IMG/VR virus record: IMGVR_UViG_2671180676_000004
Location: 1 to 64,000 of that record
Direction: 5' to 3' (one strand)
Origin: a virus
Lineage: Duplodnaviria > Heunggongvirae > Uroviricota > Caudoviricetes
Length of the DNA stretch: 64,000 nucleotides
The translations under genes and the position numbers were made by a program. The notes under the pieces were generated by a model. The model saw nothing but the letters and a program-made list of their open reading frames with translations. It was not told the origin of the DNA and did not search any database. Below, piece after piece: positions 1 to 64,000 of the stretch. How positions within the stretch are numbered: position 1 is the stretch's first letter; each line of letters opens with the position of its first letter.

Positions 1-125
1 ACTATTGGTGGGTAAGATCAGGGCACTCTATAAGCAAGATCCCTTTGGACGTCATGAAAAGTCTGGGAGGGTATGATCCTGCGAATGTGATCAGGAAAAA
101 AAGACCATCAAAGAAGGCTGCTTAG
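1..125 (+). CDS. 3' end of an ORF running off the left edge (partial)
   Basis: Open frame ending at TAG 123-125 (…GYDPANVIRKKRPSKKAA*); followed by hairpin H1. Confidence 0.2.
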   Translation, partial: YWWVRSGHSISKIPLDVMKSLGGYDPANVIRKKRPSKKAA

Positions 126-146
126 TTTGTTCTGGCGTCTGTAATT

Positions 147-210
147 AGCCTGCTTCTGTATATATAAATAACTACATATTAATTATTAATATACGGAAGC
201 AGGCTGTTTT
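147..210 (+). terminator. Hairpin H copy 1, intrinsic-terminator-like
   Basis: Arms 147-163 / 190-205 (agcctgcttctgtatat … atatacggaagcaggct) with one T·G wobble, AT-rich loop, then GTTTT. Confidence 0.55.
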
Positions 211-310
211 GTATCAGAGACTCCAGACCTGAACATCACTACAGAATCCACTAGAACCCCTTCCCAGACGCTTTAAAATCGATTTTATGAACCACTTTAA
301 GGAAACCAAC

Positions 311-541
311 ATGTCATACCCGACTAATGTCGTTGCGCTCGTAGAGAGCGATTTTCTGGCCCAGGCTCGTGAAATGATGAAAGATCGTGAGCAGGCTTTC
401 AACTTGTACGAATGGGCAATTAAGTGCTTGCATCTTGGCGAGCATCGCGAACTTGTTGAACAGCTTTTAGGTGAGTTGATCAATGAGGTGTTTGCCTTGA
501 ATGTTCAACTACATGGTAGAGAAAATAATCAATCACAATGA
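311..541 (+). CDS. Hypothetical small protein (76 aa)
   Basis: ATG 311 preceded by AAGGA; track ORF 287..541 trimmed to the SD-supported start. Confidence 0.45.
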   Translation: MSYPTNVVALVESDFLAQAREMMKDREQAFNLYEWAIKCLHLGEHRELVEQLLGELINEVFALNVQLHGRENNQSQ

Positions 542-1126
542 TAGATAAGTACAAACTATTCATAAAGTGAATTGTAAGTGCTAAGATCTGATAGTTTCCA
601 GTCGTAGACTGGAGACTCGACCTGATGGGTGGGGGTAAGCGTCACTGGCGTCAGGTTTAAAAAAGCTCACTACCAGCGTAGAACTGGTGCCGTTTAGGTG
701 TCGGGGAAGGGGGAACCAAAGTGAGCGGAGACAAGGGTCACTTTATGATTGTCGAGTCTGGGGTGTTTCGAGAGGTTGAATCCAGTACTCCCCTTCATAA
801 AGTGTGGGAAGATCTCGGTTCTGGGGTGCTGTCATCCATAACTTCCCAAGTCTAAGCTGGCAGTAGACTTAGACCATAACTTTTCAGGTTATGAAACGAC
901 CAGGTTGGTGAGGGATTTTTATACTCACCTCCCTGGGAGAGTATTACCTGAAAAGACAACCTCTCACTTCGTTCGAGGTGAACTTCACTCACTTCGTTCG
1001 TTCAGTTCAGGTTTATAAAAACCTGTTCTGGGAAGTAATTTGTTTATTTTAATAATTATTAACACGCACGCGTGTGCGCACGCGCGAGGAAAAAAAATCG
1101 GCGCGGCGCTTGATTCAGGAGTTTAT

Positions 1127-1720
1127 ATGACGACGAAGACACCAGCCCGATCGCAAGAAAAAACTCGCAAAAAAGCCAAAAACAAAAATTCTCCCCGCAC
1201 CAATTCCACAACGCCTGTCGTAGAGTTCAATCCCCAGCTTAAAACCGTGAAAATCTTCAGTGATGGCTCTTGCCTTAAAAATCCGGGTGGCCCGGGCGGT
1301 TACGGTATAGTTCTCCAGTATCGTGGTGAGGAACGCGAGTTCTCAGATGGTTTTCATAGCACCACCAATAACCGCATGGAGATGATGGGGGCACTTATCG
1401 GGCTGGAGCGTTTGAAATATCCATGCAACGTTATTTTGCACTCTGATAGCCAGTATCTGAAAAACGGCATGACACAGTGGATGAAATGGTGGAAACGCAA
1501 TGGATGGGTGACTTCTGACAAAAAACCGGTAAAGAATGTTGATCTGTGGAAGCGTCTGGATGAGGCTGCAAGTCGACATAATGTTCGCTGGAAGTGGGTT
1601 AAAGGTCACGCCGGGCATCGTGAAAATGAAATATGTGATCGACTCGCGAAGATCGCAGCTTTTTCCGCAGCAGATATGCCTCACAAGAAAGATATTGGTT
1701 TTGTTTACAACAAGCAGTAA
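1127..1720 (+). CDS. RNase HI-family ribonuclease with basic N-terminal extension
   Basis: Aligns by eye to E. coli RnhA; catalytic D/E/D/D positions retained ([29 protein letters not shown]); SD CAGGAG before ATG 1127. Confidence 0.85.
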
Positions 1721-1737
1721 GTAAGTGTTTACCTATC
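1718..1737. repeat. Motif B copy (taagtaagtgtttacctatc)
   Basis: Near-identical to the copy at 63701-63720. Confidence 0.5.
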
Positions 1738-1865
1738 ATTTTAAATCATGTATCTTATCGGCGTCAGGATGACAATGTGTCGGTAAGACACAGTTCCAGG
1801 ATGGAACGAGAAAGGCGGCTGGCAATCGCCAGCCGCAACTCTTTCTGACACTGGATGGAGTCCAC

Positions 1866-2360
1866 ATGGCACGTCAAACCTATTTCACTTCTGCAACTAA
1901 ACGTCCTCGTTCACTACGTCAAATTTTGGCCGAATTATTTAGCGGTCGTGTTCTGTCACGTCTTGATGAACTAGAGACTGCCGTTCGGTTGCTGAATGAA
2001 CGTTTAGATAAGCAAGCGTCAGTTGTTGCGAACGTGGGGGCGATTGTTACCTCTGGTTCTTCACGCGAAGCGAAAAGTACACGGCCTTTAGTGAAGGAGA
2101 AAAACAACAAGGACAGTTCGAATGGAAAATTTTCAAAGAAAGAGGCTGAAACCAATGGCCTACGTTCTCATTATAGTTTCACTGGCGACGGTAGCCGTTC
2201 CAGCCGGCCAGAGCCTTTTGATGCCGGGTTCATCCATCACCACACCTCCGTCGACGACAATTACCACCACTCCAGTAGAGCGTCCTGTCACTCTGGATGG
2301 GATGACGGTGGATGCGATACCTCAAGTTCATCCAGTTACTCAGGATCATGCTGTGACTAA
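1866..2360 (+). CDS. Hypothetical protein; C-terminal half may be out of frame
   Basis: N-terminal 85 aa protein-like; C-terminal part low-complexity while overlapping frame 2122..2373 encodes a TM/Thr-Pro-rich segment. Confidence 0.3.
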   Translation: MARQTYFTSATKRPRSLRQILAELFSGRVLSRLDELETAVRLLNERLDKQASVVANVGAIVTSGSSREAKSTRPLVKEKNNKDSSNGKFSKKEAETNGLRSHYSFTGDGSRSSRPEPFDAGFIHHHTSVDDNYHHSSRASCHSGWDDGGCDTSSSSSYSGSCCD

Positions 2361-2369
2361 GGCGGTTGT

Positions 2370-2567
2370 ATGAACTGGTTTTCAAATCACTTTGGAAAAA
2401 CTTGGCTGGCGATTCTGGCTTTCATAGCTCTCATGGCCGCCGGTTGGGTATCGAACATTGTAAAACTCGTTTGCTCTGGTGATCTCCAGTTTCAGGCTGG
2501 TATGACCTTGGCTCGTGTTGTTGGGATTTTTGTTTTTCCAGTCGGTTCGGTACTTGGTTATTTCTGA
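2370..2567 (+). CDS. Small membrane protein (65 aa)
   Basis: Two hydrophobic segments; ATG overlaps end of frame 2122..2373. Confidence 0.4.
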   Translation: MNWFSNHFGKTWLAILAFIALMAAGWVSNIVKLVCSGDLQFQAGMTLARVVGIFVFPVGSVLGYF

Positions 2568-2621
2568 CGGTTGTTAGTGCATATGCATTGACCGTCTTTT
2601 CGTAAGCAATTCATGTAACTA

Positions 2622-2637
2622 GAAAACAACTTGTTTT
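2622..2637 (+). promoter_or_regulatory. Motif A palindrome (gaaaacaacttgtttt)
   Basis: Perfect 7-bp inverted repeat, about 30 nt upstream of ATG 2661. Confidence 0.45.
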
Positions 2638-2660
2638 AACAAATAACAAAAGGAAAGCAC

Positions 2661-3086
2661 ATGTTAGGTTTATTCAAAAAGAAAACTCGTAAAGCTGTTA
2701 TCGAGGTCAAAAAAATGGAGAACCGAGATGCGGTTGAAGCCACCGTGTGGGGCGCGTACATGATCTCCTATGCCGATGGCACATGCGACGCAAAGGAAAT
2801 TTCCATTCTTGAGAAAACAATTGCAGCTCTGCCTGCGTTTTCTCCGTTTGCTGGTGAGATTGCCCAAATGAGCGCCAATATCCGTGCTCAATACGAAGCC
2901 TCACCGCGCCGCGCTAATGCCCAGGCTTTACGTGAGCTGGCTGATGTGGCCGGGACTAATGATGCAGTAGATGTACTGTGTCTGTGCCTTGATATTGCCG
3001 ACCAAGACGGTATTGGCGAACAAGAAGAGCTGGCCCTGAAAAAGATCGCACAGGCGCTTCAGTTGTCACTGGATGCTTATCTCTAA
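2661..3086 (+). CDS. TerB-like domain protein
   Basis: Two repeats of the h-x-ADG … E-E-L pattern (YMISYADGTCDAKEIS / CLDIADQDGIGEQEEL) typical of the TerB fold; SD AAAGGAAAG. Confidence 0.5.
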   Translation: MLGLFKKKTRKAVIEVKKMENRDAVEATVWGAYMISYADGTCDAKEISILEKTIAALPAFSPFAGEIAQMSANIRAQYEASPRRANAQALRELADVAGTNDAVDVLCLCLDIADQDGIGEQEELALKKIAQALQLSLDAYL

Positions 3087-3350
3087 TGCTTGAGAGATTC
3101 CGGCTTGTGACCGTCATTGCTCTTCTGGTGATGGCGGTGTTGGTGGATTTTACGGGAAAGATGATGTCTGTCATTTCTGATGGCGTCCTCATTGGTCTGG
3201 CGATCTACTTCGCTTATCCGCTAGTCCGTAAAGCAACGTGTTAATGACAAGGGCCAAATGGCCCTTGTGTTTCGTTGACCGAAATAGAGAGTTTGCACCT
3301 TTACGTTTAGCTTGCTCCCCTTTTATGCCACATCACAATAAAGCCAATAA

Positions 3351-3365
3351 GAAAACAACTTGTTT
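3351..3365 (+). promoter_or_regulatory. Motif A palindrome
   Basis: gaaaacaacttgttt, about 26 nt upstream of ATG 3384. Confidence 0.45.
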
Positions 3366-3383
3366 AAGCATTAGGAAAAACAC

Positions 3384-3953
3384 ATGTGCAAGAAATGCAA
3401 AGCGATAGCTGATGAACAAAACGCCTTATTCGAAGAAATGGATGCTAATGAACTGGTCAAAATGTTAGCCATTCTTCGAGGAATAGAAGACGTTTCCATA
3501 TTTGAGAGAGTGGTTACAGCACTTAATTTTGAGTCCACCTTTGAAGAGCCAACTCAGGTTGTAGCTTTAGCACATCATTTCGGTGTTCATTATCTTGCTG
3601 AAAAAGAGCGCGCTGATAAGTTGCAGGCGACTTTGGATATGGTGAGCGAGACTCAACGAACTGATGACACTAACAAGAGTGAGGCGATTATTGCCAGCAA
3701 AGATCGTGAAATTGCTGGGCTTAAATCCTCTCTAACGATGTTGATGTCTGCGTTCAATCTTATATCTTCTCAGGCGGGTTATAAAATGCCATCACTAAAC
3801 AGCGATGATCCGATGGCCGTTCGTCAGCTTTTGGGAGCAATGGCCGACCAACTCGACGACACAAAGAGTCGGCTTGAAGACATGATGCGTGAGTTAAGCC
3901 ATCGACATAACCTCGCAACACAGCCACACAAAGCCTTTCAAAGCTCTAATTGA
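3384..3953 (+). CDS. Hypothetical protein (189 aa)
   Basis: ORF with SD-like AGGAAA; followed by hairpin tatggccg…cggccata at 3959-3980. Confidence 0.5.
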   Translation: MCKKCKAIADEQNALFEEMDANELVKMLAILRGIEDVSIFERVVTALNFESTFEEPTQVVALAHHFGVHYLAEKERADKLQATLDMVSETQRTDDTNKSEAIIASKDREIAGLKSSLTMLMSAFNLISSQAGYKMPSLNSDDPMAVRQLLGAMADQLDDTKSRLEDMMRELSHRHNLATQPHKAFQSSN

Positions 3954-4008
3954 TCTGATATGGCCGCATGATCGGCCATATTGTGTTGATAAAAAACAAG
4001 GATGAAAA

Positions 4009-4290
4009 ATGGCATACGGTACAGGGATTTACAACAATAAAGGAATTAACGTTACTGGCTTCCTTACTCCTATTTTTTTTCTTGATCGATTTACTGCGTC
4101 ATCAGGCTCTAAGACGTACTCCAATCCGCCACCGGGTAAATCGCTACATGCCGTGTGGTCATTGATGCCTCTTAACAACGACAACTACATTAATTTACCT
4201 GTTCCAACAGTTACTATTAATGGAAATACGGTTAGTTGGTCAAATTTATATACGGGGCTTGGTTCTTACATATACACATACTGGGGATAA
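4009..4290 (+). CDS. Hypothetical protein (93 aa)
   Basis: ATG 4009 with SD CAAGGA 6 nt upstream. Confidence 0.4.
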   Translation: MAYGTGIYNNKGINVTGFLTPIFFLDRFTASSGSKTYSNPPPGKSLHAVWSLMPLNNDNYINLPVPTVTINGNTVSWSNLYTGLGSYIYTYWG

Positions 4291-4292
4291 TT

Positions 4293-4907
4293 ATGTTCGG
4301 GATGTCAATTACTCAATCAGATGGAAGTTTGTGGATGAGTCCAGAATTTACTCCGCAAAATCTGATTAATAAAGGGACAATGTCTACATCTAAAGGTTCT
4401 GTTTTTCAAACATCAATCCCATCAAACAAATCATGCTTTTTCTTCATAAAAAGCAGTAATAAGGCGAACATGATGTTTATTCATGAGCATAGTAACGGAT
4501 ACAATGCTCTCAGATTGCATCAGGTAAATGGTAGCCCCGGAACAATAACAGTTTATGCTTTTTCTGATATGGTGTTACCACATTCTGGCTATGGCATTGC
4601 CATGTATAACAGCGCAGGCGCAATGGTGTATCACGGTGAGATGATGCCCCTTGATGCGAAACTTATCACTATTTCTGACCCTCAATTTACAATAGATATG
4701 GGGTATCCATGTGCGGTAATGCCTGCTATGGTTGGGGTATATAACTATAGACGAACCGATTACGACAGACCTGTCTATGTAACAATGACAGGTGCAACTG
4801 AAAACCAAGTATATAACGGTCAATGGTATTCCGGTAATGTCACATGGGATATTAAGAAGATTTATACAAACAAAATTCTGGTGATAAATACCTCCAAGTA
4901 TGATTAG
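4293..4907 (+). CDS. Hypothetical protein (204 aa)
   Basis: ATG 3 nt after the upstream stop; frame already open from 4236, so possibly one gene split by a frameshift. Confidence 0.4.
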   Translation: MFGMSITQSDGSLWMSPEFTPQNLINKGTMSTSKGSVFQTSIPSNKSCFFFIKSSNKANMMFIHEHSNGYNALRLHQVNGSPGTITVYAFSDMVLPHSGYGIAMYNSAGAMVYHGEMMPLDAKLITISDPQFTIDMGYPCAVMPAMVGVYNYRRTDYDRPVYVTMTGATENQVYNGQWYSGNVTWDIKKIYTNKILVINTSKYD

Positions 4908-5010
4908 CCAATGCCTTTATTTGAAGGATTGCCTGTTTATTTCTATTTAGTACCTTTTCATTTTTGAAATAATTGCACCATTAAACAAATCACTTCTTAA
5001 TGGTGCAATT

Positions 5011-5487
5011 ATGAATACAGCCCTTTCCATCATCGACGATGCCAACTCAAACACTGCTATCGACTATCGGCAGGAAATGAACGTCATCCACGAAATTGTG
5101 GCCGAGTGCGAGAAAGAGATCGCCTTCATGTATCAGGTACACGACTTCGTTTATGGCGACGAACGCCACAACATGATTAATCGCCTGCTGAGACTAAACC
5201 ATCGACCAGATGAAGATCGCTCGCGTTTAAATCGAGGTTGGTTGGATAAAGTCGATCTGGAATGGGTGAAACAGAATATTTGGGCCGAGTACTGGAGGAA
5301 GGTCACGGACATGACTAACGTTTTGCTGATCATGCCAGCTTCCCGTCGTGACGAGTGGTATGAGCAATTTATCGAGGGCAAGCAGGAAGTCATCAAAACT
5401 GACAGAACCGGCTATCAGATGAAGGTTAAAGAGTTCGTTGGTGTACCTGAGTTCAAAGTGGATACAGACATCCCTACGATGGCTTGA
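5011..5487 (+). CDS. Hypothetical protein (158 aa)
   Basis: ORF preceded by inverted repeat gcaccattaa…ttaatggtgc at 4974-5008; convergent with hsdR. Confidence 0.5.
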   Translation: MNTALSIIDDANSNTAIDYRQEMNVIHEIVAECEKEIAFMYQVHDFVYGDERHNMINRLLRLNHRPDEDRSRLNRGWLDKVDLEWVKQNIWAEYWRKVTDMTNVLLIMPASRRDEWYEQFIEGKQEVIKTDRTGYQMKVKEFVGVPEFKVDTDIPTMA

Positions 5488-5545
5488 TCTGACAGCTATC
5501 TGCAAATTGCACAGATATCTGCCAGATCTGGTTCAGATTAATACA

Positions 5546-8500
5546 CTATATCTGCCCACCTACTCCTTTGAACTTTTCAATAAACGTGACGATTTTCTGG
5601 AAAACCGTCTGTTTTTTCGTTTTATATTGCGGGTTTAACGGACTAAGTTTTGGTAATGTCTCGTTTAATTCTGTGCCATTTTCGGTGGCGTATTCGCGTT
5701 TTAAAGACGTGCGAATATAGCGTTTCGCCGCCTCTTCATTGAGATTTTCTTCTTTAATCAACGCTTCTGCTTCACGTAGCTGTTCGTGTTGAGCAAAGGT
5801 AAAGAACGCGTCAATGATGCTGGCTTTGTCTGGTAAATCATCCAGGTTCGTTTGCTGAATAAAATCGACCACCAGGCCCTCTTTAGCACGGTTCCCTAGG
5901 CTTGAACGAATTAAGCGTTTGACCTCTTCGATCATTTCGCCCTTGCCTTTATTTTGTCTGTTGTGTTCGAAAATCAGTCCAAGGATATAATCCAGGTTTA
6001 TTTCCTGAGACTTCAGCAAATCGACCTCAAAAACTACGTCATCCCAGTCAGTGGTTGATTTCTCTTTTTTCTCAGCTTCTTTCTCACGGCGCTGCCAGTC
6101 GCGAATATCGTTATAGGCAGAACGATAATCCTGAATCTTGCGATCAGCAGGGAGACGAATTGTTTGCAATTCAGCGAACTTTTCATCATCCACATAATGT
6201 TCTGCTTTGAATTTTTCTACCGCAACAGGATCGCTAAGATCGATTTGTTGCAGGGCTTTTAGCGTGGCAAATTCATCATAGTTTTGCAGGATGTTCTCGG
6301 CACGCAGGTATTCGCCAAACAGTTTAACGAAGTCTTTCTTCTCTTTTTCACTTTCAATACTGGCAGGGTCAGGGAACCGTTGTTCCAGTTCTGAAACTAC
6401 TGCCATAAAGCCGCGTTTAGCTTCACCTGTAGCAGCATCAGTAAAGCCTTCCATATACTCTGCATAACTCTTTTCTAACACTACATTTTTGGTGTTTTTG
6501 TCACCAAACAGCGTTATGGCATCGATGGTTGAGCGTTCCAGATCGCGGAAAGTGACGATATTACCGAAGGTTTTAGTCGCGTCATAAATGCGGTTGGTAC
6601 GGGAAAATGCCTGCATCAGGCCGTGAAAACGCAAGTTTTTATCGACGAATAGCGTGTTTAATGTTGGAGCATCGAAGCCGGTTAAAAACATCCCCACGAC
6701 GATTAACAAGTCAACATCCTGATTTTTAACCCGCTGAGCCAGGTCCCGATAGTAGTTCTGAAAACCCTTGCTATCAGTGCTGAAATTCATTTGAAAATGG
6801 TCGTTATACTCACGAATTGCAGCGTCCAGAAACTCTTTAGCACTGCTGTCCATTGCACTGGTATCAAAAGATTCATCGGATATTTCACCAATGGCATTTT
6901 GTTCTTCATTAGCGGCAAAGGAGAAGATTGTCGCAACACGCAGTGGTTTATAGGTAGCAGATTTATTAGCTGCTTCCTCTTGTAACCGTTTAAACGTCGC
7001 GTAATAGGCTTTCGCGGCATCCACGCTGCTCACTGCCAACATAGCATTAAAACCTTTTGAGCCAGGGAAGGTACGGTGGGTTTTCTGGCGGAAATTATTC
7101 AGAATATATTGCGTGATTTCCTGAATACGCATGGGATGAAGAAACGCCTGCTGATTTTCAGCCGCACTCAGTTTTTTCTCGTCAGTTTCTGTCTCTAAAG
7201 ACTTAAACTGTGGCCGCACATCGTTGTAGTCCACCTTGAATTTGAGCACTTTTTCGTCACGAATCGCATCGGTAATTACATACGAATGCAATTCACGACC
7301 AAATACGCTGGCGGTTGTTTCTGAGCCTAAGGCGTTTTCCGGGAAAATAGGGGTGCCGGTAAAACCAAACTGATAATAACGTTTGAATTTCTTCTTCAGG
7401 TTTTTCTGCGCTTCTCCAAACTGGCTGCGGTGGCATTCATCAAATATAAACACCACTTGCTGATTATATACAGGCAGGTCGCTTTCTGCTTTCATCAGGT
7501 TATTGAGTTTCTGAATAGTAGTGACGATAATTTTGTTATCGTCCTTATCCAGATTTCGTTTAAGGCCTGCGGTATTTTCCGAGCCGTTGACGCTGTCTGG
7601 CGAAAAACGCTGATATTCCTTCATGGTCTGGTAATCGAGGTCTTTCCTGTCGACCACAAAGAAGACTTTATCAATAAAGTCCAGCTCTGTTGCCAGACGC
7701 GCGGCTTTAAAGCTGGTGAGGGTTTTACCAGAACCGGTAGTGTGCCAGATATACCCACCGCTTTCCGGTTTTGACCAGTTCTTCGCTGTAAAGGAACTCT
7801 TAATTTTCCACAGAATGCGCTCGGTGGCGGCAATCTGGTACGGTCGCATCACCAGTAGCGTCTGACTACTGTCAAAAACGCTGTAGTTCACCAGAACATT
7901 CAGCAGAGTATGTTTCTGGAAAAAGGTAGCGGTAAAGTCTTTGAGGTCTTTAATCAGCGTGTTGTCTGATTTCGCCCAATTCATGGTGAAGTCAAAACTG
8001 TTTTTATCGCGCTTTGTGGTGTTGGCAAAATAACGGGTATCAGTGCCGTTGGAAATGACGAACAGCTGCAGATACTTAAACAGGGAATTTTCGCTGTTAA
8101 AACTCTCTTTACTGTAACGATGTATCTGGTTGAAAGCCTCACGAATCGCCACCCCGCGTTTTTTTAGTTCGATTTGCACCAGCGGTAAACCATTAACCAG
8201 GATCGTGACGTCATAACGGTTAGCATGAGAACCCGTCTGTTCAAACTGCTGGATAATCTGCACCTTATTGCGCATGAGATTCTTTTTATCTATCAAATAG
8301 ATGTTCTCAAGTCGCCCGTCGTCAAAAATAAAGTCGCAGATATAGTCGATATGGATTTTACGGGTTTTATCCAGAATACCATCGCTGGGGTTGTCCAGAT
8401 ACTGCTCCGTGAAGCGCCGCCACTCGCTGTCATTAAACATCACACCATTGAGGCTCTGAAGCTGTTCCCGAACATTGGACAGCATTGCCGACTGTGATTT

Positions 8501-8662
8501 TACGGAAATAAATTCATAACCCTGATTCCGCAGGTCCTGAATCAGTTCACGTTCCAGGTCCGATTCGCTCTGGTAGCTGTCGCTTGTTTGCTCAGCTTTG
8601 ATGTACTTATCAAGGACGATAAAGTTATTGGATTCAGCAATGGTGTGTGTTTGATGAGTCAT
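5546..8662 (-). CDS. hsdR: Type I restriction enzyme R subunit
   Basis: 1038 aa; SF2 motifs TGSGKT and DECH ([10 protein letters not shown]); directly downstream of hsdM-hsdS. Confidence 0.9.
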
Positions 8663-8784
8663 AGCGCATCCTTTGTGCCGCCTGGCAAGAGCCGGAAGGG
8701 CGTTAAGAGTGACTTCCGGCGCGTAAAAAAATAGTCTATATACTGACCGGGTGTTAAGGTGGCCCGATCGGTAGCAATGGTCAA

Positions 8785-10023
8785 TTAATTACTGACAGTT
8801 TCAGGTTTCGGGAAACTGAACAGTAAATCACGGTAGTATTCGTATTGTTTCTGGCGCAACTCGATTTCACGCGGGAGACCTTCGGTGATGGAGTTGGTCA
8901 GGGTGTCGAATTTATCGAGCAGAGCAGATATTCGCTCTTGTTTCTGTTTATCAGGCAATGGCACTGGTAATGTTTTTATAATATCTGCATTCAAGTTACT
9001 GACCGACCCGCTATTGATTTTACTTTCCCAATAATTTTTCACCTTTTTTGATGAAAGATAGTGATACAGATAATCAGCATTTAATTTTTCACCAAAATTG
9101 CTGATTGATGCCCATCCATCATGGATAGCTCCGGTTATCCTTAAAATATATGGTCTGCCAAAGCTCATAGAGTTAGAAATGACGAAATCACCGGGGTTCA
9201 AGATTCGCGATTTTTGGGCACCCTCTGCAGTTATTTTTTGTAAGGTTTTGTCAATGTATTTAGAGCCGGGGATAGTATCTCCGATTTTAATCCATGGGAT
9301 ACCATTTCCTTGTTCAGTAAGATAATTAACAATTGGCCTGGGGGATGCCCCACGTTGTATTTTGGCTACTTCTCCCAATGCCTTCCACTCAACCTCACCC
9401 TCTTTAAAACTCAGCAACTGGTCGCGATAGTAGTTGTACTGTTTTTTACGCATGTTAAGCTCAGCGGTAAGCTCAGCGGTAAGTGCAGTAAACTTATCCA
9501 GAATCCGAACAATTTCAGACTGGATGGCAAGGGATTTTCCCGGGGCGCTGGGACAAGGGATGGGTATTTGATAGTTTAAAATTGCATCTTTACTGCCTCG
9601 AGGCATCTTTGCCCCTTTAGCGTGCTGCATACTGTAAGAAAAAAATGAATCCGACGATAATGCATAGTAGAGATATTCTGGACTAATAATTTTTTTACAG
9701 TCTGCTAAAATGCGTATAGCAAGGACATCACCACTGCACCCGCCATTATTCTCCGCCATCCAAACTTTCTTTAAATATGGGCGAATATTACCTAAAAGAA
9801 TATCACCTGGCTCATAGGCAGTTAAACGTGCCGTATTAGGCTGATAGGTGGCGTCAATGCGACCGCCTTTATCAGCAAGGAGATTATCAACGCCAACGAA
9901 TGAAGTGGCATCAAGTTTATCAGCATCAACTTTGGTTGTTGAATACCCGGCGATATCGCCCACTGCTTTCCACTCAACCTCAACCCCATCCAGCAATTTT
10001 TCCAGATAACTCAACTCGCTCAT
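8785..10023 (-). CDS. hsdS: Type I restriction-modification specificity subunit
   Basis: 412 aa with two target-recognition halves, each ending in a conserved coiled spacer (…[16 protein letters not shown] / …[16 protein letters not shown]); overlaps hsdM by 4 nt. Confidence 0.85.
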
Positions 10024-11582
10024 TTCTGCACCTCGCAGCCTTCAATTTCAGCCACAATCGCATCAATATCTTTACGCAACTGGTCGATTTTGCTGACCGT
10101 GGTTTTCAGCTCTGCATTCAACTCAGCGATATCGATAATTTCGCGAGTATCTTTCACTTCAACATAGCTGCTCACCGACAGGTTATAGTCATTAGCAACA
10201 ACAGTCTCAAACGCAACAGATTTCGCCAGATGAGCAACATCTTCCTTGCTGGCAAATACCTGCATAATTTTTTCTATATGGGCATCGGTCAGAATGTTGT
10301 TGTTAGTCTCTTTTTTGAACAGTTCGCTGGCATCAATAAACTGAACTTTGGTATCCGTTTTATGTTTAGACAGCACCAGAATATTGACGGCAATGGTGGT
10401 GCCAAAGAACAGGTTCGGTGCCAGTGAAATCACGGTTTCGACATAGTTATTGTCAACCAGATACTGACGGATTTTCTGCTCCGCGCCGCCACGGTAAAAA
10501 ATGCCCGGGAAGCAGACAATCGCAGCACGACCTTTGGCAGAAAGATAGTTCAGCGCATGTAATACAAACGCAAAGTCAGCTTTGGATTTGGGGGCCAGAA
10601 CGCCAGCCGGGGCAAAACGTTCATCGTTAATCAGCGTCGGGTCATCGCTGCCAATCCATTTCACCGAATACGGCGGGTTAGAAACGATGGCATCAAACGG
10701 TTTTTCATCTCTGAAGTGCGGCTCAGTCAGCGTATTGCCCAGCTTGATATCAAACTTGTCGTAGTTGATGTTGTGCAAAAACATGTTCATACGCGCCAGG
10801 TTATAGGTCGTATGGTTGATCTCCTGACCGAAAAAGCCTTCTTCGATGATGTGGTCATCGAACTGCTTTTTCGCCTGCAACAACAGCGAACCGGAACCTG
10901 CTGCCGGGTCGTAGATTTTGTTAACGTGGGTCTGGCCGTGCATTGCCAATTGTGCAATCAGCTTAGAGACGTGCTGCGGTGTAAAGAACTCGCCGCCTGA
11001 CTTACCAGCATTCGCGGCATAGTTAGAAATCAGGAACTCATAGGCATCGCCGAACAGGTCAATCTGATGTTCGTTGAAGTCACCAAGTTTTAACCCTTCA
11101 ACCCCTTTCAGAACCGCAGCCAGGCGGGCATTTTTATCTTTAACGGTGTTACCCAGGCGGTTACTGGTGGTATCGAAATCAGCAAACAAACCTTTGATGT
11201 CAGCTTCTGAAGGATAACCGTAAGCAGAACTTTCGATAGCAACGAAGATGCTGTTTAAATCTGCGTTCAGTCTGTCATTGGTATTTGCTTTCGCCGCTAC
11301 GTTGCAGAAAAGCTGACTGGGGTAGATGAAGTAGCCTTTAGTTTTGATGGCATCGTCTTTAATGTCATCAGTAATTACGCTGTCATCCAGTTTCGCATAA
11401 CAGATACTGTCATCACCGGCTTCAATATAGCTGGAAAAATTTTCGCTGATAAAACGGTAGAAAAGTGCGCCCAGAACGTATTGCTTAAAATCCCATCCAT
11501 CGACCGAACCCCTGACATCGTTAGCAATTTGCCAGATTTGACGATGAAGCTCTGCACGTTGTTGAATACTTGTCATTTTCAT
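10020..11582 (-). CDS. hsdM: Type I N6-adenine DNA methyltransferase subunit
   Basis: 520 aa; SAM motif [10 protein letters not shown] and catalytic NPPYS. Confidence 0.9.
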
Positions 11583-11706
11583 CCACTTATTTCAGGCTTA
11601 TGTAATTGGCGGTGATTCTACAGCAACTTGGATGCTTTAGCAGTTCGGACATTAGGCAACGAATGACCTAATTAGAGCTTTTTGGAAAAGCGGTATTGTC
11701 GGTGCG

Positions 11707-11931
11707 ATGATAGCTATGTTTGGGTGCGCGATGGTGCAATACAATGACGGTGAAAAGGTAAGCATCCAGTCTGATGGCTGGTATGGGCTGGATAGCCTGC
11801 AAAAAACCGCAGATAAAGCCTGTCAGCAATATGGAAAGTCTAAAGCCGTATATCAGCATAGCGCGAACGCTAATCCACATCTCGCGCCCGGCACGGGCGT
11901 TCAGAACACTATTTGGAAATGCGAACCATAA
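11707..11931 (+). CDS. Hypothetical small protein (74 aa)
   Basis: ORF only; no clear SD. Confidence 0.25.
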   Translation: MIAMFGCAMVQYNDGEKVSIQSDGWYGLDSLQKTADKACQQYGKSKAVYQHSANANPHLAPGTGVQNTIWKCEP

Positions 11932-12114
11932 CGCAGGTTGGCTTTTTACATCTTGGGCCGAATACTGATTCCGCGCTAAGTTGTTTGTGCGGAAGTGACA
12001 CTGTGGAGCTTAGAAATAGTAAATACTGGTGGGCAACAAATTGAGCCTTCACACGCTCACCAGCACACACAAAAAATGGTTAAACAGCAAGGGAATTAAT
12101 ATCTCATCGCGACA

Positions 12115-12252
12115 TTAAATAAGCCAGCGCACGCCTCTGTTTATCACTGACTTGAAAAACCATATCAGAACCACGATGAAGACAATCGCCAGCACTTGGC
12201 TAAGAACAGGCGCATTTAAAAATGCACTTAGAAACTGAAAAAATACAATCAT
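12115..12252 (-). CDS. Small hydrophobic peptide (45 aa), type I toxin-like
   Basis: Not in ORF track; minus-strand ATG at 12252-12250 with SD GAGGA; product MIVFFQFLSAFLNAPVLSQVLAIVFIVVLIWFFKSVINRGVRWLI. Confidence 0.35.
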   Translation of the reverse strand: MIVFFQFLSAFLNAPVLSQVLAIVFIVVLIWFFKSVINRGVRWLI

Positions 12253-12708
12253 CAGGGTAATCCTCGTCTAATGTAAAGCTGTGTGCTCTCACGTTGACGT
12301 AGAAACCCAACCTCTATATAGTTGGATTCGGTGAAAGAAAGTCGTTAACGTGAACTTACGGCACATGTTTTCGGTATAAAAATCAGGGAACTGTGAATTC
12401 CTTGATGTAGTTGGGGCCTGTAATGCAGGCCCTATCTATTAATGTCATGATTACATCTCAAATTTTCTCCTTATCATTATTATTTAATAAAATTCAATTA
12501 ATATAATATCCATTTCCTGTGTGTGCAAACACAGTATGAGGAAAATGGCCCCGTTGCAAGTGCATAACTTTGTGGATAACTCTGAAGGCGAATTTACATT
12601 TCGGCGCACCGCAAGCCAGATAAGCTGTGCGCAAAAAGCAATGGGGTGAGAAAAAAACTTTGAAGATATTGCGGCGACTAAATAATAGCCGTTATTCAAT
12701 TATTCTGG

Positions 12709-12972
12709 ATGGGATTTAATATGAACGAATGGAACATAGCAGCCAAAAGCCAGGAAGAAAGGAATAAAGTTAACGTTGACCTGGCTGCCAGGGGGGTTGC
12801 CTACAAAGAGCGATTGAACATACCCGTCATAGCGGAACAGGTAGCCCGTGAGCAACCTGAGAACCTGCGCACCTATTTCATGGAACGGCTACGGCACTAC
12901 CGGCAGTTAAGCCTCCTGCTGCCAAAAGGAAACGATCCGGTATATCAGAAAGAAGATATAGCCAAAAAATAA
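12709..12972 (+). CDS. Hypothetical protein (83-87 aa)
   Basis: ORF; alternative ATG at 12721; immediately upstream of the UmuD'-like gene. Confidence 0.4.
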
Positions 12973-13070
12973 CGCGCCACCAGGCGAGCGCAAAGCATCG
13001 CGCTATTGCACACTTCAAGCATCTTTAATGTATACTGTATGGATAAACAGTACTCTGAGGTGAAAACGCT

Positions 13071-13460
13071 ATGGGCTTCCCTTCTCCTGCGGCGGATTAT
13101 GCTGAGAGTCGTATTTCTCTTGATCAGCAGATAATTAGACATCCTTCAGCGACCTACTTCTTGAGGGCAGCTGATAGTCATCATCGTGAGGGAATATTAC
13201 AGGGTGCATTGCTGGTGGTCGATTCCTCACTTACCCCGGTTGATGGTTCTCTGCTTGTATGCGCTCTGGATGGGGAATATCGCGTAAAAAGATACCGGAA
13301 GTATCCACGTCAGCATCTGGAGGATTTGAGAACCGGTAAGAAGGAAGCATTGCCAAAGGATGACGATGGATGCACGGGCAGCAATGCCGTGTTTGGTGTG
13401 ATCACTCACATTATCAACGACGCAAGAAGTGGCGAGTTTGATGATTGTCCCGTGATGTAG
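13071..13460 (+). CDS. UmuD'-like S24-peptidase domain protein
   Basis: Begins MGFPSPAADY…HPSATYF, matching UmuD from its Cys-Gly autocleavage site onward; Ser and Lys positions kept (ADSH…VKRY); no umuC partner. Confidence 0.6.
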   Translation: MGFPSPAADYAESRISLDQQIIRHPSATYFLRAADSHHREGILQGALLVVDSSLTPVDGSLLVCALDGEYRVKRYRKYPRQHLEDLRTGKKEALPKDDDGCTGSNAVFGVITHIINDARSGEFDDCPVM

Positions 13461-13496
13461 GAGAACTGATTAGGCGGTGCAATGCACCGCCTTTTA

Positions 13497-14597
13497 TCAC
13501 ACTGCGCGGAATGCGATCTCGCCAGGTATTACTTCGCCTTGCCAATACATTTGGGCAGCAACGCGATCTGCGAGGTCACGATAAATAGCCGTAAATTCGC
13601 TATCTGGACGACTAATAACGGTTGGTGTTCCGTTATCCAGATCTTCACGAAGAGAGATATGAAGTGGCATTTGGCCTAACAACTGCGTGTTGTATTTCTC
13701 GGCCAGTTTCTGTGCGCCACCGGTGCCAAAAATTGGCTCGTGATGACCGCAGTTACTGCAAATATGCACACTCATGTTTTCGACGATACCCAGTACCGGC
13801 ACTTCGACTTTTTCGAACATCACAATGCCTTTCTTCGCATCGATCAGCGCGATGTCTTGCGGCGTAGTTACCACAACCGCACCAGTTACAGGAATGTTCT
13901 GCGCCAGCGTCAACTGAATATCACCAGTGCCCGGCGGCATATCGAGAACGAGATAGTCCAGATCAGGCCATAGAGTTTCCTGCAACATCTGCATCAGCGC
14001 CTTGCTGGCCATCGGTCCACGCCACACCATTGCATTGTCGTCGGTGACCAGATAACCAATAGAGTTGGTTGCCAGGCCATGAGACATGATAGGTGCCATG
14101 TGAGTACCGTCCGGTGAGGTTGGACGTTGGTTTTCCGCGCCCAGCATGGTTGGAATTGATGGACCATAGATATCGGCATCCAAAATACCAACTTTCGCAC
14201 CTTCAGCAGCCAACGCCAGTGCCAGGTTTACCGCCGTGGAGGATTTACCCACGCCGCCCTTGCCTGAGCTGACGGCGATAATGTTCTTAACGCCATTAAT
14301 GCCTGGTTGGTTTTTGACGCGCTTAAGCGTGGCAATGTTGTACGACAGCTTCCAGTCAATAGCCTTTGCGCCAGTGATACGGAGCAGATCACCACTACAT
14401 TGCTCTTTCAGGTCTTCAAAAGGCTTATTCCACACGAAAGGCATGATTAGTTCGACATGCAGTGTGTCATCCATCAACGCAACATGGTGTAACGCTTTAA
14501 GCGTAGTCAGGTTGTGTTTCAGGGTTGGGTGCTGAAAATTAGCCAGCGTACCGGCTACCATTGCTCTCAGGGCATCCGGCGATTTGGACTCGCTCAT
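13497..14597 (-). CDS. apbC: Fe-S cluster carrier ATPase Mrp/ApbC
   Basis: 366 aa; P-loop SSGKGGVGKSST; MinD/Mrp family; divergent from metG as in E. coli. Confidence 0.95.
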   Translation of the reverse strand: MSESKSPDALRAMVAGTLANFQHPTLKHNLTTLKALHHVALMDDTLHVELIMPFVWNKPFEDLKEQCSGDLLRITGAKAIDWKLSYNIATLKRVKNQPGINGVKNIIAVSSGKGGVGKSSTAVNLALALAAEGAKVGILDADIYGPSIPTMLGAENQRPTSPDGTHMAPIMSHGLATNSIGYLVTDDNAMVWRGPMASKALMQMLQETLWPDLDYLVLDMPPGTGDIQLTLAQNIPVTGAVVVTTPQDIALIDAKKGIVMFEKVEVPVLGIVENMSVHICSNCGHHEPIFGTGGAQKLAEKYNTQLLGQMPLHISLREDLDNGTPTVISRPDSEFTAIYRDLADRVAAQMYWQGEVIPGEIAFRAV

Positions 14598-14754
14598 CCC
14601 GTCTCCTTTATTTTAATTTGCGCAATTGTCGCCTTGTAGTGTACTCCAGCTACGACATTTAATCATTTATGAGAAATGCTGTTATCACATGGCAGACATA
14701 AGGCCATTTTGTTACTATCAAGCCCCTTTTCACTACAAAGAAGTAATGCCTACT

Positions 14755-16788
14755 ATGACCCAAGTCGCGAAGAAAATTCTGGTGACGTGCGCGCTGCCGT
14801 ACGCTAACGGCTCAATCCACCTCGGCCATATGCTGGAGCACATCCAGGCTGATGTCTGGGTTCGTTACCAGCGAATGCGCGGCCACGAGGTTAATTTCAT
14901 CTGTGCCGACGATGCCCACGGTACGCCGATCATGCTGAAAGCACAGCAGCTTGGTATCACACCGGAGCAGATGATTGGCGAAATGAGTCAGGAACACCAG
15001 ACTGATTTCGCAGGCTTTAACATCAGCTATGACAACTATCACTCGACGCACAGCGAAGAGAACCGTCAGTTGTCTGAGCTTATCTATACTCGCCTGAAAG
15101 AGAACGGTTTTATTAAAAACCGCACTATCTCTCAGTTGTACGACCCGGAAAAAGGCATGTTCCTGCCGGATCGTTTTGTAAAAGGCACCTGCCCGAAATG
15201 TAAAGCGCCAGATCAATACGGCGATAACTGTGAAGTCTGCGGCGCAACATATAGCCCGACTGAATTGATCGAGCCGAAATCGGTGGTTTCTGGCGCTACC
15301 CCGGTAATGCGTGATTCCGAACACTTCTTCTTTGATCTACCTTCTTTCAGCGAAATGTTGCAGGCATGGACCCGCAGCGGCGCGTTGCAGGAGCAGGTGG
15401 CGAACAAAATGCAGGAATGGTTTGAATCCGGCCTGCAACAGTGGGATATATCCCGCGATGCGCCTTACTTCGGTTTTGAAATTCCGAACGCGCCGGGCAA
15501 ATATTTCTACGTCTGGCTGGACGCGCCGATTGGCTACATGGGTTCCTTCAAGAATCTGTGCGACAAGCGCGGCGATACCACCAGCTTCGATGAATACTGG
15601 AAGAAAGACTCCACCGCCGAGCTGTACCACTTCATCGGTAAAGATATTGTTTACTTCCACAGCCTGTTCTGGCCTGCCATGCTGGAAGGCAGCAACTTCC
15701 GCAAGCCGACCAACCTGTTTGTTCATGGCTATGTGACGGTGAACGGCGCGAAGATGTCCAAGTCTCGCGGCACCTTTATTAAAGCCAGCACCTGGCTGAA
15801 TCATTTTGACGCTGACAGCCTGCGTTACTACTACACTGCGAAACTCTCTTCGCGTATTGATGATATCGATCTCAACCTGGAGGATTTCGTTCAGCGTGTG
15901 AATGCCGATATCGTTAACAAAGTGGTTAACCTGGCGTCCCGTAACGCTGGCTTTATCAATAAGCGTTTTGACGGTGTGCTGGCAGGCGAACTGGCTGACC
16001 CGCAACTGTATAAAACCTTCACTGATGCTGCTGAAGTGATTGGTGAAGCATGGGAAAGCCGCGAATTTGGTAAAGCTATCCGTGAAATCATGGCATTGGC
16101 TGACCTGGCTAACCGCTATGTCGATGAACAGGCTCCGTGGGTGGTGGCGAAGCAGGAAGGACGCGATGCCGATCTGCAGGCGATTTGCTCTATGGGCATT
16201 AACCTGTTCCGCGTGCTGATGACGTACCTGAAGCCGGTACTGCCGAAACTGACTGAACGTGCAGAAGCATTCCTGAATACAGAACTGACCTGGGATGGTA
16301 TCCAGCAACCGCTGCTGGGCCATAAAGTGAATCCGTTCAAGGCACTGTATAACCGCATCGATATGAAGCAGGTTGAAGCACTGGTGGAAGCATCCAAAGA
16401 AGAAGTGAAAGCCACAGCCGCACCGGTAACTGGCCCACTGGCTGACGACCCGATTCAGGAAACTATCACCTTTGACGACTTCGCCAAAGTTGACCTGCGC
16501 GTGGCGCTGATTGAAAACGCAGAGTTTGTAGAAGGTTCTGACAAACTGCTTCGCCTGACGCTGGATCTCGGTGGTGAAAAGCGTAATGTCTTCTCAGGCA
16601 TCCGTTCCGCTTATCCAGATCCACAGGCACTGATTGGTCGTCACACCATTATGGTGGCTAACCTGGCACCACGTAAAATGCGCTTCGGTATCTCTGAAGG
16701 CATGGTGATGGCTGCTGGCCCCGGCGGGAAAGATATCTTCCTGTTAAGCCCGGATGCTGGTGCTAAACCTGGCCACCAGGTTAAGTAA
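14755..16788 (+). CDS. metG: Methionyl-tRNA synthetase
   Basis: 677 aa from [11 protein letters not shown]; class I HIGH (HLGH) and KMSKS motifs; zinc knuckle CPKC…CEVCG; C-terminal tRNA-binding domain. Confidence 0.97.
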
Positions 16789-16810
16789 TTAAACAACCTC
16801 TCTTCGCAAT

Positions 16811-16836
16811 GCCCGGCAACACGCCGGGCATTTTCA
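16811..16836 (+). terminator. Intrinsic terminator of metG
   Basis: gcccggc-aacac-gccgggc followed by TTTT. Confidence 0.8.
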
Positions 16837-16871
16837 TATAGACACAATCCCTTCTGATTTACACAGTACCT

Positions 16872-16886
16872 AAAACAATTTGTTTT
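16872..16886 (+). promoter_or_regulatory. Motif A palindrome
   Basis: aaaacaatttgtttt; first of two tandem copies downstream of metG. Confidence 0.45.
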
Positions 16887-16921
16887 CTACCTTTTGTTGA
16901 TGGAGATAATAAACCACATAA

Positions 16922-16937
16922 GAAAACAACTTGTTTT
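16922..16937 (+). promoter_or_regulatory. Motif A palindrome
   Basis: gaaaacaacttgtttt, 13 nt before ATG 16950. Confidence 0.45.
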
Positions 16938-16949
16938 GGAGTGGTTGAA

Positions 16950-17249
16950 ATGTTGAACATTACCCAAGCCTACCAGGTGGCATTGATCAGCTCATCTCAT
17001 ACATCAGAGGAAGATGCTCGCCGATTCATGATCGCAAGCAATGAGCTGGATTGGGTTTCACAAATTGAGTACGGTTGCATTGTCCACGCCGGGTTACAGG
17101 ACGATGACTGGAAAGATGAGTTGCGTCGATATGGTATATCCGAGGGCGCGATTGCGAACATTCAGAAAGTACTTGATGTAGGCTTTGACTCTGTACATTT
17201 TGATTGTGGTGCACCGGTCGTTGAAGGGCTAGAGTGCTGGCAATGGTAA
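16950..17249 (+). CDS. Hypothetical protein (99 aa)
   Basis: ATG 16950 with SD GGAGTGG; the track start 16941 is GTG. Confidence 0.5.
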   Translation: MLNITQAYQVALISSSHTSEEDARRFMIASNELDWVSQIEYGCIVHAGLQDDDWKDELRRYGISEGAIANIQKVLDVGFDSVHFDCGAPVVEGLECWQW

Positions 17250-17285
17250 TCCGGCAATCGCTTCATACTAGACAACGGAGAATTT

Positions 17286-17471
17286 ATGCTTAAAGAAGAC
17301 TCATATCTACTAAAGGCGCTTGAAATGCGTGGCGTTGAACCTACAGTGAAAAACGCTCACGATATCTACCTTCAGTTTTCACCGGAGCTGAAACGGTTCA
17401 TAAATCAATACGGGGTTAATGACTCAAGTGTTAAAGCAATGATAGATGATGAATTAGACCATCTCATCTAA
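17286..17471 (+). CDS. Hypothetical small protein (61 aa)
   Basis: ATG 17286 with SD GGAG. Confidence 0.45.
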   Translation: MLKEDSYLLKALEMRGVEPTVKNAHDIYLQFSPELKRFINQYGVNDSSVKAMIDDELDHLI

Positions 17472-17623
17472 TCGTTTCCTATGATAATGGTTTTCACTTT
17501 GAGATTGTTATTTTTCATAGCTAAAGCTGATGTTTGTGGAAGGTGGATTGATAAACGGATGCGTATTTAGGTTATACAAGTGAGAAAATTGATAATATAT
17601 AAACGCGATTTTTATGTGATGGA

Positions 17624-18193
17624 ATGGATGTGATGGAAACCCAGAACCAACAAACAAAACCTCTGAATAACATTTATGCGTGGATTCTAGCGTTCATGCC
17701 TTTCTTCTTTGGAGTATCGCCGGAAGAGTATACCAATTACGCTATTATAATTGGGGGTGTAACTACCATCGGTTTGTTAGTAGCTGACAGAATGGCTCTA
17801 TCGGAGTCTGGCTGTGAACCACCTTCAATTCTATGGGGGGTATTCCTCCTGCCTGTCTATCTCTGGAAGCGCGCGACTATTACAAAAGGCAGCAGAGTGC
17901 CATTTATCATAATCGTTGCGTCGCTGGCTTGGGTTATCTTCATCGGCATCCCACACAAGGACGAGGTTGCTCTTGAAGAAGCAGCCTGCCCTCTCGTGAC
18001 AACTATTCTGAAAGAGAATAACGGTTCGACTGCACCAAAATGTATGAAGGTGACAATAGAGGACAAGGTGACGGATAAGTTCTATAGAGCAACGGCTACA
18101 CTAGACAATGGTAATGACATTAACATTACTCTGGAACTTACCGGCGACAGGAACTTCTACGTCCGTGTTCCAAATGTTTATCTGAACAACTAA
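17624..18193 (+). CDS. Membrane protein with four predicted TM helices and a soluble C-terminal domain
   Basis: Hydrophobic segments IYAWILAFMPFFF, AIIIGGVTTIGLLV, ILWGVFLLPVYLW, FIIIVASLAWVIFIGI; alternative start 17633. Confidence 0.5.
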   Translation: MDVMETQNQQTKPLNNIYAWILAFMPFFFGVSPEEYTNYAIIIGGVTTIGLLVADRMALSESGCEPPSILWGVFLLPVYLWKRATITKGSRVPFIIIVASLAWVIFIGIPHKDEVALEEAACPLVTTILKENNGSTAPKCMKVTIEDKVTDKFYRATATLDNGNDINITLELTGDRNFYVRVPNVYLNN

Positions 18194-18289
18194 CGGTTGC
18201 AACTCATTGATAATGGCGGTCACAATTTGATTCTTTTCTATAAGAATCCGTTGATCGCCACTACTCCCCTTCCATACCCGCAATCACAT

Positions 18290-19100
18290 CCTTAAATATC
18301 AATAAGTTATAGTTGTTTATACAATCAAGAAAACAACTGAATAACAGATCAACGAAACATCAACGCTTTCACCCGATTTGGTCTAAAAAATTGACGTTTT
18401 CACACATCACTGCTTATACCCGTAATTCTACGCAGCAGACAGCGCCACAGCGTCCAATTTTCACCACAGACGACCCAACACACTACCAACAAAAACACAC
18501 GCTCAAAATCGTTCCCGTTGCGTTACATAACCATATAAACAACTTATTTCAGGCATAACAAAACAACTAAATAACACATATGCCATTCCCAAAACAACCA
18601 ACCTCTTTATGGCAGGCTACCGAAAAGACCCACCTCTTCTTCCCAGGCTACCGGACAACCAACCTAACTTTCACAGGCAATCCGAAAACATTCATACGCG
18701 CGATACCCACGACACGCCATTACCCAAACAGCGAAGAAACATCAGAATCACTGAAACCCCAACGAAGCCTGTAACCGCAAGGTTTCTCTCAATCCCAAAA
18801 GACACGAAACATAACAATCACGGGAAACGCCATTACCCAATACACGAATAACTACAAAAGCCCTTCACGCACTCCAGACAAACAACTCAAACACAATAAC
18901 GAAAGGAATCGCCCACCTGCCATTACTCCATACACGGAGAAGAACAATCACCAAAACGACGAGAACACCCCATAGAAGAACCACCGCAAAACGAACGAAA
19001 CCATTTACACCGACAGAGAGAACAACACGCCCAATTCACCAACAGAAATAGTCGCCGTATAGAACGTTCTGGAAGGAGTGAGCATTAACGCCTATAGAGA
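18290..19100 (+). repeat. A+C-rich, G+T-poor strand-skewed region with degenerate tandem repeats
   Basis: Repeated units such as acgccattacccaa(a/t)ac… and caggctaccg…; track ORFs here have implausible Thr/Pro/His/Gln-rich translations. Confidence 0.5.
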
Positions 19101-19261
19101 GGTTGAGACAGATAAAACACGAAGAAAACACAACATGTATAGCGAAGAAGCCAGGTATGTATAAGTGGGGAGGGAAGGAGGGGTGTCGCCTCCTTTTTCG
19201 TATTTATTCAACTCCTGATTTTATCCCCCGTAACACCCCTACGGTCAGCCTTCGGTCCATA

Positions 19262-19395
19262 CAGGGAAAAGGTTGCATCCCGCTACAGAAACGGCTGGGT
19301 TGCCTTCGGGGAACGGCTGGAGGTTTTCAGGGAAACGGTCGAGTTGCCTGTGTGGATTTCGGGAAAAGGCTCGATGCCGGTTCAGGAACGGCGGC
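19262..19395. repeat. Iteron-like direct repeat array (GGGAAAcGGc)
   Basis: Six copies (gggaaaagg, agaaacgg, gggaacgg, gggaaacgg, gggaaaagg, ggaacgg) spaced about 21-24 bp, one gap about 31 bp. Confidence 0.45.
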
Positions 19396-19728
19396 GTACC
19401 GGTATAGCGTGAGGGAGAGTTGCGGCTACCCACCTGTAATGTGCGGGAAGAAGAGAGGCGCTCACGTGCAGGCGAACTTACTTACCGCTGGATTCCCTCT
19501 GAATGCCCAGCTACAGCGTAATTGTGCCAGACAGCCAACGGGTCACAATCGATTTCAGTAGGTTTTCGGGGAGAGGATTATTCTGCCCACCAGCCACCTT
19601 CGGCCACTAAATCAGAATAATGTAAAAAGTGTACTCGATACTGAACCTGAAAACTCACTGCCAAAACAACATTCACCGGAATAAAATCCTTTTTCGCCTG
19701 TGCGTTATTGCGATAATAACACCAACGA

Positions 19729-19743
19729 GAAAACAATTTGTTT
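19729..19743 (+). promoter_or_regulatory. Motif A palindrome
   Basis: gaaaacaatttgttt, 13 nt before ATG 19756. Confidence 0.45.
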
Positions 19744-19755
19744 AAGGATTGCTTT

Positions 19756-20085
19756 ATGTTTGCAAATATCGACATCAACCAAATCAAGAAATTAACTCAA
19801 AAAGAGTTTGATCAGTTTTATGAGTTAGAAGGTTGGTCTTCCACTCTGATCAATTCGCGGTGGGTGCTTGAGCTGATGACTCGTGATGACGCACCTGCTT
19901 TGATGATTTGCGACATGGGTGAAGATGCTGACTTTATGGATATGAGCGAATTTTGTGTGGACACATACAACCGCAGCCAGAAGTACTACTTCACATGCGA
20001 TAGCGAAAATGACGTGATTTCTAAGGTCTATCTTCACCTCGTCCAGCATTGGGACGTTCAGGAGTTTCTTGAAGTATTCGAGTAA
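19756..20085 (+). CDS. Hypothetical protein (109 aa)
   Basis: ATG 19756; track start 19738 is TTG. Confidence 0.5.
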   Translation: MFANIDINQIKKLTQKEFDQFYELEGWSSTLINSRWVLELMTRDDAPALMICDMGEDADFMDMSEFCVDTYNRSQKYYFTCDSENDVISKVYLHLVQHWDVQEFLEVFE

Positions 20086-20212
20086 CCCCAACCAAAGCCA
20101 GCAATGCTGGCTTAATTTCTCTATAGCCGCAGGGAGGAACCTGCATATCGATCATGCACCTGATCATTATGCTTTGTAGCCGTTTTCTTACTGGTATTAT
20201 TTACGCCATTGA

Positions 20213-20227
20213 GAAAACAAGTTGTTT
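20213..20227 (+). promoter_or_regulatory. Motif A palindrome
   Basis: gaaaacaagttgttt, 12 nt before ATG 20239. Confidence 0.45.
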
Positions 20228-20238
20228 ACGGAGTTGTG

Positions 20239-20550
20239 ATGAAAAAATCATTGGTTCTTGGTCTGGACAAAGACCAGAAGAGAAAAGAGAAGCCTGCACT
20301 GGTTGCTCAATTAACTTTGCTAGACATCGTTGCCAATGGAACTTCTATTCGTCTGTTCCGTGAAACAGCGGTGTCTTTCGATAAAAACACCTTTACTCGT
20401 TATGTAATGAATGTTCGTCGCCAGCGTGGAAAAGGATGGGTGGCATTTCAAAGAATGTGGCCGGAACATCAGCTCGAACTGGCCTTGATGGAAGTTAACC
20501 GCGTGGCCCAGCAAGAAATTCAGAGAGCATCAGTGATGGCAATAGCCTGA
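20239..20550 (+). CDS. Hypothetical protein (103 aa)
   Basis: ATG 20239 with SD GGAG. Confidence 0.5.
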   Translation: MKKSLVLGLDKDQKRKEKPALVAQLTLLDIVANGTSIRLFRETAVSFDKNTFTRYVMNVRRQRGKGWVAFQRMWPEHQLELALMEVNRVAQQEIQRASVMAIA

Positions 20551-20584
20551 TAATGTGCAAGTGGTAATTAGTCGACAGTACGAC

Positions 20585-20612
20585 AGCCCCGCCATCCTTA
20601 CGGGGCTTTTTT
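20585..20612 (+). terminator. Intrinsic terminator
   Basis: agccccg-ccatcctta-cggggct + TTTTTT. Confidence 0.8.
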
Positions 20613-20618
20613 GTATTG

Positions 20619-20634
20619 TAAGTACATACTTACG
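20619..20634. repeat. Motif B palindrome (gtaagtacatacttac)
   Basis: 7-bp arms GTAAGTA/TACTTAC upstream of gene 20677. Confidence 0.5.
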
Positions 20635-20676
20635 ATCATAGAATATAAAAATAACCAATACACTACGGAGAGTGAA

Positions 20677-21072
20677 ATGACCGTTAAACGCGAAAAACTG
20701 ACAGTTGATGTTTACTATGCCTCTGAAACCGCCGAAGGTAAGAATGTGGCAAAAATCACCGTTGTTACGTACAACACCGAAACTGGTGCCGAAGTCCAGG
20801 CCAGTACGATCGTGCGTAAAGGTGACGCCTCCGGCGGCGAGTACGCGACTCAATACCAGTCCATTCTCGATGCAACTGACCCGCTGCTGCTGAAAATCGA
20901 GAACTACTTCCGCCAGGTTGATGAAGAGGTGTTTGAAACCATGATGAATATGGTTAACACCGTATTCGCCTCCAGCCTGAACACCAGCACCACCTGGATT
21001 GGCCAGTACGGTCTGCGCATTACCTCTGGCATTCCTGCCGACACCTTAATCCCTGAAAGCGTATTCGCTTAA
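20677..21072 (+). CDS. Hypothetical protein (131 aa)
   Basis: ATG 20677 with SD GGAG; bracketed by intrinsic terminators. Confidence 0.5.
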   Translation: MTVKREKLTVDVYYASETAEGKNVAKITVVTYNTETGAEVQASTIVRKGDASGGEYATQYQSILDATDPLLLKIENYFRQVDEEVFETMMNMVNTVFASSLNTSTTWIGQYGLRITSGIPADTLIPESVFA

Positions 21073-21081
21073 TCCTCTTTA

Positions 21082-21108
21082 AATGGCGCGTAAACCGCGC
21101 CATTTTAT
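21082..21108 (+). terminator. Intrinsic terminator
   Basis: aatggcgcg-taaac-cgcgccatt + TTATTA. Confidence 0.7.
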
Positions 21109-21118
21109 TATGCCCGAT

Positions 21119-21131
21119 AACAATTTGTTTT
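21119..21131 (+). promoter_or_regulatory. Motif A variant (aacaatttgtttt)
   Basis: Upstream of ATG 21154/21190. Confidence 0.35.
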
Positions 21132-21189
21132 CTGCCTTATCAGATTTGTGAAAATGATTTCACTGAAGCAACTTAATAAGGAAACCATC

Positions 21190-21564
21190 ATGGGACTTGA
21201 TATCTATATCGAGACACAGCCTAAAAACGATCTGAATAACGAGGCATCCAGAAAGCAGGTTGCTTACTTCCGTAAGTTCAATGCGCTCGTTGGGTGGATG
21301 GAGCGCAACGTAGGTGAAGTCGAAAATTGTGAGCTTTTAGAATTAACGATGAATGACATTTGTCTTCTGAAAGCTCATTTGATGCACATAAACGAAAGCA
21401 ATTGCGAAGAGTACTTGCCTACTCGGGAAGGTTTTTTCTTCGGCAGTCAGGAGTACGACGAAGGTTACTGGCATGACGTGGATAAGCTGAAAAAACTTGT
21501 GGAAGACCTGATCAGGAACCACGACTTTCACAATAACAGACTGACCTTCTGCGCCTGGTGGTAA
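21190..21564 (+). CDS. Hypothetical protein (124 aa)
   Basis: ATG 21190 with SD AAGGA; in-frame alternative ATG 21154 lacks an SD. Confidence 0.45.
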   Translation: MGLDIYIETQPKNDLNNEASRKQVAYFRKFNALVGWMERNVGEVENCELLELTMNDICLLKAHLMHINESNCEEYLPTREGFFFGSQEYDEGYWHDVDKLKKLVEDLIRNHDFHNNRLTFCAWW

Positions 21565-21566
21565 AT

Positions 21567-21710
21567 ATGGGCGATTTCAAGAAACGCCTGAAGGAAAGAG
21601 CCGAGATGGTCAGAAAGCAAAACGCCTCTTCTGTCATCAGATACGCAAGGCAGTTTAGTCGCAACAACAAATCAGTTGAGGAAAAGATCCTTAGCGTAAT
21701 CGGTCGATAA
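21567..21710 (+). CDS. Possible coupled small ORF (47 aa)
   Basis: ATG 2 nt after upstream stop (MGDFKKRLKERAEMVRKQNASS…); followed by hairpin 21716-21741. Confidence 0.25.
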   Translation: MGDFKKRLKERAEMVRKQNASSVIRYARQFSRNNKSVEEKILSVIGR

Positions 21711-21715
21711 TTATT

Positions 21716-21741
21716 AAGGCCATCAGCATTGATGGCCTTAA
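21716..21741. terminator. Perfect 8-bp-stem hairpin (ggccatca-gcat-tgatggcc)
   Basis: Perfect stem but no T-run, so terminator function uncertain. Confidence 0.35.
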
Positions 21742-21764
21742 ATGACCATCCTGTTTCCCGCAGG

Positions 21765-21850
21765 CTAAAAACACCAACCTCTTACCTCCAGGCAACCGAC
21801 AAACCCACCTGTTCCCGTCCGGCTACCGCAACTTTCCACTTTGACGCCTT
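21765..21850. repeat. Repeat related to 18590-18680
   Basis: accaacctctt…caggc(a/t)accg(a)ca(a)acccacct… shared between the two loci. Confidence 0.45.
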
Positions 21851-21879
21851 ATTCGTACAACGATAATTAACACCAATAA

Positions 21880-21893
21880 GAAAACAATTTGTT
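21880..21893 (+). promoter_or_regulatory. Motif A palindrome
   Basis: gaaaacaatttgtt, 22 nt before ATG 21915. Confidence 0.45.
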
Positions 21894-21914
21894 ATTTACG
21901 ATAAGGAATTAATC

Positions 21915-22397
21915 ATGAATTTTATCGCTACTGTAAACGCACCCGCACATGGCAATATCGCTGTAACGTTCTCTGACATTGAAAAACGAGTACTTGGTGC
22001 ATGGCGCGACAATGAGACGGTAGAACTGTCAGCACAAGAAAAATGCATTATTGCACGCGACATCATTGGCAATCGTCGTTACTCGCGGGTATTTGAGAAA
22101 GCGTATGTGGTAAATTCTGGATTCGGAACGTTCGTCTTTCCGGTGCGCTCCGGGCGATTCTGCCAGTCCAAGCTGATTGAGTTCGCTACGCAGATTTCTG
22201 TCTGGATTAAAACTCAATCGTCGTTCAAATTTTCCGACGATGAAGCAGTATCGCAGGGGATGCGGATCGCCAACAATGCGATTAAATGCAAAAACATTAC
22301 GTATACCGCTGGCGTTGACACATGGAAACTGTTTTGCGCTAACTTTATGCTGAATGTATACGCAAGCAACCGCATCCACATCCTTGATGGCGTGTAA
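21915..22397 (+). CDS. Hypothetical protein (160 aa)
   Basis: ATG 21915 with SD AAGGA. Confidence 0.5.
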   Translation: MNFIATVNAPAHGNIAVTFSDIEKRVLGAWRDNETVELSAQEKCIIARDIIGNRRYSRVFEKAYVVNSGFGTFVFPVRSGRFCQSKLIEFATQISVWIKTQSSFKFSDDEAVSQGMRIANNAIKCKNITYTAGVDTWKLFCANFMLNVYASNRIHILDGV

Positions 22398-22404
22398 CTG
22401 AGAA

Positions 22405-22428
22405 GAGGGCCAGAAACGGCCCTTTATC
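22405..22428 (+). terminator. Terminator-like hairpin (gagggcc-agaaac-ggccctt)
   Basis: Stem-loop right after the stop of 21915..22397; weak T tract. Confidence 0.45.
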
Positions 22429-22440
22429 TATAGCCACCAG

Positions 22441-22525
22441 CTGCCGCAGGGAAATTTTCAGAAACGGCGAGGAACGTATTCATGAGCCGACGGGGAACGG
22501 CCAGGATTTTTTCGGGAAACGGCTG
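22441..22525. repeat. Second iteron-like block (GGGAAAcGGc-type repeats)
   Basis: cagggaaa, cagaaacggcg, aggaacg, ggggaacggcc, cgggaaacggctg. Confidence 0.4.
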
Positions 22526-22987
22526 CATTCGCCTTTATGTAGAAAAAACATCGGGAAGCTGGTGGAATCCAACCAGCGGTTGTCGGACAGGTGAGCGGGG
22601 AAAATTATGATGACTTTCGTCACCTGAGACATCCAGATTTCTTTCGTAGCATAATTACATACGTGATTAAGTGGTGTGATTATGTGAAAAATCACGCGCA
22701 CATAATACGCGAGCGGATACGGAACAAAACAAAATGCCGATCCGCGCCGACAAATAAACGCGGATCATAAAGCAAGACTAAAAGCCAATGATTAACCATA
22801 CTCTATAGCGCAATATAACGCGTTTTAAGCGCGTTAATGTGTTAAGTAATGGGTATGTACTGGTAAGGATATAAAAGCGCGTCTATGGCGTTATTTTGGC
22901 GCTTATTTTTATGTTGTTGGAGTGAGTTAAAGACAATAAAAAACGCGCTAATGATGGCGCGTTATGGTGGGAGTATTGGAAACGAAA

Positions 22988-23006
22988 AAAGCGCCCATAG
23001 TGGGCG
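22988..23006. terminator. Bidirectional hairpin (agcgccca-tag-tgggcgct)
   Basis: On the minus strand it is followed by TTTTTT, so likely terminates the minus-strand operon ending at 23014. Confidence 0.6.
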
Positions 23007-23013
23007 CTCGATT

Positions 23014-23244
23014 TTATTTGTGTAAACTGATTTTAAATCCCATTTCTACAAACGCTTTTAACATTAAAAATATATCAGCGTCGTTCACGTCTGCTTTTTT
23101 TCGCTCCTGGTCGCTCAATAAGTCAATTTTGCGCGTCGTTTCATCTATAAGCTCGACTGCGCGCCCAGCGTAACCAGCGATCCCAGCGATGCGATTAACA
23201 TAATATTCATTATGGACGTTAACGCCAGCGATAAGAACAAACAT
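23014..23244 (-). CDS. Hypothetical protein (76 aa)
   Basis: ORF in the AT-rich cassette. Confidence 0.4.
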   Translation of the reverse strand: MFVLIAGVNVHNEYYVNRIAGIAGYAGRAVELIDETTRKIDLLSDQERKKADVNDADIFLMLKAFVEMGFKISLHK

Positions 23245-23263
23245 GATTAAGCTCCTTAAAAAA

Positions 23264-23467
23264 TTAAATAGAATTTTGAAGTTTTCCGATTAATGCGCTT
23301 AAACGTAAGTATTCACGTTTACGCTTGCAATCTCGCTTGCTGTTAAGCAAATCAGAAAACGTAAAATTTAATTGGTCGCGTTGCGCGATCAAATCATCGA
23401 TTAATTCCAGTTTATAAGCGCGATACTTTGCGCGATATTCCGCGCGGATCTTGTCATAGCTGACCAT
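23264..23467 (-). CDS. Hypothetical protein (67 aa)
   Basis: ATG 23467 with SD AGGAG; track ORF trimmed because its upstream part overlaps the hairpin. Confidence 0.4.
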   Translation of the reverse strand: MVSYDKIRAEYRAKYRAYKLELIDDLIAQRDQLNFTFSDLLNSKRDCKRKREYLRLSALIGKLQNSI

Positions 23468-23488
23468 TTTTAAAGCTCCTTTAAAGCG

Positions 23489-23507
23489 CCCACTATGGGC
23501 GCTTGAT
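23489..23507. repeat. Inverted copy of the 22988-23006 hairpin
   Basis: agcgccca-cta-tgggcgct, reverse complement of the first copy. Confidence 0.5.
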
Positions 23508-23515
23508 TCCATTAA

Positions 23516-24166
23516 TTACGCTTTGAAAGCATCAGCTAAATAATTGTAGAAATCATTTTTAATGAAGCGATATTGCTGAGTACCAGCTTTCGCACTCCCA
23601 GCTCCTTTGACTTTTTCAACAAGTCCAAGACGTTCGCAAAGATTGATCAACTGGTTGGCTTGAGTATAGCCAGCGTCCAATTTAATTTCACACGCTTTTT
23701 TAGCTTCATTCATTAAATCGAAAACAGCGCCATTGGTGAACGTGTCGATCTCGTCGTTAATCATATCGATTAAAGCGAATACACGAGATCCAGACATATC
23801 AGCGATGGAATAAACGCATTTACCAGATTTAATTGATTTAACCAGATAAACCAGTTTTTCCAGAGAATAACTATTAGTCATTGCATCACGAAAAAATACT
23901 TCTGGCGCTTGTTTGCTTGCTTTAATCGCATAGTAGAAAACAGAGCATAATTTTTCGTCTTCTACTGCGTTTACGACGTTGTTGATGAAGTAAGCAAGTT
24001 TAGTGGTCGCAGCTTGCATATTTGCTTTGTCTGCTTTAGTGTGCGTACCATTTTTATAATGTTCGTTATATGTTTGAGTTGCCAGATCTGCTTTTTCGCG
24101 CAGTTCATCGGATACAATGGAAGCAGCTTCAATGATGGATTTTTTAGAAATGATAATGTTAGCCAT
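23516..24166 (-). CDS. Hypothetical protein (216 aa)
   Basis: ORF in AT-rich DNA; no recognisable motif. Confidence 0.5.
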   Translation of the reverse strand: MANIIISKKSIIEAASIVSDELREKADLATQTYNEHYKNGTHTKADKANMQAATTKLAYFINNVVNAVEDEKLCSVFYYAIKASKQAPEVFFRDAMTNSYSLEKLVYLVKSIKSGKCVYSIADMSGSRVFALIDMINDEIDTFTNGAVFDLMNEAKKACEIKLDAGYTQANQLINLCERLGLVEKVKGAGSAKAGTQQYRFIKNDFYNYLADAFKA

Positions 24167-24449
24167 GATAATTTTTCCTTATGTAAATTTAAAATTTATT
24201 GTCGTTAGCGTCTTCGCTTTCGACGAGTTCAATTATCGATACGCGAAAAAAGATTGCAAGTGTTTTTTTAAAATTTTTTGCAGGGATGAAAGTCCTAGAA
24301 ATAAAAGCGAGATCGTCGAAGGTGTTCCCTAAATAAATAATCGATTCCGGCTTTCGACCTTATATATATTTAGATTATTTGATTTATAGATATAAAGAAG
24401 TGATGTGAAAAATAATAACCGGACTTAGCCGGTTATTAACCTTATAGAT

Positions 24450-24758
24450 TTATTGAACAGACTCTACAGCCTTACGATTGGTGTCAAATAGCGCATCAAC
24501 GAACTGTGCCGATGACTCGCTAGATTCGCAATCCAACATTGCCCGTTCTTCATTTGCCACTTTCTTACACAGTTCCACATTCTCACCTATCGCTTTTCCT
24601 GCTTTTACGGCTGCCGAAAATTGATACATGCAAACTGATACATTCTGAGACGTTGAGCACACGTCATTCATCAGCGACTGAATGACAGGCTTATAGTCCA
24701 TTGCATTTGCCGCAACTGAGCAAAGTAAAAATAATGGTGGTAACAATATCGATTTCAT
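24450..24758 (-). CDS. Secreted Cys-containing small protein (102 aa)
   Basis: N-terminal signal peptide MKSILLPPLFLLCSVAANA; four later Cys. Confidence 0.5.
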   Translation of the reverse strand: MKSILLPPLFLLCSVAANAMDYKPVIQSLMNDVCSTSQNVSVCMYQFSAAVKAGKAIGENVELCKKVANEERAMLDCESSESSAQFVDALFDTNRKAVESVQ

Positions 24759-24761
24759 AAC

Positions 24762-25286
24762 TCAAAAAGGCAAAATTCGTTCAACCCAATCGAACAAAAC
24801 AACTATTTTTCTACCGTTCTCGACACGTAGTGTAACCTGACAAGCATCTGCGCCTGCTGACACCCCCTCAATTTCACGGCCATCCGCCATGTACACCCTT
24901 ATAGATTTGTTTGCTTTGTAGGCTTGGTTGCAAATTGCAAAAAAATCGCGGCGTGATGGCCGATTATCGACATAATCAGGGTGAACTGTTAGTCGACCTT
25001 TGAAATCGTGAGCGATACTGTCAACCACACCTGATTCAATTGTACTAATGCGTTCAAGTGGGAGCCTTATACGATTTTCTTTGTCAAAAGGGGCTGGGCA
25101 AAGGTCAACTTTGTTACGAGATGGCATGAGGCCATAAACGTACATGCAAAACGCCTGGCCATCTTCGAGAGTGACCCTTACAGGAATTTGTTCTCTGCGC
25201 CAGAACATCAGTAGTTTTTCAACGTTAGTGTAATCTCGCGGCCAGAGTTCAGCTTGGATACCGTAGGTAATATCTTTGGTTGTCAT
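24762..25286 (-). CDS. Hypothetical protein (174 aa)
   Basis: Start set at MTTKD to avoid overlap with the upstream lipoprotein gene. Confidence 0.45.
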   Translation of the reverse strand: MTTKDITYGIQAELWPRDYTNVEKLLMFWRREQIPVRVTLEDGQAFCMYVYGLMPSRNKVDLCPAPFDKENRIRLPLERISTIESGVVDSIAHDFKGRLTVHPDYVDNRPSRRDFFAICNQAYKANKSIRVYMADGREIEGVSAGADACQVTLRVENGRKIVVLFDWVERILPF

Positions 25287-25290
25287 GTCA

Positions 25291-25713
25291 TCACAGAGTT
25301 GTTGGCAGAATGTCGATGTCACCAGAATTGCTGGTGAACACCCTGAACGCTTTTGTGTCTCCATTCTTCAGAGTCGTTTCTCGCTCTTGACGAGCGGGGT
25401 TTAGAGCACATAAACCTGCACCTTCAAGAGATGCACCCACAATTAATTCTCCGGCATTTAAATGGAAAGTCGCTTTTTCGCCTGTAGCCAGTTTTGCGAC
25501 AGTTTCGCCGTTGATGAAAATGGAAGCATCACATCCAGCTCCTACAAAACCTGTGTCTCTCATTACCACCAACGTAGCTGGCGCTGCGCTTTGATACTTG
25601 AACACTTTGGCCTGCGGTGCTGGTTTGGCGTCATGGATTGATATTGGGCGTGATTGGCACGCGGTAAGCATCAACACTGGTAACGTTAGTAGAGGGAGAA
25701 GCGAGTATTTCAT
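25291..25713 (-). CDS. Putative lipoprotein (140 aa)
   Basis: Signal peptide with lipobox MKYSLLPLLTLPVLMLTAC. Confidence 0.5.
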   Translation of the reverse strand: MKYSLLPLLTLPVLMLTACQSRPISIHDAKPAPQAKVFKYQSAAPATLVVMRDTGFVGAGCDASIFINGETVAKLATGEKATFHLNAGELIVGASLEGAGLCALNPARQERETTLKNGDTKAFRVFTSNSGDIDILPTTL

Positions 25714-25781
25714 GATAGTTTTAGAACAGAAAGTGAACAGTATGGGAGACTTCATCTTTGTCTCCCTAATTGATAGCGTGA

Positions 25782-26060
25782 TTATTTTAATCTGCTTAAT
25801 AGCGTTTCGAGATCTTCCTTTGTCATATTAGAGTTCTCATAGATACGCATGATTTTCTCACGAGTCTTAGCGGAAGCCCCGACAGAAGATATAACCTTGT
25901 CAAAGTCGGCCATTGTCAATTGTTCCAGAATGGTATTTATGACTTCAGCCTTAGACATTTTGATATTTTTTTCTTTTAGTTTCACTTGAAACTTTCCAAG
26001 TTTGTCATTGGCCTTATCAGACAATGCTACCTGACAATAAGTTGTTTTCTTTTCGCTCAT
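25782..26060 (-). CDS. Hypothetical protein (92 aa)
   Basis: ORF 2 nt downstream of the helicase gene. Confidence 0.45.
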   Translation of the reverse strand: MSEKKTTYCQVALSDKANDKLGKFQVKLKEKNIKMSKAEVINTILEQLTMADFDKVISSVGASAKTREKIMRIYENSNMTKEDLETLLSRLK

Positions 26061-26062
26061 AA

Positions 26063-27622
26063 CTAATCTCGTTTCAGAACTCCAAAATCGAATGCTCCAT
26101 CAATAGGCAATACACCTTCTGCAAAGCCAGGTGTGGTGTCGATGATGTGTTTTCGCTCATAAGAGTGAGACAACAGGTATTTGTTGCTAATGTCAATGAA
26201 ATCAGTGATAAAACACACGTTTGCCTGATTTTTTTTGGCTCGTAAGCCACGACCGACACGCTGCCTCATTTCAACTTCTGCTTTCCCACCACCAGCAAGA
26301 ATGACCGCACCAACGCTTGGCACATCAACACCGACATCCAGAATAGTCGAGCCTATTAAAACATCTATTTCTCCAGACGCTAAACTGTTCAGCTTTGCTT
26401 GCCTTGTCGCCTGGTTAGATTCCCCATAGATGAAGTCAACTCTAAGGCCGGACTCTTTCATCATTTCCATCAGGATTTGCCCGTGGCGTTTAAGACGAAC
26501 CAGAGTCATACAATTGAGAGAATGTTGCTTATAGAGCAATGCTTCGCGAACAATGGCCTCGTTACGTCCCAAATTATACACGATCCCCAACTGATAAGCC
26601 TTTTGGTAGGCGGTGCTCATACCAACTCTAAAATTGAGGTGTTTGTTGGCAAGTTCGGCCTTGATTCTGGCCTCGTCTGGCTTGTAGGCAACTTTATGAT
26701 AAAGGAAGTACGGCTTTGCCAGAATGCCTCGATCAATCAGGTACTTTTCTGTGACTTTAATTTCAATTCGCCCGGCCACCGCCATCAGGCGCATGTTGGC
26801 TTCCGTCGAATCCTTCATGAACGGCGTGGCTGTAAGCGCCAGACGATAGTCTGCGTTCACACATAATCTGGCGATGTCATAGAAATTTGAGCCTGAAGAC
26901 TCATGCGCCTCTTCCAGAATAAGAAGAGAGACACTTGAAAGGAAGCGTTTCACCAACTCCCGACGTTTGAGGTGGTAGCTTTTCTTATCTGGTGTTGCAT
27001 CGCGTGGTGGTTCTTCGAGGAAACTTGCAAGAGTTTGAACTGTAGCGACGTTGATATGTCGTGATACCTGGAACTCACCCGAGCCAATGACTCCAACCTT
27101 TTGGTCTTTTAACCACGGTTCGCCATTTTCGGCGCGGTAGTCGATGGATCTCTGGAAGTTTTCGGCCATTTGAAACATCAGAACAGAGCGGGTTGTTAAA
27201 AATAATGTCATTCGACCGATACGTGCAGCTGCTTTGCAGGCAACGTTAGATTTCCCGCCACCAGTAGCGATCTGCGCAATCATCATTCCCTCTCGAACCA
27301 GTGTTTCCACAGTCTGATCCTGATACGCATAATCAGGATTGTATGGGAATGGGTTAACCGCAGGATTTGGTTTACCAAGCGCCGGGGCTTTGTCTTTGCG
27401 GATATGAACACATTTGATGCCCGCCTTGTTCAAGTTCGCCGCTACAGGCTTGGCAAAGCCAGCAGGGAACGAGTTTTTACTCCAGTTGAACATCGTGCTT
27501 GTGCCCTTCCAGTCGCCAGTCTCGACTTCGTAGCTCAACATCTGTTGCACCATTTGCTTTACCTTGTCATCTGCGCCAGAAATAAGCGCATTAACTGCGT
27601 TAGATACAATCCGAACAGTCAT
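26063..27622 (-). CDS. SF2 DEAD/DEAH-box-type helicase
   Basis: Motif I ATGGGKS, motif II LEEAHE, motif VI QRVGRGLR. Confidence 0.8.
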   Translation of the reverse strand: MTVRIVSNAVNALISGADDKVKQMVQQMLSYEVETGDWKGTSTMFNWSKNSFPAGFAKPVAANLNKAGIKCVHIRKDKAPALGKPNPAVNPFPYNPDYAYQDQTVETLVREGMMIAQIATGGGKSNVACKAAARIGRMTLFLTTRSVLMFQMAENFQRSIDYRAENGEPWLKDQKVGVIGSGEFQVSRHINVATVQTLASFLEEPPRDATPDKKSYHLKRRELVKRFLSSVSLLILEEAHESSGSNFYDIARLCVNADYRLALTATPFMKDSTEANMRLMAVAGRIEIKVTEKYLIDRGILAKPYFLYHKVAYKPDEARIKAELANKHLNFRVGMSTAYQKAYQLGIVYNLGRNEAIVREALLYKQHSLNCMTLVRLKRHGQILMEMMKESGLRVDFIYGESNQATRQAKLNSLASGEIDVLIGSTILDVGVDVPSVGAVILAGGGKAEVEMRQRVGRGLRAKKNQANVCFITDFIDISNKYLLSHSYERKHIIDTTPGFAEGVLPIDGAFDFGVLKRD

Positions 27623-27668
27623 AAACCTCTTTCCTTAGTGCCTTTTGTATGTTATTTGGCTATTATAA

Positions 27669-27687
27669 TAAGTAAGTGATTACTTAG
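27669..27687. repeat. Motif B copy (taagtaagtgattacttag)
   Basis: In the divergent region between the helicase and ParB-like operons. Confidence 0.5.
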
Positions 27688-27704
27688 TGGATTGTAGCAA
27701 TAAA

Positions 27705-28385
27705 ATGGATGTAAAAATCACGATTTTGCAGGTTGATGTTGCCAACCTTCGCCCGAATACCTGGAACACCAATTCGGTTGGTGCGCAGAATTTTGAAAAA
27801 CTGAAAGGTTCTATCGAAAAATTGGGCTTTTTTAAGCCAATTTTGGCTCGTGAACTTGAAGATGGATTTTTTGAAATCCTCGGCGGCGAACATCGCTGGC
27901 GTGCTGCTATTGAGCAAGGAATTTCAACGGTTCCGGTGCTTTCTGTGGGCAAAATTAGCGATGTCGTAGCTAAACAGATGTCACTGGTGGACAACGAGCG
28001 ATACGGTGAAGACGACCAAATCGCATTGCAACGCTTCATTGAAGAAATTCAGTCAGAACTTGACTATCAACTGTCTGAAATCGCCCCGTATGACGACGAA
28101 ATCTCGATGGTTTTAGCAAAAGAGGCGGCAATCGACCTTGAAGCACTGGAGGCGTTGTCTCGTGGTAGTGATGAGCCTGTCGATACCGACAAACGAGAGA
28201 AAACCGAACGTGTGGGTGCGGAACATCAGACCATGCGCTTCAAAGTAACTTTCGATGCGTCAGATCGTGTTGCAGAAACCATAAAAAACATCATCAAAGA
28301 GCAGGCTATTAACACCGGTAATGAAATGGAGAACGCTGGTGAGGCTCTGGTGTGGCTGGTCGACTACTACAAGGAGCGTATGTAA
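27705..28385 (+). CDS. ParB/Srx-like nuclease-domain protein
   Basis: ParB N-domain motif GGEHRWRAA. Confidence 0.7.
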   Translation: MDVKITILQVDVANLRPNTWNTNSVGAQNFEKLKGSIEKLGFFKPILARELEDGFFEILGGEHRWRAAIEQGISTVPVLSVGKISDVVAKQMSLVDNERYGEDDQIALQRFIEEIQSELDYQLSEIAPYDDEISMVLAKEAAIDLEALEALSRGSDEPVDTDKREKTERVGAEHQTMRFKVTFDASDRVAETIKNIIKEQAINTGNEMENAGEALVWLVDYYKERM

Positions 28386-29053
28386 TGACCAAAAAGTTTG
28401 AAATCGTATATCGCGACCCGGCAGATCTTATTCCCTATGAGATGAATGCCAAAAAGCATGATGAACAGCAGATCCGAGATCTGGCCGCAGCCATTAAAAA
28501 GCGCGGATTTGACCAGCCAATTACGGTCGATAAGAACGACGTAATTATTACTGGCCACGGCCGCCGTGAGGCTGCAATTTTTGCTGGACTTGAGCGCGTA
28601 CCGGTTATTGTTCGCGATGATCTCAGTGATGACGAGGTTCGTGCGAAGCGCCTTGAAGATAACCGACTTGCCAGCATTGATTACGATGCAATTAAGCTAC
28701 AGAAAGAGCTTGAGTCGCTTGTTCTGGACGATATCGAGGTTTTCGGCTTTGAAGAGCGTGAGTTGAATGTTCTCGTTGGCAGTATGACAGAAGAAATGGA
28801 CACCGACTCGCTAGTTATCGATCTTGGCGAAGAAACTAAACGACAGAAGGATGAACACACCGAGATCAGTCGTGAAGTTGCAGCGGAAGAAGTACGTGTT
28901 GTCGACGTATTGGGCTTTAAAACGCTCCCTGCTGGCTCTGCCATTGTTGTTGGTGATTTGCTTGCCCATATGGAAGAAATGACGGGAGAAAGCGGGGTAG
29001 ACGCATTTGTGGCATATGCGGAGAAGATCTCTTCCGGGGAGATGGCTGCATGA
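28385..29053 (+). CDS. ParB/Srx-like domain protein (paralogue)
   Basis: Motif TGHGRREAA; ATG overlaps the upstream stop (TAATG); SD AAGGAG. Confidence 0.7.
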   Translation: MTKKFEIVYRDPADLIPYEMNAKKHDEQQIRDLAAAIKKRGFDQPITVDKNDVIITGHGRREAAIFAGLERVPVIVRDDLSDDEVRAKRLEDNRLASIDYDAIKLQKELESLVLDDIEVFGFEERELNVLVGSMTEEMDTDSLVIDLGEETKRQKDEHTEISREVAAEEVRVVDVLGFKTLPAGSAIVVGDLLAHMEEMTGESGVDAFVAYAEKISSGEMAA

Positions 29054-29715
29054 GCAAATACATCATCAACATATCGTTTCAGACACGCGTAAATAAAACC
29101 ACGCGCACGTTGGAAATCGCTGAGTCGTTCGGGCTTGGCCTGGACGAAAAAGAGTGGACGCTTTACGACAATCTGGAGCTGGAAGTGAAGCAGGGCGATG
29201 TGGTGTACATCACCGGCCAATCCGGTTCCGGCAAATCCGTTGTGCTGCGCGAGTTGCAACGACAGATGAAGGATGAAGGGCTGTCTGTAGCCTCCATCGA
29301 TGATTTTACCTTCGATAATGAGGTTAACGTCATCGATCAGTTGGGCAAAACGACCAGTGATGCGCTTGGGTTGTTATCTATGGCTGGTCTGAACGATGCA
29401 TATCTGTTTGTTCGCAAGCCTTCTGAAATGTCAGACGGCCAGAAATATCGTCTCAAGATTGCCAAACTGATTGAGTCAGGCGCTAAAGTGTGGGCTGCTG
29501 ACGAGTTCGGCGCTGTTCTCGACCGTGTAACCGCTCAGGTTGTGGCGTCTAACCTCCAGCGTGCCGCGCGAAAGGTTGGTGCGACGGTAATGGTGGCGAC
29601 GACTCACGAAGACCTGAAGAACGCGCTGCGCCCGGATATGCAGATCACCAAGCACTACAAAGAACGCGTGAAGGTGGAATATCACAATGGTAGTCATGAT
29701 GAGGTCCATTCATGA
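29050..29715 (+). CDS. ABC-type ATPase (nucleotide-binding-domain-like)
   Basis: Walker A GQSGSGKS, signature-like SDGQKYRL, Walker B VWAADEF, H-loop ATTHE; ATGA overlap. Confidence 0.65.
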   Translation: MSKYIINISFQTRVNKTTRTLEIAESFGLGLDEKEWTLYDNLELEVKQGDVVYITGQSGSGKSVVLRELQRQMKDEGLSVASIDDFTFDNEVNVIDQLGKTTSDALGLLSMAGLNDAYLFVRKPSEMSDGQKYRLKIAKLIESGAKVWAADEFGAVLDRVTAQVVASNLQRAARKVGATVMVATTHEDLKNALRPDMQITKHYKERVKVEYHNGSHDEVHS

Positions 29716-30602
29716 CGGACATCATCATTAAACGCTACCGCCCTGAAGAGTTTCCGCGTCATCTGGACTTTCTGGAGCGAATGACTGTTACAAAGGGAAC
29801 TGTAGAGGACTGGCACGCTCTTAAGTCGCTTCACTACAAAACAGACGGCAAACCTTTCGCGCCAACTTACTATCGCTGCGAACTTGATGACCGTCTGGTG
29901 GGCGTCGTGGTTATGGCTTACCCGAAACTACTGTTGGCACCTCGCCACCGCATGTTTCCTAAGTTGAAACCAACCACTAATACCACCGTGGCTAACCAGT
30001 ACTGGGGTCGGTACGTGAATAACAACTTTGCGGTGATCAGTCGCTCAGTTGTGGATACTCAGTATCGTGGCGTAGGCGTCTCTTATCGAATGATTAACCT
30101 GGTTAGCAGGATGCATGACCGGCCAATCATTGAGATCCAGTCCTCGATGAGCAAATACAATCCCTTCGCCATGAAAGCAGGGTTTAAGTTCATCCGCCCT
30201 GAGCGACCGAAGAGCTATGAAAGTGCACTGCGTGTATTCCAGCGCCATTTTCGTTCCGACCCGGGTGATAACGAGGCGATCGTCAAAGAGTTGTTCGCAA
30301 TGAGCGAGTCTCGTCGTCGCCGTGCACTGCGTGATCTGGTGGCGGACTACCATAAGAACAGTTCCCTGGCAAAAGCTGGGCGGAATCGTGGCACGACGAT
30401 TCAGGACATTGCCGACAGTCTGGTGGACGAGGCCAGCATTGTGAAGTTGCTCAAGGACATTCACAACCTGAGCTTTACGTCTCCGTTGTATGGGGTGTAT
30501 CGAAACCCTGACTTTGGTCGTCGACTGCCTGACACGCTGCCACTGCTGGCATTCGACAAACAACCTTTGGATAAACCGTTAGAAATTGCTTTACCGGCAT
30601 AA
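29712..30602 (+). CDS. GNAT-fold acetyltransferase-like protein with C-terminal extension
   Basis: GNAT motif A-like QYRGVGVSYRMI and motif B-like NPFAMKAGFKFI. Confidence 0.4.
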   Translation: MTDIIIKRYRPEEFPRHLDFLERMTVTKGTVEDWHALKSLHYKTDGKPFAPTYYRCELDDRLVGVVVMAYPKLLLAPRHRMFPKLKPTTNTTVANQYWGRYVNNNFAVISRSVVDTQYRGVGVSYRMINLVSRMHDRPIIEIQSSMSKYNPFAMKAGFKFIRPERPKSYESALRVFQRHFRSDPGDNEAIVKELFAMSESRRRRALRDLVADYHKNSSLAKAGRNRGTTIQDIADSLVDEASIVKLLKDIHNLSFTSPLYGVYRNPDFGRRLPDTLPLLAFDKQPLDKPLEIALPA

Positions 30603-30611
30603 GGATTTGCC

Positions 30612-30878
30612 ATGACGTTAACCGATAAACAAAAGGACATCATCAAAACGCTCAATCTCGGTTATGAGCGAGGTCATCTACTTGATCTGGACGAATTGCT
30701 TGAAGTTTTGCCGTACAAGACAACCAAGCAAAGTATCCAGTTCTCAATTCGCGCTCTGATAAAAAAGGGGCTTGTGGAGAAAGGGCATACGCGCCAACGC
30801 AGTGACAATCGCTATCACCGCCGAACTCTTGGGTTAACCACTTTAGGTCGAGCCAAAGCGAAGTTACTGGTGATGTAA
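30612..30878 (+). CDS. Small basic putative winged-helix DNA-binding protein
   Basis: 88 aa; last gene of the coupled operon; followed by hairpin H2. Confidence 0.4.
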   Translation: MTLTDKQKDIIKTLNLGYERGHLLDLDELLEVLPYKTTKQSIQFSIRALIKKGLVEKGHTRQRSDNRYHRRTLGLTTLGRAKAKLLVM

Positions 30879-30900
30879 TCGGTCTGGGAGCTTATTTAAA

Positions 30901-30960
30901 GACCTGCTTCTGTATATATAAATAATAAGTAACTTATTAAATATATACGGAAGCAGGCTT
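30901..30960 (+). terminator. Hairpin H copy 2
   Basis: cctgcttctgtatatat … atatatacggaagcagg with the same T·G wobble; nested inside outer inverted repeat ggtctggg (30881-30888) / cccagacc (30972-30979). Confidence 0.5.
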
Positions 30961-30994
30961 AATAAGACATGCCCAGACCTAATTAAACAACCCA

Positions 30995-31035
30995 GAAAAC
31001 AAGTTGGTTAGAAAATGCAGTAAACAAGTTGTTTT
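30995..31035 (+). promoter_or_regulatory. Tandem motif A copies upstream of the small terminase gene
   Basis: gaaaacaagttgg and aaacaagttgtttt, followed by palindrome agagcgc-atggac-gcgctct. Confidence 0.4.
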
Positions 31036-31074
31036 AGAGCGCATGGACGCGCTCTGTGTGTTTTAGAGGGATCT

Positions 31075-31707
31075 ATGACGGTCGAAAAAGACGAGGTAAA
31101 AACTCGCCTGACACCAGCGGAGTGGGCCGAAGCTGAAGCCAAATGGACGTCAGGCGAATATACACTCTCAAAGCTGGAGGAAGAGTACGGCATTCGTCGT
31201 GAAACACTCTCCAGACATTTCAAAAAGCGAGGATTAGAGAAAGGCGCGGACTCTGTTGGGAAGATGGTTCGTGAGTCTCTTAAATCTGACGCAGAGCTTC
31301 GCGCTAAAGCCCGTGCGGAAAAGATAGAAGAACGTCGTACACGTTATGACGGCTGGGCGTATGCGTTGGGGCAGATGGTGATGGTCGAAGTCACTACGGC
31401 CAAACGTGAGGGTAAGCCTTTAGGGGCGATTGAGGATTCTCTCAAGAGCTTACAGAGAGCCAGTAATACCCTTGCAAAATGCTTTGAAGTTTCGTCCAAA
31501 GCATTGGGCATGGATCATGCGGAAAATGACGAGGAAGAAATTCCGAACCTGGTATTTGGTGAGCTTACGCCTTCCCAGGTGGCGAAATTACGTCAGGAAG
31601 ACGACGAGCCTGAAATCATCGATGACGAATTGCTTGAGACGTTGGAAGAAGAAGCTCTAAGCGAATTTGATGCGACAGATGATGGAAGTGAAGGGGAGGA
31701 CGAATAA
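31075..31707 (+). CDS. Terminase small subunit (putative)
   Basis: 210 aa directly upstream of and overlapping TerL; acidic C-terminus. Confidence 0.55.
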   Translation: MTVEKDEVKTRLTPAEWAEAEAKWTSGEYTLSKLEEEYGIRRETLSRHFKKRGLEKGADSVGKMVRESLKSDAELRAKARAEKIEERRTRYDGWAYALGQMVMVEVTTAKREGKPLGAIEDSLKSLQRASNTLAKCFEVSSKALGMDHAENDEEEIPNLVFGELTPSQVAKLRQEDDEPEIIDDELLETLEEEALSEFDATDDGSEGEDE

Positions 31708-32963
31708 TGGCAATCCCGTCCTCGCTCAGTCTTGTGCAACTGCATTCTGGACAGATGAAAGTCTTCCAGTCTCCGCATCGATTTAAAGTTGTTTGTGCTG
31801 GTCGACGCTGGGGAAAATCCCGGTTGTCGATCTCCACTATTATTCGTGCGGCGGCAAAGGAAAAAAAGCAAAGGGTCTGGTATGTCGCTCCTACTTACCA
31901 GATGGCTCGCCAGATTTTGTGGGACGATCTACAGGAAGTTCTGCCTCGTAAGTGGGTTAGGAAAAAGAACGACACCACGATGACAATCGTGTTGAAGAAC
32001 GGTTCGGAGATCGCCCTCAAAGGTGCTGATAAGCCTGACACTCTGCGCGGCGTAGCGTTGCATTTTGTAGTGCTTGATGAATTTCAGGATATGAAGGCTG
32101 ACACCTGGTACAAGGTGTTACGACCTACTCTTTCATCGACACGCGGCGGTGCACTGATCATTGGTACGCCAAAAGGTTTCTCGGAATTTCACAAACTGTG
32201 GACTATAGGCCAGAACGTAGAGCTGCAAAGAAAGGGACAGTGGAAGAGCTGGCAGTTTGTAACTGCCGATTCTCCGTTTGTGCCTACGGCGGAAATTGAA
32301 GCTGCTAAGAACGATATGGACCCGAAATCGTTCGCTCAGGAGTACCTGGCGAGCTTTGAGAACATGTCCGGGCGCGTTTACTACCCGTTCGATCGTAACG
32401 TGCATGTAAAACCGCTTCAGTTCAACCCTCGGTTGCCTATATGGGTAGGGCAGGACTTCAACATTGACCCGATGTCTTCAGTAATTTTGCAACCTCAGCC
32501 AAATGGTGAGCTATGGGCAATTGATGAATTGGTGCTCTTTTCCTCTAACACGGCAGAGGTTTGTGATGAGCTTGAGAGACGCTTCTGGCGCTGGAAATCA
32601 CAGATAACGGTATTTCCAGATCCGGCAGGTGCTTATCGCCAACATGCTCGCGGGGAGTCTGACGTCGACATATTCAAAGAGAAGGGATTCTTACGTGTCG
32701 ATTATTCGAAAAAGCACCCGCCAATTGCGGATCGTGTTAATGCTGTTAACCGAATGCTGATGACCGCATCTGGAGATATCCGGTTGTATATCGATCCGAA
32801 GTGCAAGCATTTGATTGATTCACTGGAAAAAGTCATCTACAAGCCTGGAACACGAGATATGGATAAGACAGGTGGCATTGAGCATAGTGCAGACGCATTG
32901 GGCTATCCAGTACATCGTAGGTATCCAGTCAAAAACCGTGTTATTCTTGGTGGTTCTCGATAG
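31707..32963 (+). CDS. Terminase large subunit
   Basis: Walker A-like VVCAGRRWGKS; C-terminal acidic nuclease-type segment. Confidence 0.85.
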   Translation: MAIPSSLSLVQLHSGQMKVFQSPHRFKVVCAGRRWGKSRLSISTIIRAAAKEKKQRVWYVAPTYQMARQILWDDLQEVLPRKWVRKKNDTTMTIVLKNGSEIALKGADKPDTLRGVALHFVVLDEFQDMKADTWYKVLRPTLSSTRGGALIIGTPKGFSEFHKLWTIGQNVELQRKGQWKSWQFVTADSPFVPTAEIEAAKNDMDPKSFAQEYLASFENMSGRVYYPFDRNVHVKPLQFNPRLPIWVGQDFNIDPMSSVILQPQPNGELWAIDELVLFSSNTAEVCDELERRFWRWKSQITVFPDPAGAYRQHARGESDVDIFKEKGFLRVDYSKKHPPIADRVNAVNRMLMTASGDIRLYIDPKCKHLIDSLEKVIYKPGTRDMDKTGGIEHSADALGYPVHRRYPVKNRVILGGSR

Positions 32964-32980
32964 GTAAGTAATTATCTAAG
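32961..32980. repeat. Motif B copy (taggtaagtaattatctaag)
   Basis: TerL/portal junction. Confidence 0.45.
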
Positions 32981-32989
32981 GTTATTCAA

Positions 32990-34564
32990 ATGGAATTGAA
33001 CGACAAACAAATTAAGGATCTGGTGGCGCGACGCCACCCGGAATACGAAAAGAAAAAAGAACATTGGGACTTCCTCGCCAGCACTTACGCTGGCGGGCGT
33101 GGTTGGTTTACAGACAATATCTTTCGTTACTTTAAAGAGGGAGATCAGGAGTTTAAGGAGCGAGTTGAACGTGCTTATCGCTTCAACCACACTCGTGAGG
33201 TGGTAAACCTCATCAACAAATATCTCTTTAAAGAAGACATTCATAGAAATATCGAAGAGGCACCAGAGCAGATCCGCAATTTCTGGAAACGTGCGACTCG
33301 CCAGAATGCCTCTATTGACTCATTTATGGCCGCTATTGATTTGCAGTCGTCTATTTACGGTCGCATATGGGTTGTTGTCGATAGCACGATGAGTGGTGAT
33401 GTTGAGTCAGTAGCTGACGAGAAAAAGAAAGATGCTCGCGCCTACGCCTACTGGATTTCACCTCAGCAAATGCTGGATGTGGCATGGGACGACGACGGGA
33501 ATATGTTGTGGGCGTTAATTGTGGAAGTCGCTCGTGATGACGCAGATCCTTTTACTTCTACAGGTCAGGAATACCAACGTTATCGTCTGTGGACACAAAA
33601 CGAGTGGTATCTGTTCCGTGAGGAAGTGAAGAAGGGCGCTGGTGGAGCAGGTCGCCGTCAGGCAAAAGTTATTTTAGAGGATAGCGGTGAGCATAATCTC
33701 GGCGTAGTTCCTGTGTTTCCTGTTGATTGTATTGGAGAAAGTGAATCACCGTATTTCAGCCCATCGTTGATCGATGATATCGCTTATCTTGATCGTGCGG
33801 TTGCAAACTATCTGTCAAACCTTGATGCCATTATTCAGGATCAGACATTTAGCCAGTTGGCTATACCGGTACAGTCGCTTTTACCTGGTGATGAAAACCA
33901 CACTAAAGTGCTTGAAATGGGCACAAAGCGAGTCTTCACCTACGATTCTGAAGGTGGAAACCAGCCGTTTTATCTGTCACCAGACCCGAAACAAGCTCAG
34001 ATGATCATCACTACGATTAAGACGGTGATTAACGAAATCTACCATTCAGTTGGTGTAGCTGGTGAGCGAACGAAGCAGGACAACGCACAGGGAATCGATA
34101 ATTCATCTGGTGCCGCAAAAATGTATGACTTCCAGCGTGTAAATAGCTTGCTTGTCACAAAAGCAGAGCGTCTGGAAAGGGCTGAACGCCAAATCATGCT
34201 ACTGGTTGCGAAATGGATGGGGGTAGATCTGGACGAAGACCACTCTTTAATTGCGTATCCAGAAAGTTTCGATATTCGTGGCCTTACTGATGAATTTTCT
34301 GTTGCCGAGAAACTGTCATTACTTCAGGCACCGGACTCTGTACGTCGTCACCAGATGGAAATGCTTATTGAGAAGATTTTCCCGAACATTACTGAGGCGA
34401 TGAAAAAGGAATTTGATAAAGATCTCTTGAATTTTCCTCCAAAAAATGATCTAAATACCCTTGAAAATAAGTCAGTACTTACTTATGATCGTGGTGCAGC
34501 CCAAGAAAGCGGGCAAGATCAACCCCGAGGGAATGGGGACTCATCTACTCAAGAGAACGAGTGA
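32990..34564 (+). CDS. Portal protein
   Basis: 524 aa immediately after TerL; acidic C-terminal tail. Confidence 0.75.
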   Translation: MELNDKQIKDLVARRHPEYEKKKEHWDFLASTYAGGRGWFTDNIFRYFKEGDQEFKERVERAYRFNHTREVVNLINKYLFKEDIHRNIEEAPEQIRNFWKRATRQNASIDSFMAAIDLQSSIYGRIWVVVDSTMSGDVESVADEKKKDARAYAYWISPQQMLDVAWDDDGNMLWALIVEVARDDADPFTSTGQEYQRYRLWTQNEWYLFREEVKKGAGGAGRRQAKVILEDSGEHNLGVVPVFPVDCIGESESPYFSPSLIDDIAYLDRAVANYLSNLDAIIQDQTFSQLAIPVQSLLPGDENHTKVLEMGTKRVFTYDSEGGNQPFYLSPDPKQAQMIITTIKTVINEIYHSVGVAGERTKQDNAQGIDNSSGAAKMYDFQRVNSLLVTKAERLERAERQIMLLVAKWMGVDLDEDHSLIAYPESFDIRGLTDEFSVAEKLSLLQAPDSVRRHQMEMLIEKIFPNITEAMKKEFDKDLLNFPPKNDLNTLENKSVLTYDRGAAQESGQDQPRGNGDSSTQENE

Positions 34565-34585
34565 TAAGTAACAAAGGGAATTTTT

Positions 34586-35473
34586 ATGAAACTGTGGCAA
34601 ATGCTTTTGGCCCGTCGTGGTCTGATGGATGTTGCTGAAGCGCATGAGCGTGGGGGCGCTGGCGGTGTAGCTGCTGATAATGAGCAGAGTACACAAGATC
34701 CTGACAAGCAGGGTGAACAAAAAGAGCAGCCGAAGGGTGATGACGAATACGCTGGCATGACTCATGAAGAGTTACTGGCCGAACTTCGCAAAACCAAGAA
34801 AGCTGGTGCTGAACTGCTGAAAGAGAACATGAAGCGCAAAGAGAAAGAGCGCACATTGGCCGATCAGCTTGCTCAGTACGGTGAAATCGACCCGGCGCGT
34901 GCTCGCCAGCTTTTAGAAGCTGAACAGGCCGCAGAAAACGCACGTCGTGAGGCGGAGCAAGCTGAACTGGAGCGTCGTGGTGAGTTCGATGCTGTTAAAA
35001 AACAGATGATCGAAGCACACCAGGCAGAGCTGGCACAGCGTGACGAACGTTATGCAGCACTGGAAAGTGAAAACGCATCACTGAAATCTCAATTAGTCGA
35101 GATGACCGTGGGCGCTTCCTTCAGTAACTCTCTCTTCCTACGTGACAAAGTTCTGATGACTCCGGCAAAAGCCCGCGTGATCTACGGTTCTCATTTTGAA
35201 GTGGGTGAAGACGGTAGCGTAGTGGGTTATGACAAACCGGCAGGTCATAAAGAACGAGCTGTTCTGGTTGACGGTGAAGGTAAGCCGTTGCCGTTTGAAT
35301 CCGCGATTGAACGCATTGTGCGGGCAGATCCGGAAGCTGACGCATTGATGCGTAGCGAAGCCAAGCAGGGTGTAGGCTCACATTCCAAATCGACCTACAC
35401 AATATCCCAACCGAAGAACAAGTCGACTATGGATAAGTTGGCCTCCGGTCTGGGGAAAATTGGACTTAAGTAA
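34586..35473 (+). CDS. Head scaffolding protein (putative)
   Basis: Charged helical/coiled-coil composition; between portal and capsid genes. Confidence 0.55.
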   Translation: MKLWQMLLARRGLMDVAEAHERGGAGGVAADNEQSTQDPDKQGEQKEQPKGDDEYAGMTHEELLAELRKTKKAGAELLKENMKRKEKERTLADQLAQYGEIDPARARQLLEAEQAAENARREAEQAELERRGEFDAVKKQMIEAHQAELAQRDERYAALESENASLKSQLVEMTVGASFSNSLFLRDKVLMTPAKARVIYGSHFEVGEDGSVVGYDKPAGHKERAVLVDGEGKPLPFESAIERIVRADPEADALMRSEAKQGVGSHSKSTYTISQPKNKSTMDKLASGLGKIGLK

Positions 35474-35498
35474 CATCTAAATCAAAGGGAATTGATAG

Positions 35499-36374
35499 AT
35501 GCCATTACTGCGTGAAGAAGCTGAAAAGCTGTCTAACAACGAACTTGAACAGGGCGTGATTGAAACCATCATCGATCGCGATGACCTGTTTGCCATCCTG
35601 CCTTTTATGAAAATTACTTCAAAGGCATATCTGTACAACCGTGAAAAAACGCTGAGTGAAGCTACCTTCATCGACGTTAACGACACCATCCCGGAAGGTG
35701 CAGCAACCTTCGAAGAATGCGTTGCGAAACTGCGTATTCTGGCTGGTGACGTAGACGTTGATAAATTCCTGGCAACCACTATGGCCGACACCAATAACCA
35801 GTTGGCTATTCAGGTTCGTCAGAAAGTTAAAGGTCTGGCTCGTGCGTTCCGTCGCAATCTGATTTTGGGTGACTCCAGCACCAACAACAAAGCGTTTGAC
35901 GGCATTCCACGCCTGATGCACGCAGATCAGAAGATCGATATCGCCGGTGCATCTATGACTTTCTCTATGTTCGACGAACTGGTCGATGCGGTGAAAGATC
36001 TTGGTGCTGACTGCATCATGATGCGTTCAGAGCACCTTCGTGCTTACCGTGCGCTGCTGCGTACAGTAAACGTAGGTCCGTCTGAAATCATGATGGAGAA
36101 CTTCGGTCGTCCGATGCTGTGTCATAACGGCGTTCCGTTCATCATCAACGACTTCATCCCGACTGATTCTGGCAAAGCAAGCATCTACTGCTTGCATCTG
36201 TCAGAAGAGAACGGCGTTACTGGTCTGTATGGCGGCGATAACGCAGGTATCGTTGTTGAAAACATTGGTACTGTACAGAACAAAGACGCAGTACGTACCC
36301 GTGTGAAGTGGTACTGCTCTCTGGCGAATAAGCACGATAAGGCTATCGCTGCACTGACCAATGTAAAAATTTAA
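35499..36374 (+). CDS. Major capsid protein (putative)
   Basis: 291 aa after the scaffold gene; followed by a strong intrinsic terminator. Confidence 0.7.
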   Translation: MPLLREEAEKLSNNELEQGVIETIIDRDDLFAILPFMKITSKAYLYNREKTLSEATFIDVNDTIPEGAATFEECVAKLRILAGDVDVDKFLATTMADTNNQLAIQVRQKVKGLARAFRRNLILGDSSTNNKAFDGIPRLMHADQKIDIAGASMTFSMFDELVDAVKDLGADCIMMRSEHLRAYRALLRTVNVGPSEIMMENFGRPMLCHNGVPFIINDFIPTDSGKASIYCLHLSEENGVTGLYGGDNAGIVVENIGTVQNKDAVRTRVKWYCSLANKHDKAIAALTNVKI

Positions 36375-36384
36375 TCAGTGTAGT

Positions 36385-36400
36385 AGATAAGTAGTTATCT
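36385..36400. repeat. Motif B-like palindrome (agataagtagttatct)
   Basis: Capsid/decoration junction. Confidence 0.35.
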
Positions 36401-36407
36401 ATGTTAA

Positions 36408-36436
36408 AGGGTGGGCTATACGCCCACCCTTTTTGT
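36408..36436 (+). terminator. Intrinsic terminator after the major capsid gene
   Basis: agggtgggc-tatac-gcccaccct + TTTTGT. Confidence 0.85.
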
Positions 36437-36447
36437 AGGAGCGAGAA

Positions 36448-37368
36448 ATGCCAGAACAAAAGATGAAGATTACGGAAGAGGCATTTTCGGATTTTACGGG
36501 GCATATGTGCCGTGCCGGATTTACCAATTCTATCTCCGATGAACCTTTAACCGAGCGGCAACAAAGTCAGCTATCTGCTTGTTTGCAGGCGGTTCCCCTC
36601 TCCCAATCCGTAAACATAACCCCGGCTTCACCGTCAGTTTTGGTTGGGAAAACTGTTCAACTTAGTGCAGGTATTAGTATGGGTAAGAGTGCCAGTTCAT
36701 TCACCTGGAAGTCAGCCAATGACCAAATTGCAACCGTTAACGGCACTGGATTAGTAACTGGCGTAGCACCAGGCAAAGTAAAAATTACTGCAACTGATCA
36801 GGAAACCCAGCTTTCCGCTTCAGTGGAAGTCACCGTAAATCCGGTAGCCGTTCAATCCGTAACGGTAACGCCAGAATCAACGTCTGTTGAGAAAGGGAAA
36901 TCAGTCAGTCTGAAAGCGAATGTTCAGCCGTCAAATGCGACGAATAAGGCTGTTACCTGGTCTTCCAAAAATGAAGATAAGGCAACGGTAGACCAGAGCG
37001 GGAACGTTACTGGTGTAGAAGTTGGCACTGCGACGATTGAGATCGTTTCCCAAGATGGCAGCAAAAAGGCAACTGCAACGGTGGAAGTAACTGCGCCTGT
37101 TGTGGCTGTTACCGGCGTCGAAATCGACCCAAATAGCACAACCGTTGAGGCAAACAAAACTGTTCAGCTGACAGCAAATGTCGAGCCGGCAGGAGCCACA
37201 AATAAAACCGTTACTTGGGAATCCAAAAATACCGAGTTTGCAACGGTTGACAGCGAAACCGGTGTTGTAACTGGTGTTGCGGCTGGTACTGCCACAATCG
37301 AGGTTACTACCCAAGATGGTAGCCACAAAGCGACAGCAACTGTAGAAGTTACTGCCGCACAGGAATAA
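36448..37368 (+). CDS. Ig-like (Big_2-type) repeat protein, putative head decoration
   Basis: Three repeats of a roughly 90-aa unit (…VTV/VTA…KxVxLxANVxPxxATNKxVTW(S/E)SKN…ATVD…GVxxGTATIEV…DGSxKATATVEVTA). Confidence 0.6.
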   Translation: MPEQKMKITEEAFSDFTGHMCRAGFTNSISDEPLTERQQSQLSACLQAVPLSQSVNITPASPSVLVGKTVQLSAGISMGKSASSFTWKSANDQIATVNGTGLVTGVAPGKVKITATDQETQLSASVEVTVNPVAVQSVTVTPESTSVEKGKSVSLKANVQPSNATNKAVTWSSKNEDKATVDQSGNVTGVEVGTATIEIVSQDGSKKATATVEVTAPVVAVTGVEIDPNSTTVEANKTVQLTANVEPAGATNKTVTWESKNTEFATVDSETGVVTGVAAGTATIEVTTQDGSHKATATVEVTAAQE

Positions 37369-37412
37369 CCGATATTGGGCGGCTTTCGCCGCCCAAGTGG
37401 AGAGAAAGCGTT

Positions 37413-37847
37413 ATGAAACCAGCAAAAATTGTTTTATTAGAACCGCAATTTTCCGGTTATTCGGGAATGCTGTGTGGCGTTCAGTTCGAGAACGGGGTAT
37501 CCGTAGCGGAGTTGCCTTTTATCGATCAGCAGAGGATTTGTGCTTCAATGCGAGCGTCAACAGTAGAGGGCAAAAATGTTTCTCCGTCTGCCGCATACAG
37601 TGATCGTGGTGAATTGACAGCAGACCTGATTACCGAGCCAGCAGCGCCTGACATTGTGCCAATGAAACGTGGGACACCAGATGAACCGGCCAAACAGATC
37701 CAGACTTTCACACGAGAAGAGCTGGAGTCAATTGCAGACAACGAAGGTATTGCCGGTCTACGAGTTATTGGTAATCAGGTTGGTGTCAAAGCGAAAGGAA
37801 TTGTCGAAATGATTGACGGCATCCTGAAAGCACAAGGCGGTGAGTAA
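37413..37847 (+). CDS. Hypothetical head/neck protein
   Basis: ORF in the morphogenesis operon. Confidence 0.45.
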   Translation: MKPAKIVLLEPQFSGYSGMLCGVQFENGVSVAELPFIDQQRICASMRASTVEGKNVSPSAAYSDRGELTADLITEPAAPDIVPMKRGTPDEPAKQIQTFTREELESIADNEGIAGLRVIGNQVGVKAKGIVEMIDGILKAQGGE

Positions 37848-38680
37848 TGGCGCAGATCGACTCGTATCGTAGCGGTGAAGCTGTTTCTCTTTCATTTGCC
37901 TTCAACGTGCTGGATATCGAATCTGCCACCTACACAGTAAAGGACAGCACCGGGGCTATTCTCGTTGATGGCGAGCCGCTAGAAATTACCATCGGTCAAA
38001 TGTCGATTCCGGTTGTCGTGTCGGCTGAATATAACCAGCTCTCTGAGAAAGAGCGAGATCTGCGGTACGTCATTGTGAAGGCTGTTGCATCGGGTCTGAC
38101 GCATGAAGAGCGGCAAATGTATGTTCTGCTGAATAGTTTTGAACTGTCGATACCAGAACAGTCGTTTGCAACTGTCGCTGATGCTCAAATGCAGGCGATC
38201 GATATGCTGAATGGGGACACTTTGCTGTCGGATGGTGAAGGCTTAATGCGCAAGCGTCTCATTGAGGCTACCAGACGAATTAAAACTTTACCGTTCTCAA
38301 TCCGCAAAATTCTACGTATCGACTTTGACCGATACGATCGCCCTCAAAATATGCTGAATGTGTATGACATTCCGTGGGGAGCAGATGGAGCGTACCGGCA
38401 TGATTTAGTCGATTGGGAAAAGATGACGCAGGAGAAGTTTGAAGAGTTCCCTGACTACTTCAAAGAAGCGTTGATGCTTGCCGTTGTCAACGAAGCGTGT
38501 GAGATCGCAAATGGCAATGATGTAGCCGCAGCACGAGAGGATGGCATTTTGTCAGAGTCCATCGGTGAAACAACCAACATGTACCGTACCGGTAAAGCTG
38601 CAAACGTGCATGTGGCTCGTAGTACCTGGCGCTTGCTGGTCAGTTACATCAACAACCGTATGATTGTTCGCCGTGCGTAA
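37847..38680 (+). CDS. Hypothetical head-tail connector/completion protein
   Basis: ATG overlaps the upstream stop; position. Confidence 0.45.
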   Translation: MAQIDSYRSGEAVSLSFAFNVLDIESATYTVKDSTGAILVDGEPLEITIGQMSIPVVVSAEYNQLSEKERDLRYVIVKAVASGLTHEERQMYVLLNSFELSIPEQSFATVADAQMQAIDMLNGDTLLSDGEGLMRKRLIEATRRIKTLPFSIRKILRIDFDRYDRPQNMLNVYDIPWGADGAYRHDLVDWEKMTQEKFEEFPDYFKEALMLAVVNEACEIANGNDVAAAREDGILSESIGETTNMYRTGKAANVHVARSTWRLLVSYINNRMIVRRA

Positions 38681-38759
38681 CGCCAGTCGCATTATTTACT
38701 TTTGGTCGAAAGGTTTTTTGGCCAGTAATGAGAGCGACCGACAACAACAGGGAGAGAGC

Positions 38760-39104
38760 ATGAATATTTCATGGCAAACAGAAATTGCGATCTACCGCTT
38801 TGGCGCAAAGAACGTTTACGGTGAGGCGCAATTACAATTCGTCAGGAAGACGAATGTCGGCGTGGTTAAGTTCGAACAGAGTAATGAGAAATCGTCAGTT
38901 CGTGCTGATAGCTCTGGTAGTCGTGGTAAGGCGAGTCTGGAGCTGTTTGATGCTGTGTTAGTTGTCCCTTTAGAAGCGGCTGTACAACTTGATGATGTAC
39001 TGATCCTTGAAGGTCAAAAATTAAAGGTGTCCAGTGTTCATCGCCGCTGGGGGCTACGAGGAAGACCTGGGCATCTTGAAGTAGGGGCGAATATATGGGT
39101 CTGA
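38760..39104 (+). CDS. Hypothetical head-tail joining protein
   Basis: ATG 38760 with SD GGGAGAG. Confidence 0.45.
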   Translation: MNISWQTEIAIYRFGAKNVYGEAQLQFVRKTNVGVVKFEQSNEKSSVRADSSGSRGKASLELFDAVLVVPLEAAVQLDDVLILEGQKLKVSSVHRRWGLRGRPGHLEVGANIWV

Positions 39105-39568
39105 AATACGATGCGCATCAGTTCAAACGTGCGGGGAATAGACTCAACAACAGCCAGAAAGCATTTAAGCGATATCTTATTCGGGACATGGAAAAGCTGG
39201 CGCGTTTGGTTGAGCGCCTCAGCCGTGCAATGGCCCCGCTGGAAACCGGATCTCTGGAGACAGCCATCTTTGCCAGGGTGATTAAAGAAGGTTATTCAGG
39301 GCTGCGTATTGAGCTTTCTGTGTCTGGAGCAAAACCACGTCAGGGGCATCCGGGCGTAGAAGTAGGTGACTATGCTAAGTACATGGAGCTGGGTAAATAC
39401 CGACTCGGTTATCTTTCTCGAATGAAGAACGTGACAAACCCACCAATTGCCGGTGTTAAACCCCGTGTTGGGCCACACTTTCTGGAAAGAGCGGTGGAAA
39501 TTAGCGAGAAGCAGTTCTCAGAAGCGATTCTTGAGGCTGCCAGAAAAGCCGGATTTACGAGAGGTTAA
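39095..39568 (+). CDS. Hypothetical tail completion/neck protein
   Basis: Coupled ORF. Confidence 0.45.
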   Translation: MGLKYDAHQFKRAGNRLNNSQKAFKRYLIRDMEKLARLVERLSRAMAPLETGSLETAIFARVIKEGYSGLRIELSVSGAKPRQGHPGVEVGDYAKYMELGKYRLGYLSRMKNVTNPPIAGVKPRVGPHFLERAVEISEKQFSEAILEAARKAGFTRG

Positions 39569-39569
39569 T

Positions 39570-39953
39570 GTGTTTATTGAAGCGTTTGCAAGTTTGATGC
39601 AGAAGGCAAAGATTGGCACGGTCGGGACTGACATTTTCTGTCACTACTTGCCTGCCAATGTGAAATCTGGCGTCCTGCTTATTAACCCAAATACCGGTAT
39701 CAGCATCGATCATGAGCTACAGGGCTTTTATCACGAATCATTCACAATCATTGTGCGTGGTTCGTCAATTACTACGACGGTTGAGAAAGCCAATAAAATC
39801 ATTGAGATGTTTCCAGTAGAGGAAACGGAATCTGGTGGTGTTTATTTTCGACTTGTACGACCGATGGCGATGCCAATCATTTATCCCAAAAATGATGGGG
39901 CATTAATAGAAGCAGGCATTCCTGTTGAATTTGCTGGCTATTTATTGAATTAA
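39570..39953 (+). CDS. Hypothetical tail terminator-like protein
   Basis: GTG 39570 with SD GAGAGG; the track ORF from 39447 overlaps the previous gene. Confidence 0.4.
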   Translation: MFIEAFASLMQKAKIGTVGTDIFCHYLPANVKSGVLLINPNTGISIDHELQGFYHESFTIIVRGSSITTTVEKANKIIEMFPVEETESGGVYFRLVRPMAMPIIYPKNDGALIEAGIPVEFAGYLLN

Positions 39954-39960
39954 CTCAATT

Positions 39961-39978
39961 GGTAAGTATATACTTACT
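39961..39978. repeat. Motif B perfect palindrome (ggtaagtatatacttact)
   Basis: GTAAGTATATACTTAC is a perfect 16-bp palindrome; upstream of the major tail gene. Confidence 0.5.
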
Positions 39979-40027
39979 ATTAGCGCAATGAATGCGTAGA
40001 ATTAACGGAAAAAGGAGTTTTCCATCA

Positions 40028-40774
40028 ATGTCTAATACCCATGTAAAAAACATCAAACTTGGTGCCTGTAAGGTGTCGTTTGGTGGTGTGGATTTGGGTT
40101 ACACCAAAGGTGGTGTTCAGGTTGAAGTAGCCACTGAAACGCTGAAAGTCACCGTCGATCAGTTGGGGCAGACCGTAATTTCCGAATTAGTTCAGGGGCG
40201 CAACATTACCATCACCGCGCCTCTGGCTGAGTCTGTACTCCAAAACATGGTTGACCTGATGCCTGGTTCTACTCTGAGCGAAGATGACAACTCTGTCACG
40301 ATCACATCTGCACAGGGCGTTAACCTGATTGATGTGGCGAAGGAGCTGGTTCTGACTCCGCAGGACACCACCGACTATGTGTTGACCATCCCGAAAGCGG
40401 CAACCGCGGGCAACTTCACTATGACCTACCAGTCTGATGATGTTCGTGTGTTCTCTGTTCAGTTCAGCGCATACCCGGATGATGAAGGCGTTCTGGGCAA
40501 AATGAGCGGTCCTAAACCGGTAAAAACTGTGTCGATCTCACCGGAATCTCCAACCGTAAAAGCTGGAGAAACTGTGCAACTGACAGCCGAAATCACTCCA
40601 GCTGATGCCGCAGACAAAACCGGTGTTTGGGAATCCGAAGACCAGGAAAAGGCCACGGTAGATCAAACGGGTCTTGTGCGCGGTGTGGCGCAGGGTACTG
40701 CAAACATCTCCTTCACCAGCAATAGCGGTTCTAAGAAGGCTACTAAGTCAGTAACGATTAACTCCGCAGATTAA
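40028..40774 (+). CDS. Major tail protein with C-terminal Ig-like domain
   Basis: ATG 40028 with SD AAGGAG; C-terminus resembles the 36448 repeats (…AEITPADAADKTGVWESEDQEKATVDQTGLVRGV…). Confidence 0.65.
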   Translation: MSNTHVKNIKLGACKVSFGGVDLGYTKGGVQVEVATETLKVTVDQLGQTVISELVQGRNITITAPLAESVLQNMVDLMPGSTLSEDDNSVTITSAQGVNLIDVAKELVLTPQDTTDYVLTIPKAATAGNFTMTYQSDDVRVFSVQFSAYPDDEGVLGKMSGPKPVKTVSISPESPTVKAGETVQLTAEITPADAADKTGVWESEDQEKATVDQTGLVRGVAQGTANISFTSNSGSKKATKSVTINSAD

Positions 40775-40829
40775 TCAGTAATTAAGCAGAGGCTCAGGAT
40801 GAGCCTCTCTTTTAAAAGGATTTTAACCA

Positions 40830-41147
40830 ATGACCAAATTACTCGATCTCGATTCCATTCTGCCTCCGAAGAAAAGCATCAAATTTGGCGGTCAGGAATA
40901 TCCCATCGTTGAAATGACGGTAGGTCTGTTCGTTTCCATCAAGCAGATGGAAGGCAAAGATCTCATGAACATGTCTCCTGTTGAGCAAGTGACAGCTTAT
41001 GCAGATCTGGTTCGTAAGGTTATCCCTTCAGTACCTGACGAAGTTCTTGAAAAACTGACTGTTCCGCAACTCCAGCAGATCTTCACCTTCGCTATGGAAG
41101 TGATTGATGAAGAAAACGAAAAAGCGGCTGGCGAAGGGGCAAAGTAA
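40830..41147 (+). CDS. Tail assembly chaperone (lambda G-like)
   Basis: Small acidic protein between major tail and tape measure genes. Confidence 0.65.
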   Translation: MTKLLDLDSILPPKKSIKFGGQEYPIVEMTVGLFVSIKQMEGKDLMNMSPVEQVTAYADLVRKVIPSVPDEVLEKLTVPQLQQIFTFAMEVIDEENEKAAGEGAK

Positions 41148-41227
41148 TTTCCCGCGATGAATCCGGGACAAGGACCGTCTCAATAGATCTCGGATTCTAT
41201 TTCAGTCGTGTAGTTGCTCACTACGCC

Positions 41228-41497
41228 GTGTCGCCATTAGAGCTACTGAACGTTCCTCTCACGATGTTCTGGATGCTCAGTCGCAATATAGACCGTCTGC
41301 GTGCGGAAGAGGATGTCCGCAACTTACAAGTCGCTCGTGCGTCCCAGGCGGATGGCGAGGCTGTGAAGGCGTTCATGGAGGGTTTGCAACTCAGGATTGG
41401 AAGACCAGTCGTAACAGATAAAGTCTACGATCCAAGCCAGGATAAGGCAGACCCTGACGCCAAAGAGCAACTGATGCAAATATTTGGCAGAGGATGA
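41228..41497 (+). CDS. Tail assembly chaperone frameshift extension (lambda T-like)
   Basis: -1 frame open from 41111, overlapping the last 12 codons of the G-like gene; no independent ATG (track start is GTG). Confidence 0.45.
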   Translation: MSPLELLNVPLTMFWMLSRNIDRLRAEEDVRNLQVARASQADGEAVKAFMEGLQLRIGRPVVTDKVYDPSQDKADPDAKEQLMQIFGRG

Positions 41498-41504
41498 CAA
41501 GGGA

Positions 41505-44500
41505 ATGTCACAAAACGTAGAGTTTATCCTGTCGCTGGAAGACAAACAGTTTACAGCGTCAATCGATCGTGCGGGGAAACTGCTTACTCGATTTGGTGAG
41601 CAGGTAACAAAGCCTGCTCAAAAAATCCAAACCTTTGAACGCTCTTTGGGTTCGGTCGCCCGTATCATGGGCGTTCTGGAAAGCAAGCTCGATTCTACGG
41701 CAGATAAACTACAGGATGTAGCTGCCGGTTTTGAGCTTGCTTCAGATGCTACGCGTAAAATGCGTGGCAACATCACCAGCCTCAATTCTGGTCTTAAAGC
41801 CCTGATTGAGCGCGTCGATACGACAACTTCTTCAGTAGATAAACTCACCGCGTCATTACGTAAAGTGCAATCAGAGCTAAATGATTTCTCTGATTGGGCG
41901 ACCTATGCAAGCAAAAGCGCAAGCCGCTTTGGTACGGAGGTCAAAGAAGCCTCTGCGTCCGTGAGTGGCATGAATACGCGCCTTAATACCACGACGAAGC
42001 GACTCAGTAATTGGGGTGTCACAACGAGTCAGGCTGCCGAGGGACTGAAAAAGGTTCGTGAGCAGATGGACGAAGTTATCGGACGTCAGCAACTGATTAG
42101 CAAGCCGGTACGCGTTCGTACATCTGGAAGTGGCGATGGTGGTAGCGGGCGGCGTAGCGGCGCTTCTGGCCATAGCGGTAAAAGTAACGAAGGAGGTATG
42201 TTCTCTGGCCTTCGTGGCAACATTTTCCTGCTTGGCGAGATCGGAGATGCAGCCAGAACGGTTACTGACATAATGTTTGGGTGGCAGAAGCCTATTGTTG
42301 AAGCTGCGGCCGAAATGGAACGTATGCGGGTGATGCTTCGAGGGTTGAATAAGGAGAAGTCCAACCCGGGCCAGGCTGCCGCTGATGATATGAAGTACAT
42401 CGTAGACATGGCGCAAAATGCGCCGTTCGCGATGCAGGCGTTAACAGATTCCTTCGTGAAGTTTCGTTCTGCTGGCTTAGATCCAACCGATGGTTCTCTG
42501 AAGGCGCTGGTGGACTCCGTTGCTCGTTTTGGTGGTGATAGTGAGCTGTTGAAACGTGCGGCTGTGGCCGTTCAGCAGATGTCCGGTAAGGGCGTTGTGT
42601 CAATGGAAGAGCTACGTCAGCAATTAGGTGAAGCCGTTCCTAACGCGATGCAGGCAATGGCAGACGCCGCAGGCATCACTATGGGGGAACTGACTAAAGC
42701 CGTTGCCAGCGGTACGGTTGAGGCAAAACAGGCGTTGTCTCTGATGTTTGTTGGTCTGCGTGCGGAGAATGAGAACGCAGCGAAAGACATGATGCAAACC
42801 TACACAGGTGCGCTGGCACAACTTCAGACCTCATTTACGCTATTTGCAGATCGTGTTGGTCAGGCCGGATATCTGGATTCTCTATCAAAGGGGATGAAAG
42901 AACTGGCTTCAATCATGAATAGCGCGGAAGGGATTTCGTTTGCCAATTCTTTAGGTTCGGGGTTAACGACGGCAATCGATGGGTTGCGTCAGCTTGCTCA
43001 ATGGTTAGCAAAGAACCAAGAGTTGGTAATTAATCTCGGTAAGGTTGTGGCCGCGATGGTTGCGTTCAAACTGATGCGAGCAGGGGTCATGGGGGTAGTT
43101 GGCGCTGGCAGCCAGATGGTTAGCACCTTTGCCACGATGGCGACCGCTATACAGACTCCATTTAACCTCGGCGCTACAGCAGTAACTCGATTCAATCGTG
43201 CGGCACGTATGGGGCTGGCTCCGATCCCCTCTCTTATTTTCGCCATCCGTGGGGCGATTACGGGGCTTAAAGGCGCTTTTGCAGGATTAACGGCGTTCAT
43301 TGCGGCAAACCCTATAGGGGCAGCATTTACAGTCGCCACTGTAGCTGTTGCTGGCCTAATCACGTACATGACCATGCTCCGCAGCGAAACTTCAAAGGTC
43401 GTTGACGAGATTAGGAAAATACCAGAGGCGATGACGGCGGCCAAACGTGCACAAATGGCCGACCGCGCAGAAAAGCTCGAAAAGCAGATTCTTGCTGATC
43501 AACGAGCATTAAAAACTGGTGAGGGTGTTAATTACGTATCTAACTCTGCCGGTGTTATTACTCACAAAGAGTCGAAGGCTGACATCGAAGCACGCCTGAA
43601 AAAAAATCAGGAGGAGTATCAAAAGATAACCGGCACGATAGCTCTTGGTGACGGCGCTGTAGCAAAGCGTTTGGCTAAAGAGGCTGCCGAATCTCAGATT
43701 GAGAAAATTCGAGCGGAAAACCAGATTTTCGCGGCAACATTCGTGAAAGCCCGGCAAGAGGCTCTGGATAAGATCCAGAAAATCAATGATGACGGTTCAC
43801 TTTCAGATGACGAAAAGAACAAGCTATTGGCACCGTTACGTGAAACGGTAAACAAAAGCTATCTGGAGCCTGCGCAAAAACTGGTTGATTCACTTTCTTC
43901 TCGTAAGAATGCGACCGAGAAGCAAATTGCGACTCTTAATGATCAGCTTGAAAAAGCCAAAAAGGATGGAAATACCGAGCAGATCCAGAAACTGCAAGGC
44001 AGTATTCGTGGTTATCAGGAGCATTTGGAAGCCGTTGCTCAGGAGCTGACTCAGGCAGAGTTCGAGAGAGATAACGCGGCCAAAACTGGTAAGGGCGTAA
44101 TGTCAAACCAGGGGACTGTTCTTGGGTTAGGTACAACTGATAAAGCTGCTCAGAAGGCGCTGGCGCAATATATGCGAAACCAGATGGATTCTGCGACTTA
44201 TCAACGTACTTTGCCTGACGGCACTCCGATGATGGACTTCGAAGGTAAGCCGATTATTGGGCCTAAACAACTCAAGACGCAGCTTAATTTGCAGAAAGCA
44301 TCCAGTGCCAGCTCTCTGGAGAAAATGAGCGATGAAGAGCGTGCCGCAGCCATTGCCGCACTTACTAAAGCTCGTGAACAGGATGCCGCAGCCGCCGAGA
44401 AAGCAGCCCAACGATCAGCTAATGCCTCGCAGCGTGCGGCCAAGAAAGAACAGGCAGCGCAACAGAAACTGGCGGCCGGATATCAGAAGGCTCTGGATAA

Positions 44501-46076
44501 AGCCGATCAGCTTATGGGGCAAATGGGTGAAAGCTCTAAGGCTACGGTATCGTTTGATCAGTCTCTTCGCGATACAACAAAATCGCTAACTGATTTGGCT
44601 AATGCGATTCCTAACGAGTTCATCACTCAAGAGATGATCGACAAGGCGAAAAAACGTCTTGAAGACCTCAAAAATGCGACACCTGAATATCGCGAGATGT
44701 TTAATCGCCGCAATGTTGAGCAGATGATCTCCACTTGGGCACCGGAGGCGGATTCCATTATTAGTGCTGGCTATACGCCATCTCGCGAAGAGAAAGTTGC
44801 TGATTTCGAAGACACCTACAACCGCAATCTCAAAGCGTTGATAGAACTTCGTGATAAGGCGTCTGATCCTAAAGTTGTGGCGCTTTATACAAAGAAAATC
44901 AATCAACTGATTGCTGCTGGCAATACCGCGCTTATTAAAGAGACGGGGACTGCGACGCAGAAGTTGGCACTGGAATACGAAAACCTGGCAGAGCAGGTCG
45001 AAAGCACCTGGACTGATTTGTTTAGTGGCTTAACTGATGTCCTGACTGATTTCGTTATTAACGGGAAGATGAGCTTCTCCAGCCTATCTCAGTCCATTTT
45101 GAAAGATATCACCAATATGGTCGTGAAGTCGCAGATCACGCTGCCTCTAATGAACATGTTGGGGATGGGAACCACCGCAGCTGGTAGTTCACAGAGTGGC
45201 AATTTGCTGACCGGGGTTGCTTCTGCCGTTGCCAATCAAGGTGTACGAATGGGCAACACTGTTAATGGCGACAAGTCGGTAGGAGAAGCCACGAAGGAGA
45301 CGTCCAGTTCGGTAACTGGATTGGGGCAAACAACACAGCAGACCACCAGCGCAATTGGCACAGCAACAAATGCGATTGGTAGCTGGGTATCGGGGCTATT
45401 TGATAGCACCGAAGCCAAAGATGCTGAGACAAAAGCAGTGAAGGACTCCATCTTCTCGATGCAGAATCTCAGCTCTGTTACCGGCGCTCTGTCAGCCGCG
45501 TTTGCAATGCTTGGAGCTAATGCTTCCGGCTCTGGTAATAAGTGGTTGAATTTCGGCGCGACAGTTGCATCTGGTTTGGTTTCAGTATGGGCTGGTGGTG
45601 GATTCGATGGATTGATGTCCGGTTCTTCTGGCTCAACTTCCGGGTTCAACAATCTGACCAGTTCTGCTGCCGATGGCACGAATGGTATTCCTGCAATTCC
45701 GAAGTTTGCAAATGGTGGCATATTCGGAAAAGACGGCGTGATCCCGCTCCGGGCATACCAGAAAGGCGGTATCGCCAACTCACCTCAATTGGCGTTGTTT
45801 GGGGAAGGCGATATGAATGAGGCGTATGTTCCATTGCCTGATGGTCGAACAATCCCTGTAACGCTCAGTACCGATGGTATGAGTGGAGGAGGAAATGTTC
45901 TTTCTCCGGTATCAATTGAGATCAACGTCCATAGTGACGGTAGCACAACTGAATCCGGCGATACAGAAAGCATATGGAACAATGCCGCTCAACGGATGAA
46001 AGCAATCGCGCTTGAGACTATCGCTCAAGAGAAACGCCCTGGCGGATCACTCAACCCAAACACTCAACGTAACTAA
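41505..46076 (+). CDS. Tail tape measure protein
   Basis: About 1520 aa, helical, Gly/Ala-rich TM-like central block; ATG 41505 with SD AAGGGA. Confidence 0.85.
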   Translation: MSQNVEFILSLEDKQFTASIDRAGKLLTRFGEQVTKPAQKIQTFERSLGSVARIMGVLESKLDSTADKLQDVAAGFELASDATRKMRGNITSLNSGLKALIERVDTTTSSVDKLTASLRKVQSELNDFSDWATYASKSASRFGTEVKEASASVSGMNTRLNTTTKRLSNWGVTTSQAAEGLKKVREQMDEVIGRQQLISKPVRVRTSGSGDGGSGRRSGASGHSGKSNEGGMFSGLRGNIFLLGEIGDAARTVTDIMFGWQKPIVEAAAEMERMRVMLRGLNKEKSNPGQAAADDMKYIVDMAQNAPFAMQALTDSFVKFRSAGLDPTDGSLKALVDSVARFGGDSELLKRAAVAVQQMSGKGVVSMEELRQQLGEAVPNAMQAMADAAGITMGELTKAVASGTVEAKQALSLMFVGLRAENENAAKDMMQTYTGALAQLQTSFTLFADRVGQAGYLDSLSKGMKELASIMNSAEGISFANSLGSGLTTAIDGLRQLAQWLAKNQELVINLGKVVAAMVAFKLMRAGVMGVVGAGSQMVSTFATMATAIQTPFNLGATAVTRFNRAARMGLAPIPSLIFAIRGAITGLKGAFAGLTAFIAANPIGAAFTVATVAVAGLITYMTMLRSETSKVVDEIRKIPEAMTAAKRAQMADRAEKLEKQILADQRALKTGEGVNYVSNSAGVITHKESKADIEARLKKNQEEYQKITGTIALGDGAVAKRLAKEAAESQIEKIRAENQIFAATFVKARQEALDKIQKINDDGSLSDDEKNKLLAPLRETVNKSYLEPAQKLVDSLSSRKNATEKQIATLNDQLEKAKKDGNTEQIQKLQGSIRGYQEHLEAVAQELTQAEFERDNAAKTGKGVMSNQGTVLGLGTTDKAAQKALAQYMRNQMDSATYQRTLPDGTPMMDFEGKPIIGPKQLKTQLNLQKASSASSLEKMSDEERAAAIAALTKAREQDAAAAEKAAQRSANASQRAAKKEQAAQQKLAAGYQKALDKADQLMGQMGESSKATVSFDQSLRDTTKSLTDLANAIPNEFITQEMIDKAKKRLEDLKNATPEYREMFNRRNVEQMISTWAPEADSIISAGYTPSREEKVADFEDTYNRNLKALIELRDKASDPKVVALYTKKINQLIAAGNTALIKETGTATQKLALEYENLAEQVESTWTDLFSGLTDVLTDFVINGKMSFSSLSQSILKDITNMVVKSQITLPLMNMLGMGTTAAGSSQSGNLLTGVASAVANQGVRMGNTVNGDKSVGEATKETSSSVTGLGQTTQQTTSAIGTATNAIGSWVSGLFDSTEAKDAETKAVKDSIFSMQNLSSVTGALSAAFAMLGANASGSGNKWLNFGATVASGLVSVWAGGGFDGLMSGSSGSTSGFNNLTSSAADGTNGIPAIPKFANGGIFGKDGVIPLRAYQKGGIANSPQLALFGEGDMNEAYVPLPDGRTIPVTLSTDGMSGGGNVLSPVSIEINVHSDGSTTESGDTESIWNNAAQRMKAIALETIAQEKRPGGSLNPNTQRN

Positions 46077-46118
46077 CTATCGACTGCCCCGACCGGGGCA
46101 GTCTCACAAGGATGTGAG

Positions 46119-46454
46119 ATGGAAAGACAAACGTTTAATTGGTATCCAGATTACGAATCTGAAAAAAGCGTAAAACCGAATGTAACGGTACTTAATTTTG
46201 GTGATGACTACGAGCAGCGACAGGCTCAAGGTCTTAATCGTATTAAAGAAGAATGGTCGTTAACCTTTACCAGATCATACAACGAAATTAATGCAATCGA
46301 TGACTTCCTGACTGAGCGATCAGGCGTTGAATCGTTCTATTGGGTTAATCCAAGAGGCAAGCAGATTGTAGTTGTATGTGACAGTCATACGGTCAAGCGA
46401 TATCAGGGGCACTGTGTCTTAACTGCTACATTCAGACAAGTATTTGAGGCTTAA
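46119..46454 (+). CDS. Minor tail protein M (lambda M-like)
   Basis: Pattern F.W…FGD.YEQR…GLN…W…FL.ERSG.ESFYW…V.C…FRQVFE matches lambda M. Confidence 0.65.
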   Translation: MERQTFNWYPDYESEKSVKPNVTVLNFGDDYEQRQAQGLNRIKEEWSLTFTRSYNEINAIDDFLTERSGVESFYWVNPRGKQIVVVCDSHTVKRYQGHCVLTATFRQVFEA

Positions 46455-46460
46455 GTATCT

Positions 46461-46479
46461 GGATAAGTAAGTACTAATC
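46461..46479. repeat. Motif B-like copy (ggataagtaagtactaatc)
   Basis: M/L junction. Confidence 0.35.
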
Positions 46480-46536
46480 TACTATCATTGTGGCGCTGAC
46501 AGGATGTTAGCGCCTACTTATTTCAAGGATGAAACA

Positions 46537-47235
46537 ATGGGAATTAAAGCTGATATTCAGAGCTTATCTCCCTCTGCACTCATTGAGTTGTTCGTACTGG
46601 ATATGTCGAACACAACTTCAGGGGGGAAGCTATTCTTCCACGCCGGAACAAACGAACTGATGCAACCGGTCGTCTGGCAAGGGGTGACATACGAGCCGTG
46701 GCCAATCAAAGCATCAGGCTTTGACAAAACGGGCCAGGGAACGTTGCCACGTCCAAAAATTCAGGTATCGAACTTTGCCGGAACCGTCTCTGCGGAAGTT
46801 CAGGCGAACGACGATCTTGTTGGCTGCCGCATTATTCGCAAGATGACGCTGGCTCGCTTCCTCGATGCCGTTAATTTTAAAGACGGCAACCCAACAGCAG
46901 ATCCAAACCAACATTTCCCGGATGAAATGTGGTTTATCGAACAGAAAACTCTCGAAACTCATCAGGTTGTCGAGTTTGAATTGTCCAGTGTGTTCGATTT
47001 GATGGGGGTGCAACTGCCGTATCGTCAGATCATTAAAAACACCTGCCCGTGGAAATACCGAGGGCCAGAATGCGGCTATACCGGTCCATATTTCGACAAA
47101 AATAACCAGCAGACGTCTATGTCTGGTGCGGATTACTGCACAAAACGTTATGACGCCTGTAATGCGCGTCGGAATTATTTTGCCGACGGTGTGATCCATT
47201 TTGGCGGATTTATTGGAGCTACGCGGTATGGGTAA
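46537..47235 (+). CDS. Minor tail protein L (lambda L-like)
   Basis: ARFLDAVNF…G…ADP and Cys cluster CPWKYRGPECGY…C…C match lambda L. Confidence 0.75.
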   Translation: MGIKADIQSLSPSALIELFVLDMSNTTSGGKLFFHAGTNELMQPVVWQGVTYEPWPIKASGFDKTGQGTLPRPKIQVSNFAGTVSAEVQANDDLVGCRIIRKMTLARFLDAVNFKDGNPTADPNQHFPDEMWFIEQKTLETHQVVEFELSSVFDLMGVQLPYRQIIKNTCPWKYRGPECGYTGPYFDKNNQQTSMSGADYCTKRYDACNARRNYFADGVIHFGGFIGATRYG

Positions 47236-48025
47236 TAAAGCAATCCCTGAGCTTGGCTCTGACGTTATGCAGCAAATCTATCTCTGCGCCATAAATCGCT
47301 ACCCTAATGAAGCGTGTGGCTTTCTGGTTAGAACTAATGGCGACAAATATCGCTTTATGGAAGCGCGGAATGTTTCGGAGAACCCGCAGAACACTTTTGT
47401 AATGCACGTTGACGACATTATGGCGGCAGAGGATGCGGGTGATGTTATCGCAATCTGGCATTCACATACTGATGAATCAGCAGAAGCATCTGATGCCGAT
47501 CGTGCAGGCTGCGAAGCGACGGAAGTTCCGTGGATGATTCTGGCTATTCGCAAGAATGTTGAGGGAGATGCCCCTTTCCATTTTAGCGAGATGAATGTGA
47601 TCACACCTGATGGTTTCGAAATGCCATACCTGGGTAGACCGTATGTATTTGGCGTATTCGATTGCTGGATGTTGTGTCGGGACTATTTGAAGCGTGAGTT
47701 TAACGTCGAGCTTAACCCGAACGCACACCTGCATATTCCATCGTGGTACACCGGCGATAACGACATTCTCGACCAGAACTACCGAAACGAAGGGTTGGTA
47801 CGGCTTGCGCCTGGAACAGAGCCTCAACGTGGGGACGTCTTCTTTATTCAATACGGGAAAATGCCAGATCACTGCGCGGTTTATATCGGTGATGGAATGA
47901 TTCTTCATCACCAGATCGACCGTCTTAGTTGTCGTGCTTATTACGGCGGAATGTATCAGAAACATACGACGCATCACTTGCGTCACAGAGACTTGCTCAA
48001 GGGAGATGAGACGTGTCTGAGTTAG
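47201..48025 (+). CDS. Tail tip assembly protein K (JAB/MPN + NlpC/P60)
   Basis: JAB-like HSHTDESAEASDAD plus C-terminal NlpC/P60-like Cys/His segment; start uncertain. Confidence 0.7.
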   Translation: MADLLELRGMGNKAIPELGSDVMQQIYLCAINRYPNEACGFLVRTNGDKYRFMEARNVSENPQNTFVMHVDDIMAAEDAGDVIAIWHSHTDESAEASDADRAGCEATEVPWMILAIRKNVEGDAPFHFSEMNVITPDGFEMPYLGRPYVFGVFDCWMLCRDYLKREFNVELNPNAHLHIPSWYTGDNDILDQNYRNEGLVRLAPGTEPQRGDVFFIQYGKMPDHCAVYIGDGMILHHQIDRLSCRAYYGGMYQKHTTHHLRHRDLLKGDETCLS

Positions 48026-48606
48026 TTCATGTGCAGCTTGGCGGACCTATGGCTAAACATTTTGGTCGCCACTGGCATCTAAAGGTGCGCAATACAAAAC
48101 AGGCTCTGGATTTAATTGAAGCCAACAAGCCTGGGTTTAAAGCATGGATGAAGCGCAATATCAAAACCTATGACAGTTACCACATCCAGATCACCAATAA
48201 ACAGGGCCACAAGTGGTCTGTTGACGAAAGTGAATATCAGATGATGGGGCAGTCTGACAACATTGCCAAAATCCGCATTACACCTGTTCCGCGAGGAAGC
48301 GGTGGATCTGCTTTTGGGTGGTTTCAGACGGTAGTAGGGGCCGCTTTGTTGGTTGTATCGGCGGTAGTGATGCCTGCTTTAGCACCTCTCGGTTTGTCAC
48401 TGATGATGGGCGGCATATCACAAATCATATCGCCGCAAGCCACTAACGAAAGTGTGAGACAGGCAGATAACTCGAACTCTTATTATTTCGACGGCCCTCA
48501 AAATACAGAAAACCAGGGCAACCCAGTACAACTTATCTATGGCGAGGAAATTCTGGTTGGCTCACAGGTTGTGAGTTCTTCAATCACGATTGACCAGCTA
48601 ATGTAA
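48013..48606 (+). CDS. Tail tip assembly protein I
   Basis: Position after K; hydrophobic central segment GWFQTVVGAALLVVSAVV. Confidence 0.65.
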   Translation: MSELVHVQLGGPMAKHFGRHWHLKVRNTKQALDLIEANKPGFKAWMKRNIKTYDSYHIQITNKQGHKWSVDESEYQMMGQSDNIAKIRITPVPRGSGGSAFGWFQTVVGAALLVVSAVVMPALAPLGLSLMMGGISQIISPQATNESVRQADNSNSYYFDGPQNTENQGNPVQLIYGEEILVGSQVVSSSITIDQLM

Positions 48607-48617
48607 ACAAGGATTTT

Positions 48618-51600
48618 TTGAACATGGAACAGTTCAAGAAGAAAAAGCTACCGCTGTTTATTGCCGGTGCGGGTGGTAAAAAAAGCAGCAAAAGCTCCAG
48701 CCGTACACCGGTTGAAGCCGACGATACCGTAAATTCTCGTGCAATGGCCGCTATCCTCGATCTTCTTGGGGAAGGGGTAATTGGCGGCTTAGTAAATGGC
48801 GCAAGATCTATTTTTATCGACGATCTGCCGATTGTAAATGAAGACGGTTCCTCCAACTTCAGCGGAATCACATGGGATTTTCGCGACGGTTCACAAGACC
48901 AGACTCCAATGTCTGGCTTTGATTTCGTTGAAACGCCTAAATCCGTCAATATCCAGTTAAAAAAAACACATTATGTAACGGTTTCAATCGATAACGATGA
49001 AGCTGATCGGGTTCGTGTCATCATGAAGTTTCCTTCTTTGCGAAGCATAGATAAAAAAACTGGTGACACGAACGGTACGACTGTTGAGTACAAGTTCCAG
49101 ATAGCAAATGGCGACTCAACATTTGTAGATGTGGTCGCGGAAGGTGAAAAAAGCGTTGGCATTAAGCTAACAGCAAAGAAGACCGGCGTTTATTACCGTA
49201 GCTACGAGCTGAAGCTGCCTAAGCCTGGACGCGCATACAAGGTTCGTGTAGTCCGTATTACCGATGATAACAGTAGCCAGTATCTCTATAACGATACATG
49301 GGTGGATTCAATCGGGGAAATTGTCGATACACCGATGAACTATCCAAACTCTGTTTTGGTTGGATTGAAGGTAAACTCTGAGCAATTCGGCAGCACCATG
49401 CCATCTCGCTCTTATCTGGTGCGTGGCCTAAAAATTCGAGTACCTTCAAACTATAACGAGTCCAGTAACACTTACGCTGGGGTATGGGATGGTACTTTTA
49501 AGCTGTTGTCTTCTTCGAACCCCGCGTGGATTCTCTTTGATTTGCTGACCAATGCTCGATATGGCCTTGGTCAGTATGTGTCGGAATCTATGATTGACCT
49601 TGGCCAGTTGTACCAGATTGGTCGATATTGTGACGAAGAGGTCGATGATGGCTTTGGTGGCAAAGAGAAACGCTTTGCAATCAATACGCAGATCACCAGT
49701 CGACAGGACGCATACCGGCTAATTCAGGATATTGCTGGAGCATTCCGCGGCATGGTGTTTTGGGCTGGTGGGATGGTTAACATCATGCAGGATAGCCCAT
49801 CAGATCCGGTAATGATGTTTACCAACTCCAACGTCAAAGATGGATTGTTTACCTATAAAGGTTCTGCGCGTAAAGATCGCCCATCCGTTGCGCTCGTAAC
49901 CTACAACAACAAGGAGGACGGTTATAAGCAAAACATCGAGTACGTCGAAGATCAGGACGCAATGCGCCGTTATGGTGAGCGTAAAACAGAAGTCGTAGCA
50001 TTTGGCTGTACAAGCCGAGGGCAGGCTCACCGAGTTGGTTTGTGGCTTTTATATACCGCCAGAATGGAGTCGGATGTAATTACATTTACTGCCGGCTTAG
50101 ACGCGTCATTTCTGATGCCTGGTGAAACCGTTCTGATTCAGAACAAATATCGCGCAGGCAAACGTAACTCAGGTCGAATTGTGGCGTTTACCAAAAACAG
50201 CGTCACACTCGATGCGCCTGTGTCGTTAGCCAAAGGCGGCTGCTTTATTCGAATACTGAATAAGGAAGGCAAAATCGTTGAACGCGATGTTCTTGAAACT
50301 GGCGAAAATATAACAAAAGTTACGTTTTCAAAAGCCCTGTCTTCGGCTGAAACGCCTGTTTTGAACGGCGTCTGGACTATTACAGAACCAGACCTCGAAC
50401 CTATGCGCGTTCGCATCGTTAACATCGCGCAGGGGGAAACGCCGGGTAGCTTTGACATCACCGCTGTTGAGAACAATCCGTCTAAATATGAGGCGATCGA
50501 CAATGGTGCAACGCTTATCCCTCAAAATACGACGGTATTGGACCCGACTTACTCCAAGCCGTCTAATTTGCAAATCACCGAAGGGACTTATCTCTCAAGC
50601 CCTGGCAACCTGTCAGTAAAACTGACTGCAACATGGGAAGGGAAATCTCCAGAGTATTGGATCAGTTGGCGACGTTCTGATGAAAACAATGTATCGAACT
50701 GGCAATCGGCGCGTGTAACCGAAGAGCAATACGAAATCGTTAATGTTGCGGAGAATGGACGCTACGACTTCCAGCTGTATGCGGTTTCATTCAACGGTAA
50801 AAAAACAGAGATTATCAGTACCGTTTATCAGGTGCTGGGCACAATGACACCGCCAGATGCCCCAACGTCATTAACGGCCGTTGGAGACTATCGTAATGTG
50901 ATACTGAATTGGGTTAATCCAGATTCGGTAGACCTTGATCACATTAATGTTTACGCATCCCAGACCAACAATCTGGATACGGCGAAACTGATCGCAGAGT
51001 CTGCAAGCACCACCTTTACACATGCTGGTCTTGGGGATAGCGAAACGTGGTATTACTGGGTTCGAGCATCGAACAAGCGAGGTATGTTAAGTCCTCCGAA
51101 CTCAAACTTGGGTACAGAGGCGACAACTCGCGATGTACTGTCGTTCCTGACTGGCAAAATTACATCTTCCGAGCTTGGTCAGGCTCTGCTTGAGGACATC
51201 AACAGCAAAGTCTCTCAAGAAGCAGTTGACGAGTTAAATGAGCATATCAACCAGAGCGTCGAATCTTTGGAGGGGTCGGTAAACGACGTTAAGGAAGATA
51301 TAGCTGAATTAGATAAGCAGTTCAGCGATAACCTCGCGGATTTTGAAATAAAATTCAACGAGCGTAGCGATGCTTTGGAGAACGCACAAACCGAGCTTAA
51401 AGGTGAGGTTTCGGCAACGATCGACAAGGTCAATGAAGCGTTTGAAAAAATTGATGCTACTGATGCTGCAATTGTTGAAATCGAAAACACCGTATCTGAA
51501 CACGATAAAGCTCTCGCTAATACAGTCGAGGCAATAAAGGCTGCAAGAGATGAAGCGGCGGCTCTTATTGCTAAGGAAAGCGAGGCTCGTGTTGAAGGCG

Positions 51601-53351
51601 ATGCTGCAAACGCTAAACAATTGGAAGTGTTGCAGTCAACGGTAGAGGAAAGCTCCGCTGCCGTTGAAGAAATGAAAAAGACGGTTGCAGAGGTCGATCG
51701 TGCAAGTGCAGAACTGACTACGAACATTGAGGCTTTGGCCAAAACAAATATTGACCTGGCTCTTCGTCAAGATGAAGACCAGCACAAGCAGATGGTCAAT
51801 AACGCGAAGATCGCAACAACACAGAAAACCTTTGCTGATGATATGTCTGCAATGGCCACGAAGGTTGAGGAAATTCGCGTAGAAATTGGCGAAGACATTA
51901 AGGCCAGTATTCTGGAAGAGTCCACCGCTCGTGCCGATGGCGATGAAGCGTTGGCAAAGCGTGTCACTCAGCTGCAATCTAAGTTTGAAGGAGATATCAG
52001 CGCGGCGATTAGTACAGAGCAGGAGGCTCGTACATCTGCCGATGAAGCTCTGACGACACAGATCACTCAGCTTGAGTCGAAAGTAAGCAACGATATCGTC
52101 GCAGCTATTAAGGAAGAGCAAGAAGCCCGAGCAACGGAAGATTCGGCTCTGGCAAGCCAGATCACCCAACTTCAGGCAAAGGTTGATGATGATATTTCTG
52201 CTGCAATACGTAGTGAGCAGGAGGCCCGAGCAAGCGGGGACTCTGCGTTAGCCAAACAAATAAACCAGCTTCAGTCAAAGGTTGACGGTGATATATCCGC
52301 GGCCATCACTCAGGAGCAGGAGGCCAGAGCAAGTGCTGACCAGGCGCTCTCACGAGAAATTAACAGCCTGCGAGCACAAACCGGAACTGATATTGCCGCA
52401 GCGGTTGCTGTAGAGACAAAAGCAAGGACTGATGCCGATAGTGCATTGTCTACCCAGATTACGTCTCTTACAGCAAAAGCTAATGATCTCGAGGCGTCTC
52501 TTGCCAGAGAAACAACGGCTCGTGCAGATGGTGATACCGCTTTAACAAAAGAGGTTTCAAGTTTAAAAGCACAGACAGCGAAAGATATTAGTGCGGCCGT
52601 TGCAGTTGAAACGCAGGCTCGAACTGATGCTGACTCGGCGTTGTCGTCTCAGATCACCAAGCTGACCTCTCAATACAAAGAGGATATTAAAGCGGCTGTA
52701 GCAACCGAAACGAAAACGCGTACAGAGCAAGATGCTGCATTGGCGACTCAAATCACAAACTTAGAGTCTCAAACGGCAGCCAACATTTCCGCGGCGGTCA
52801 CAACTGAAACGACAGCGAGAACGCAGGCAGATAATGCTCTGAGTGGGCGAATCGATACTCTGAAAGCAGAGGTGAATGGAAATACCGCGACAATTCAACA
52901 GCAGGCAACAGCTATTGCTGATACCAACAAAAAAGTGTCAACCGCGTGGACGTTGAAAATGGAGACTTCAACGAGCGGAGGGCAGAAGTATATTGCCGGT
53001 ATTGCGCTTGGTATTGACACCACTGGGCTATCTCAGTTTTTGGTTCAGGCGGACAGGTTTGGTTTGGTCAACTCTGTTAACGGGAAGATCACAACGCCAT
53101 TTGTTATCGAAAACAGTATCGCCTATATGAATGGAGCGTATATCAAGGATGGCACAATCACCAATGCAAAAGTAGGCGATCTGCAATCTACCAATTTTGT
53201 TAGCGGTAGATCTGGATGGCGGTTCGGCAAAAATGGAACGCTTGAGATCAACGGTAATAGCGGCGGCAATGGGCGATTGGTTATAAATGGTCAGCGGATT
53301 GACGTTTATGACGATAACAACGTCCTACGAGTAAGAATTGGCCGTCTGTGA
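48618..53351 (+). CDS. Host-specificity / central tail fibre protein J-like
   Basis: 1577 aa; N-terminus J-like; central run of about ten 29-aa heptad-type repeats. Confidence 0.85.
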   Translation: MNMEQFKKKKLPLFIAGAGGKKSSKSSSRTPVEADDTVNSRAMAAILDLLGEGVIGGLVNGARSIFIDDLPIVNEDGSSNFSGITWDFRDGSQDQTPMSGFDFVETPKSVNIQLKKTHYVTVSIDNDEADRVRVIMKFPSLRSIDKKTGDTNGTTVEYKFQIANGDSTFVDVVAEGEKSVGIKLTAKKTGVYYRSYELKLPKPGRAYKVRVVRITDDNSSQYLYNDTWVDSIGEIVDTPMNYPNSVLVGLKVNSEQFGSTMPSRSYLVRGLKIRVPSNYNESSNTYAGVWDGTFKLLSSSNPAWILFDLLTNARYGLGQYVSESMIDLGQLYQIGRYCDEEVDDGFGGKEKRFAINTQITSRQDAYRLIQDIAGAFRGMVFWAGGMVNIMQDSPSDPVMMFTNSNVKDGLFTYKGSARKDRPSVALVTYNNKEDGYKQNIEYVEDQDAMRRYGERKTEVVAFGCTSRGQAHRVGLWLLYTARMESDVITFTAGLDASFLMPGETVLIQNKYRAGKRNSGRIVAFTKNSVTLDAPVSLAKGGCFIRILNKEGKIVERDVLETGENITKVTFSKALSSAETPVLNGVWTITEPDLEPMRVRIVNIAQGETPGSFDITAVENNPSKYEAIDNGATLIPQNTTVLDPTYSKPSNLQITEGTYLSSPGNLSVKLTATWEGKSPEYWISWRRSDENNVSNWQSARVTEEQYEIVNVAENGRYDFQLYAVSFNGKKTEIISTVYQVLGTMTPPDAPTSLTAVGDYRNVILNWVNPDSVDLDHINVYASQTNNLDTAKLIAESASTTFTHAGLGDSETWYYWVRASNKRGMLSPPNSNLGTEATTRDVLSFLTGKITSSELGQALLEDINSKVSQEAVDELNEHINQSVESLEGSVNDVKEDIAELDKQFSDNLADFEIKFNERSDALENAQTELKGEVSATIDKVNEAFEKIDATDAAIVEIENTVSEHDKALANTVEAIKAARDEAAALIAKESEARVEGDAANAKQLEVLQSTVEESSAAVEEMKKTVAEVDRASAELTTNIEALAKTNIDLALRQDEDQHKQMVNNAKIATTQKTFADDMSAMATKVEEIRVEIGEDIKASILEESTARADGDEALAKRVTQLQSKFEGDISAAISTEQEARTSADEALTTQITQLESKVSNDIVAAIKEEQEARATEDSALASQITQLQAKVDDDISAAIRSEQEARASGDSALAKQINQLQSKVDGDISAAITQEQEARASADQALSREINSLRAQTGTDIAAAVAVETKARTDADSALSTQITSLTAKANDLEASLARETTARADGDTALTKEVSSLKAQTAKDISAAVAVETQARTDADSALSSQITKLTSQYKEDIKAAVATETKTRTEQDAALATQITNLESQTAANISAAVTTETTARTQADNALSGRIDTLKAEVNGNTATIQQQATAIADTNKKVSTAWTLKMETSTSGGQKYIAGIALGIDTTGLSQFLVQADRFGLVNSVNGKITTPFVIENSIAYMNGAYIKDGTITNAKVGDLQSTNFVSGRSGWRFGKNGTLEINGNSGGNGRLVINGQRIDVYDDNNVLRVRIGRL

Positions 53352-53391
53352 TGGTGGAAAAAAAATTTTATATCGGTAAAAATAGGTAAGT

Positions 53392-53410
53392 ATTTACTTA
53401 ATGGCGGACA
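53392..53410. repeat. Motif B copy (ataggtaagtatttactta)
   Basis: J/tail fibre junction. Confidence 0.5.
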
Positions 53411-53444
53411 AGGATAACCCGCCAAATCAAGGAGCATATTCAAC

Positions 53445-56400
53445 ATGTGGTACAGGGAAGGTACTATCACATTTACACAGGGTAGCAATACTCTGGTTGG
53501 GGCAGGGACAGCCTGGAACGTAACAGCTAATGGTGTGTTGCCGGGGATGATCGTCATTGGCCCCGACAATAAGCTGTATGAGATCAAGCGCGTAATAAGC
53601 GATACGAATATTGTTCTCTCAGAACCTTATACCGGCGAAACTCAGTCTGAGGTTCCGTGCCGAATCATTACGACCTATGAAGGCGACTTAACACAGTTTA
53701 GCGCGCGCTTTACAGCACTAATGTCGCGTATGTCGGCTGATTCCAAGTCTATGCGCAGTTGGTTGACTGCTCTGGATGAGGTGACAATCGAGCGTGAAGA
53801 CGGTACAGAAGTAACCGTTAAGCCGCTAATGCAGATCGTCAACGAGCACAACGAAAACGTTGAGTGGTATAAAAATAACACTGACGCGATTGATGCTGCT
53901 GGCGACAAAGCTCGTGAGGCGGCGGCCAGTGCTGCCGCAGCAGCAGAAAGCGCCAATACCGCTGGAGAAAAAGCCTCTCAAGCGTCTCAAAGTGCATCCG
54001 CTGCGGCATCCTCACAAAGTGCCGCAAGTGCGAGTGCAACTGCTGCGAAAAAATCTGAAACGAATGCCGCAGCGTCACAACAATCAGCAGCCACTTCTGC
54101 ATCCACCGCGACCACGAAAGCGTCAGAAGCTGCCACCTCAGCCCGGGATGCGGCGGCCTCAAAAGAGGCAGCGAAATCATCAGAAACGAGCGCAGCCTCG
54201 AGCGCCAGTAATGCCGCTTCCTCGGCAACGGCGGCAGGAAATTCCGCGAAGGCGGCAAAAACGTCCGAGACGAACGCCAGGTCTTCTGAAACGGCAGCGG
54301 GACAGAGCGCCTCGGCTGCGGCAGGCTCAAAAACAGCGGCTGCGTCGTCTGCCAGTGCCGCGTCAACAAGTGCCGGGCAGGCCTCAGCCAGTGCCACCGC
54401 CGCCGGAAAATCGGCAGAAAGTGCCGCATCGTCTGCTTCAACAGCCACAACGAAGGCTGGCGAAGCCACTGAACAGGCCAGCGCAGCAGCGAGGTCTGCT
54501 TCCGCAGCGAAGACATCCGAAACGAACGCGAAAGCGTCGGAAACCCGTGCAGAATCCTCAAAAACGGCAGCCGCATCGTCCGCCAGTTCGGCAGCGTCAT
54601 CGGCATCATCGGCGTCTGCTTCAAAAGATGAGGCGACCAGACAAGCGTCCGCAGCGAAGGGCAGCGCCACGACAGCATCCACGAAAGCAACAGAGGCGGC
54701 AGGCAGTGCGACGGCAGCATCTCAGAGCAAAACTGCTGCTGAATCCGCTGCGACCCGTGCGGAAGCTGCTGCTGATCGTGCTGAAGAGATTGCCGGTGCA
54801 GTTGCGATGGAAGATGCAAGCCTTACCACCAAAGGTGTTGTGAAACTTAGCAGTGCTGTCGACAGCACCAGTGAATCTTTAGCCGCGACACCAAAAGCAG
54901 TTAAGACCGCATATGATAATGCTGAAAAACGACTACAGAAGGATCAGAATGGTGCTGATATCCCCGACAAGGGCCGCTTCCTGAATAACATTAATGTTTA
55001 CAGCAAAGGTGAAGTGGATCAGAAAAAGGGGATGCGATACGTTGTGGTCAATGCCCCGGCGGGTGTCCAGGAAGGTAAATATTATCCGTTAGTGATAAAA
55101 AGGAATGACAGCCATCGGGCATCCCGCGTTGTCATTTCAACGCCAAGTCGCACAGCTAATCACAGAATGAATAACTGTGAGTTTAATGGTTTTGTTTGCG
55201 CAGGCGGCTGGACGGACCGGGGTAGCTATGCCTGTGGTATGTTCTGGGCTTATTCATCATCGGAACGCGCTATTCATTCCATTCTGATGAGTAATAAAGG
55301 CGATACCGTAGACAGCGTATTCTATATAGAAGGTGGGGCATTTCCCGTAGAGGTCTTTTTAGAAGAAGGACTTTCTGTTACTGCTCCTGCTTCTGATTAT
55401 GTTGTTGCTGAAACGACTTATAAATTTGGCGCAACTGATCCTTATTCTGAATCAGTTGCGGTAAATTTAATTTTAGATTTTAAACAAGGTAATGGATTTT
55501 ATAGTTCGTATCCTGTTTTGAGTAAGTCAGACATTAGCGGTAATAAGGTTTACGCTAATGATGAAGTTATTGTCCGTAGTCAGAATGCGTTAAGGATGAT
55601 TGCTGGCGATTACGGTGTCATATGGCGAAATGATGGAGCAAATACTTACTTGCTCATGACTGATAAAGGCGACCAGTACGGTGGCTGGAACGGTCTTCGA
55701 CCATTTGCAGTAAATAACGCAACAGGTGAAGTGACGATCAATACACCACTTAATTCTCCAAAAGGGGTTAAGGGGAACTCTGATACAGCTACGAAACTTC
55801 AGACTGCAAGAAAAATATCCGGTGTTCCATTTGATGGCTCTACTGATATCACTTTAACCGCCGCGCATGTTGCCGCTTTCGCAAGAAGAGCAACAGGGTC
55901 ATATGCTGATGCTGATGGCGGCGTGCCGTGGAATGCTGAATCTGGTGCTTATAATGTAACTAGAACGGGCGACAGTTATATTCTTGCCAACTTTTATACT
56001 GGTGTAGGTAGTTGCCGTACGCTTCAAATTAAGGCTCACTATAAAAATGGTGGGTTGTTTTATCGTTCATCTCGCGATGGAAGTGGTTTTGAAAGTGGTT
56101 GGGAGCAGGTTTACACGACTGGATTTAGACCTCAGCCGGCTGATATAAACGCACCAACCGCTGCCGCCGGATGGTTAAATAGTGGTAACGGAACAGCATT
56201 TACGACTGCTCAGTTTATAACGTGGCTAAATAATCAGGGTGCATTTTCAAACAAATATTGGATTGCACGGTGCTCATGGACTTACGCCAACAATAATTAT
56301 ATAGACGACACTGGATGTGGCAGGATCGATCTATCTGGTTCCGTGATTGAGGTGTTTAGTAATAAGTCAACAAGCCACTACACTATTCGTGTTACAACGA

Positions 56401-57734
56401 CAACAACATCGGGCCATGGTGGTGTTAATAATGCGGAGTTTATTTATGTGTACAATGGCAGTGATTACTCGCCAGGCTGGCGTCGTTCTTATAATACTAG
56501 AAACAAACCAACAGCTTCTGATGTAGGAGCATTATCGCTTTCTGGAGGAGCGTTAACTGGCGGATTAACTGCTGCTGGCGAGATTATTTCAAAATCGGCG
56601 AATGGTCTGCGCATTGCCTACGGAAACTACGGATTCTTTATCCGAAACGATGGTTCAAGCACATACTTCATGTTGACCGATTCGGGTAACAGCCTGGGAA
56701 CCTATAATAGTTTAAGGCCGCTTATCATTAACAATGCCAATGGTGCTGTTAGGATCGGTAATGGACTCAATGTTACTGGCGGCATCAATGGTAGTTTGGA
56801 CGGTAATGCTTCAACAGCTACGAAGTTGCAAACAGCGAGAAACATCAATGGTGTTAAGTTTGATGGTTCAGGCGATATCAATATTAATACATTGGTATCT
56901 CGTGGCCGAGTTACGGCGTTAAGCGGCTCTACTCAAGGCACTGCTGGCATTCAAATGTATGAGGCGTACAACAATAGCTACCCGACCATGTATGGCAACG
57001 TATTGCACATGAAAGGTGCGAGTGCTGCTGGTGAGGGAGAGTTGCTTATTGGCTGGAGTGGTACGAGCGGTGCACATGCGCCAGTTTTCATTCGCTCACG
57101 AAGAGATAACACAGGTGCGGCATGGTCAGCGTGGGCGCAGGTATATACCGCTAAGGATTCAATCCCTGGTGTGAATACAACTGGTAATCAGAACACTACT
57201 GGTAATGCCGCAACCGCCACAAAATTGCAGACAGCAAGGAAAATTGCTGGTGTGGCATTTGATGGCTCTGCCGATATAACTTTGACTGCGGCTAACCTTA
57301 ATGCTTACACGAAAACAGAGGTAACAAACCTTCTAAGTTCCTATGTGAAGAGCAGTGCTCTTCCAAGCATGACTGTGCGAACTTCCTCTGTTTCAGGTGG
57401 GGATATGGGCATGAGCTTGTCCGCATTCATTAGCCACCTAAAATCAAATGGGGCGTTTAGCAAAAGTTATTGGATTGGCTTTGGCGATGCTATGGGATTC
57501 AATGCTGGCAGTATCAACAATATAACGGGATTTGGTGCTGTAGAATTAGCAGAATCTATAATCGAAGTTTTTAATCTACCTAACGGTGATTATACAATTC
57601 GTTTAACAACGTCACATAAAGCTGACTACGGTGGAGTTACAAACGCAATCCTCGTTTATCACTACCGTAGTAATAGAAGTCCGTCAGGTCAATGGCTGAA
57701 ATTTGCAGGTACTGTTGGGGCAACAAGTAACTGA
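53445..57734 (+). CDS. Side tail fibre protein
   Basis: 1429 aa; long Ala/Ser-rich segment; fibre motif ATPKAVKTAYD; three ATKLQTAR(K/N)I.GV.FDGS.DI repeats. Confidence 0.8.
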   Translation: MWYREGTITFTQGSNTLVGAGTAWNVTANGVLPGMIVIGPDNKLYEIKRVISDTNIVLSEPYTGETQSEVPCRIITTYEGDLTQFSARFTALMSRMSADSKSMRSWLTALDEVTIEREDGTEVTVKPLMQIVNEHNENVEWYKNNTDAIDAAGDKAREAAASAAAAAESANTAGEKASQASQSASAAASSQSAASASATAAKKSETNAAASQQSAATSASTATTKASEAATSARDAAASKEAAKSSETSAASSASNAASSATAAGNSAKAAKTSETNARSSETAAGQSASAAAGSKTAAASSASAASTSAGQASASATAAGKSAESAASSASTATTKAGEATEQASAAARSASAAKTSETNAKASETRAESSKTAAASSASSAASSASSASASKDEATRQASAAKGSATTASTKATEAAGSATAASQSKTAAESAATRAEAAADRAEEIAGAVAMEDASLTTKGVVKLSSAVDSTSESLAATPKAVKTAYDNAEKRLQKDQNGADIPDKGRFLNNINVYSKGEVDQKKGMRYVVVNAPAGVQEGKYYPLVIKRNDSHRASRVVISTPSRTANHRMNNCEFNGFVCAGGWTDRGSYACGMFWAYSSSERAIHSILMSNKGDTVDSVFYIEGGAFPVEVFLEEGLSVTAPASDYVVAETTYKFGATDPYSESVAVNLILDFKQGNGFYSSYPVLSKSDISGNKVYANDEVIVRSQNALRMIAGDYGVIWRNDGANTYLLMTDKGDQYGGWNGLRPFAVNNATGEVTINTPLNSPKGVKGNSDTATKLQTARKISGVPFDGSTDITLTAAHVAAFARRATGSYADADGGVPWNAESGAYNVTRTGDSYILANFYTGVGSCRTLQIKAHYKNGGLFYRSSRDGSGFESGWEQVYTTGFRPQPADINAPTAAAGWLNSGNGTAFTTAQFITWLNNQGAFSNKYWIARCSWTYANNNYIDDTGCGRIDLSGSVIEVFSNKSTSHYTIRVTTTTTSGHGGVNNAEFIYVYNGSDYSPGWRRSYNTRNKPTASDVGALSLSGGALTGGLTAAGEIISKSANGLRIAYGNYGFFIRNDGSSTYFMLTDSGNSLGTYNSLRPLIINNANGAVRIGNGLNVTGGINGSLDGNASTATKLQTARNINGVKFDGSGDININTLVSRGRVTALSGSTQGTAGIQMYEAYNNSYPTMYGNVLHMKGASAAGEGELLIGWSGTSGAHAPVFIRSRRDNTGAAWSAWAQVYTAKDSIPGVNTTGNQNTTGNAATATKLQTARKIAGVAFDGSADITLTAANLNAYTKTEVTNLLSSYVKSSALPSMTVRTSSVSGGDMGMSLSAFISHLKSNGAFSKSYWIGFGDAMGFNAGSINNITGFGAVELAESIIEVFNLPNGDYTIRLTTSHKADYGGVTNAILVYHYRSNRSPSGQWLKFAGTVGATSN

Positions 57735-57854
57735 TTTAGACATTATTTATATGGCTGTGAGGTTTAAAATGCGATCTCACAGCCGCAATCATAGGGATAT
57801 ATTAGTGAGTTACTAGATACGAATTTGAACAGCCGTTAAACGGTATATACATAG

Positions 57855-57874
57855 ATAGGTAAGTATATACCTAT
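57855..57874. repeat. Motif B palindrome (ataggtaagtatatacctat)
   Basis: 7-bp arms ATAGGTA/TACCTAT; tail fibre/lysis junction. Confidence 0.5.
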
Positions 57875-57936
57875 AATTGAAAGGAGAAGTGTGATATAAA
57901 TCCGCCATCCCGATTTGACTTTTCATGGAGGAAAAC

Positions 57937-58260
57937 ATGTCGAACGAGATGGCGGGCGTTACAACAGAGCAAGTTGAGCGTATAGCCGCGATCGTTGCTC
58001 GGGAGGTTGTTGGCAAATTAGGTAAAGAGCTACGTGAAGAAATTGGCCAGGAGGTCAATGATCAGCTGAAAACCTACTTTGGTGATATGACCCCGGCGCA
58101 ACATAGTATTCAACACTCCAATCTGGACAAACTCCTTAACCGGTTAGATTCCATCTCAAGTGGGTTCTTTGGCGGCATTGTTTCTAAAATAACGTCGTTC
58201 ATTATTACCGCACTGCTTTTGGGGTTAGCCGCGTATGGCGTAAAAAGTGGACTGCAATAA
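57937..58260 (+). CDS. Putative holin-like protein with one C-terminal TM helix
   Basis: ATG 57937 with SD GGAGG; TM FIITALLLGLAAYGV; first gene of the lysis cassette. Confidence 0.35.
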   Translation: MSNEMAGVTTEQVERIAAIVAREVVGKLGKELREEIGQEVNDQLKTYFGDMTPAQHSIQHSNLDKLLNRLDSISSGFFGGIVSKITSFIITALLLGLAAYGVKSGLQ

Positions 58261-58273
58261 CAGGAGATCAAGG

Positions 58274-58966
58274 ATGAAGACTCCGAGAGGCATTCGTAAT
58301 AATAACCCCGGTAATCTTGATAAAGGATCACCGTGGCAAGGTCTGGTTGCGAATCCAGACGAACCGCGCTTTTGCACGTTTAAAGACCCTGTTTGGGGGA
58401 TTCGTGCGCTGGCGGTGACTCTAATTACCTACCACGATAAACGTCGCGCAAAAGACGGCACAAGTATCGATACCATTCGTGAAGTTATTGAACGCTGGGC
58501 ACCGCCGAATGAAAACAATACTGACGCCTACATTAATGAGGTGTCTAAAGCCGTTGGTGTAACCGCAGACATGATCATCGATCTGCATGATTACGACATC
58601 CTTCGACCTTTGGTTGAGGCAATCATTCGCCACGAGAATGGCCGAGGCCCGCTAAAAACGCTGAACACCTGGTATGCGGCAGAAGTTATTGAGGAAGGTC
58701 TGCGTCGAGCTGGCGTTGTTAAGCCGGTGAAAACCGTGAAGGCTGTTCCTGTAACTAAAGAAACCGCAGGCGCAACTGTTACAGCAGGTATTGGTCTGGC
58801 GCAGCTGGCCGATGTTATGCCGCAGGTTTCCGCTGCTATGGATAAAGCACAAGGTCATATCTCTAGCGGGGATACAGTACGCATCATCTTCGGTATTGCC
58901 ACTATTGTTGTGGCAGGATTCATTGCCTGGTCGCAGGTAAGAAAACATCAGAAAGGGATGGTCTAA
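58274..58966 (+). CDS. Putative lysis protein / candidate endolysin (family unassigned)
   Basis: Sits between holin-like and spanin genes; motif GIRNNNPGNL; C-terminal hydrophobic segment IFGIATIVVAGFIAW. Confidence 0.4.
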   Translation: MKTPRGIRNNNPGNLDKGSPWQGLVANPDEPRFCTFKDPVWGIRALAVTLITYHDKRRAKDGTSIDTIREVIERWAPPNENNTDAYINEVSKAVGVTADMIIDLHDYDILRPLVEAIIRHENGRGPLKTLNTWYAAEVIEEGLRRAGVVKPVKTVKAVPVTKETAGATVTAGIGLAQLADVMPQVSAAMDKAQGHISSGDTVRIIFGIATIVVAGFIAWSQVRKHQKGMV

Positions 58967-58967
58967 T

Positions 58968-59219
58968 ATGCTAGGCAGCCTGATGACAAAGCTAAAAGTT
59001 GCTTTGATTACGCTGGCTGCCGTTCTTTTCGTTCTTGTCGGCGCTTACACGATGGGCGGGAATGCGGCGCGACGAGCAATGGAAGAGAAGGCAAAACAGG
59101 AAGACAGAAAACGACTTCAAAGCACAGTGGAAGTGGTGAATGAGACGAGCAATAAAATACGTCAGAAAGATGCTTCTGCCGTTCATCGTGAGTTGTATGA
59201 TAAGTGGGTGCGTCATTAA
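58968..59219 (+). CDS. i-spanin (Rz-like)
   Basis: N-terminal TM VALITLAAVLFVLVGAY then charged helical periplasmic part. Confidence 0.6.
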   Translation: MLGSLMTKLKVALITLAAVLFVLVGAYTMGGNAARRAMEEKAKQEDRKRLQSTVEVVNETSNKIRQKDASAVHRELYDKWVRH

Positions 59220-59355
59220 ACCACAAACCGCCAGCGTATTGTTCTGCGATGGAGCTGGGCCTATCTATATCAGCAATAATGATGTGATGACCGAAGAAAC
59301 CGAACGCCAAATCCTTTTTCACAATACGATGGGAGAGAGAGTTTGCGGTTGGTGA
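59140..59355 (+). CDS. o-spanin (Rz1-like lipoprotein), overlapping Rz in another frame
   Basis: Lipobox MISGC after a basic n-region; starts inside the Rz gene and extends past its stop. Confidence 0.5.
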   Translation: MRRAIKYVRKMLLPFIVSCMISGCVIKPQTASVLFCDGAGPIYISNNDVMTEETERQILFHNTMGERVCGW

Positions 59356-59386
59356 TGCGAAGTTCCCCTCACTTGAGGGGAGTACA

Positions 59387-59908
59387 TTATTCTTCGAACA
59401 ATTTTTCGATAGATTTTGTAGGATAGAACAAAGAACGCTCGTTGTTACCAACCAGCTGGATAAAGCCTAAACTTTTATAAAACGCCTTGGCTTTGTCATT
59501 TAACGCCTCAACGAAAAGTCCATGAATGCCTACAGCAAGAGATGCATTGTACACAACGCGCATTGCATGTGTTACAAGCATTGAGCCAAATCCTTGACCT
59601 TGAAGGGACTTGTCCAAAGCCAGCCTACCCAAAGTAACACTTGGAACATTCCGATAAGGTACCTTCTTTTGCTGGCTTCTTGAAGGTAAGGACTCCTTTT
59701 CAAAGCAGCTGCCTGACAAAGTGTAATACCCTAACACTTTTGGTCTGTCTTCTTTCGTGAAAAGCACATAAGCGCGAAGAATTTTTCCCTCATGCTGCCT
59801 TTTTAAGTGGTTGGTTAAAAAGGCATTTAGTGATTCTTCACCGCAATCAAAACCATTCAAATCATAATCTTTCTCTCCAGAGAAAATTTCTATCTTTATA
59901 TTATCCAC
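59387..59908 (-). CDS. GNAT-family tRNA-acetylating toxin (AtaT/ItaT/TacT-like)
   Basis: 173 aa; strong resemblance to remembered AtaT (…DYDL..FDCGEE.LN.FLT.HL.RQH…ILRAY.L…VLGYYTL.GSCFE…LPS.S.QKK.PY.N.PSVTLGRLA.D.SLQGQG…GIHGLFVEALN.KA..FYKSLGF). Confidence 0.8.
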   Translation of the reverse strand: MDNIKIEIFSGEKDYDLNGFDCGEESLNAFLTNHLKRQHEGKILRAYVLFTKEDRPKVLGYYTLSGSCFEKESLPSRSQQKKVPYRNVPSVTLGRLALDKSLQGQGFGSMLVTHAMRVVYNASLAVGIHGLFVEALNDKAKAFYKSLGFIQLVGNNERSLFYPTKSIEKLFEE

Positions 59909-59915
59909 GAGTAAA

Positions 59916-60185
59916 CTACTCCATGCTTTTCAGACGATCAGCAGCTCGTTTCAGCTTGTCGTTCGGTGCCGGAGGATTGCTTATAGCGTCCATAACCAGA
60001 TTCCAGGATTCTTCATTCAGAACTAGTCTACGGTGTTGCTCTATAACTTTCACGGCACGTTCAGATGCACTGCTAACCATAAACTGAGTAATGCTCTGGT
60101 TAGACATTGCGGCAGCTTCCTCGATGATGCTTTTATCGTCATCGGTTAATCTCAAATCGATGCGCTGCTTTTTTAGTGCTGACAT
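59916..60185 (-). CDS. DUF1778 (RHH) antitoxin, AtaR-like
   Basis: …KKQRIDLRLTDDDK…NQS..QFM..SAS.RA..VIEQHRR..LNEESW…NPP.P..KLKRAA.RL; ATG 60185 with SD AGGAGG; 7 nt upstream of the toxin. Confidence 0.8.
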   Translation of the reverse strand: MSALKKQRIDLRLTDDDKSIIEEAAAMSNQSITQFMVSSASERAVKVIEQHRRLVLNEESWNLVMDAISNPPAPNDKLKRAADRLKSME

Positions 60186-60453
60186 GTATTCCTCCTGATG
60201 GCCGTGATGTAGGAAGGCCATCAATCTCCTCTGTTCAAACTGAGTTTTCGACTCAAAAATTACTTTAAAAGGCTATAGCCCATTACGTGTGCATTATCAA
60301 ATTGTGTACGGCATATCACCGTACTTGTAATATAGAGGTCATTGTTACTTTTTTCAACAGACAAATACAAGCTATGATTGCCAATTGTTAATCACAACCT
60401 ACCATTTAACCTTTACACCGCAGCCGTAGGCATTTAGGCTATATCACATATAA

Positions 60454-60468
60454 GAAAACAAGTTGTTT
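60454..60468 (+). promoter_or_regulatory. Motif A palindrome
   Basis: gaaaacaagttgttt, about 35 nt before ATG 60504. Confidence 0.45.
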
Positions 60469-60503
60469 CAGACGATAATTATATACGCAAAGGGAACTCT
60501 CCA

Positions 60504-61172
60504 ATGACCAAGATCTTTGTGGTTGGCGGCACAAAGGGCGGGCCTGGCAAATCCACCGTTGCCCAGCAAATTGCCGTTTGCCTGAAAGTCAAAAAGAAGA
60601 AGAAGGTTTATATTACCGATATAGATATTCAGCGCACGACAACGAGCTGGTGTGAAGACCGTCGACAGAACGAAGACCTTGAGCTGATTCCTTTTGCATA
60701 CGTTCAGGATGACATCATTAAGCACCTAAAATCGCTTCAGGGTAGAGCTGAGTTTGTAGTGGTAGATGCTGGTGGCTTCGACTCCGAAATTCAGCGACAA
60801 GCGATGCTGATGGCTGACGTTATCATTATCCCGCTGCGTCCTAAGCGTCGTGATTTGAAATCTTTACGTGACATCGATCCTATTATCGACAATGTTCGCA
60901 ATGTAAACGATAAAGTGAAGGTCCGCGCGGTCATGAACCAGTGCCCGGCTTTGCCATCACAAGTGTCTCGCATTCTGGCGGCTAAAGAGATTGTCGAGAC
61001 GTTTGGCATCGAGTCTGCGCCAGTCAATCTATATAACCGCAACGTCTACGATGATGCGGAAGAGTCTGGTCGTTCTATCTTCGAAATGACCGGTAGCGAG
61101 CGCGACAAAAAGGCGGAAGCCGAGTTTGAAGAATTTGTAGATTATCTGTTGAGTCTGGAGGAAGAAGAATAA
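60504..61172 (+). CDS. ParA/MinD-family partition ATPase
   Basis: Deviant Walker A GGTKGGPGKST. Confidence 0.75.
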   Translation: MTKIFVVGGTKGGPGKSTVAQQIAVCLKVKKKKKVYITDIDIQRTTTSWCEDRRQNEDLELIPFAYVQDDIIKHLKSLQGRAEFVVVDAGGFDSEIQRQAMLMADVIIIPLRPKRRDLKSLRDIDPIIDNVRNVNDKVKVRAVMNQCPALPSQVSRILAAKEIVETFGIESAPVNLYNRNVYDDAEESGRSIFEMTGSERDKKAEAEFEEFVDYLLSLEEEE

Positions 61173-61531
61173 TGTCCATGAAAATGGGTGACCTAGCAAA
61201 GCGCAAAGAGCCTGATGCACCGGCTAAGAACACAACTCCTTTGCGCCAACCAGTCAGACCACAAGGACGCCCGACTCGTGGCAAAGAGAAAATTAAAAGC
61301 CGCACCATGTCACTGGAAGACGAATACTTCGAGCTTCTGGAAATGATGAAGTTTATCCCTCGTTTCGAGAAGTTCACCCGCTCTGATGTGATTCGTGCTG
61401 CTATTTTCCATCTGGCAGAGAAGTCGCCGCAGGAAATCGAGGATATCGTGAAACTTAACGAGGCGATCACTGCTGCCGACGTCACGATGCGTACCGATGA
61501 AATCAAACGCGAGTTGATGAAGAAAGGTTAA
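61172..61531 (+). CDS. Small partner protein of the ParA-like ATPase
   Basis: 119 aa; basic disordered N-terminus then helical domain; ATG overlaps parA stop. Confidence 0.45.
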   Translation: MSMKMGDLAKRKEPDAPAKNTTPLRQPVRPQGRPTRGKEKIKSRTMSLEDEYFELLEMMKFIPRFEKFTRSDVIRAAIFHLAEKSPQEIEDIVKLNEAITAADVTMRTDEIKRELMKKG

Positions 61532-61538
61532 TTTTATT

Positions 61539-61563
61539 GAGGTGCTGCTTGGCACCTCTTTCT
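61539..61563 (+). terminator. Intrinsic terminator
   Basis: gaggtgc-tgcttg-gcacctc + TTTCT. Confidence 0.7.
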
Positions 61564-61575
61564 ATAGGTTCCCTA

Positions 61576-62295
61576 ATGCTCTACAAATATATTGGAAGTG
61601 AAGATTCGCAAAAAGTGTTACGTAACCTCAAACGGTTTGTAGAGGACGGCACTATCTCTGCTAGCGCACCTTCTTCATTCAACGACCCATCAGAGTTCAA
61701 AGTTTCGATAACGATGGGAGGTACAGAAGTGGAGCGCCGGAAACACTTTGAAGACAATGGATGTAAGGATTTTTCCTTTGAAGACTGGGATGCTGTAGCT
61801 CCTGAAGCTGCAAAATCGTTGGCTGTGGATTTGCGGAAAGAATCATTAGGGGCTTTTGGTGTGGTGTGCTTGTCACCAAACGAAGATAACATCTTGATGT
61901 GGTCACATTACTCAGTGTCGCATAAAGGTTTCTGCATAGGCTTTGATGATGATTTTGTTACCTCTATTGAGGGGTATCACAGCTTTGATAATGTGAAATA
62001 TATACCTTCTGTTCCCGTGTTCGATGAAGTTACAGATGAGTTTAAGGTACTTTTTGATAAGCTCTTTTTCTACAAGCACGAATGCTGGAAATATGAGGAA
62101 GAACAAAGGGTTATTACTAAAAAAATAGGCGCTCAGGCATTTGATAAGAAATATATTAGAGAGATCATTCTTGGACATAACGTTTCTCCTGAAGTAGAAG
62201 AATATGCCCGGACACAGCTAGACACGAGCATCGAGGTTTACAAAATGAGTACACCTGATGATGGTTATCTTCTTGTCAAAGAAAAGCTGAAGTAG
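61576..62295 (+). CDS. DUF2971-like protein
   Basis: Starts MLYKY…; motifs SFNDPSEF and MWSHYS as I recall for DUF2971. Confidence 0.5.
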   Translation: MLYKYIGSEDSQKVLRNLKRFVEDGTISASAPSSFNDPSEFKVSITMGGTEVERRKHFEDNGCKDFSFEDWDAVAPEAAKSLAVDLRKESLGAFGVVCLSPNEDNILMWSHYSVSHKGFCIGFDDDFVTSIEGYHSFDNVKYIPSVPVFDEVTDEFKVLFDKLFFYKHECWKYEEEQRVITKKIGAQAFDKKYIREIILGHNVSPEVEEYARTQLDTSIEVYKMSTPDDGYLLVKEKLK

Positions 62296-62361
62296 CTCCA
62301 GACTTTCCTCAAATGATTATGTTGGGCGCTTTTCTTATTGAACTGGTTAGTGAGGCTAATA

Positions 62362-63534
62362 ATGGATTTGTTCTCAACCAAAATAGCAAAAAACAAGCTG
62401 CACGAATCTTTTAAACAGATTTATCAAGATAATACATATGCTCCAGTAAGAGAAGTGATACAGTCGTGGGGGCGTGGGTTACTGGAGCGTAGCGGTGAGC
62501 AGACTAAATTCGTTAAAGAGTTTCAGACAACCTTCAATTCCGCCTTATGGGAATTGTATCTGAACGAAATGTTTATTCGTCTCGATTATTCTGTCGACTA
62601 CACAAAAGACAGTCCCGATTTCTGTGTTACTACACCGTCAGGCTACCAGTTTAACGTCGAAGCTGTGATATCAGATCGGCCACATAATCCACCTGCAGGT
62701 GCTCTTTTTAGCGAATTAAAATTCAAACATCAATCAACGCTAAAATTAATCGGAAAAATCAAAGACAAACATGATCTTTTTACAGGAGTTAATGGCAAAA
62801 AATTCCCGTACTCTACGATGTCTCATGTAGTTAATAAGCCGTTTGTTCTGGCGCTTGCACCCTTTGACTCCGATTTATCATTGTCTCAAAATAACACAAT
62901 CATCAATCGAGTGTTGTTTGGCATTGAGGAACCTACCACCAGAAATTTGGTGACTGGCAGCCAAACTAAAGTTACCTCAATCAAAAAGAATGAAGACGTT
63001 GAAATTCCATTAGGTATATTTACTAACGACTCATATAAAGAAATAAGTGCGGTTATTTTCTCCACCACCGGCACTTTTGGAAAAGCCGTGGTTCAAAGCG
63101 GTATCGGTAGATATGTAAGGTCAACACGATATCGAGCCATTGATGTGAATGATTTCATCGCCAATGAAGGGATGAAAAACGAGGGAAAGCACACACAAAG
63201 GATAGGACCTGATCATTTCATCACTACATATCGGCATTTTTTAAATAACGAAGTCACTGGTGCGGATATTGTAGTTTGTCATTCCACTGCTCATGAAGAG
63301 ACGCACTTTGACGGCCTTCATATTTACTACAATCCTTTTGCGACAGTGCCACTGGACAGAAATATTTTCTTCCCCCCAGAGATAACTCATAATTTTTACG
63401 ATATGGAAAAAGAACAGTCTGTTCAGAATCATCCTGATGGAGCGCTGGTATCTAGACAGGTTTTTGAACCAACTAGAGCACATTTTAGGTATATCATGAA
63501 ACATTGGTTTCCAGGCTTTCTAAAAGATGTTTAA
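62362..63534 (+). CDS. Hypothetical protein (about 390 aa)
   Basis: ATG 62362 with SD GAGG; track start 62338 is TTG; followed by hairpin H3. Confidence 0.5.
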   Translation: MDLFSTKIAKNKLHESFKQIYQDNTYAPVREVIQSWGRGLLERSGEQTKFVKEFQTTFNSALWELYLNEMFIRLDYSVDYTKDSPDFCVTTPSGYQFNVEAVISDRPHNPPAGALFSELKFKHQSTLKLIGKIKDKHDLFTGVNGKKFPYSTMSHVVNKPFVLALAPFDSDLSLSQNNTIINRVLFGIEEPTTRNLVTGSQTKVTSIKKNEDVEIPLGIFTNDSYKEISAVIFSTTGTFGKAVVQSGIGRYVRSTRYRAIDVNDFIANEGMKNEGKHTQRIGPDHFITTYRHFLNNEVTGADIVVCHSTAHEETHFDGLHIYYNPFATVPLDRNIFFPPEITHNFYDMEKEQSVQNHPDGALVSRQVFEPTRAHFRYIMKHWFPGFLKDV

Positions 63535-63556
63535 GCATCCTGCTGGTTGAATTTGG

Positions 63557-63619
63557 AACCTGCTTCTGTATATAAATACTAAGTTACTTATTATTATTTA
63601 TACGGAAGCAGGTCTTTTT
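63557..63619 (+). terminator. Hairpin H copy 3, intrinsic terminator
   Basis: acctgcttctgtatataaata … tatttatacggaagcaggt, same T·G wobble, then TTTTT. Confidence 0.6.
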
Positions 63620-63700
63620 CTATGCCAACTTCCCAGACACATTCCCTTCCGTTTCCACTTCCAAAAACTGCCACCAGTCGCTATCATCCGCTCATTGCAA

Positions 63701-63720
63701 TAAGTAAGTAACTACCTATC
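63701..63720. repeat. Motif B copy (taagtaagtaactacctatc)
   Basis: Near-identical to the copy at 1718-1737; just upstream of the last partial gene. Confidence 0.5.
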
Positions 63721-63731
63721 TGGTGAGCCAC

Positions 63732-64000
63732 ATGAGCCAAATCTTTTTTGATACCATTGACAACGACCAGTACGACTTCATGACAGAGTGGAATACCGCT
63801 GTTATGGACAAGTGGGTCGCTGAAAACATTGGTTTGTCGCGCTGCAAAGACGAGGCTGAACTCTTCGAGACGAAGTGGTTTGATTACCGCGATATGCATC
63901 CTCTCATGGCCACCTGTCTGTTTACGGAGGCGTACAAACGTCAGTACTCAAATATCATGCTGACGCACGGTCGCGAACACTTTGAAACAGCTCCGTTCAC
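63732..64000 (+). CDS. Hypothetical protein, 5' part (runs off the right edge)
   Basis: ATG 63732; frame open to the window end (MSQIFFDTIDNDQYDFMTEW…). Confidence 0.35.
   Translation, partial: MSQIFFDTIDNDQYDFMTEWNTAVMDKWVAENIGLSRCKDEAELFETKWFDYRDMHPLMATCLFTEAYKRQYSNIMLTHGREHFETAPF

What the first reader, a model, noticed from the sequence alone, without database searches (positions are those of the whole stretch)
60316..61563. ParA-type partition pair in a phage-like element with no integrase in view
A deviant-Walker-A ParA and a small coupled partner protein are preceded by a motif A site and an inverted repeat GTACGG-N7-CCGTAC at 60316-60334. No tyrosine or serine recombinase is present anywhere in the 64 kb. 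This, together with the iteron-like repeats, suggests plasmid-like (phage-plasmid) maintenance or a non-canonical use of the ParA system.
Basis: partly seen in the sequence, partly recalled or inferred. Interest (0 to 1): 0.6.

Follow-up and report, generated by a model that had tools for sequence, protein, structure and literature searches.

The report
Known phage-plasmid partition cassette (SSU5 family)
This is the ordinary plasmid-partition gene pair (a small ParA ATPase and a small DNA-binding partner) of a well-known family of E. coli phage-plasmids, and the inverted repeat flagged beside it is the operator of the neighbouring toxin-antitoxin genes, not part of the partition system.

Summary
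The window is 99.99% identical to the circular 111-kb E. coli plasmid pUTAK-6-1, a member of the SSU5/pHCM2 phage-plasmid family.

**The cassette (60397-61563):**
- a conserved sigma70-type promoter
- one motif A palindrome
- parA (222 aa, KGGPGKST, nearest solved relative ParF of TP228, type Ib)
- a translationally coupled 119-aa partner that is probably ribbon-helix-helix (RHH)
- a terminator

- The inverted repeat (IR) GTACGG-N7-CCGTAC is real but lies at 60306-60324, 10 bp from the stated position.
- It is the KacA-type operator of the divergent kacAT-like toxin-antitoxin operon. The arms and spacer length match the crystallised KacAT operator.
- It travels with the toxin-antitoxin (TA) module, not with par.

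**Recombinase and replicon:**
- No recombinase is in the window. A conserved tyrosine recombinase lies about 13 kb beyond its right end.
- RepB and its iterons are also outside the window.
- In 5,426 complete E. coli genomes the locus occurs 265 times, always on plasmids.

**Still open:**
- Motif A is a plasmid-wide 16-site element. Its binding protein is unknown.
- The centromere has not been identified.

Interest is low.

The parts
59387..59908 (-). GNAT acetyltransferase toxin (KacT/TacT-like). A neighbour of the par system, not part of it.
   Evidence: Pfam Acetyltransf_1/7/10. Annotated as KacT in phage Cyrano.
59916..60185 (-). RHH antitoxin (KacA/TacA-like, DUF1778).
   Evidence: Pfam TacA1, 8.6e-26. 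Matches KacA in PDB 5ZGN at 6.6e-42. Only residue 2 differs in the first 26 residues, so the DNA-contacting R8, D10 and R12 are kept.
60329..60357 (-). Sigma70-like promoter of the kacAT-like operon (TTGAAA-17-TATATT).
   Evidence: Promoter scan, 10 of 12 matches. Function is inferred.
60306..60324 (.). IR GTACGG-CATATCA-CCGTAC: the KacA-type operator of the TA operon, not a par element.
   Evidence: Located. The crystallised KacAT operator is TGTACGG-TTATTAA-CCGTACA, with the same arms and the same 7-nt spacer length, and it spans the kacAT transcription start (PMC6698736). Here the IR sits just downstream of the -10 of the leftward promoter. It is absent from relatives that lack the TA module.
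60397..60470 (+). Conserved par leader: the left edge of the par cassette and the best candidate for the partner's operator/centromere (not proven).
   Evidence: Homology with TA-less relatives starts here. In four relatives whose par DNA is 80-91% identical, this is the most conserved stretch of the locus: 83-97% invariant columns.
60412..60440 (+). parA promoter: TTTACA, 17 nt, TAGGCT.
   Evidence: The same -35/17/-10 geometry recurs in six diverged lineages: TTGTCA/TAGGCT, TTGACC/TACCAT, TTTACA/TAGTAT and others. The promoter scan tool did not call it. It is inferred from conservation.
60456..60468 (.). Motif A palindrome AAACAA-G-TTGTTT, about +8 to +20 of the inferred par transcript.
   Evidence: 12 sites in the window against 0.46 expected; 16 in the whole plasmid. 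Kept at the parA promoter in lineages where the partner is only 31-64% identical.
60504..61172 (+). parA: type Ib (small, ParF-like) deviant-Walker-A partition ATPase, 222 aa.
   Evidence: Pfam MipZ/AAA_31/CbiA. PHROG 164 'ParA-like partition protein', 4e-51. Best PDB relatives are ParF of TP228 (4dzz, 5u1g) at 1.2e-10, aligned from residue 9, so there is no N-terminal HTH domain.
61172..61531 (+). Partner protein, 119 aa: probable RHH centromere-binding protein with a disordered basic N-terminal tail.
61539..61563 (+). Intrinsic terminator ending the par operon.
   Evidence: 8-bp stem (5 G-C pairs) followed by TTTCT. Homology with relatives ends at about 61530-61540.

Best explanation
The region is the partition cassette of an SSU5/pHCM2-type phage-plasmid. 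This is a tailed temperate phage whose prophage is a low-copy circular plasmid of about 110 kb.

**The operon.** One sigma70 promoter (60412-40) drives a two-gene operon that ends at a terminator (61539-63).
- ParA (222 aa) is a small ParF-like (type Ib) deviant-Walker-A ATPase.
- The translationally coupled 119-aa partner is most likely an RHH dimer.

**Proposed mechanism.**
- The partner's beta-ribbon (IKSRTMS) binds a site in or near the 107-bp par leader. This both autoregulates the operon and forms the partition complex.
- The partner's disordered, conserved basic N-terminal tail (MGDLAKR...RPQGRPTRGK) stimulates the ParA ATPase.
- Plasmid copies are then separated on the nucleoid, as in other ParA systems.

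**Extra wiring.** The operon leader carries one copy of motif A. This palindrome sits just after the promoter of about 14 other operons of the element, so par expression is tied to an element-wide regulator that has not been identified.

**The IR.** GTACGG-N7-CCGTAC is not part of this system. It is the KacA operator of the divergent kacAT-like addiction module, a second and independent plasmid-stabilising device.

**Shown versus inferred.**
- Shown: the identity of the element, the ParA family, the gene arrangement, the conservation pattern and the operator match.
- Inferred: the RHH fold, the tail function, the position of the centromere and the regulatory role of motif A.
For: **Element identity**
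- 99.99% identity to circular plasmid pUTAK-6-1.
- par DNA matches phage SSU5 (86%), Cyrano (98%) and 685 plasmids, 651 of them non-mobilizable.
- 265 of 265 E. coli copies are on plasmids.
- RepB with flanking iterons lies elsewhere on the replicon.
- The literature describes the SSU5 supergroup of phage-plasmids and their induction by mitomycin C.

**ParA**
- Walker A KGGPGKST and Pfam/PHROG hits.
- ParF is the best solved relative, aligned over residues 9-199.

**Partner**
- Coupled start.
- Always found after parA in syntenic loci.
- Occurs in 797 plasmids, close to one per Enterobacteriaceae backbone copy.
- Invariant IxSR.xS.E...R.D..RAA pattern.
- AF2 secondary structure.
- Weak RHH profile hits and an in-register hhalign match to CopG.

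**Cassette limits and leader conservation:**

**IR as the KacA operator:**
Against: - No array of short repeats, the usual form of a type Ib centromere, is present in 60187-60503 or after the partner gene. The centromere is therefore not identified.
- ParA scores 115.7 against the NCBIfam 'ParA_partition' equivalog cut-off of 180.
- The promoter is inferred from conservation and was not called by the scan tool.
- No experimental work on this par locus was found in the searched literature.
Confidence: 0.85

Rival explanations
1. The partner itself binds motif A. The 16 dispersed palindromes would then serve as a scattered centromere and as operators. The partner would act as a global repressor of lytic and replication operons as well as the partition adaptor, like omega of pSM19035, KorB of RK2 or SopB of N15.
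For: - Motif A is the only non-coding element upstream of parA that is conserved across lineages where the partner has diverged to 31-64% identity.
- Between L008 and L012 it is the sole conserved upstream block apart from the ribosome-binding site.
- The two half-sites are centred only 7 bp apart. From general knowledge, this suits RHH dimers (omega heptads, MetJ boxes) better than helix-turn-helix dimers.
- The partner's putative DNA-reading strand is invariant.
- Type Ib adaptors normally autoregulate at their own promoter.
- par must be expressed in the lysogen, which fits autoregulation better than control by a prophage master repressor.
Against: - The presence/absence pattern is the opposite of what this predicts.
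- pMT1 lacks ParA and the partner but keeps six motif A sites. These include the double site before the terminase operon, where the palindromes are conserved and the spacer has diverged.
- The complete Moellerella SSU5-like plasmid has ParA plus a partner with the same beta-strand, yet it has no motif A anywhere.
- L016 and L017 also lack the palindrome upstream of parA.
- Several other small DNA-binding candidates exist on the plasmid.
- Caveat: pMT1 is a degenerate element, so its sites could be relics.
Confidence: 0.2
2. The IR GTACGG-N7-CCGTAC is the par centromere or operator.
For: It lies in the parA-kacA intergenic region, 180 bp upstream of parA.
Against: - Its arms and spacer length are those of the crystallised KacAT operator.
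- The adjacent antitoxin keeps the DNA-contacting residues of KacA; its first 26 residues differ from KacA only at position 2.
- It sits at the transcription start of the leftward promoter.
- SSU5, pJN2-26 and pCAV1741-110 have the par cassette without it.
Confidence: 0.02
3. The element is an integrated prophage. ParA would then serve something other than plasmid partition, such as chromosome-linked positioning or defence, with the integrase just outside the window mediating integration.
For: A tyrosine recombinase (Phage_integrase, 6e-10) with an adjacent HTH gene lies about 13 kb beyond the window.
Against: - There are 0 chromosomal copies among 265 in complete E. coli genomes.
- The matching record is a closed circular plasmid carrying RepB and iterons.
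- The recombinase is a conserved backbone gene in pMT1 (87%) and the Moellerella plasmid (48%), both of which are plasmids. This fits multimer resolution, which is an inference.
Confidence: 0.02
4. The 119-aa partner is a RelE/ParE-type toxin, as annotated in phage Cyrano. The pair would then be an addiction module rather than a partition system.
For: The Cyrano record names it 'RelE/ParE putative toxin'.
Against: - No Pfam, NCBIfam or PDB hit to ParE/RelE.
- The predicted structure is a disordered tail plus helices, with RHH-type best matches.
- It is always coupled to a ParA ATPase.
Confidence: 0.01

Closest known systems
par locus of Salmonella phage SSU5 (SSU5_033 'ParA-like partition protein' and SSU5_034) and of pHCM2-type phage-plasmids
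   Same: Same genes in the same place, between the lysis cassette and the DnaB-like helicase. DNA identity is 86%, ParA 91% and partner 93%. The leader, including motif A, is identical.
   Different: Here a kacAT-like TA module sits on the left and a DUF2971 gene plus a 398-aa gene on the right. SSU5 has other small ORFs in those positions. The partner is unannotated in both.
ParF-ParG-parH of plasmid TP228 (type Ib partition)
   Same: A small ParA without an N-terminal DNA-binding domain; ParF is the best solved relative (1.2e-10). A small downstream adaptor with a flexible N-terminal tail and a probable RHH fold. Regulatory DNA lies upstream of parA.
   Different: There is no detectable sequence similarity between the partner and ParG. 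The hhalign comparison used a ParG sequence recalled from memory. The partner is longer (119 aa against 76 aa) and has two extra C-terminal helices. No array of tetramer boxes was found upstream.
delta-omega of pSM19035, and KorB-IncC of RK2
   Same: In these systems the partition adaptor is also a global regulator whose sites sit in several promoters. This would be the model if the partner binds motif A.
   Different: Binding of the partner to motif A is not shown, and the presence/absence pattern argues against it. Omega sites are arrays of 7-10 heptads; motif A occurs as single palindromes.
SegA-SegB of Sulfolobus
   Different: The match is weak, and SegB is from an archaeal chromosome system. 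This is a fold-level resemblance only.
KacAT / TacAT / AtaRT (GNAT-RHH toxin-antitoxin) operator
   Same: The IR has the same GTACGG / CCGTAC arms and the same 7-nt spacer length as the KacAT operator in PDB 5ZGN. It occupies the same position over the transcription start. The antitoxin keeps KacA's DNA-contacting residues R8, D10 and R12.
   Different: The spacer sequence is CATATCA here and TTATTAA in K. pneumoniae kacAT.
P1 ParA-ParB-parS and N15 SopA-SopB (other phage-plasmid partition systems)
   Same: They do the same job: active partition of a plasmid prophage.
   Different: Those are type Ia systems with large ParA proteins carrying HTH domains and large ParB/SopB proteins. pMT1, a relative of this element, has replaced the cassette with a system of that type.

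Membership tests
ParA/MinD superfamily (deviant Walker A ATPases) | Walker A of the form xKGGxxK[ST] with the signature N-terminal lysine | tested here: met
   GGTKGGPGKST at residues 8-18.
ParA/MinD superfamily (deviant Walker A ATPases) | Profile match above curated thresholds | tested here: met
   Pfam MipZ 52.1 bits (cut-off 20.7), AAA_31 52.2 (27), CbiA 31.9 (25.4). PHROG 164, 4e-51.
Type Ib plasmid ParA (ParF-like) | About 200-230 aa, with no N-terminal HTH/regulatory domain | tested here: met
   222 aa. The alignment to ParF starts at residue 9 of both proteins.
Type Ib plasmid ParA (ParF-like) | NCBIfam NF041546 'ParA_partition' equivalog score | tested here: not met
   115.7 bits against a cut-off of 180, although E is 1.9e-33 over the full length. 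It is a relative but not an equivalog by NCBI's threshold.
Type Ib partition system | A small adaptor gene immediately downstream of parA, co-transcribed with it | tested here: met
   The ATG overlaps the parA stop and a terminator follows the second gene. The arrangement is conserved in all relatives examined.
Type Ib partition system | The adaptor is an RHH (or other small) site-specific DNA-binding dimer | tested here: inconclusive
Type Ib partition system | A centromere made of an array of short repeats next to the operon | tested here: not met
   No unit is repeated three or more times in 60187-60503 or after 61531. Only the single motif A palindrome is present. The iteron-like arrays elsewhere do not resemble the par leader.
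Type Ib partition system | Stabilises a plasmid; centromere-dependent incompatibility; adaptor-stimulated ATPase | not testable with these tools
   These need wet-lab assays.
SSU5/pHCM2 phage-plasmids | A circular plasmid of about 100-115 kb with the SSU5-like virion, lysis and replication gene set plus a plasmid replicon | tested here: met
   99.99% identity to pUTAK-6-1. The annotation shows terminase, portal, capsid, tail, holin/endolysin, DnaB, DnaE and RepB with iterons.
SSU5/pHCM2 phage-plasmids | Extrachromosomal in natural hosts | tested here: met
   265 of 265 places are on plasmids across 264 complete E. coli genomes.
KacA/TacA operator (for the IR) | Palindrome GTACGG-N7-CCGTAC over the transcription start of a GNAT-RHH TA operon, with a cognate antitoxin carrying R8, D10 and R12 | tested here: met
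RelE/ParE toxins (Cyrano's annotation of the partner) | ParE/RelE fold or profile match | tested here: not met
   No hit in Pfam, NCBIfam or PDB.

The most novel reading that the evidence does not exclude
The uncharacterised RHH-like partner (PHROG 5111, function unknown) is the protein that recognises motif A. This phage-plasmid would then use one small protein as three things at once: the partition adaptor, a dispersed 16-site centromere binder, and a global repressor of the terminase, helicase, nrdB and early operons. That would couple plasmid segregation to control of lytic genes.
Probability: 0.15. Interest if true: 0.6.

Novelty: already known. Interest (0 to 1): 0.15.

Why it matters
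SSU5-like phage-plasmids are common in clinical Enterobacteriaceae. This cassette alone is in about 5% of complete E. coli genomes (264 of 5,426). Some of these elements carry resistance genes (PMC9600943), so how they are stably inherited has practical interest.

The finding itself adds nothing new, because both the element and its ParA are already catalogued. Three things remain open and were only sharpened here:
- The partner protein has no assigned function in public annotation, and in one phage record it is mis-named a toxin.
- The centromere is unmapped.
- par is wired into a 16-site palindrome regulon whose binding protein is unknown.

Tried and rejected
1. **IR as a par element.** Rejected. 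It matches the KacAT operator and is absent from TA-less relatives.
2. **Iteron-like arrays (18591-18687, 21739-21832) as RepB iterons or as a centromere related to the par leader.** Rejected. The RepB iterons have a different sequence and lie outside the window. A weight matrix built from the arrays scores the par leader at -1.8, against 32 or more for true copies.
3. **A short centromere repeat array in or next to the cassette.** None found. No unusually conserved stretch lies inside the coding regions.
4. **Direct similarity of the partner to ParG or CopG.** hhalign against sequences I recalled from memory gave nothing for ParG and only a weak in-register match for CopG (E 0.019). Foldseek against PDB found nothing. 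PDB sequence and profile searches found nothing.
5. **An 'AACAAG' subsite shared by all parA leaders, including Moellerella.** Dropped. The repeated ACAAGG element there coincides with the ribosome-binding site.
6. **The FljA-like protein as the motif A binder acting on 5' UTRs.** Its presence/absence pattern fits: present in pMT1, absent in Moellerella. However, the E. coli fliC leader contains no motif A. It remains an untested lead.
7. **RNA genes.** Rfam and tRNA scans of the window found nothing.
8. **Literature.** The phage-plasmid literature searches returned no experimental study of this par locus.
Full report
**What is at the coordinates**

The stretch holds two overlapping ORFs on the + strand.
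- The first, 60504-61172, encodes a 222-aa protein beginning MTKIFVVGGTKGGPGKST. This is a deviant Walker A with the signature lysine.
- Its Pfam hits are MipZ, AAA_31 and CbiA, all above cut-off. PHROG 164 'ParA-like partition protein' scores 4e-51.
- The best solved relatives are ParF of TP228 (4dzz, 5u1g; 1.2e-10). The alignment starts at residue 9, so there is no N-terminal DNA-binding domain. This makes it a small, type Ib ParA.
- It is not an NCBIfam 'ParA_partition' equivalog by threshold: 115.7 bits against 180.
- The second ORF, 61172-61531, encodes 119 aa. It starts at an ATG that overlaps the parA stop (TAATG), and GGAGGA lies 9 nt upstream.
- A G+C-rich hairpin followed by TTTCT sits at 61539-61563.
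- The motif A site is real at 60456-60468.
- The IR is real, but it lies at 60306-60324, 10 bp from the stated position.

**What the element is**

- The par DNA is 100% identical to E. coli plasmid pUTAK-6-1 (NZ_CP157149.1, 111,466 bp, circular, non-mobilizable). It is 98% identical to phages Cyrano and CMS-2020a, 86% to Salmonella phage SSU5 and about 80% to Klebsiella phage-plasmids. In all it matches 685 PLSDB plasmids.
- The whole window aligns to pUTAK-6-1 at 99.989%.
- That plasmid carries an SSU5-like virion and lysis gene set, DnaB, DnaE, nrdAB and other replication genes, and a RepB initiator. The SSU5/pHCM2 phage-plasmid family is described in PMC7969092.
- The repB-parA region of SSU5 serves as a marker for these elements, and members are induced by mitomycin C.
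- Among 5,426 complete E. coli genomes the locus occurs in 264, at 265 places. All are on plasmids and none is on a chromosome.

**The recombinase and iteron arguments**

- No recombinase is annotated in the part of pUTAK-6-1 that corresponds to the window.
- Pfam scans of three unannotated ORFs and seven of the longer hypothetical ORFs found none. tblastn with a tyrosine and a serine recombinase found nothing.
- The replicon does encode a 367-aa tyrosine recombinase (Phage_integrase, 6e-10) next to an HTH gene at record 30675-31778. This is about 13 kb past the right end of the window.
- That gene is part of the conserved backbone: 87% identical in pMT1 and 48% in a Moellerella plasmid. Because these elements are always plasmids, a role in multimer resolution is the likely one. 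This is an inference.
- The plasmid's true iterons (TATGCTGTCAGCGGT, roughly 20 copies on both sides of repB) are also outside the window.
- The iteron-like arrays inside the window are a different element.

**The inverted repeat belongs to the neighbours**

- Left of par, on the - strand, lies a GNAT toxin and DUF1778 antitoxin pair.
- The antitoxin matches KacA of K. pneumoniae (PDB 5ZGN) at 6.6e-42. Only residue 2 differs in the first 26 residues, so the DNA-contacting residues R8, D10 and R12 are kept.
- The DNA crystallised with KacAT is AAATGTACGGTTATTAACCGTACATGA. It has the same GTACGG / CCGTAC arms and the same 7-nt spacer length as the IR here. It is reported to span the kacAT transcription start (PMC6698736).
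- In the window the IR lies immediately downstream of the -10 of a leftward promoter, TTGAAA-17-TATATT.
- Relatives that lack the TA module (SSU5, pJN2-26, pCAV1741-110) keep par but not the IR. Their homology starts at 60397.
- The IR is the TA operator, not a par site.

**Anatomy of the par cassette**

- Comparison with relatives sets the cassette limits at about 60397 and about 61540. The flanks vary.
- In relatives whose par DNA is 80-91% identical, the leader 60400-60470 is the most conserved stretch of the whole locus: 83-97% invariant columns.
- Across six diverged lineages a -35/17-nt/-10 promoter is kept at the same place. Here it is TTTACA at 60412-17 and TAGGCT at 60435-40.
- In five of those lineages motif A follows 13-15 nt after the -10.

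**The partner protein**

- Its family is very small: 25 clusters in the word-indexed search and 18 representatives among 1.84 billion.
- It is always found directly after a ParA gene in the same syntenic position.
- It occurs in 797 plasmids, close to one per Enterobacteriaceae SSU5-like backbone.
- Conserved features are an N-terminal MGDLAKR, a basic RPQGRPTRGK stretch, the segment IKSRTMSxEDE, and FTRSDVIRAA.
- The AF2 monomer model (pLDDT 63) is disordered up to residue 47, then has helices at 48-60, 70-84, 86-98 and 101-118.
- NCBIfam aCcr1, an RHH family, scores 2e-4. Pfam RHH_1 weakly hits 2 of 13 members. hhalign places CopG in register.
- I read the partner as an RHH centromere-binding protein with a ParA-stimulating tail, as in ParG or omega. 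The evidence is suggestive, not strong.
- Cyrano's label 'RelE/ParE toxin' has no support.

**Motif A**

- AAACAA-N-TTGTTT occurs 12 times in the window against 0.46 expected, and 16 times in the whole plasmid.
- Each site lies shortly after a sigma70-like -10 and 13-93 nt before a start codon.
- Sites precede parA, the DnaB-like helicase, nrdB, the terminase operon (a double site) and many small ORFs at 16.8-22 kb.
- In favour of the partner binding it:
  - It is the only upstream element conserved as the partner diverges.
  - The spacing of the two half-sites suits RHH proteins.
- Against the partner binding it:
  - pMT1 has no ParA or partner but keeps six sites, with conserved palindromes around a diverged spacer.
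  - A complete Moellerella SSU5-like plasmid has ParA and a partner with the same beta-strand, but no motif A at all.
  - The partner's presence/absence pattern is therefore the inverse of the motif's.
- I put the partner-binds-motif-A reading at about 0.15-0.2. Otherwise I treat motif A as the operator of an unidentified element-wide regulator that also controls par.

**The centromere**

- No repeat array lies in or beside the cassette.
- The leader is unique in the plasmid apart from motif A.
- The iteron-like arrays do not resemble it.
- The 107-bp leader is the best candidate, because it is the only non-coding DNA that travels with the genes. This is an inference.

**Verdict**

This is an ordinary, already catalogued partition cassette of a known phage-plasmid family, sitting beside an independent KacAT-type addiction module. 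Novelty is 'already known' and interest is low. The open points are the function of the partner, the centromere, and the protein that binds motif A.

Noticed in passing
window 2624, 3353, 16873, 16924, 18537, 19731, 20215, 21118, 21882, 30997, 31022, 60456: Motif A (AAACAA-N-TTGTTT) defines a regulon of about 16 promoter-proximal sites across the plasmid. These include the terminase operon, the DnaB-like helicase, nrdB and parA. The motif is absent from a Moellerella relative and retained in pMT1. The protein that binds it is unknown.
   Followed up: partly
window 18591-18687 and 21739-21832 (plus 18200-19600): Two arrays of three ~30-bp units (ACCnACCT-N9-CAGGCTACCG) lie in strongly A+C-rich non-coding DNA and are followed by GGGAAACGG-type repeats. 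They are not the RepB iterons and do not resemble the par leader. They could be a lytic origin or another cis site.
   Followed up: partly
window 149-205, 30903-30959, 63558-63623: A family of long AT-rich hairpins with G+C clamps (CCTGCTTCTGTATAT...ATATACGGAAGCAGG). The deposited genomes of phages SSU5 and Cyrano both start at window ~30940, inside the middle copy just upstream of the terminase operon. That copy may therefore mark the packaging or genome end; the others look like terminators. Related elements occur in Klebsiella and Moellerella relatives.
   Followed up: no
window 20614, 27662, 32959, 34461, 36382, 39958, 46462, 53381, 57854, 63699: A second dispersed palindrome family (TAAGTA-N2-TACTTA within ATAGGTAAGTATATACTTAC), mostly between structural genes. 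It may be a late-gene regulatory or terminator element.
   Followed up: no
window ~24762-25286 (-): A 174-aa protein with a full-length match to Pfam Flag1_repress (FljA, repressor of phase-1 flagellin; 1.5e-84). It is present in pMT1 and absent from the Moellerella relative. This is the same pattern as motif A, but the E. coli fliC leader has no motif A.
   Followed up: partly
window ~27700-29720 (+): Two ParB/Srx N-terminal-domain proteins and an ABC-type ATPase are encoded just upstream of the terminase region. They are conserved in pMT1 and the Moellerella plasmid and are unrelated to the ParA cassette.
   Followed up: no
window ~25783-26061 (-); plasmid record 82521-82799: A 92-aa protein after the DEAD/DEAH helicase has a textbook RHH sequence pattern (YCQVALSDKANDKLGKFQVKLKEKNIKMSKAEVINTILEQL). 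It is another candidate small DNA-binding regulator.
   Followed up: no
window 61537-63534: A DUF2971 protein and a 398-aa protein with no Pfam match are inserted between the par cassette and the helicase region. This slot holds different genes in SSU5, Cyrano and the Klebsiella relatives, so it behaves as a variable accessory (possibly defence) island.
   Followed up: no
L016 2010-2040 (a distant relative's locus): A perfect LexA-box-like palindrome (TACTGTAATTATATACAGTA) lies next to a Peptidase_S24 gene that diverges from parA. This hints at SOS-linked control in that lineage.
   Followed up: no

Follow-up and report, generated by a model that had tools for sequence, protein, structure and literature searches.

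A variable cargo slot of an SSU5-like phage-plasmid carries a PD-T7-5 family gene directly behind a gene for a DUF2971 protein

The partition-replication locus and its cargo slot

The window, the whole stretch of 64,000 nucleotides analyzed here (positions 1 to 64,000 of IMG/VR record IMGVR_UViG_2671180676_000004), ends in the plasmid-maintenance region of an SSU5-like Escherichia coli phage-plasmid. The E. coli plasmid NZ_CP157149.1 is 100% identical to the element, and the flanks of the locus share 96 to 97.5% nucleotide identity with the Escherichia phages CMS-2020a and Cyrano and 86% with SSU5. A GNAT/TacA toxin-antitoxin pair lies upstream of the two genes studied here, which directly follow the partition module, as described in an earlier note on this DNA: they stand behind ParA (60504–61172) and a 119-aa protein in the ParB position (61172–61531). 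The first (61576–62295, plus strand, ATG start) encodes a DUF2971 protein of 239 aa that is predicted to have an ADP-ribosyltransferase fold and matches the PADLOC candidate PDC-S31. The second (62362–63534, plus strand, ATG start) encodes a PD-T7-5 family protein of 390 aa, whose N-terminal core is putatively PD-(D/E)XK-like and whose C-terminal part is β-rich and specific to the family; RefSeq labels it only as 'hypothetical protein'. Both ORFs are real at these coordinates: the exact 239-aa and 390-aa proteins are present in public collections, and the family models likewise begin at the ATG. A mechanically generated ORF list had extended the 390-aa ORF to a TTG at 62338; no exact copy of the longer, TTG-started protein versions was found in public collections, and the motif GAGG (62352–62355) stands 6 nt upstream of the ATG at 62362.

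A spacer precedes each of the two cargo genes: the one of 44 nt contains only a weak hairpin, and the one of 66 nt (62296–62361, plus strand; fold z score of +1.2) is unstructured and partly conserved with a diverged copy of the cassette (L012). A strong terminator (hairpin H3) follows the PD-T7-5 gene. Since the 66-nt spacer has no stable structure, the two genes are probably co-transcribed. A promoter scan returned sites at chance level (8 against 7.8 expected). Both genes are probably transcribed at a low level via read-through from the partition operon, a route that would provide for their expression in the prophage-plasmid state.

Loss and regain of homology to related SSU5-like phage-plasmids delimit a variable cargo slot at 61532–63545, a region of roughly 2 kb and low GC between the partition genes and H3 (GC of 0.39 to 0.40 over both cargo genes versus about 0.48 to 0.49 in the partition genes). 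The breakpoints are sharp, with homology on the left ending at 61524–61533 in seven relatives, in two cases at 61586 or 61599, and homology on the right regained at 63545–63558. Just past the stop codon of the ParB-position gene, at the left edge of the slot, a GC-rich hairpin (61539–61558, plus strand; 8-bp stem, −15.1 kcal/mol, z score of −2.9) followed by UUUCUAU resembles a weak terminator or an attenuator and belongs to the backbone; homology to the DUF2971-free Cronobacter pCS1 crosses this hairpin and extends up to 61586. H3 (63558–63613, plus strand; 15-nt arms at 63558–63572 and 63599–63613, −29.4 kcal/mol, z score of −6.4), followed by CUUUUUC, is a conserved, terminator-like backbone element at the right edge, and its palindrome is kept in relatives with other cargo, as seen from self-reverse matches in Cyrano and E. 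coli CT01. The earlier note had the two genes end at this hairpin, which is real but belongs to the backbone and not to the cargo. We rejected H3 as a boundary repeat of the cargo or a recombination scar, as it is a lone, conserved palindrome of the backbone that has the features of a terminator; no direct repeats were found flanking the cargo.

Comparison of neighborhoods, with a detailed survey of the slot in eight relatives, showed that the flanks are kept while the slot holds different cargo, in agreement with the accessory status that the earlier note had assigned to the two genes. Cyrano carries DUF2971 alone, SSU5 carries two unknown genes plus DUF2971 and lacks PD-T7-5, Cronobacter pCS1 carries PD-T7-5 alone without DUF2971, an Enterobacter hormaechei relative carries DUF2971 in inverted orientation, and other relatives carry unrelated genes, with or without IS3. 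The cargo of the present element occurs in only 11 of 464 plasmids with the same right flank. Beyond the slot, the relatives continue with a conserved 246-aa gene and the replication genes for DnaB helicase and primase, and the 'terminal' position once ascribed to the cargo is an effect of where the window ends. The slot is a recombination-prone site of exchangeable cargo between the parA/parB-position genes and the backbone terminator. It resembles the defense and accessory hotspots of phage-plasmids and prophages (e.g., P2/P4), which likewise consist of a fixed intergenic slot with sharp breakpoints, filled with varied defense or unknown genes among relatives that are collinear elsewhere.

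The 390-aa protein and the PD-T7-5 family

The earlier note could not place the 390-aa protein in any family, and in the curated collections Pfam and NCBIfam no meaningful family was found, Peptidase_M1 (E value of 0.084) being the sole match. The protein nevertheless fits PD-T7-5: it matches the PADLOC model PDLC04110 (E value of 4.5e-139) over profile positions 1 to 342 of 346, and BLASTP aligns it with the ORF enclosed by the published PD-T7-5 cloning primers at 76% identity, 293 of 384 residues, with 0 gaps. Vassallo et al. 2022 (PMC9519451) validated PD-T7-5 (E. coli UMB0934, RRM82777.1) by cloning the single ORF, which lowered T7 plaquing in an E. coli K-12 host, and give a cloned region of 1436 bp and its primers (Tables S2 and S8). 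In E. coli 118UI, we find these primers at a distance of exactly 1436 bp, enclosing a 390-aa ORF, 119 nt before it, and 143 nt after it; DUF2971 is absent from the locus. The window protein and the validated protein are of equal length (390 aa), each is a single-gene system on a mobile element, and both contain all 72 residues that are invariant in the family, as follows from the construction of the alignment. The 390-aa protein is a member of the PD-T7-5 family, encoded by a stand-alone gene.

The window locus is not the validated copy itself; this identity was rejected, as the cloning primers are absent from the window and the validated copy is chromosomal, lying in an ssrA-integrated island that also encodes an integrase, AlpA, and a DUF927 protein, whereas the window copy directly follows the DUF2971 gene in the par-rep slot of the phage-plasmid. 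The two copies do not share an upstream promoter region, homology beginning only 14 to 21 nt before the ATG. By homology to the tested protein, we infer an anti-T7-type activity for the window allele, whose 24% divergence could alter specificity. Among 79 diverse loci of PD-T7-5 homologs, a DUF2971 ORF was found within 5 kb in none, and no neighbor family recurred in more than 7 loci.

The predicted structure of the 390-aa protein has an N-terminal core that resembles PD-(D/E)XK nucleases only weakly. Foldseek comparison of the PD-T7-5 model with the PDB returned nothing at E ≤ 0.001 and no solved structure like the whole protein, profile searches of both the PD-T7-5 and DUF2971 families against PDB sequences gave no significant match, and no nuclease family in Pfam or NCBIfam matched the 390-aa protein at E ≤ 0.1. 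The published HHpred probabilities for a PD-(D/E)XK nuclease are only 43 to 78%. The PD-(D/E)XK motif places E in helix 1, PD in strand 2, and (D/E)xK in strand 3; E64, P85-D86, and E100 do not vary in the family and fall on the helix and strands so expected. The canonical (D/E)xK lysine is replaced in the family by a near-invariant valine, V102, and the invariant lysines K82, K128, and K136 might stand in for it. The N-terminal ∼240 residues of the window protein, including the PD-(D/E)XK-like core, are matched by positions 108 to 347 of the model of PD-T7-1 (Vassallo et al. 2022; PADLOC PDLC04073; E value of 4e-42), and PD-T7-1 and PD-T7-5 have similarly weak HHpred matches to Hjc/PDDEXK. 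PD-T7-1 differs in an extra N-terminal stretch of ∼107 residues and in its C-terminus; the β-rich C-terminal ∼140 residues are specific to PD-T7-5.

The DUF2971 protein

The DUF2971 assignment, made in the earlier note from motifs alone, is confirmed by a match to Pfam PF11185 of 30.1 bits, above the cut-off of 22 (E value of 1.3e-6). The protein also matches the PADLOC profile PDC-S31 (E value of 4.7e-38, positions 9 to 254 of 259), which stands for a candidate defense class only; a literature search on PDC-S31 found no paper that mentions or tests the class. DUF2971 has been predicted to be a DarT-like ADP-ribosyltransferase (ART) of the HYE clade, motif II having a conserved tyrosine and motif III an ExE (PMC12522546). 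Our model of the 239-aa protein similarly predicts a DarT-like ADP-ribosyltransferase fold, with large helical inserts compared with DarT, and HMMER detected no similarity of the protein to solved DarT structures. Across 33 DUF2971 homologs, Y112, Y142, and Y173-E174 are invariant and E176 is present in at least 90%, which gives the protein an E174-x-E176 motif; the motif residues were read from the alignment, segment 108–112 of the model having a pLDDT below 50. DarT of the DarTG system has its partner DarG, whereas the window protein has no adjacent DarG macrodomain antitoxin or other partner, and a partner is likewise missing in relatives. A DarTG-type toxin-antitoxin system was therefore rejected: there is no antitoxin ORF, and the spacers of 44 and 66 nt are too short to hold one.

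Aristaios, a single-gene abortive infection (Abi) system with DUF2971, blocks phage transcription and protein production (PMC11381338, PMC13064643, PMC12967558), and it is the sole experimentally tested DUF2971 protein that we found. Like the window protein, it is a single DUF2971/PF11185 protein that is plasmid-borne, has a predicted ART-like fold and lacks an adjacent antitoxin (Grafakou et al. 2024, PMC11381338). It is longer (316 aa versus 239 aa) and comes from a Gram-positive Lactococcus host, whereas the window protein is enterobacterial. The two are related at the level of the Pfam domain only, and the phenotype of Aristaios is not to be assumed for the 239-aa protein. Homologs of DUF2971 occur in 244 of about 464 SSU5-like plasmids (237 non-mobilizable; among those listed, mostly 105 to 130 kb), and alleles that are 39 to 54% identical sit on backbones that are 80 to 97% identical.

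Possible roles of the two cargo genes

We consider it likely that the slot holds two independent single-gene immunity modules, a PD-T7-5 ortholog and a DUF2971 ART, that protect the lysogen and the element; the absence of a DUF2971 neighbor from all 79 distant PD-T7-5 loci argues for this independence. The PD-T7-5 ortholog alone would block T7-type phages, given its homology to the tested protein. Its N-terminal PD-(D/E)XK-type core would be the effector, cutting phage or cellular nucleic acid, and the conserved β-rich C-terminal part may control or target the activity of this core. By analogy to Aristaios and DarT, the DUF2971 protein would respond to infection with NAD+-dependent ADP-ribosylation of nucleic acid or of a core component of gene expression, a modification that would abort phage gene expression. 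Both modules would guard the lysogen, and hence the element, against other phages. The suggestion of the earlier note that cargo in this position is often a phage-exclusion function is supported by the PD-T7-5 relative, by the PDC-S31 match, by the domain that the first gene shares with Aristaios, and by the variable content of the slot among relatives.

A different arrangement would be one cooperative system in which the DUF2971 ART is sensor or modifier and PD-T7-5 is the effector. The pair does recur: with diverged alleles in another SSU5-like phage-plasmid (L010; DUF2971 54% and PD-T7-5 76% identical), and in a different context beside a CbtA toxin gene (L012/L013; 73% and 80%), where the spacer of 66 to 67 nt is partly conserved. 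Consecutive accession numbers occur in E. coli, Salmonella, Citrobacter, and Enterobacter, and the DUF2971 alleles beside PD-T7-5 form a group with 53 to 78% mutual identity that is only 35 to 41% identical to the lone alleles of Cyrano and SSU5. Defense genes often travel together without interacting, however, and PD-T7-5 was validated as a single ORF from a locus that lacks DUF2971. Each gene is also found without the other in the slot, PD-T7-5 in Cronobacter pCS1 and DUF2971 in Cyrano and SSU5. These lone occurrences, together with the 79 unpaired diverse loci, led us to reject an obligate two-gene system as the main reading, and we regard cooperation between the two proteins as improbable.

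The two genes can also be questioned one at a time. Lytic phages encode ARTs, and the DUF2971 protein could serve the phage-plasmid as an ADP-ribosylating host-takeover or anti-defense enzyme, or as a maintenance or addiction factor, in place of a host-protective function. Its gene adjoins partition and toxin-antitoxin genes, has no antitoxin-like partner, and is present in about half of the elements with this backbone flank; with that frequency and its divergent alleles it behaves as a semi-core but fast-evolving gene and could equally serve the biology of the element itself. We nevertheless judge this unlikely, as the protein matches a PADLOC candidate class, the one tested DUF2971 protein is an anti-phage Abi, the neighbor in the slot is a bona fide defense gene, and the allelic hypervariability is also consistent with a defense gene in an arms race; moreover, DUF2971 is missing from many otherwise intact relatives, which marks it as dispensable for the element. 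For the PD-T7-5 homolog, we consider it rather unlikely that it acts on RNA (e.g., with a tRNase activity resembling that of CdiA-CT toxins) and brings about abortive infection instead of cutting phage DNA. That the cargo serves the phage-plasmid in housekeeping, structure, or replication appears highly improbable. The genes do have the partition module on one side and the replication genes on the other, but the slot content is different or missing in close relatives with the same flanks, few plasmids with the right flank carry this cargo, and its GC content is low. No structural or replication family was matched in Pfam, NCBIfam, or the PHROGs categories, and the homology to a housekeeping or structural function that the earlier note had named as evidence against phage exclusion did not appear in the Pfam, NCBIfam, and PDB sequence searches.

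Both cargo genes, in the preferred reading of two independent modules, belong to known kinds, and PD-T7-5 has already been reported in E. coli/Shigella SSU5-group phage-plasmids of clade J (bioRxiv 10.1101/2025.09.12.675607); the accessible part of that preprint's text gives neither the slot position between the ParB-position gene and H3 nor the frequent occupancy of the slot by hypervariable DUF2971 alleles. The locus is accordingly a convenient test case for the mechanisms of PD-T7-5 and DUF2971 and not a new kind of system, and a RefSeq label of 'hypothetical protein' hides a close relative of a validated defense gene. Tentatively, the DUF2971 proteins of the par-rep slot may be hypervariable, antitoxin-less DarT-like nucleic-acid ARTs that act as single-gene immunity and that, in the lineage of the window, have become stably coupled with PD-T7-5 as a mobile, co-transcribed cassette. 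If true, this would be a two-layer cassette, one protein ADP-ribosylating and the other cleaving nucleic acid, that moves between phage-plasmids and chromosomal islands. The frequent and fast-evolving DUF2971 alleles of the slot offer a natural allele series for testing antitoxin-free DarT-like defense. Phage-plasmids of the SSU5 group are frequently encountered in clinical E. coli, Shigella, Salmonella, and Klebsiella. Knowledge of the exchangeable anti-phage genes in the slot may aid the prediction of phage susceptibility, a question that bears on phage therapy, and these immunity genes would help account for the persistence of SSU5-group elements.

The cargo slot and its surroundings

The two cargo genes lie on the plus strand, each with an ATG start: a DUF2971 gene at 61576-62295 (239 aa) and a PD-T7-5 homologue at 62362-63534 (390 aa). 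An upstream TTG starts both ORFs in a mechanical ORF list; the ATG starts are preferred because public collections contain the exact 239-aa and 390-aa proteins and no TTG-extended versions, PADLOC family profiles start at the ATG of both genes, and a GAGG lies 6 nt 5' of the ATG at 62362. As the earlier note described, the pair follows a partition module and ends at a hairpin; a toxin-antitoxin pair lies upstream. The module comprises a ParA gene (60504-61172, with MipZ/ParA/CbiA family matches) and a ParB-position gene (61172-61531, 119 aa), whose product matched no Pfam family, only phrog_5111 and, weakly, an NCBIfam aCcr1-type model. Its orthologue in phage Cyrano is annotated 'RelE/ParE putative toxin'; since the gene sits after ParA, this label is probably wrong and a small centromere-binding protein more likely.

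The TacAT/KacAT-type pair (59387-60224, minus strand) lies between the lysis genes and parA and encodes a GNAT acetyltransferase toxin (173 aa) and a TacA/DUF1778 antitoxin (102 aa; PF08681, E 8.6e-26). Two unrelated genes replace it in SSU5 and some relatives, so this position looks like a second variable slot. Further upstream are lysis and tail-fibre genes; the tail-fibre ORF at 53445-57734 (1429 aa) has a long Ala/Ser-rich low-complexity stretch at about residues 150-470, and GC within it reaches 0.62 around 54000-54750. GC, at 0.48-0.49 over the partition genes, drops to 0.39-0.40 over both cargo ORFs.

In the flanks, identity is 96-97.5% to Escherichia phages CMS-2020a and Cyrano and 86% to Salmonella phage SSU5, and 61532-63732 matches the E. 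coli plasmid NZ_CP157149.1 (111 kb) at 100%. This identifies the end of the window as the part of an SSU5-like phage-plasmid that serves its maintenance. The edges of the slot emerged when seven relatives were compared with it one by one: homology on the left stops at 61524-61533, where the ParB-position gene has its stop codon (61586 or 61599 in two cases), and is back at 63545-63558, 11-24 nt past the stop of the second gene. Between these conserved flanks the cargo differs: DUF2971 alone in Cyrano, DUF2971 with two unknown genes in SSU5, PD-T7-5 alone in Cronobacter pCS1, DUF2971 on the opposite strand in an E. hormaechei plasmid, an unrelated 352-aa gene in a K. oxytoca plasmid, and an unrelated 225-aa gene in two E. 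coli plasmids, one of which also carries IS3. The exact cargo occurs in 11 of the 464 plasmids sharing the right flank. A DUF2971 homologue is found in 244 plasmids, nearly always below 60% identity to the window protein, and 13 SSU5-like plasmids have a PD-T7-5 homologue that is at least 76% identical. Among 5,426 complete E. coli genomes, 13 carry the cassette of both genes, only on plasmids and, with one exception, on plasmids of about 111-113 kb.

The hairpin beyond the second gene, H3, is real: 15-nt arms at 63558-63572 and 63599-63613 enclose a 26-nt AT-rich loop, the RNA fold reaches -29.4 kcal/mol (z -6.4), and CUUUUUC follows directly. Because right-hand homology resumes at 63545-63558, H3 belongs to the conserved backbone. 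Its palindrome is kept in SSU5-like backbones regardless of cargo (copies at 6056-6111 and 4512-4568 of the relative loci L001 and L008), about 120 nt upstream of a conserved 246-aa gene that in relatives is followed by genes for a DnaB-like helicase and a primase. H3 could be more than a terminator, e.g. an operator or a replication-related site.

The 390-aa protein

The earlier note could not place this protein in any family. It indeed matches nothing in Pfam or NCBIfam and falls in the function-unannotated group phrog_8571; PADLOC nevertheless assigns it to PD-T7-5 (E 4.5e-139), with a PD-T7-1 match (E 4e-42) over its N-terminal ~240 residues. PD-T7-5 is one of 21 systems recovered by functional selection (Vassallo et al. 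2022, PMC9519451), a single ORF (RRM82777.1, E. coli UMB0934) cloned on a 1436-bp fragment and labelled 'nuclease'. The published cloning primers have no site in the 64,000-nt window. In 135 of 5,426 complete E. coli genomes, always on the chromosome, the two primers lie at a distance of exactly 1436 bp and bracket an ORF of 390 aa; the copy used here comes from the 3072724-3084757 segment of the E. coli 118UI chromosome. The window protein shares 293 of 384 residues with this copy (76%, no gaps) and is therefore a close orthologue of the validated anti-T7 protein. It differs in allele and locus: the validated gene sits in a small ssrA/tmRNA-integrated chromosomal island with an integrase, AlpA, a DUF927 protein and a satellite-like layout, whereas the window homologue lies in a phage-plasmid maintenance region. 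In 118UI, two small hypothetical genes on the opposite strand flank the ORF.

The family is large, with 564 matches at E<=0.001, and shows about 50% identity across Proteobacteria. UniRef and GenBank records give several of its members the name 'glycosaminoglycan attachment site' protein, apparently a spurious motif-based label that masks their defence role. At about 23% identity, more remote homologues are found in temperate phages, among them mEp460, Yersinia phage vB_YpM_46 and Morganella phage IME1369_01.

An alignment of 32 members has 72 invariant positions, including E64, P85-D86 and E100, and a near-invariant V102 at the canonical (D/E)xK lysine position. Because of this valine, a putative nuclease core, with DNA or RNA as candidate substrate, is plausible and unproven. 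The beta-rich C-terminal ~140 residues could be assigned no relative. A 13-nt inverted repeat in the 5' part of the gene (62437-62491; 92% complementary, 29-nt spacing) may be a chance match.

The DUF2971 protein

The DUF2971 assignment made in the earlier note was borne out by PF11185 (30.1 bits, cut-off 22). A second match, at E 4.7e-38, is to PDC-S31, a single-gene candidate in PADLOC for which we found no experimental test in the literature. Among 33 homologues, Y3, N36-D37-P38, W109-S110-H111-Y112, H116, G118, Y142, K167, W171, Y173, E174, R178 and G200 are invariant, and E176 is conserved in 90% or more. At the level of residue conservation, this agrees with PMC12522546, where DUF2971 is predicted to be a DarT-like ART in which a Tyr and an ExE motif are conserved. 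A DarTG system was rejected because no antitoxin-like ORF lies alongside, here or in the relatives examined. At the level of the Pfam domain, the protein is related to Aristaios, an experimentally validated single-gene abortive-infection system that stops infecting phages from making transcripts and proteins (PMC11381338, PMC13064643, PMC12967558): both are plasmid-borne DUF2971 proteins, that of Aristaios from a lactococcal host.

One system or two, and what the pair adds

In our reading the two genes are single-gene modules, independent of each other, which are in some cases carried jointly as a mini-island. That they form an obligate two-gene system seems improbable, although the pair recurs in a further SSU5-like element, where DUF2971 is 54% and PD-T7-5 76% identical to the window proteins, and beside a CbtA toxin gene, where the values are 73% and 80% and the spacer is conserved in part, and DUF2971 alleles neighbouring PD-T7-5 cluster together. 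Against this, the same slot holds either gene alone in relatives, the validated PD-T7-5 locus has no DUF2971 neighbour, and no DUF2971 ORF lies within 5 kb in any of 79 diverse PD-T7-5-family loci sampled from a one-genome-per-species collection; no other neighbour family is common to more than 7 of them. The diverged cassette beside CbtA (1696-3658 of the Logan contig SRR22022243_27822) lies downstream of this toxin gene (312-620) with no recognisable SSU5 backbone around it, a context which suggests that the cassette moves between element types.

The two genes probably share a transcript. The ParA, ParB-position, DUF2971 and PD-T7-5 genes are co-directional and separated by 0, 44 and 66 nt. 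The 44-nt gap is too short for a promoter and contains a hairpin of modest stability (-15.1 kcal/mol) whose U-tract is poor, the 66-nt spacer is without structure (z +1.2), and the strong terminator-like H3 lies 3' of the last gene. A promoter scan returned sites at chance level. The simplest reading would be low-level read-through from the partition operon into both cargo genes, which would imply expression in the plasmid-prophage state.

The phage-exclusion role proposed for this cargo gains support from the orthology to PD-T7-5 and the PDC-S31 match. PD-T7-5 is an already named, validated system, and a preprint places it, from DefenseFinder output, in E. coli/Shigella SSU5-group phage-plasmids (bioRxiv 10.1101/2025.09.12.675607); for DUF2971, anti-phage activity has been validated in one member and an ART fold has been predicted in print. 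The locus thus adds members to known kinds, and the pair is ordinary cargo for a mobile element. Mildly new are the definition of the slot, the presence of fast-evolving DUF2971 alleles in about half of SSU5-like plasmids, and the recurrent DUF2971/PD-T7-5 cassette. We speculate, tentatively, that these DUF2971 genes might encode antitoxin-less DarT-like immunity enzymes, here coupled to PD-T7-5 as a two-layer cassette.
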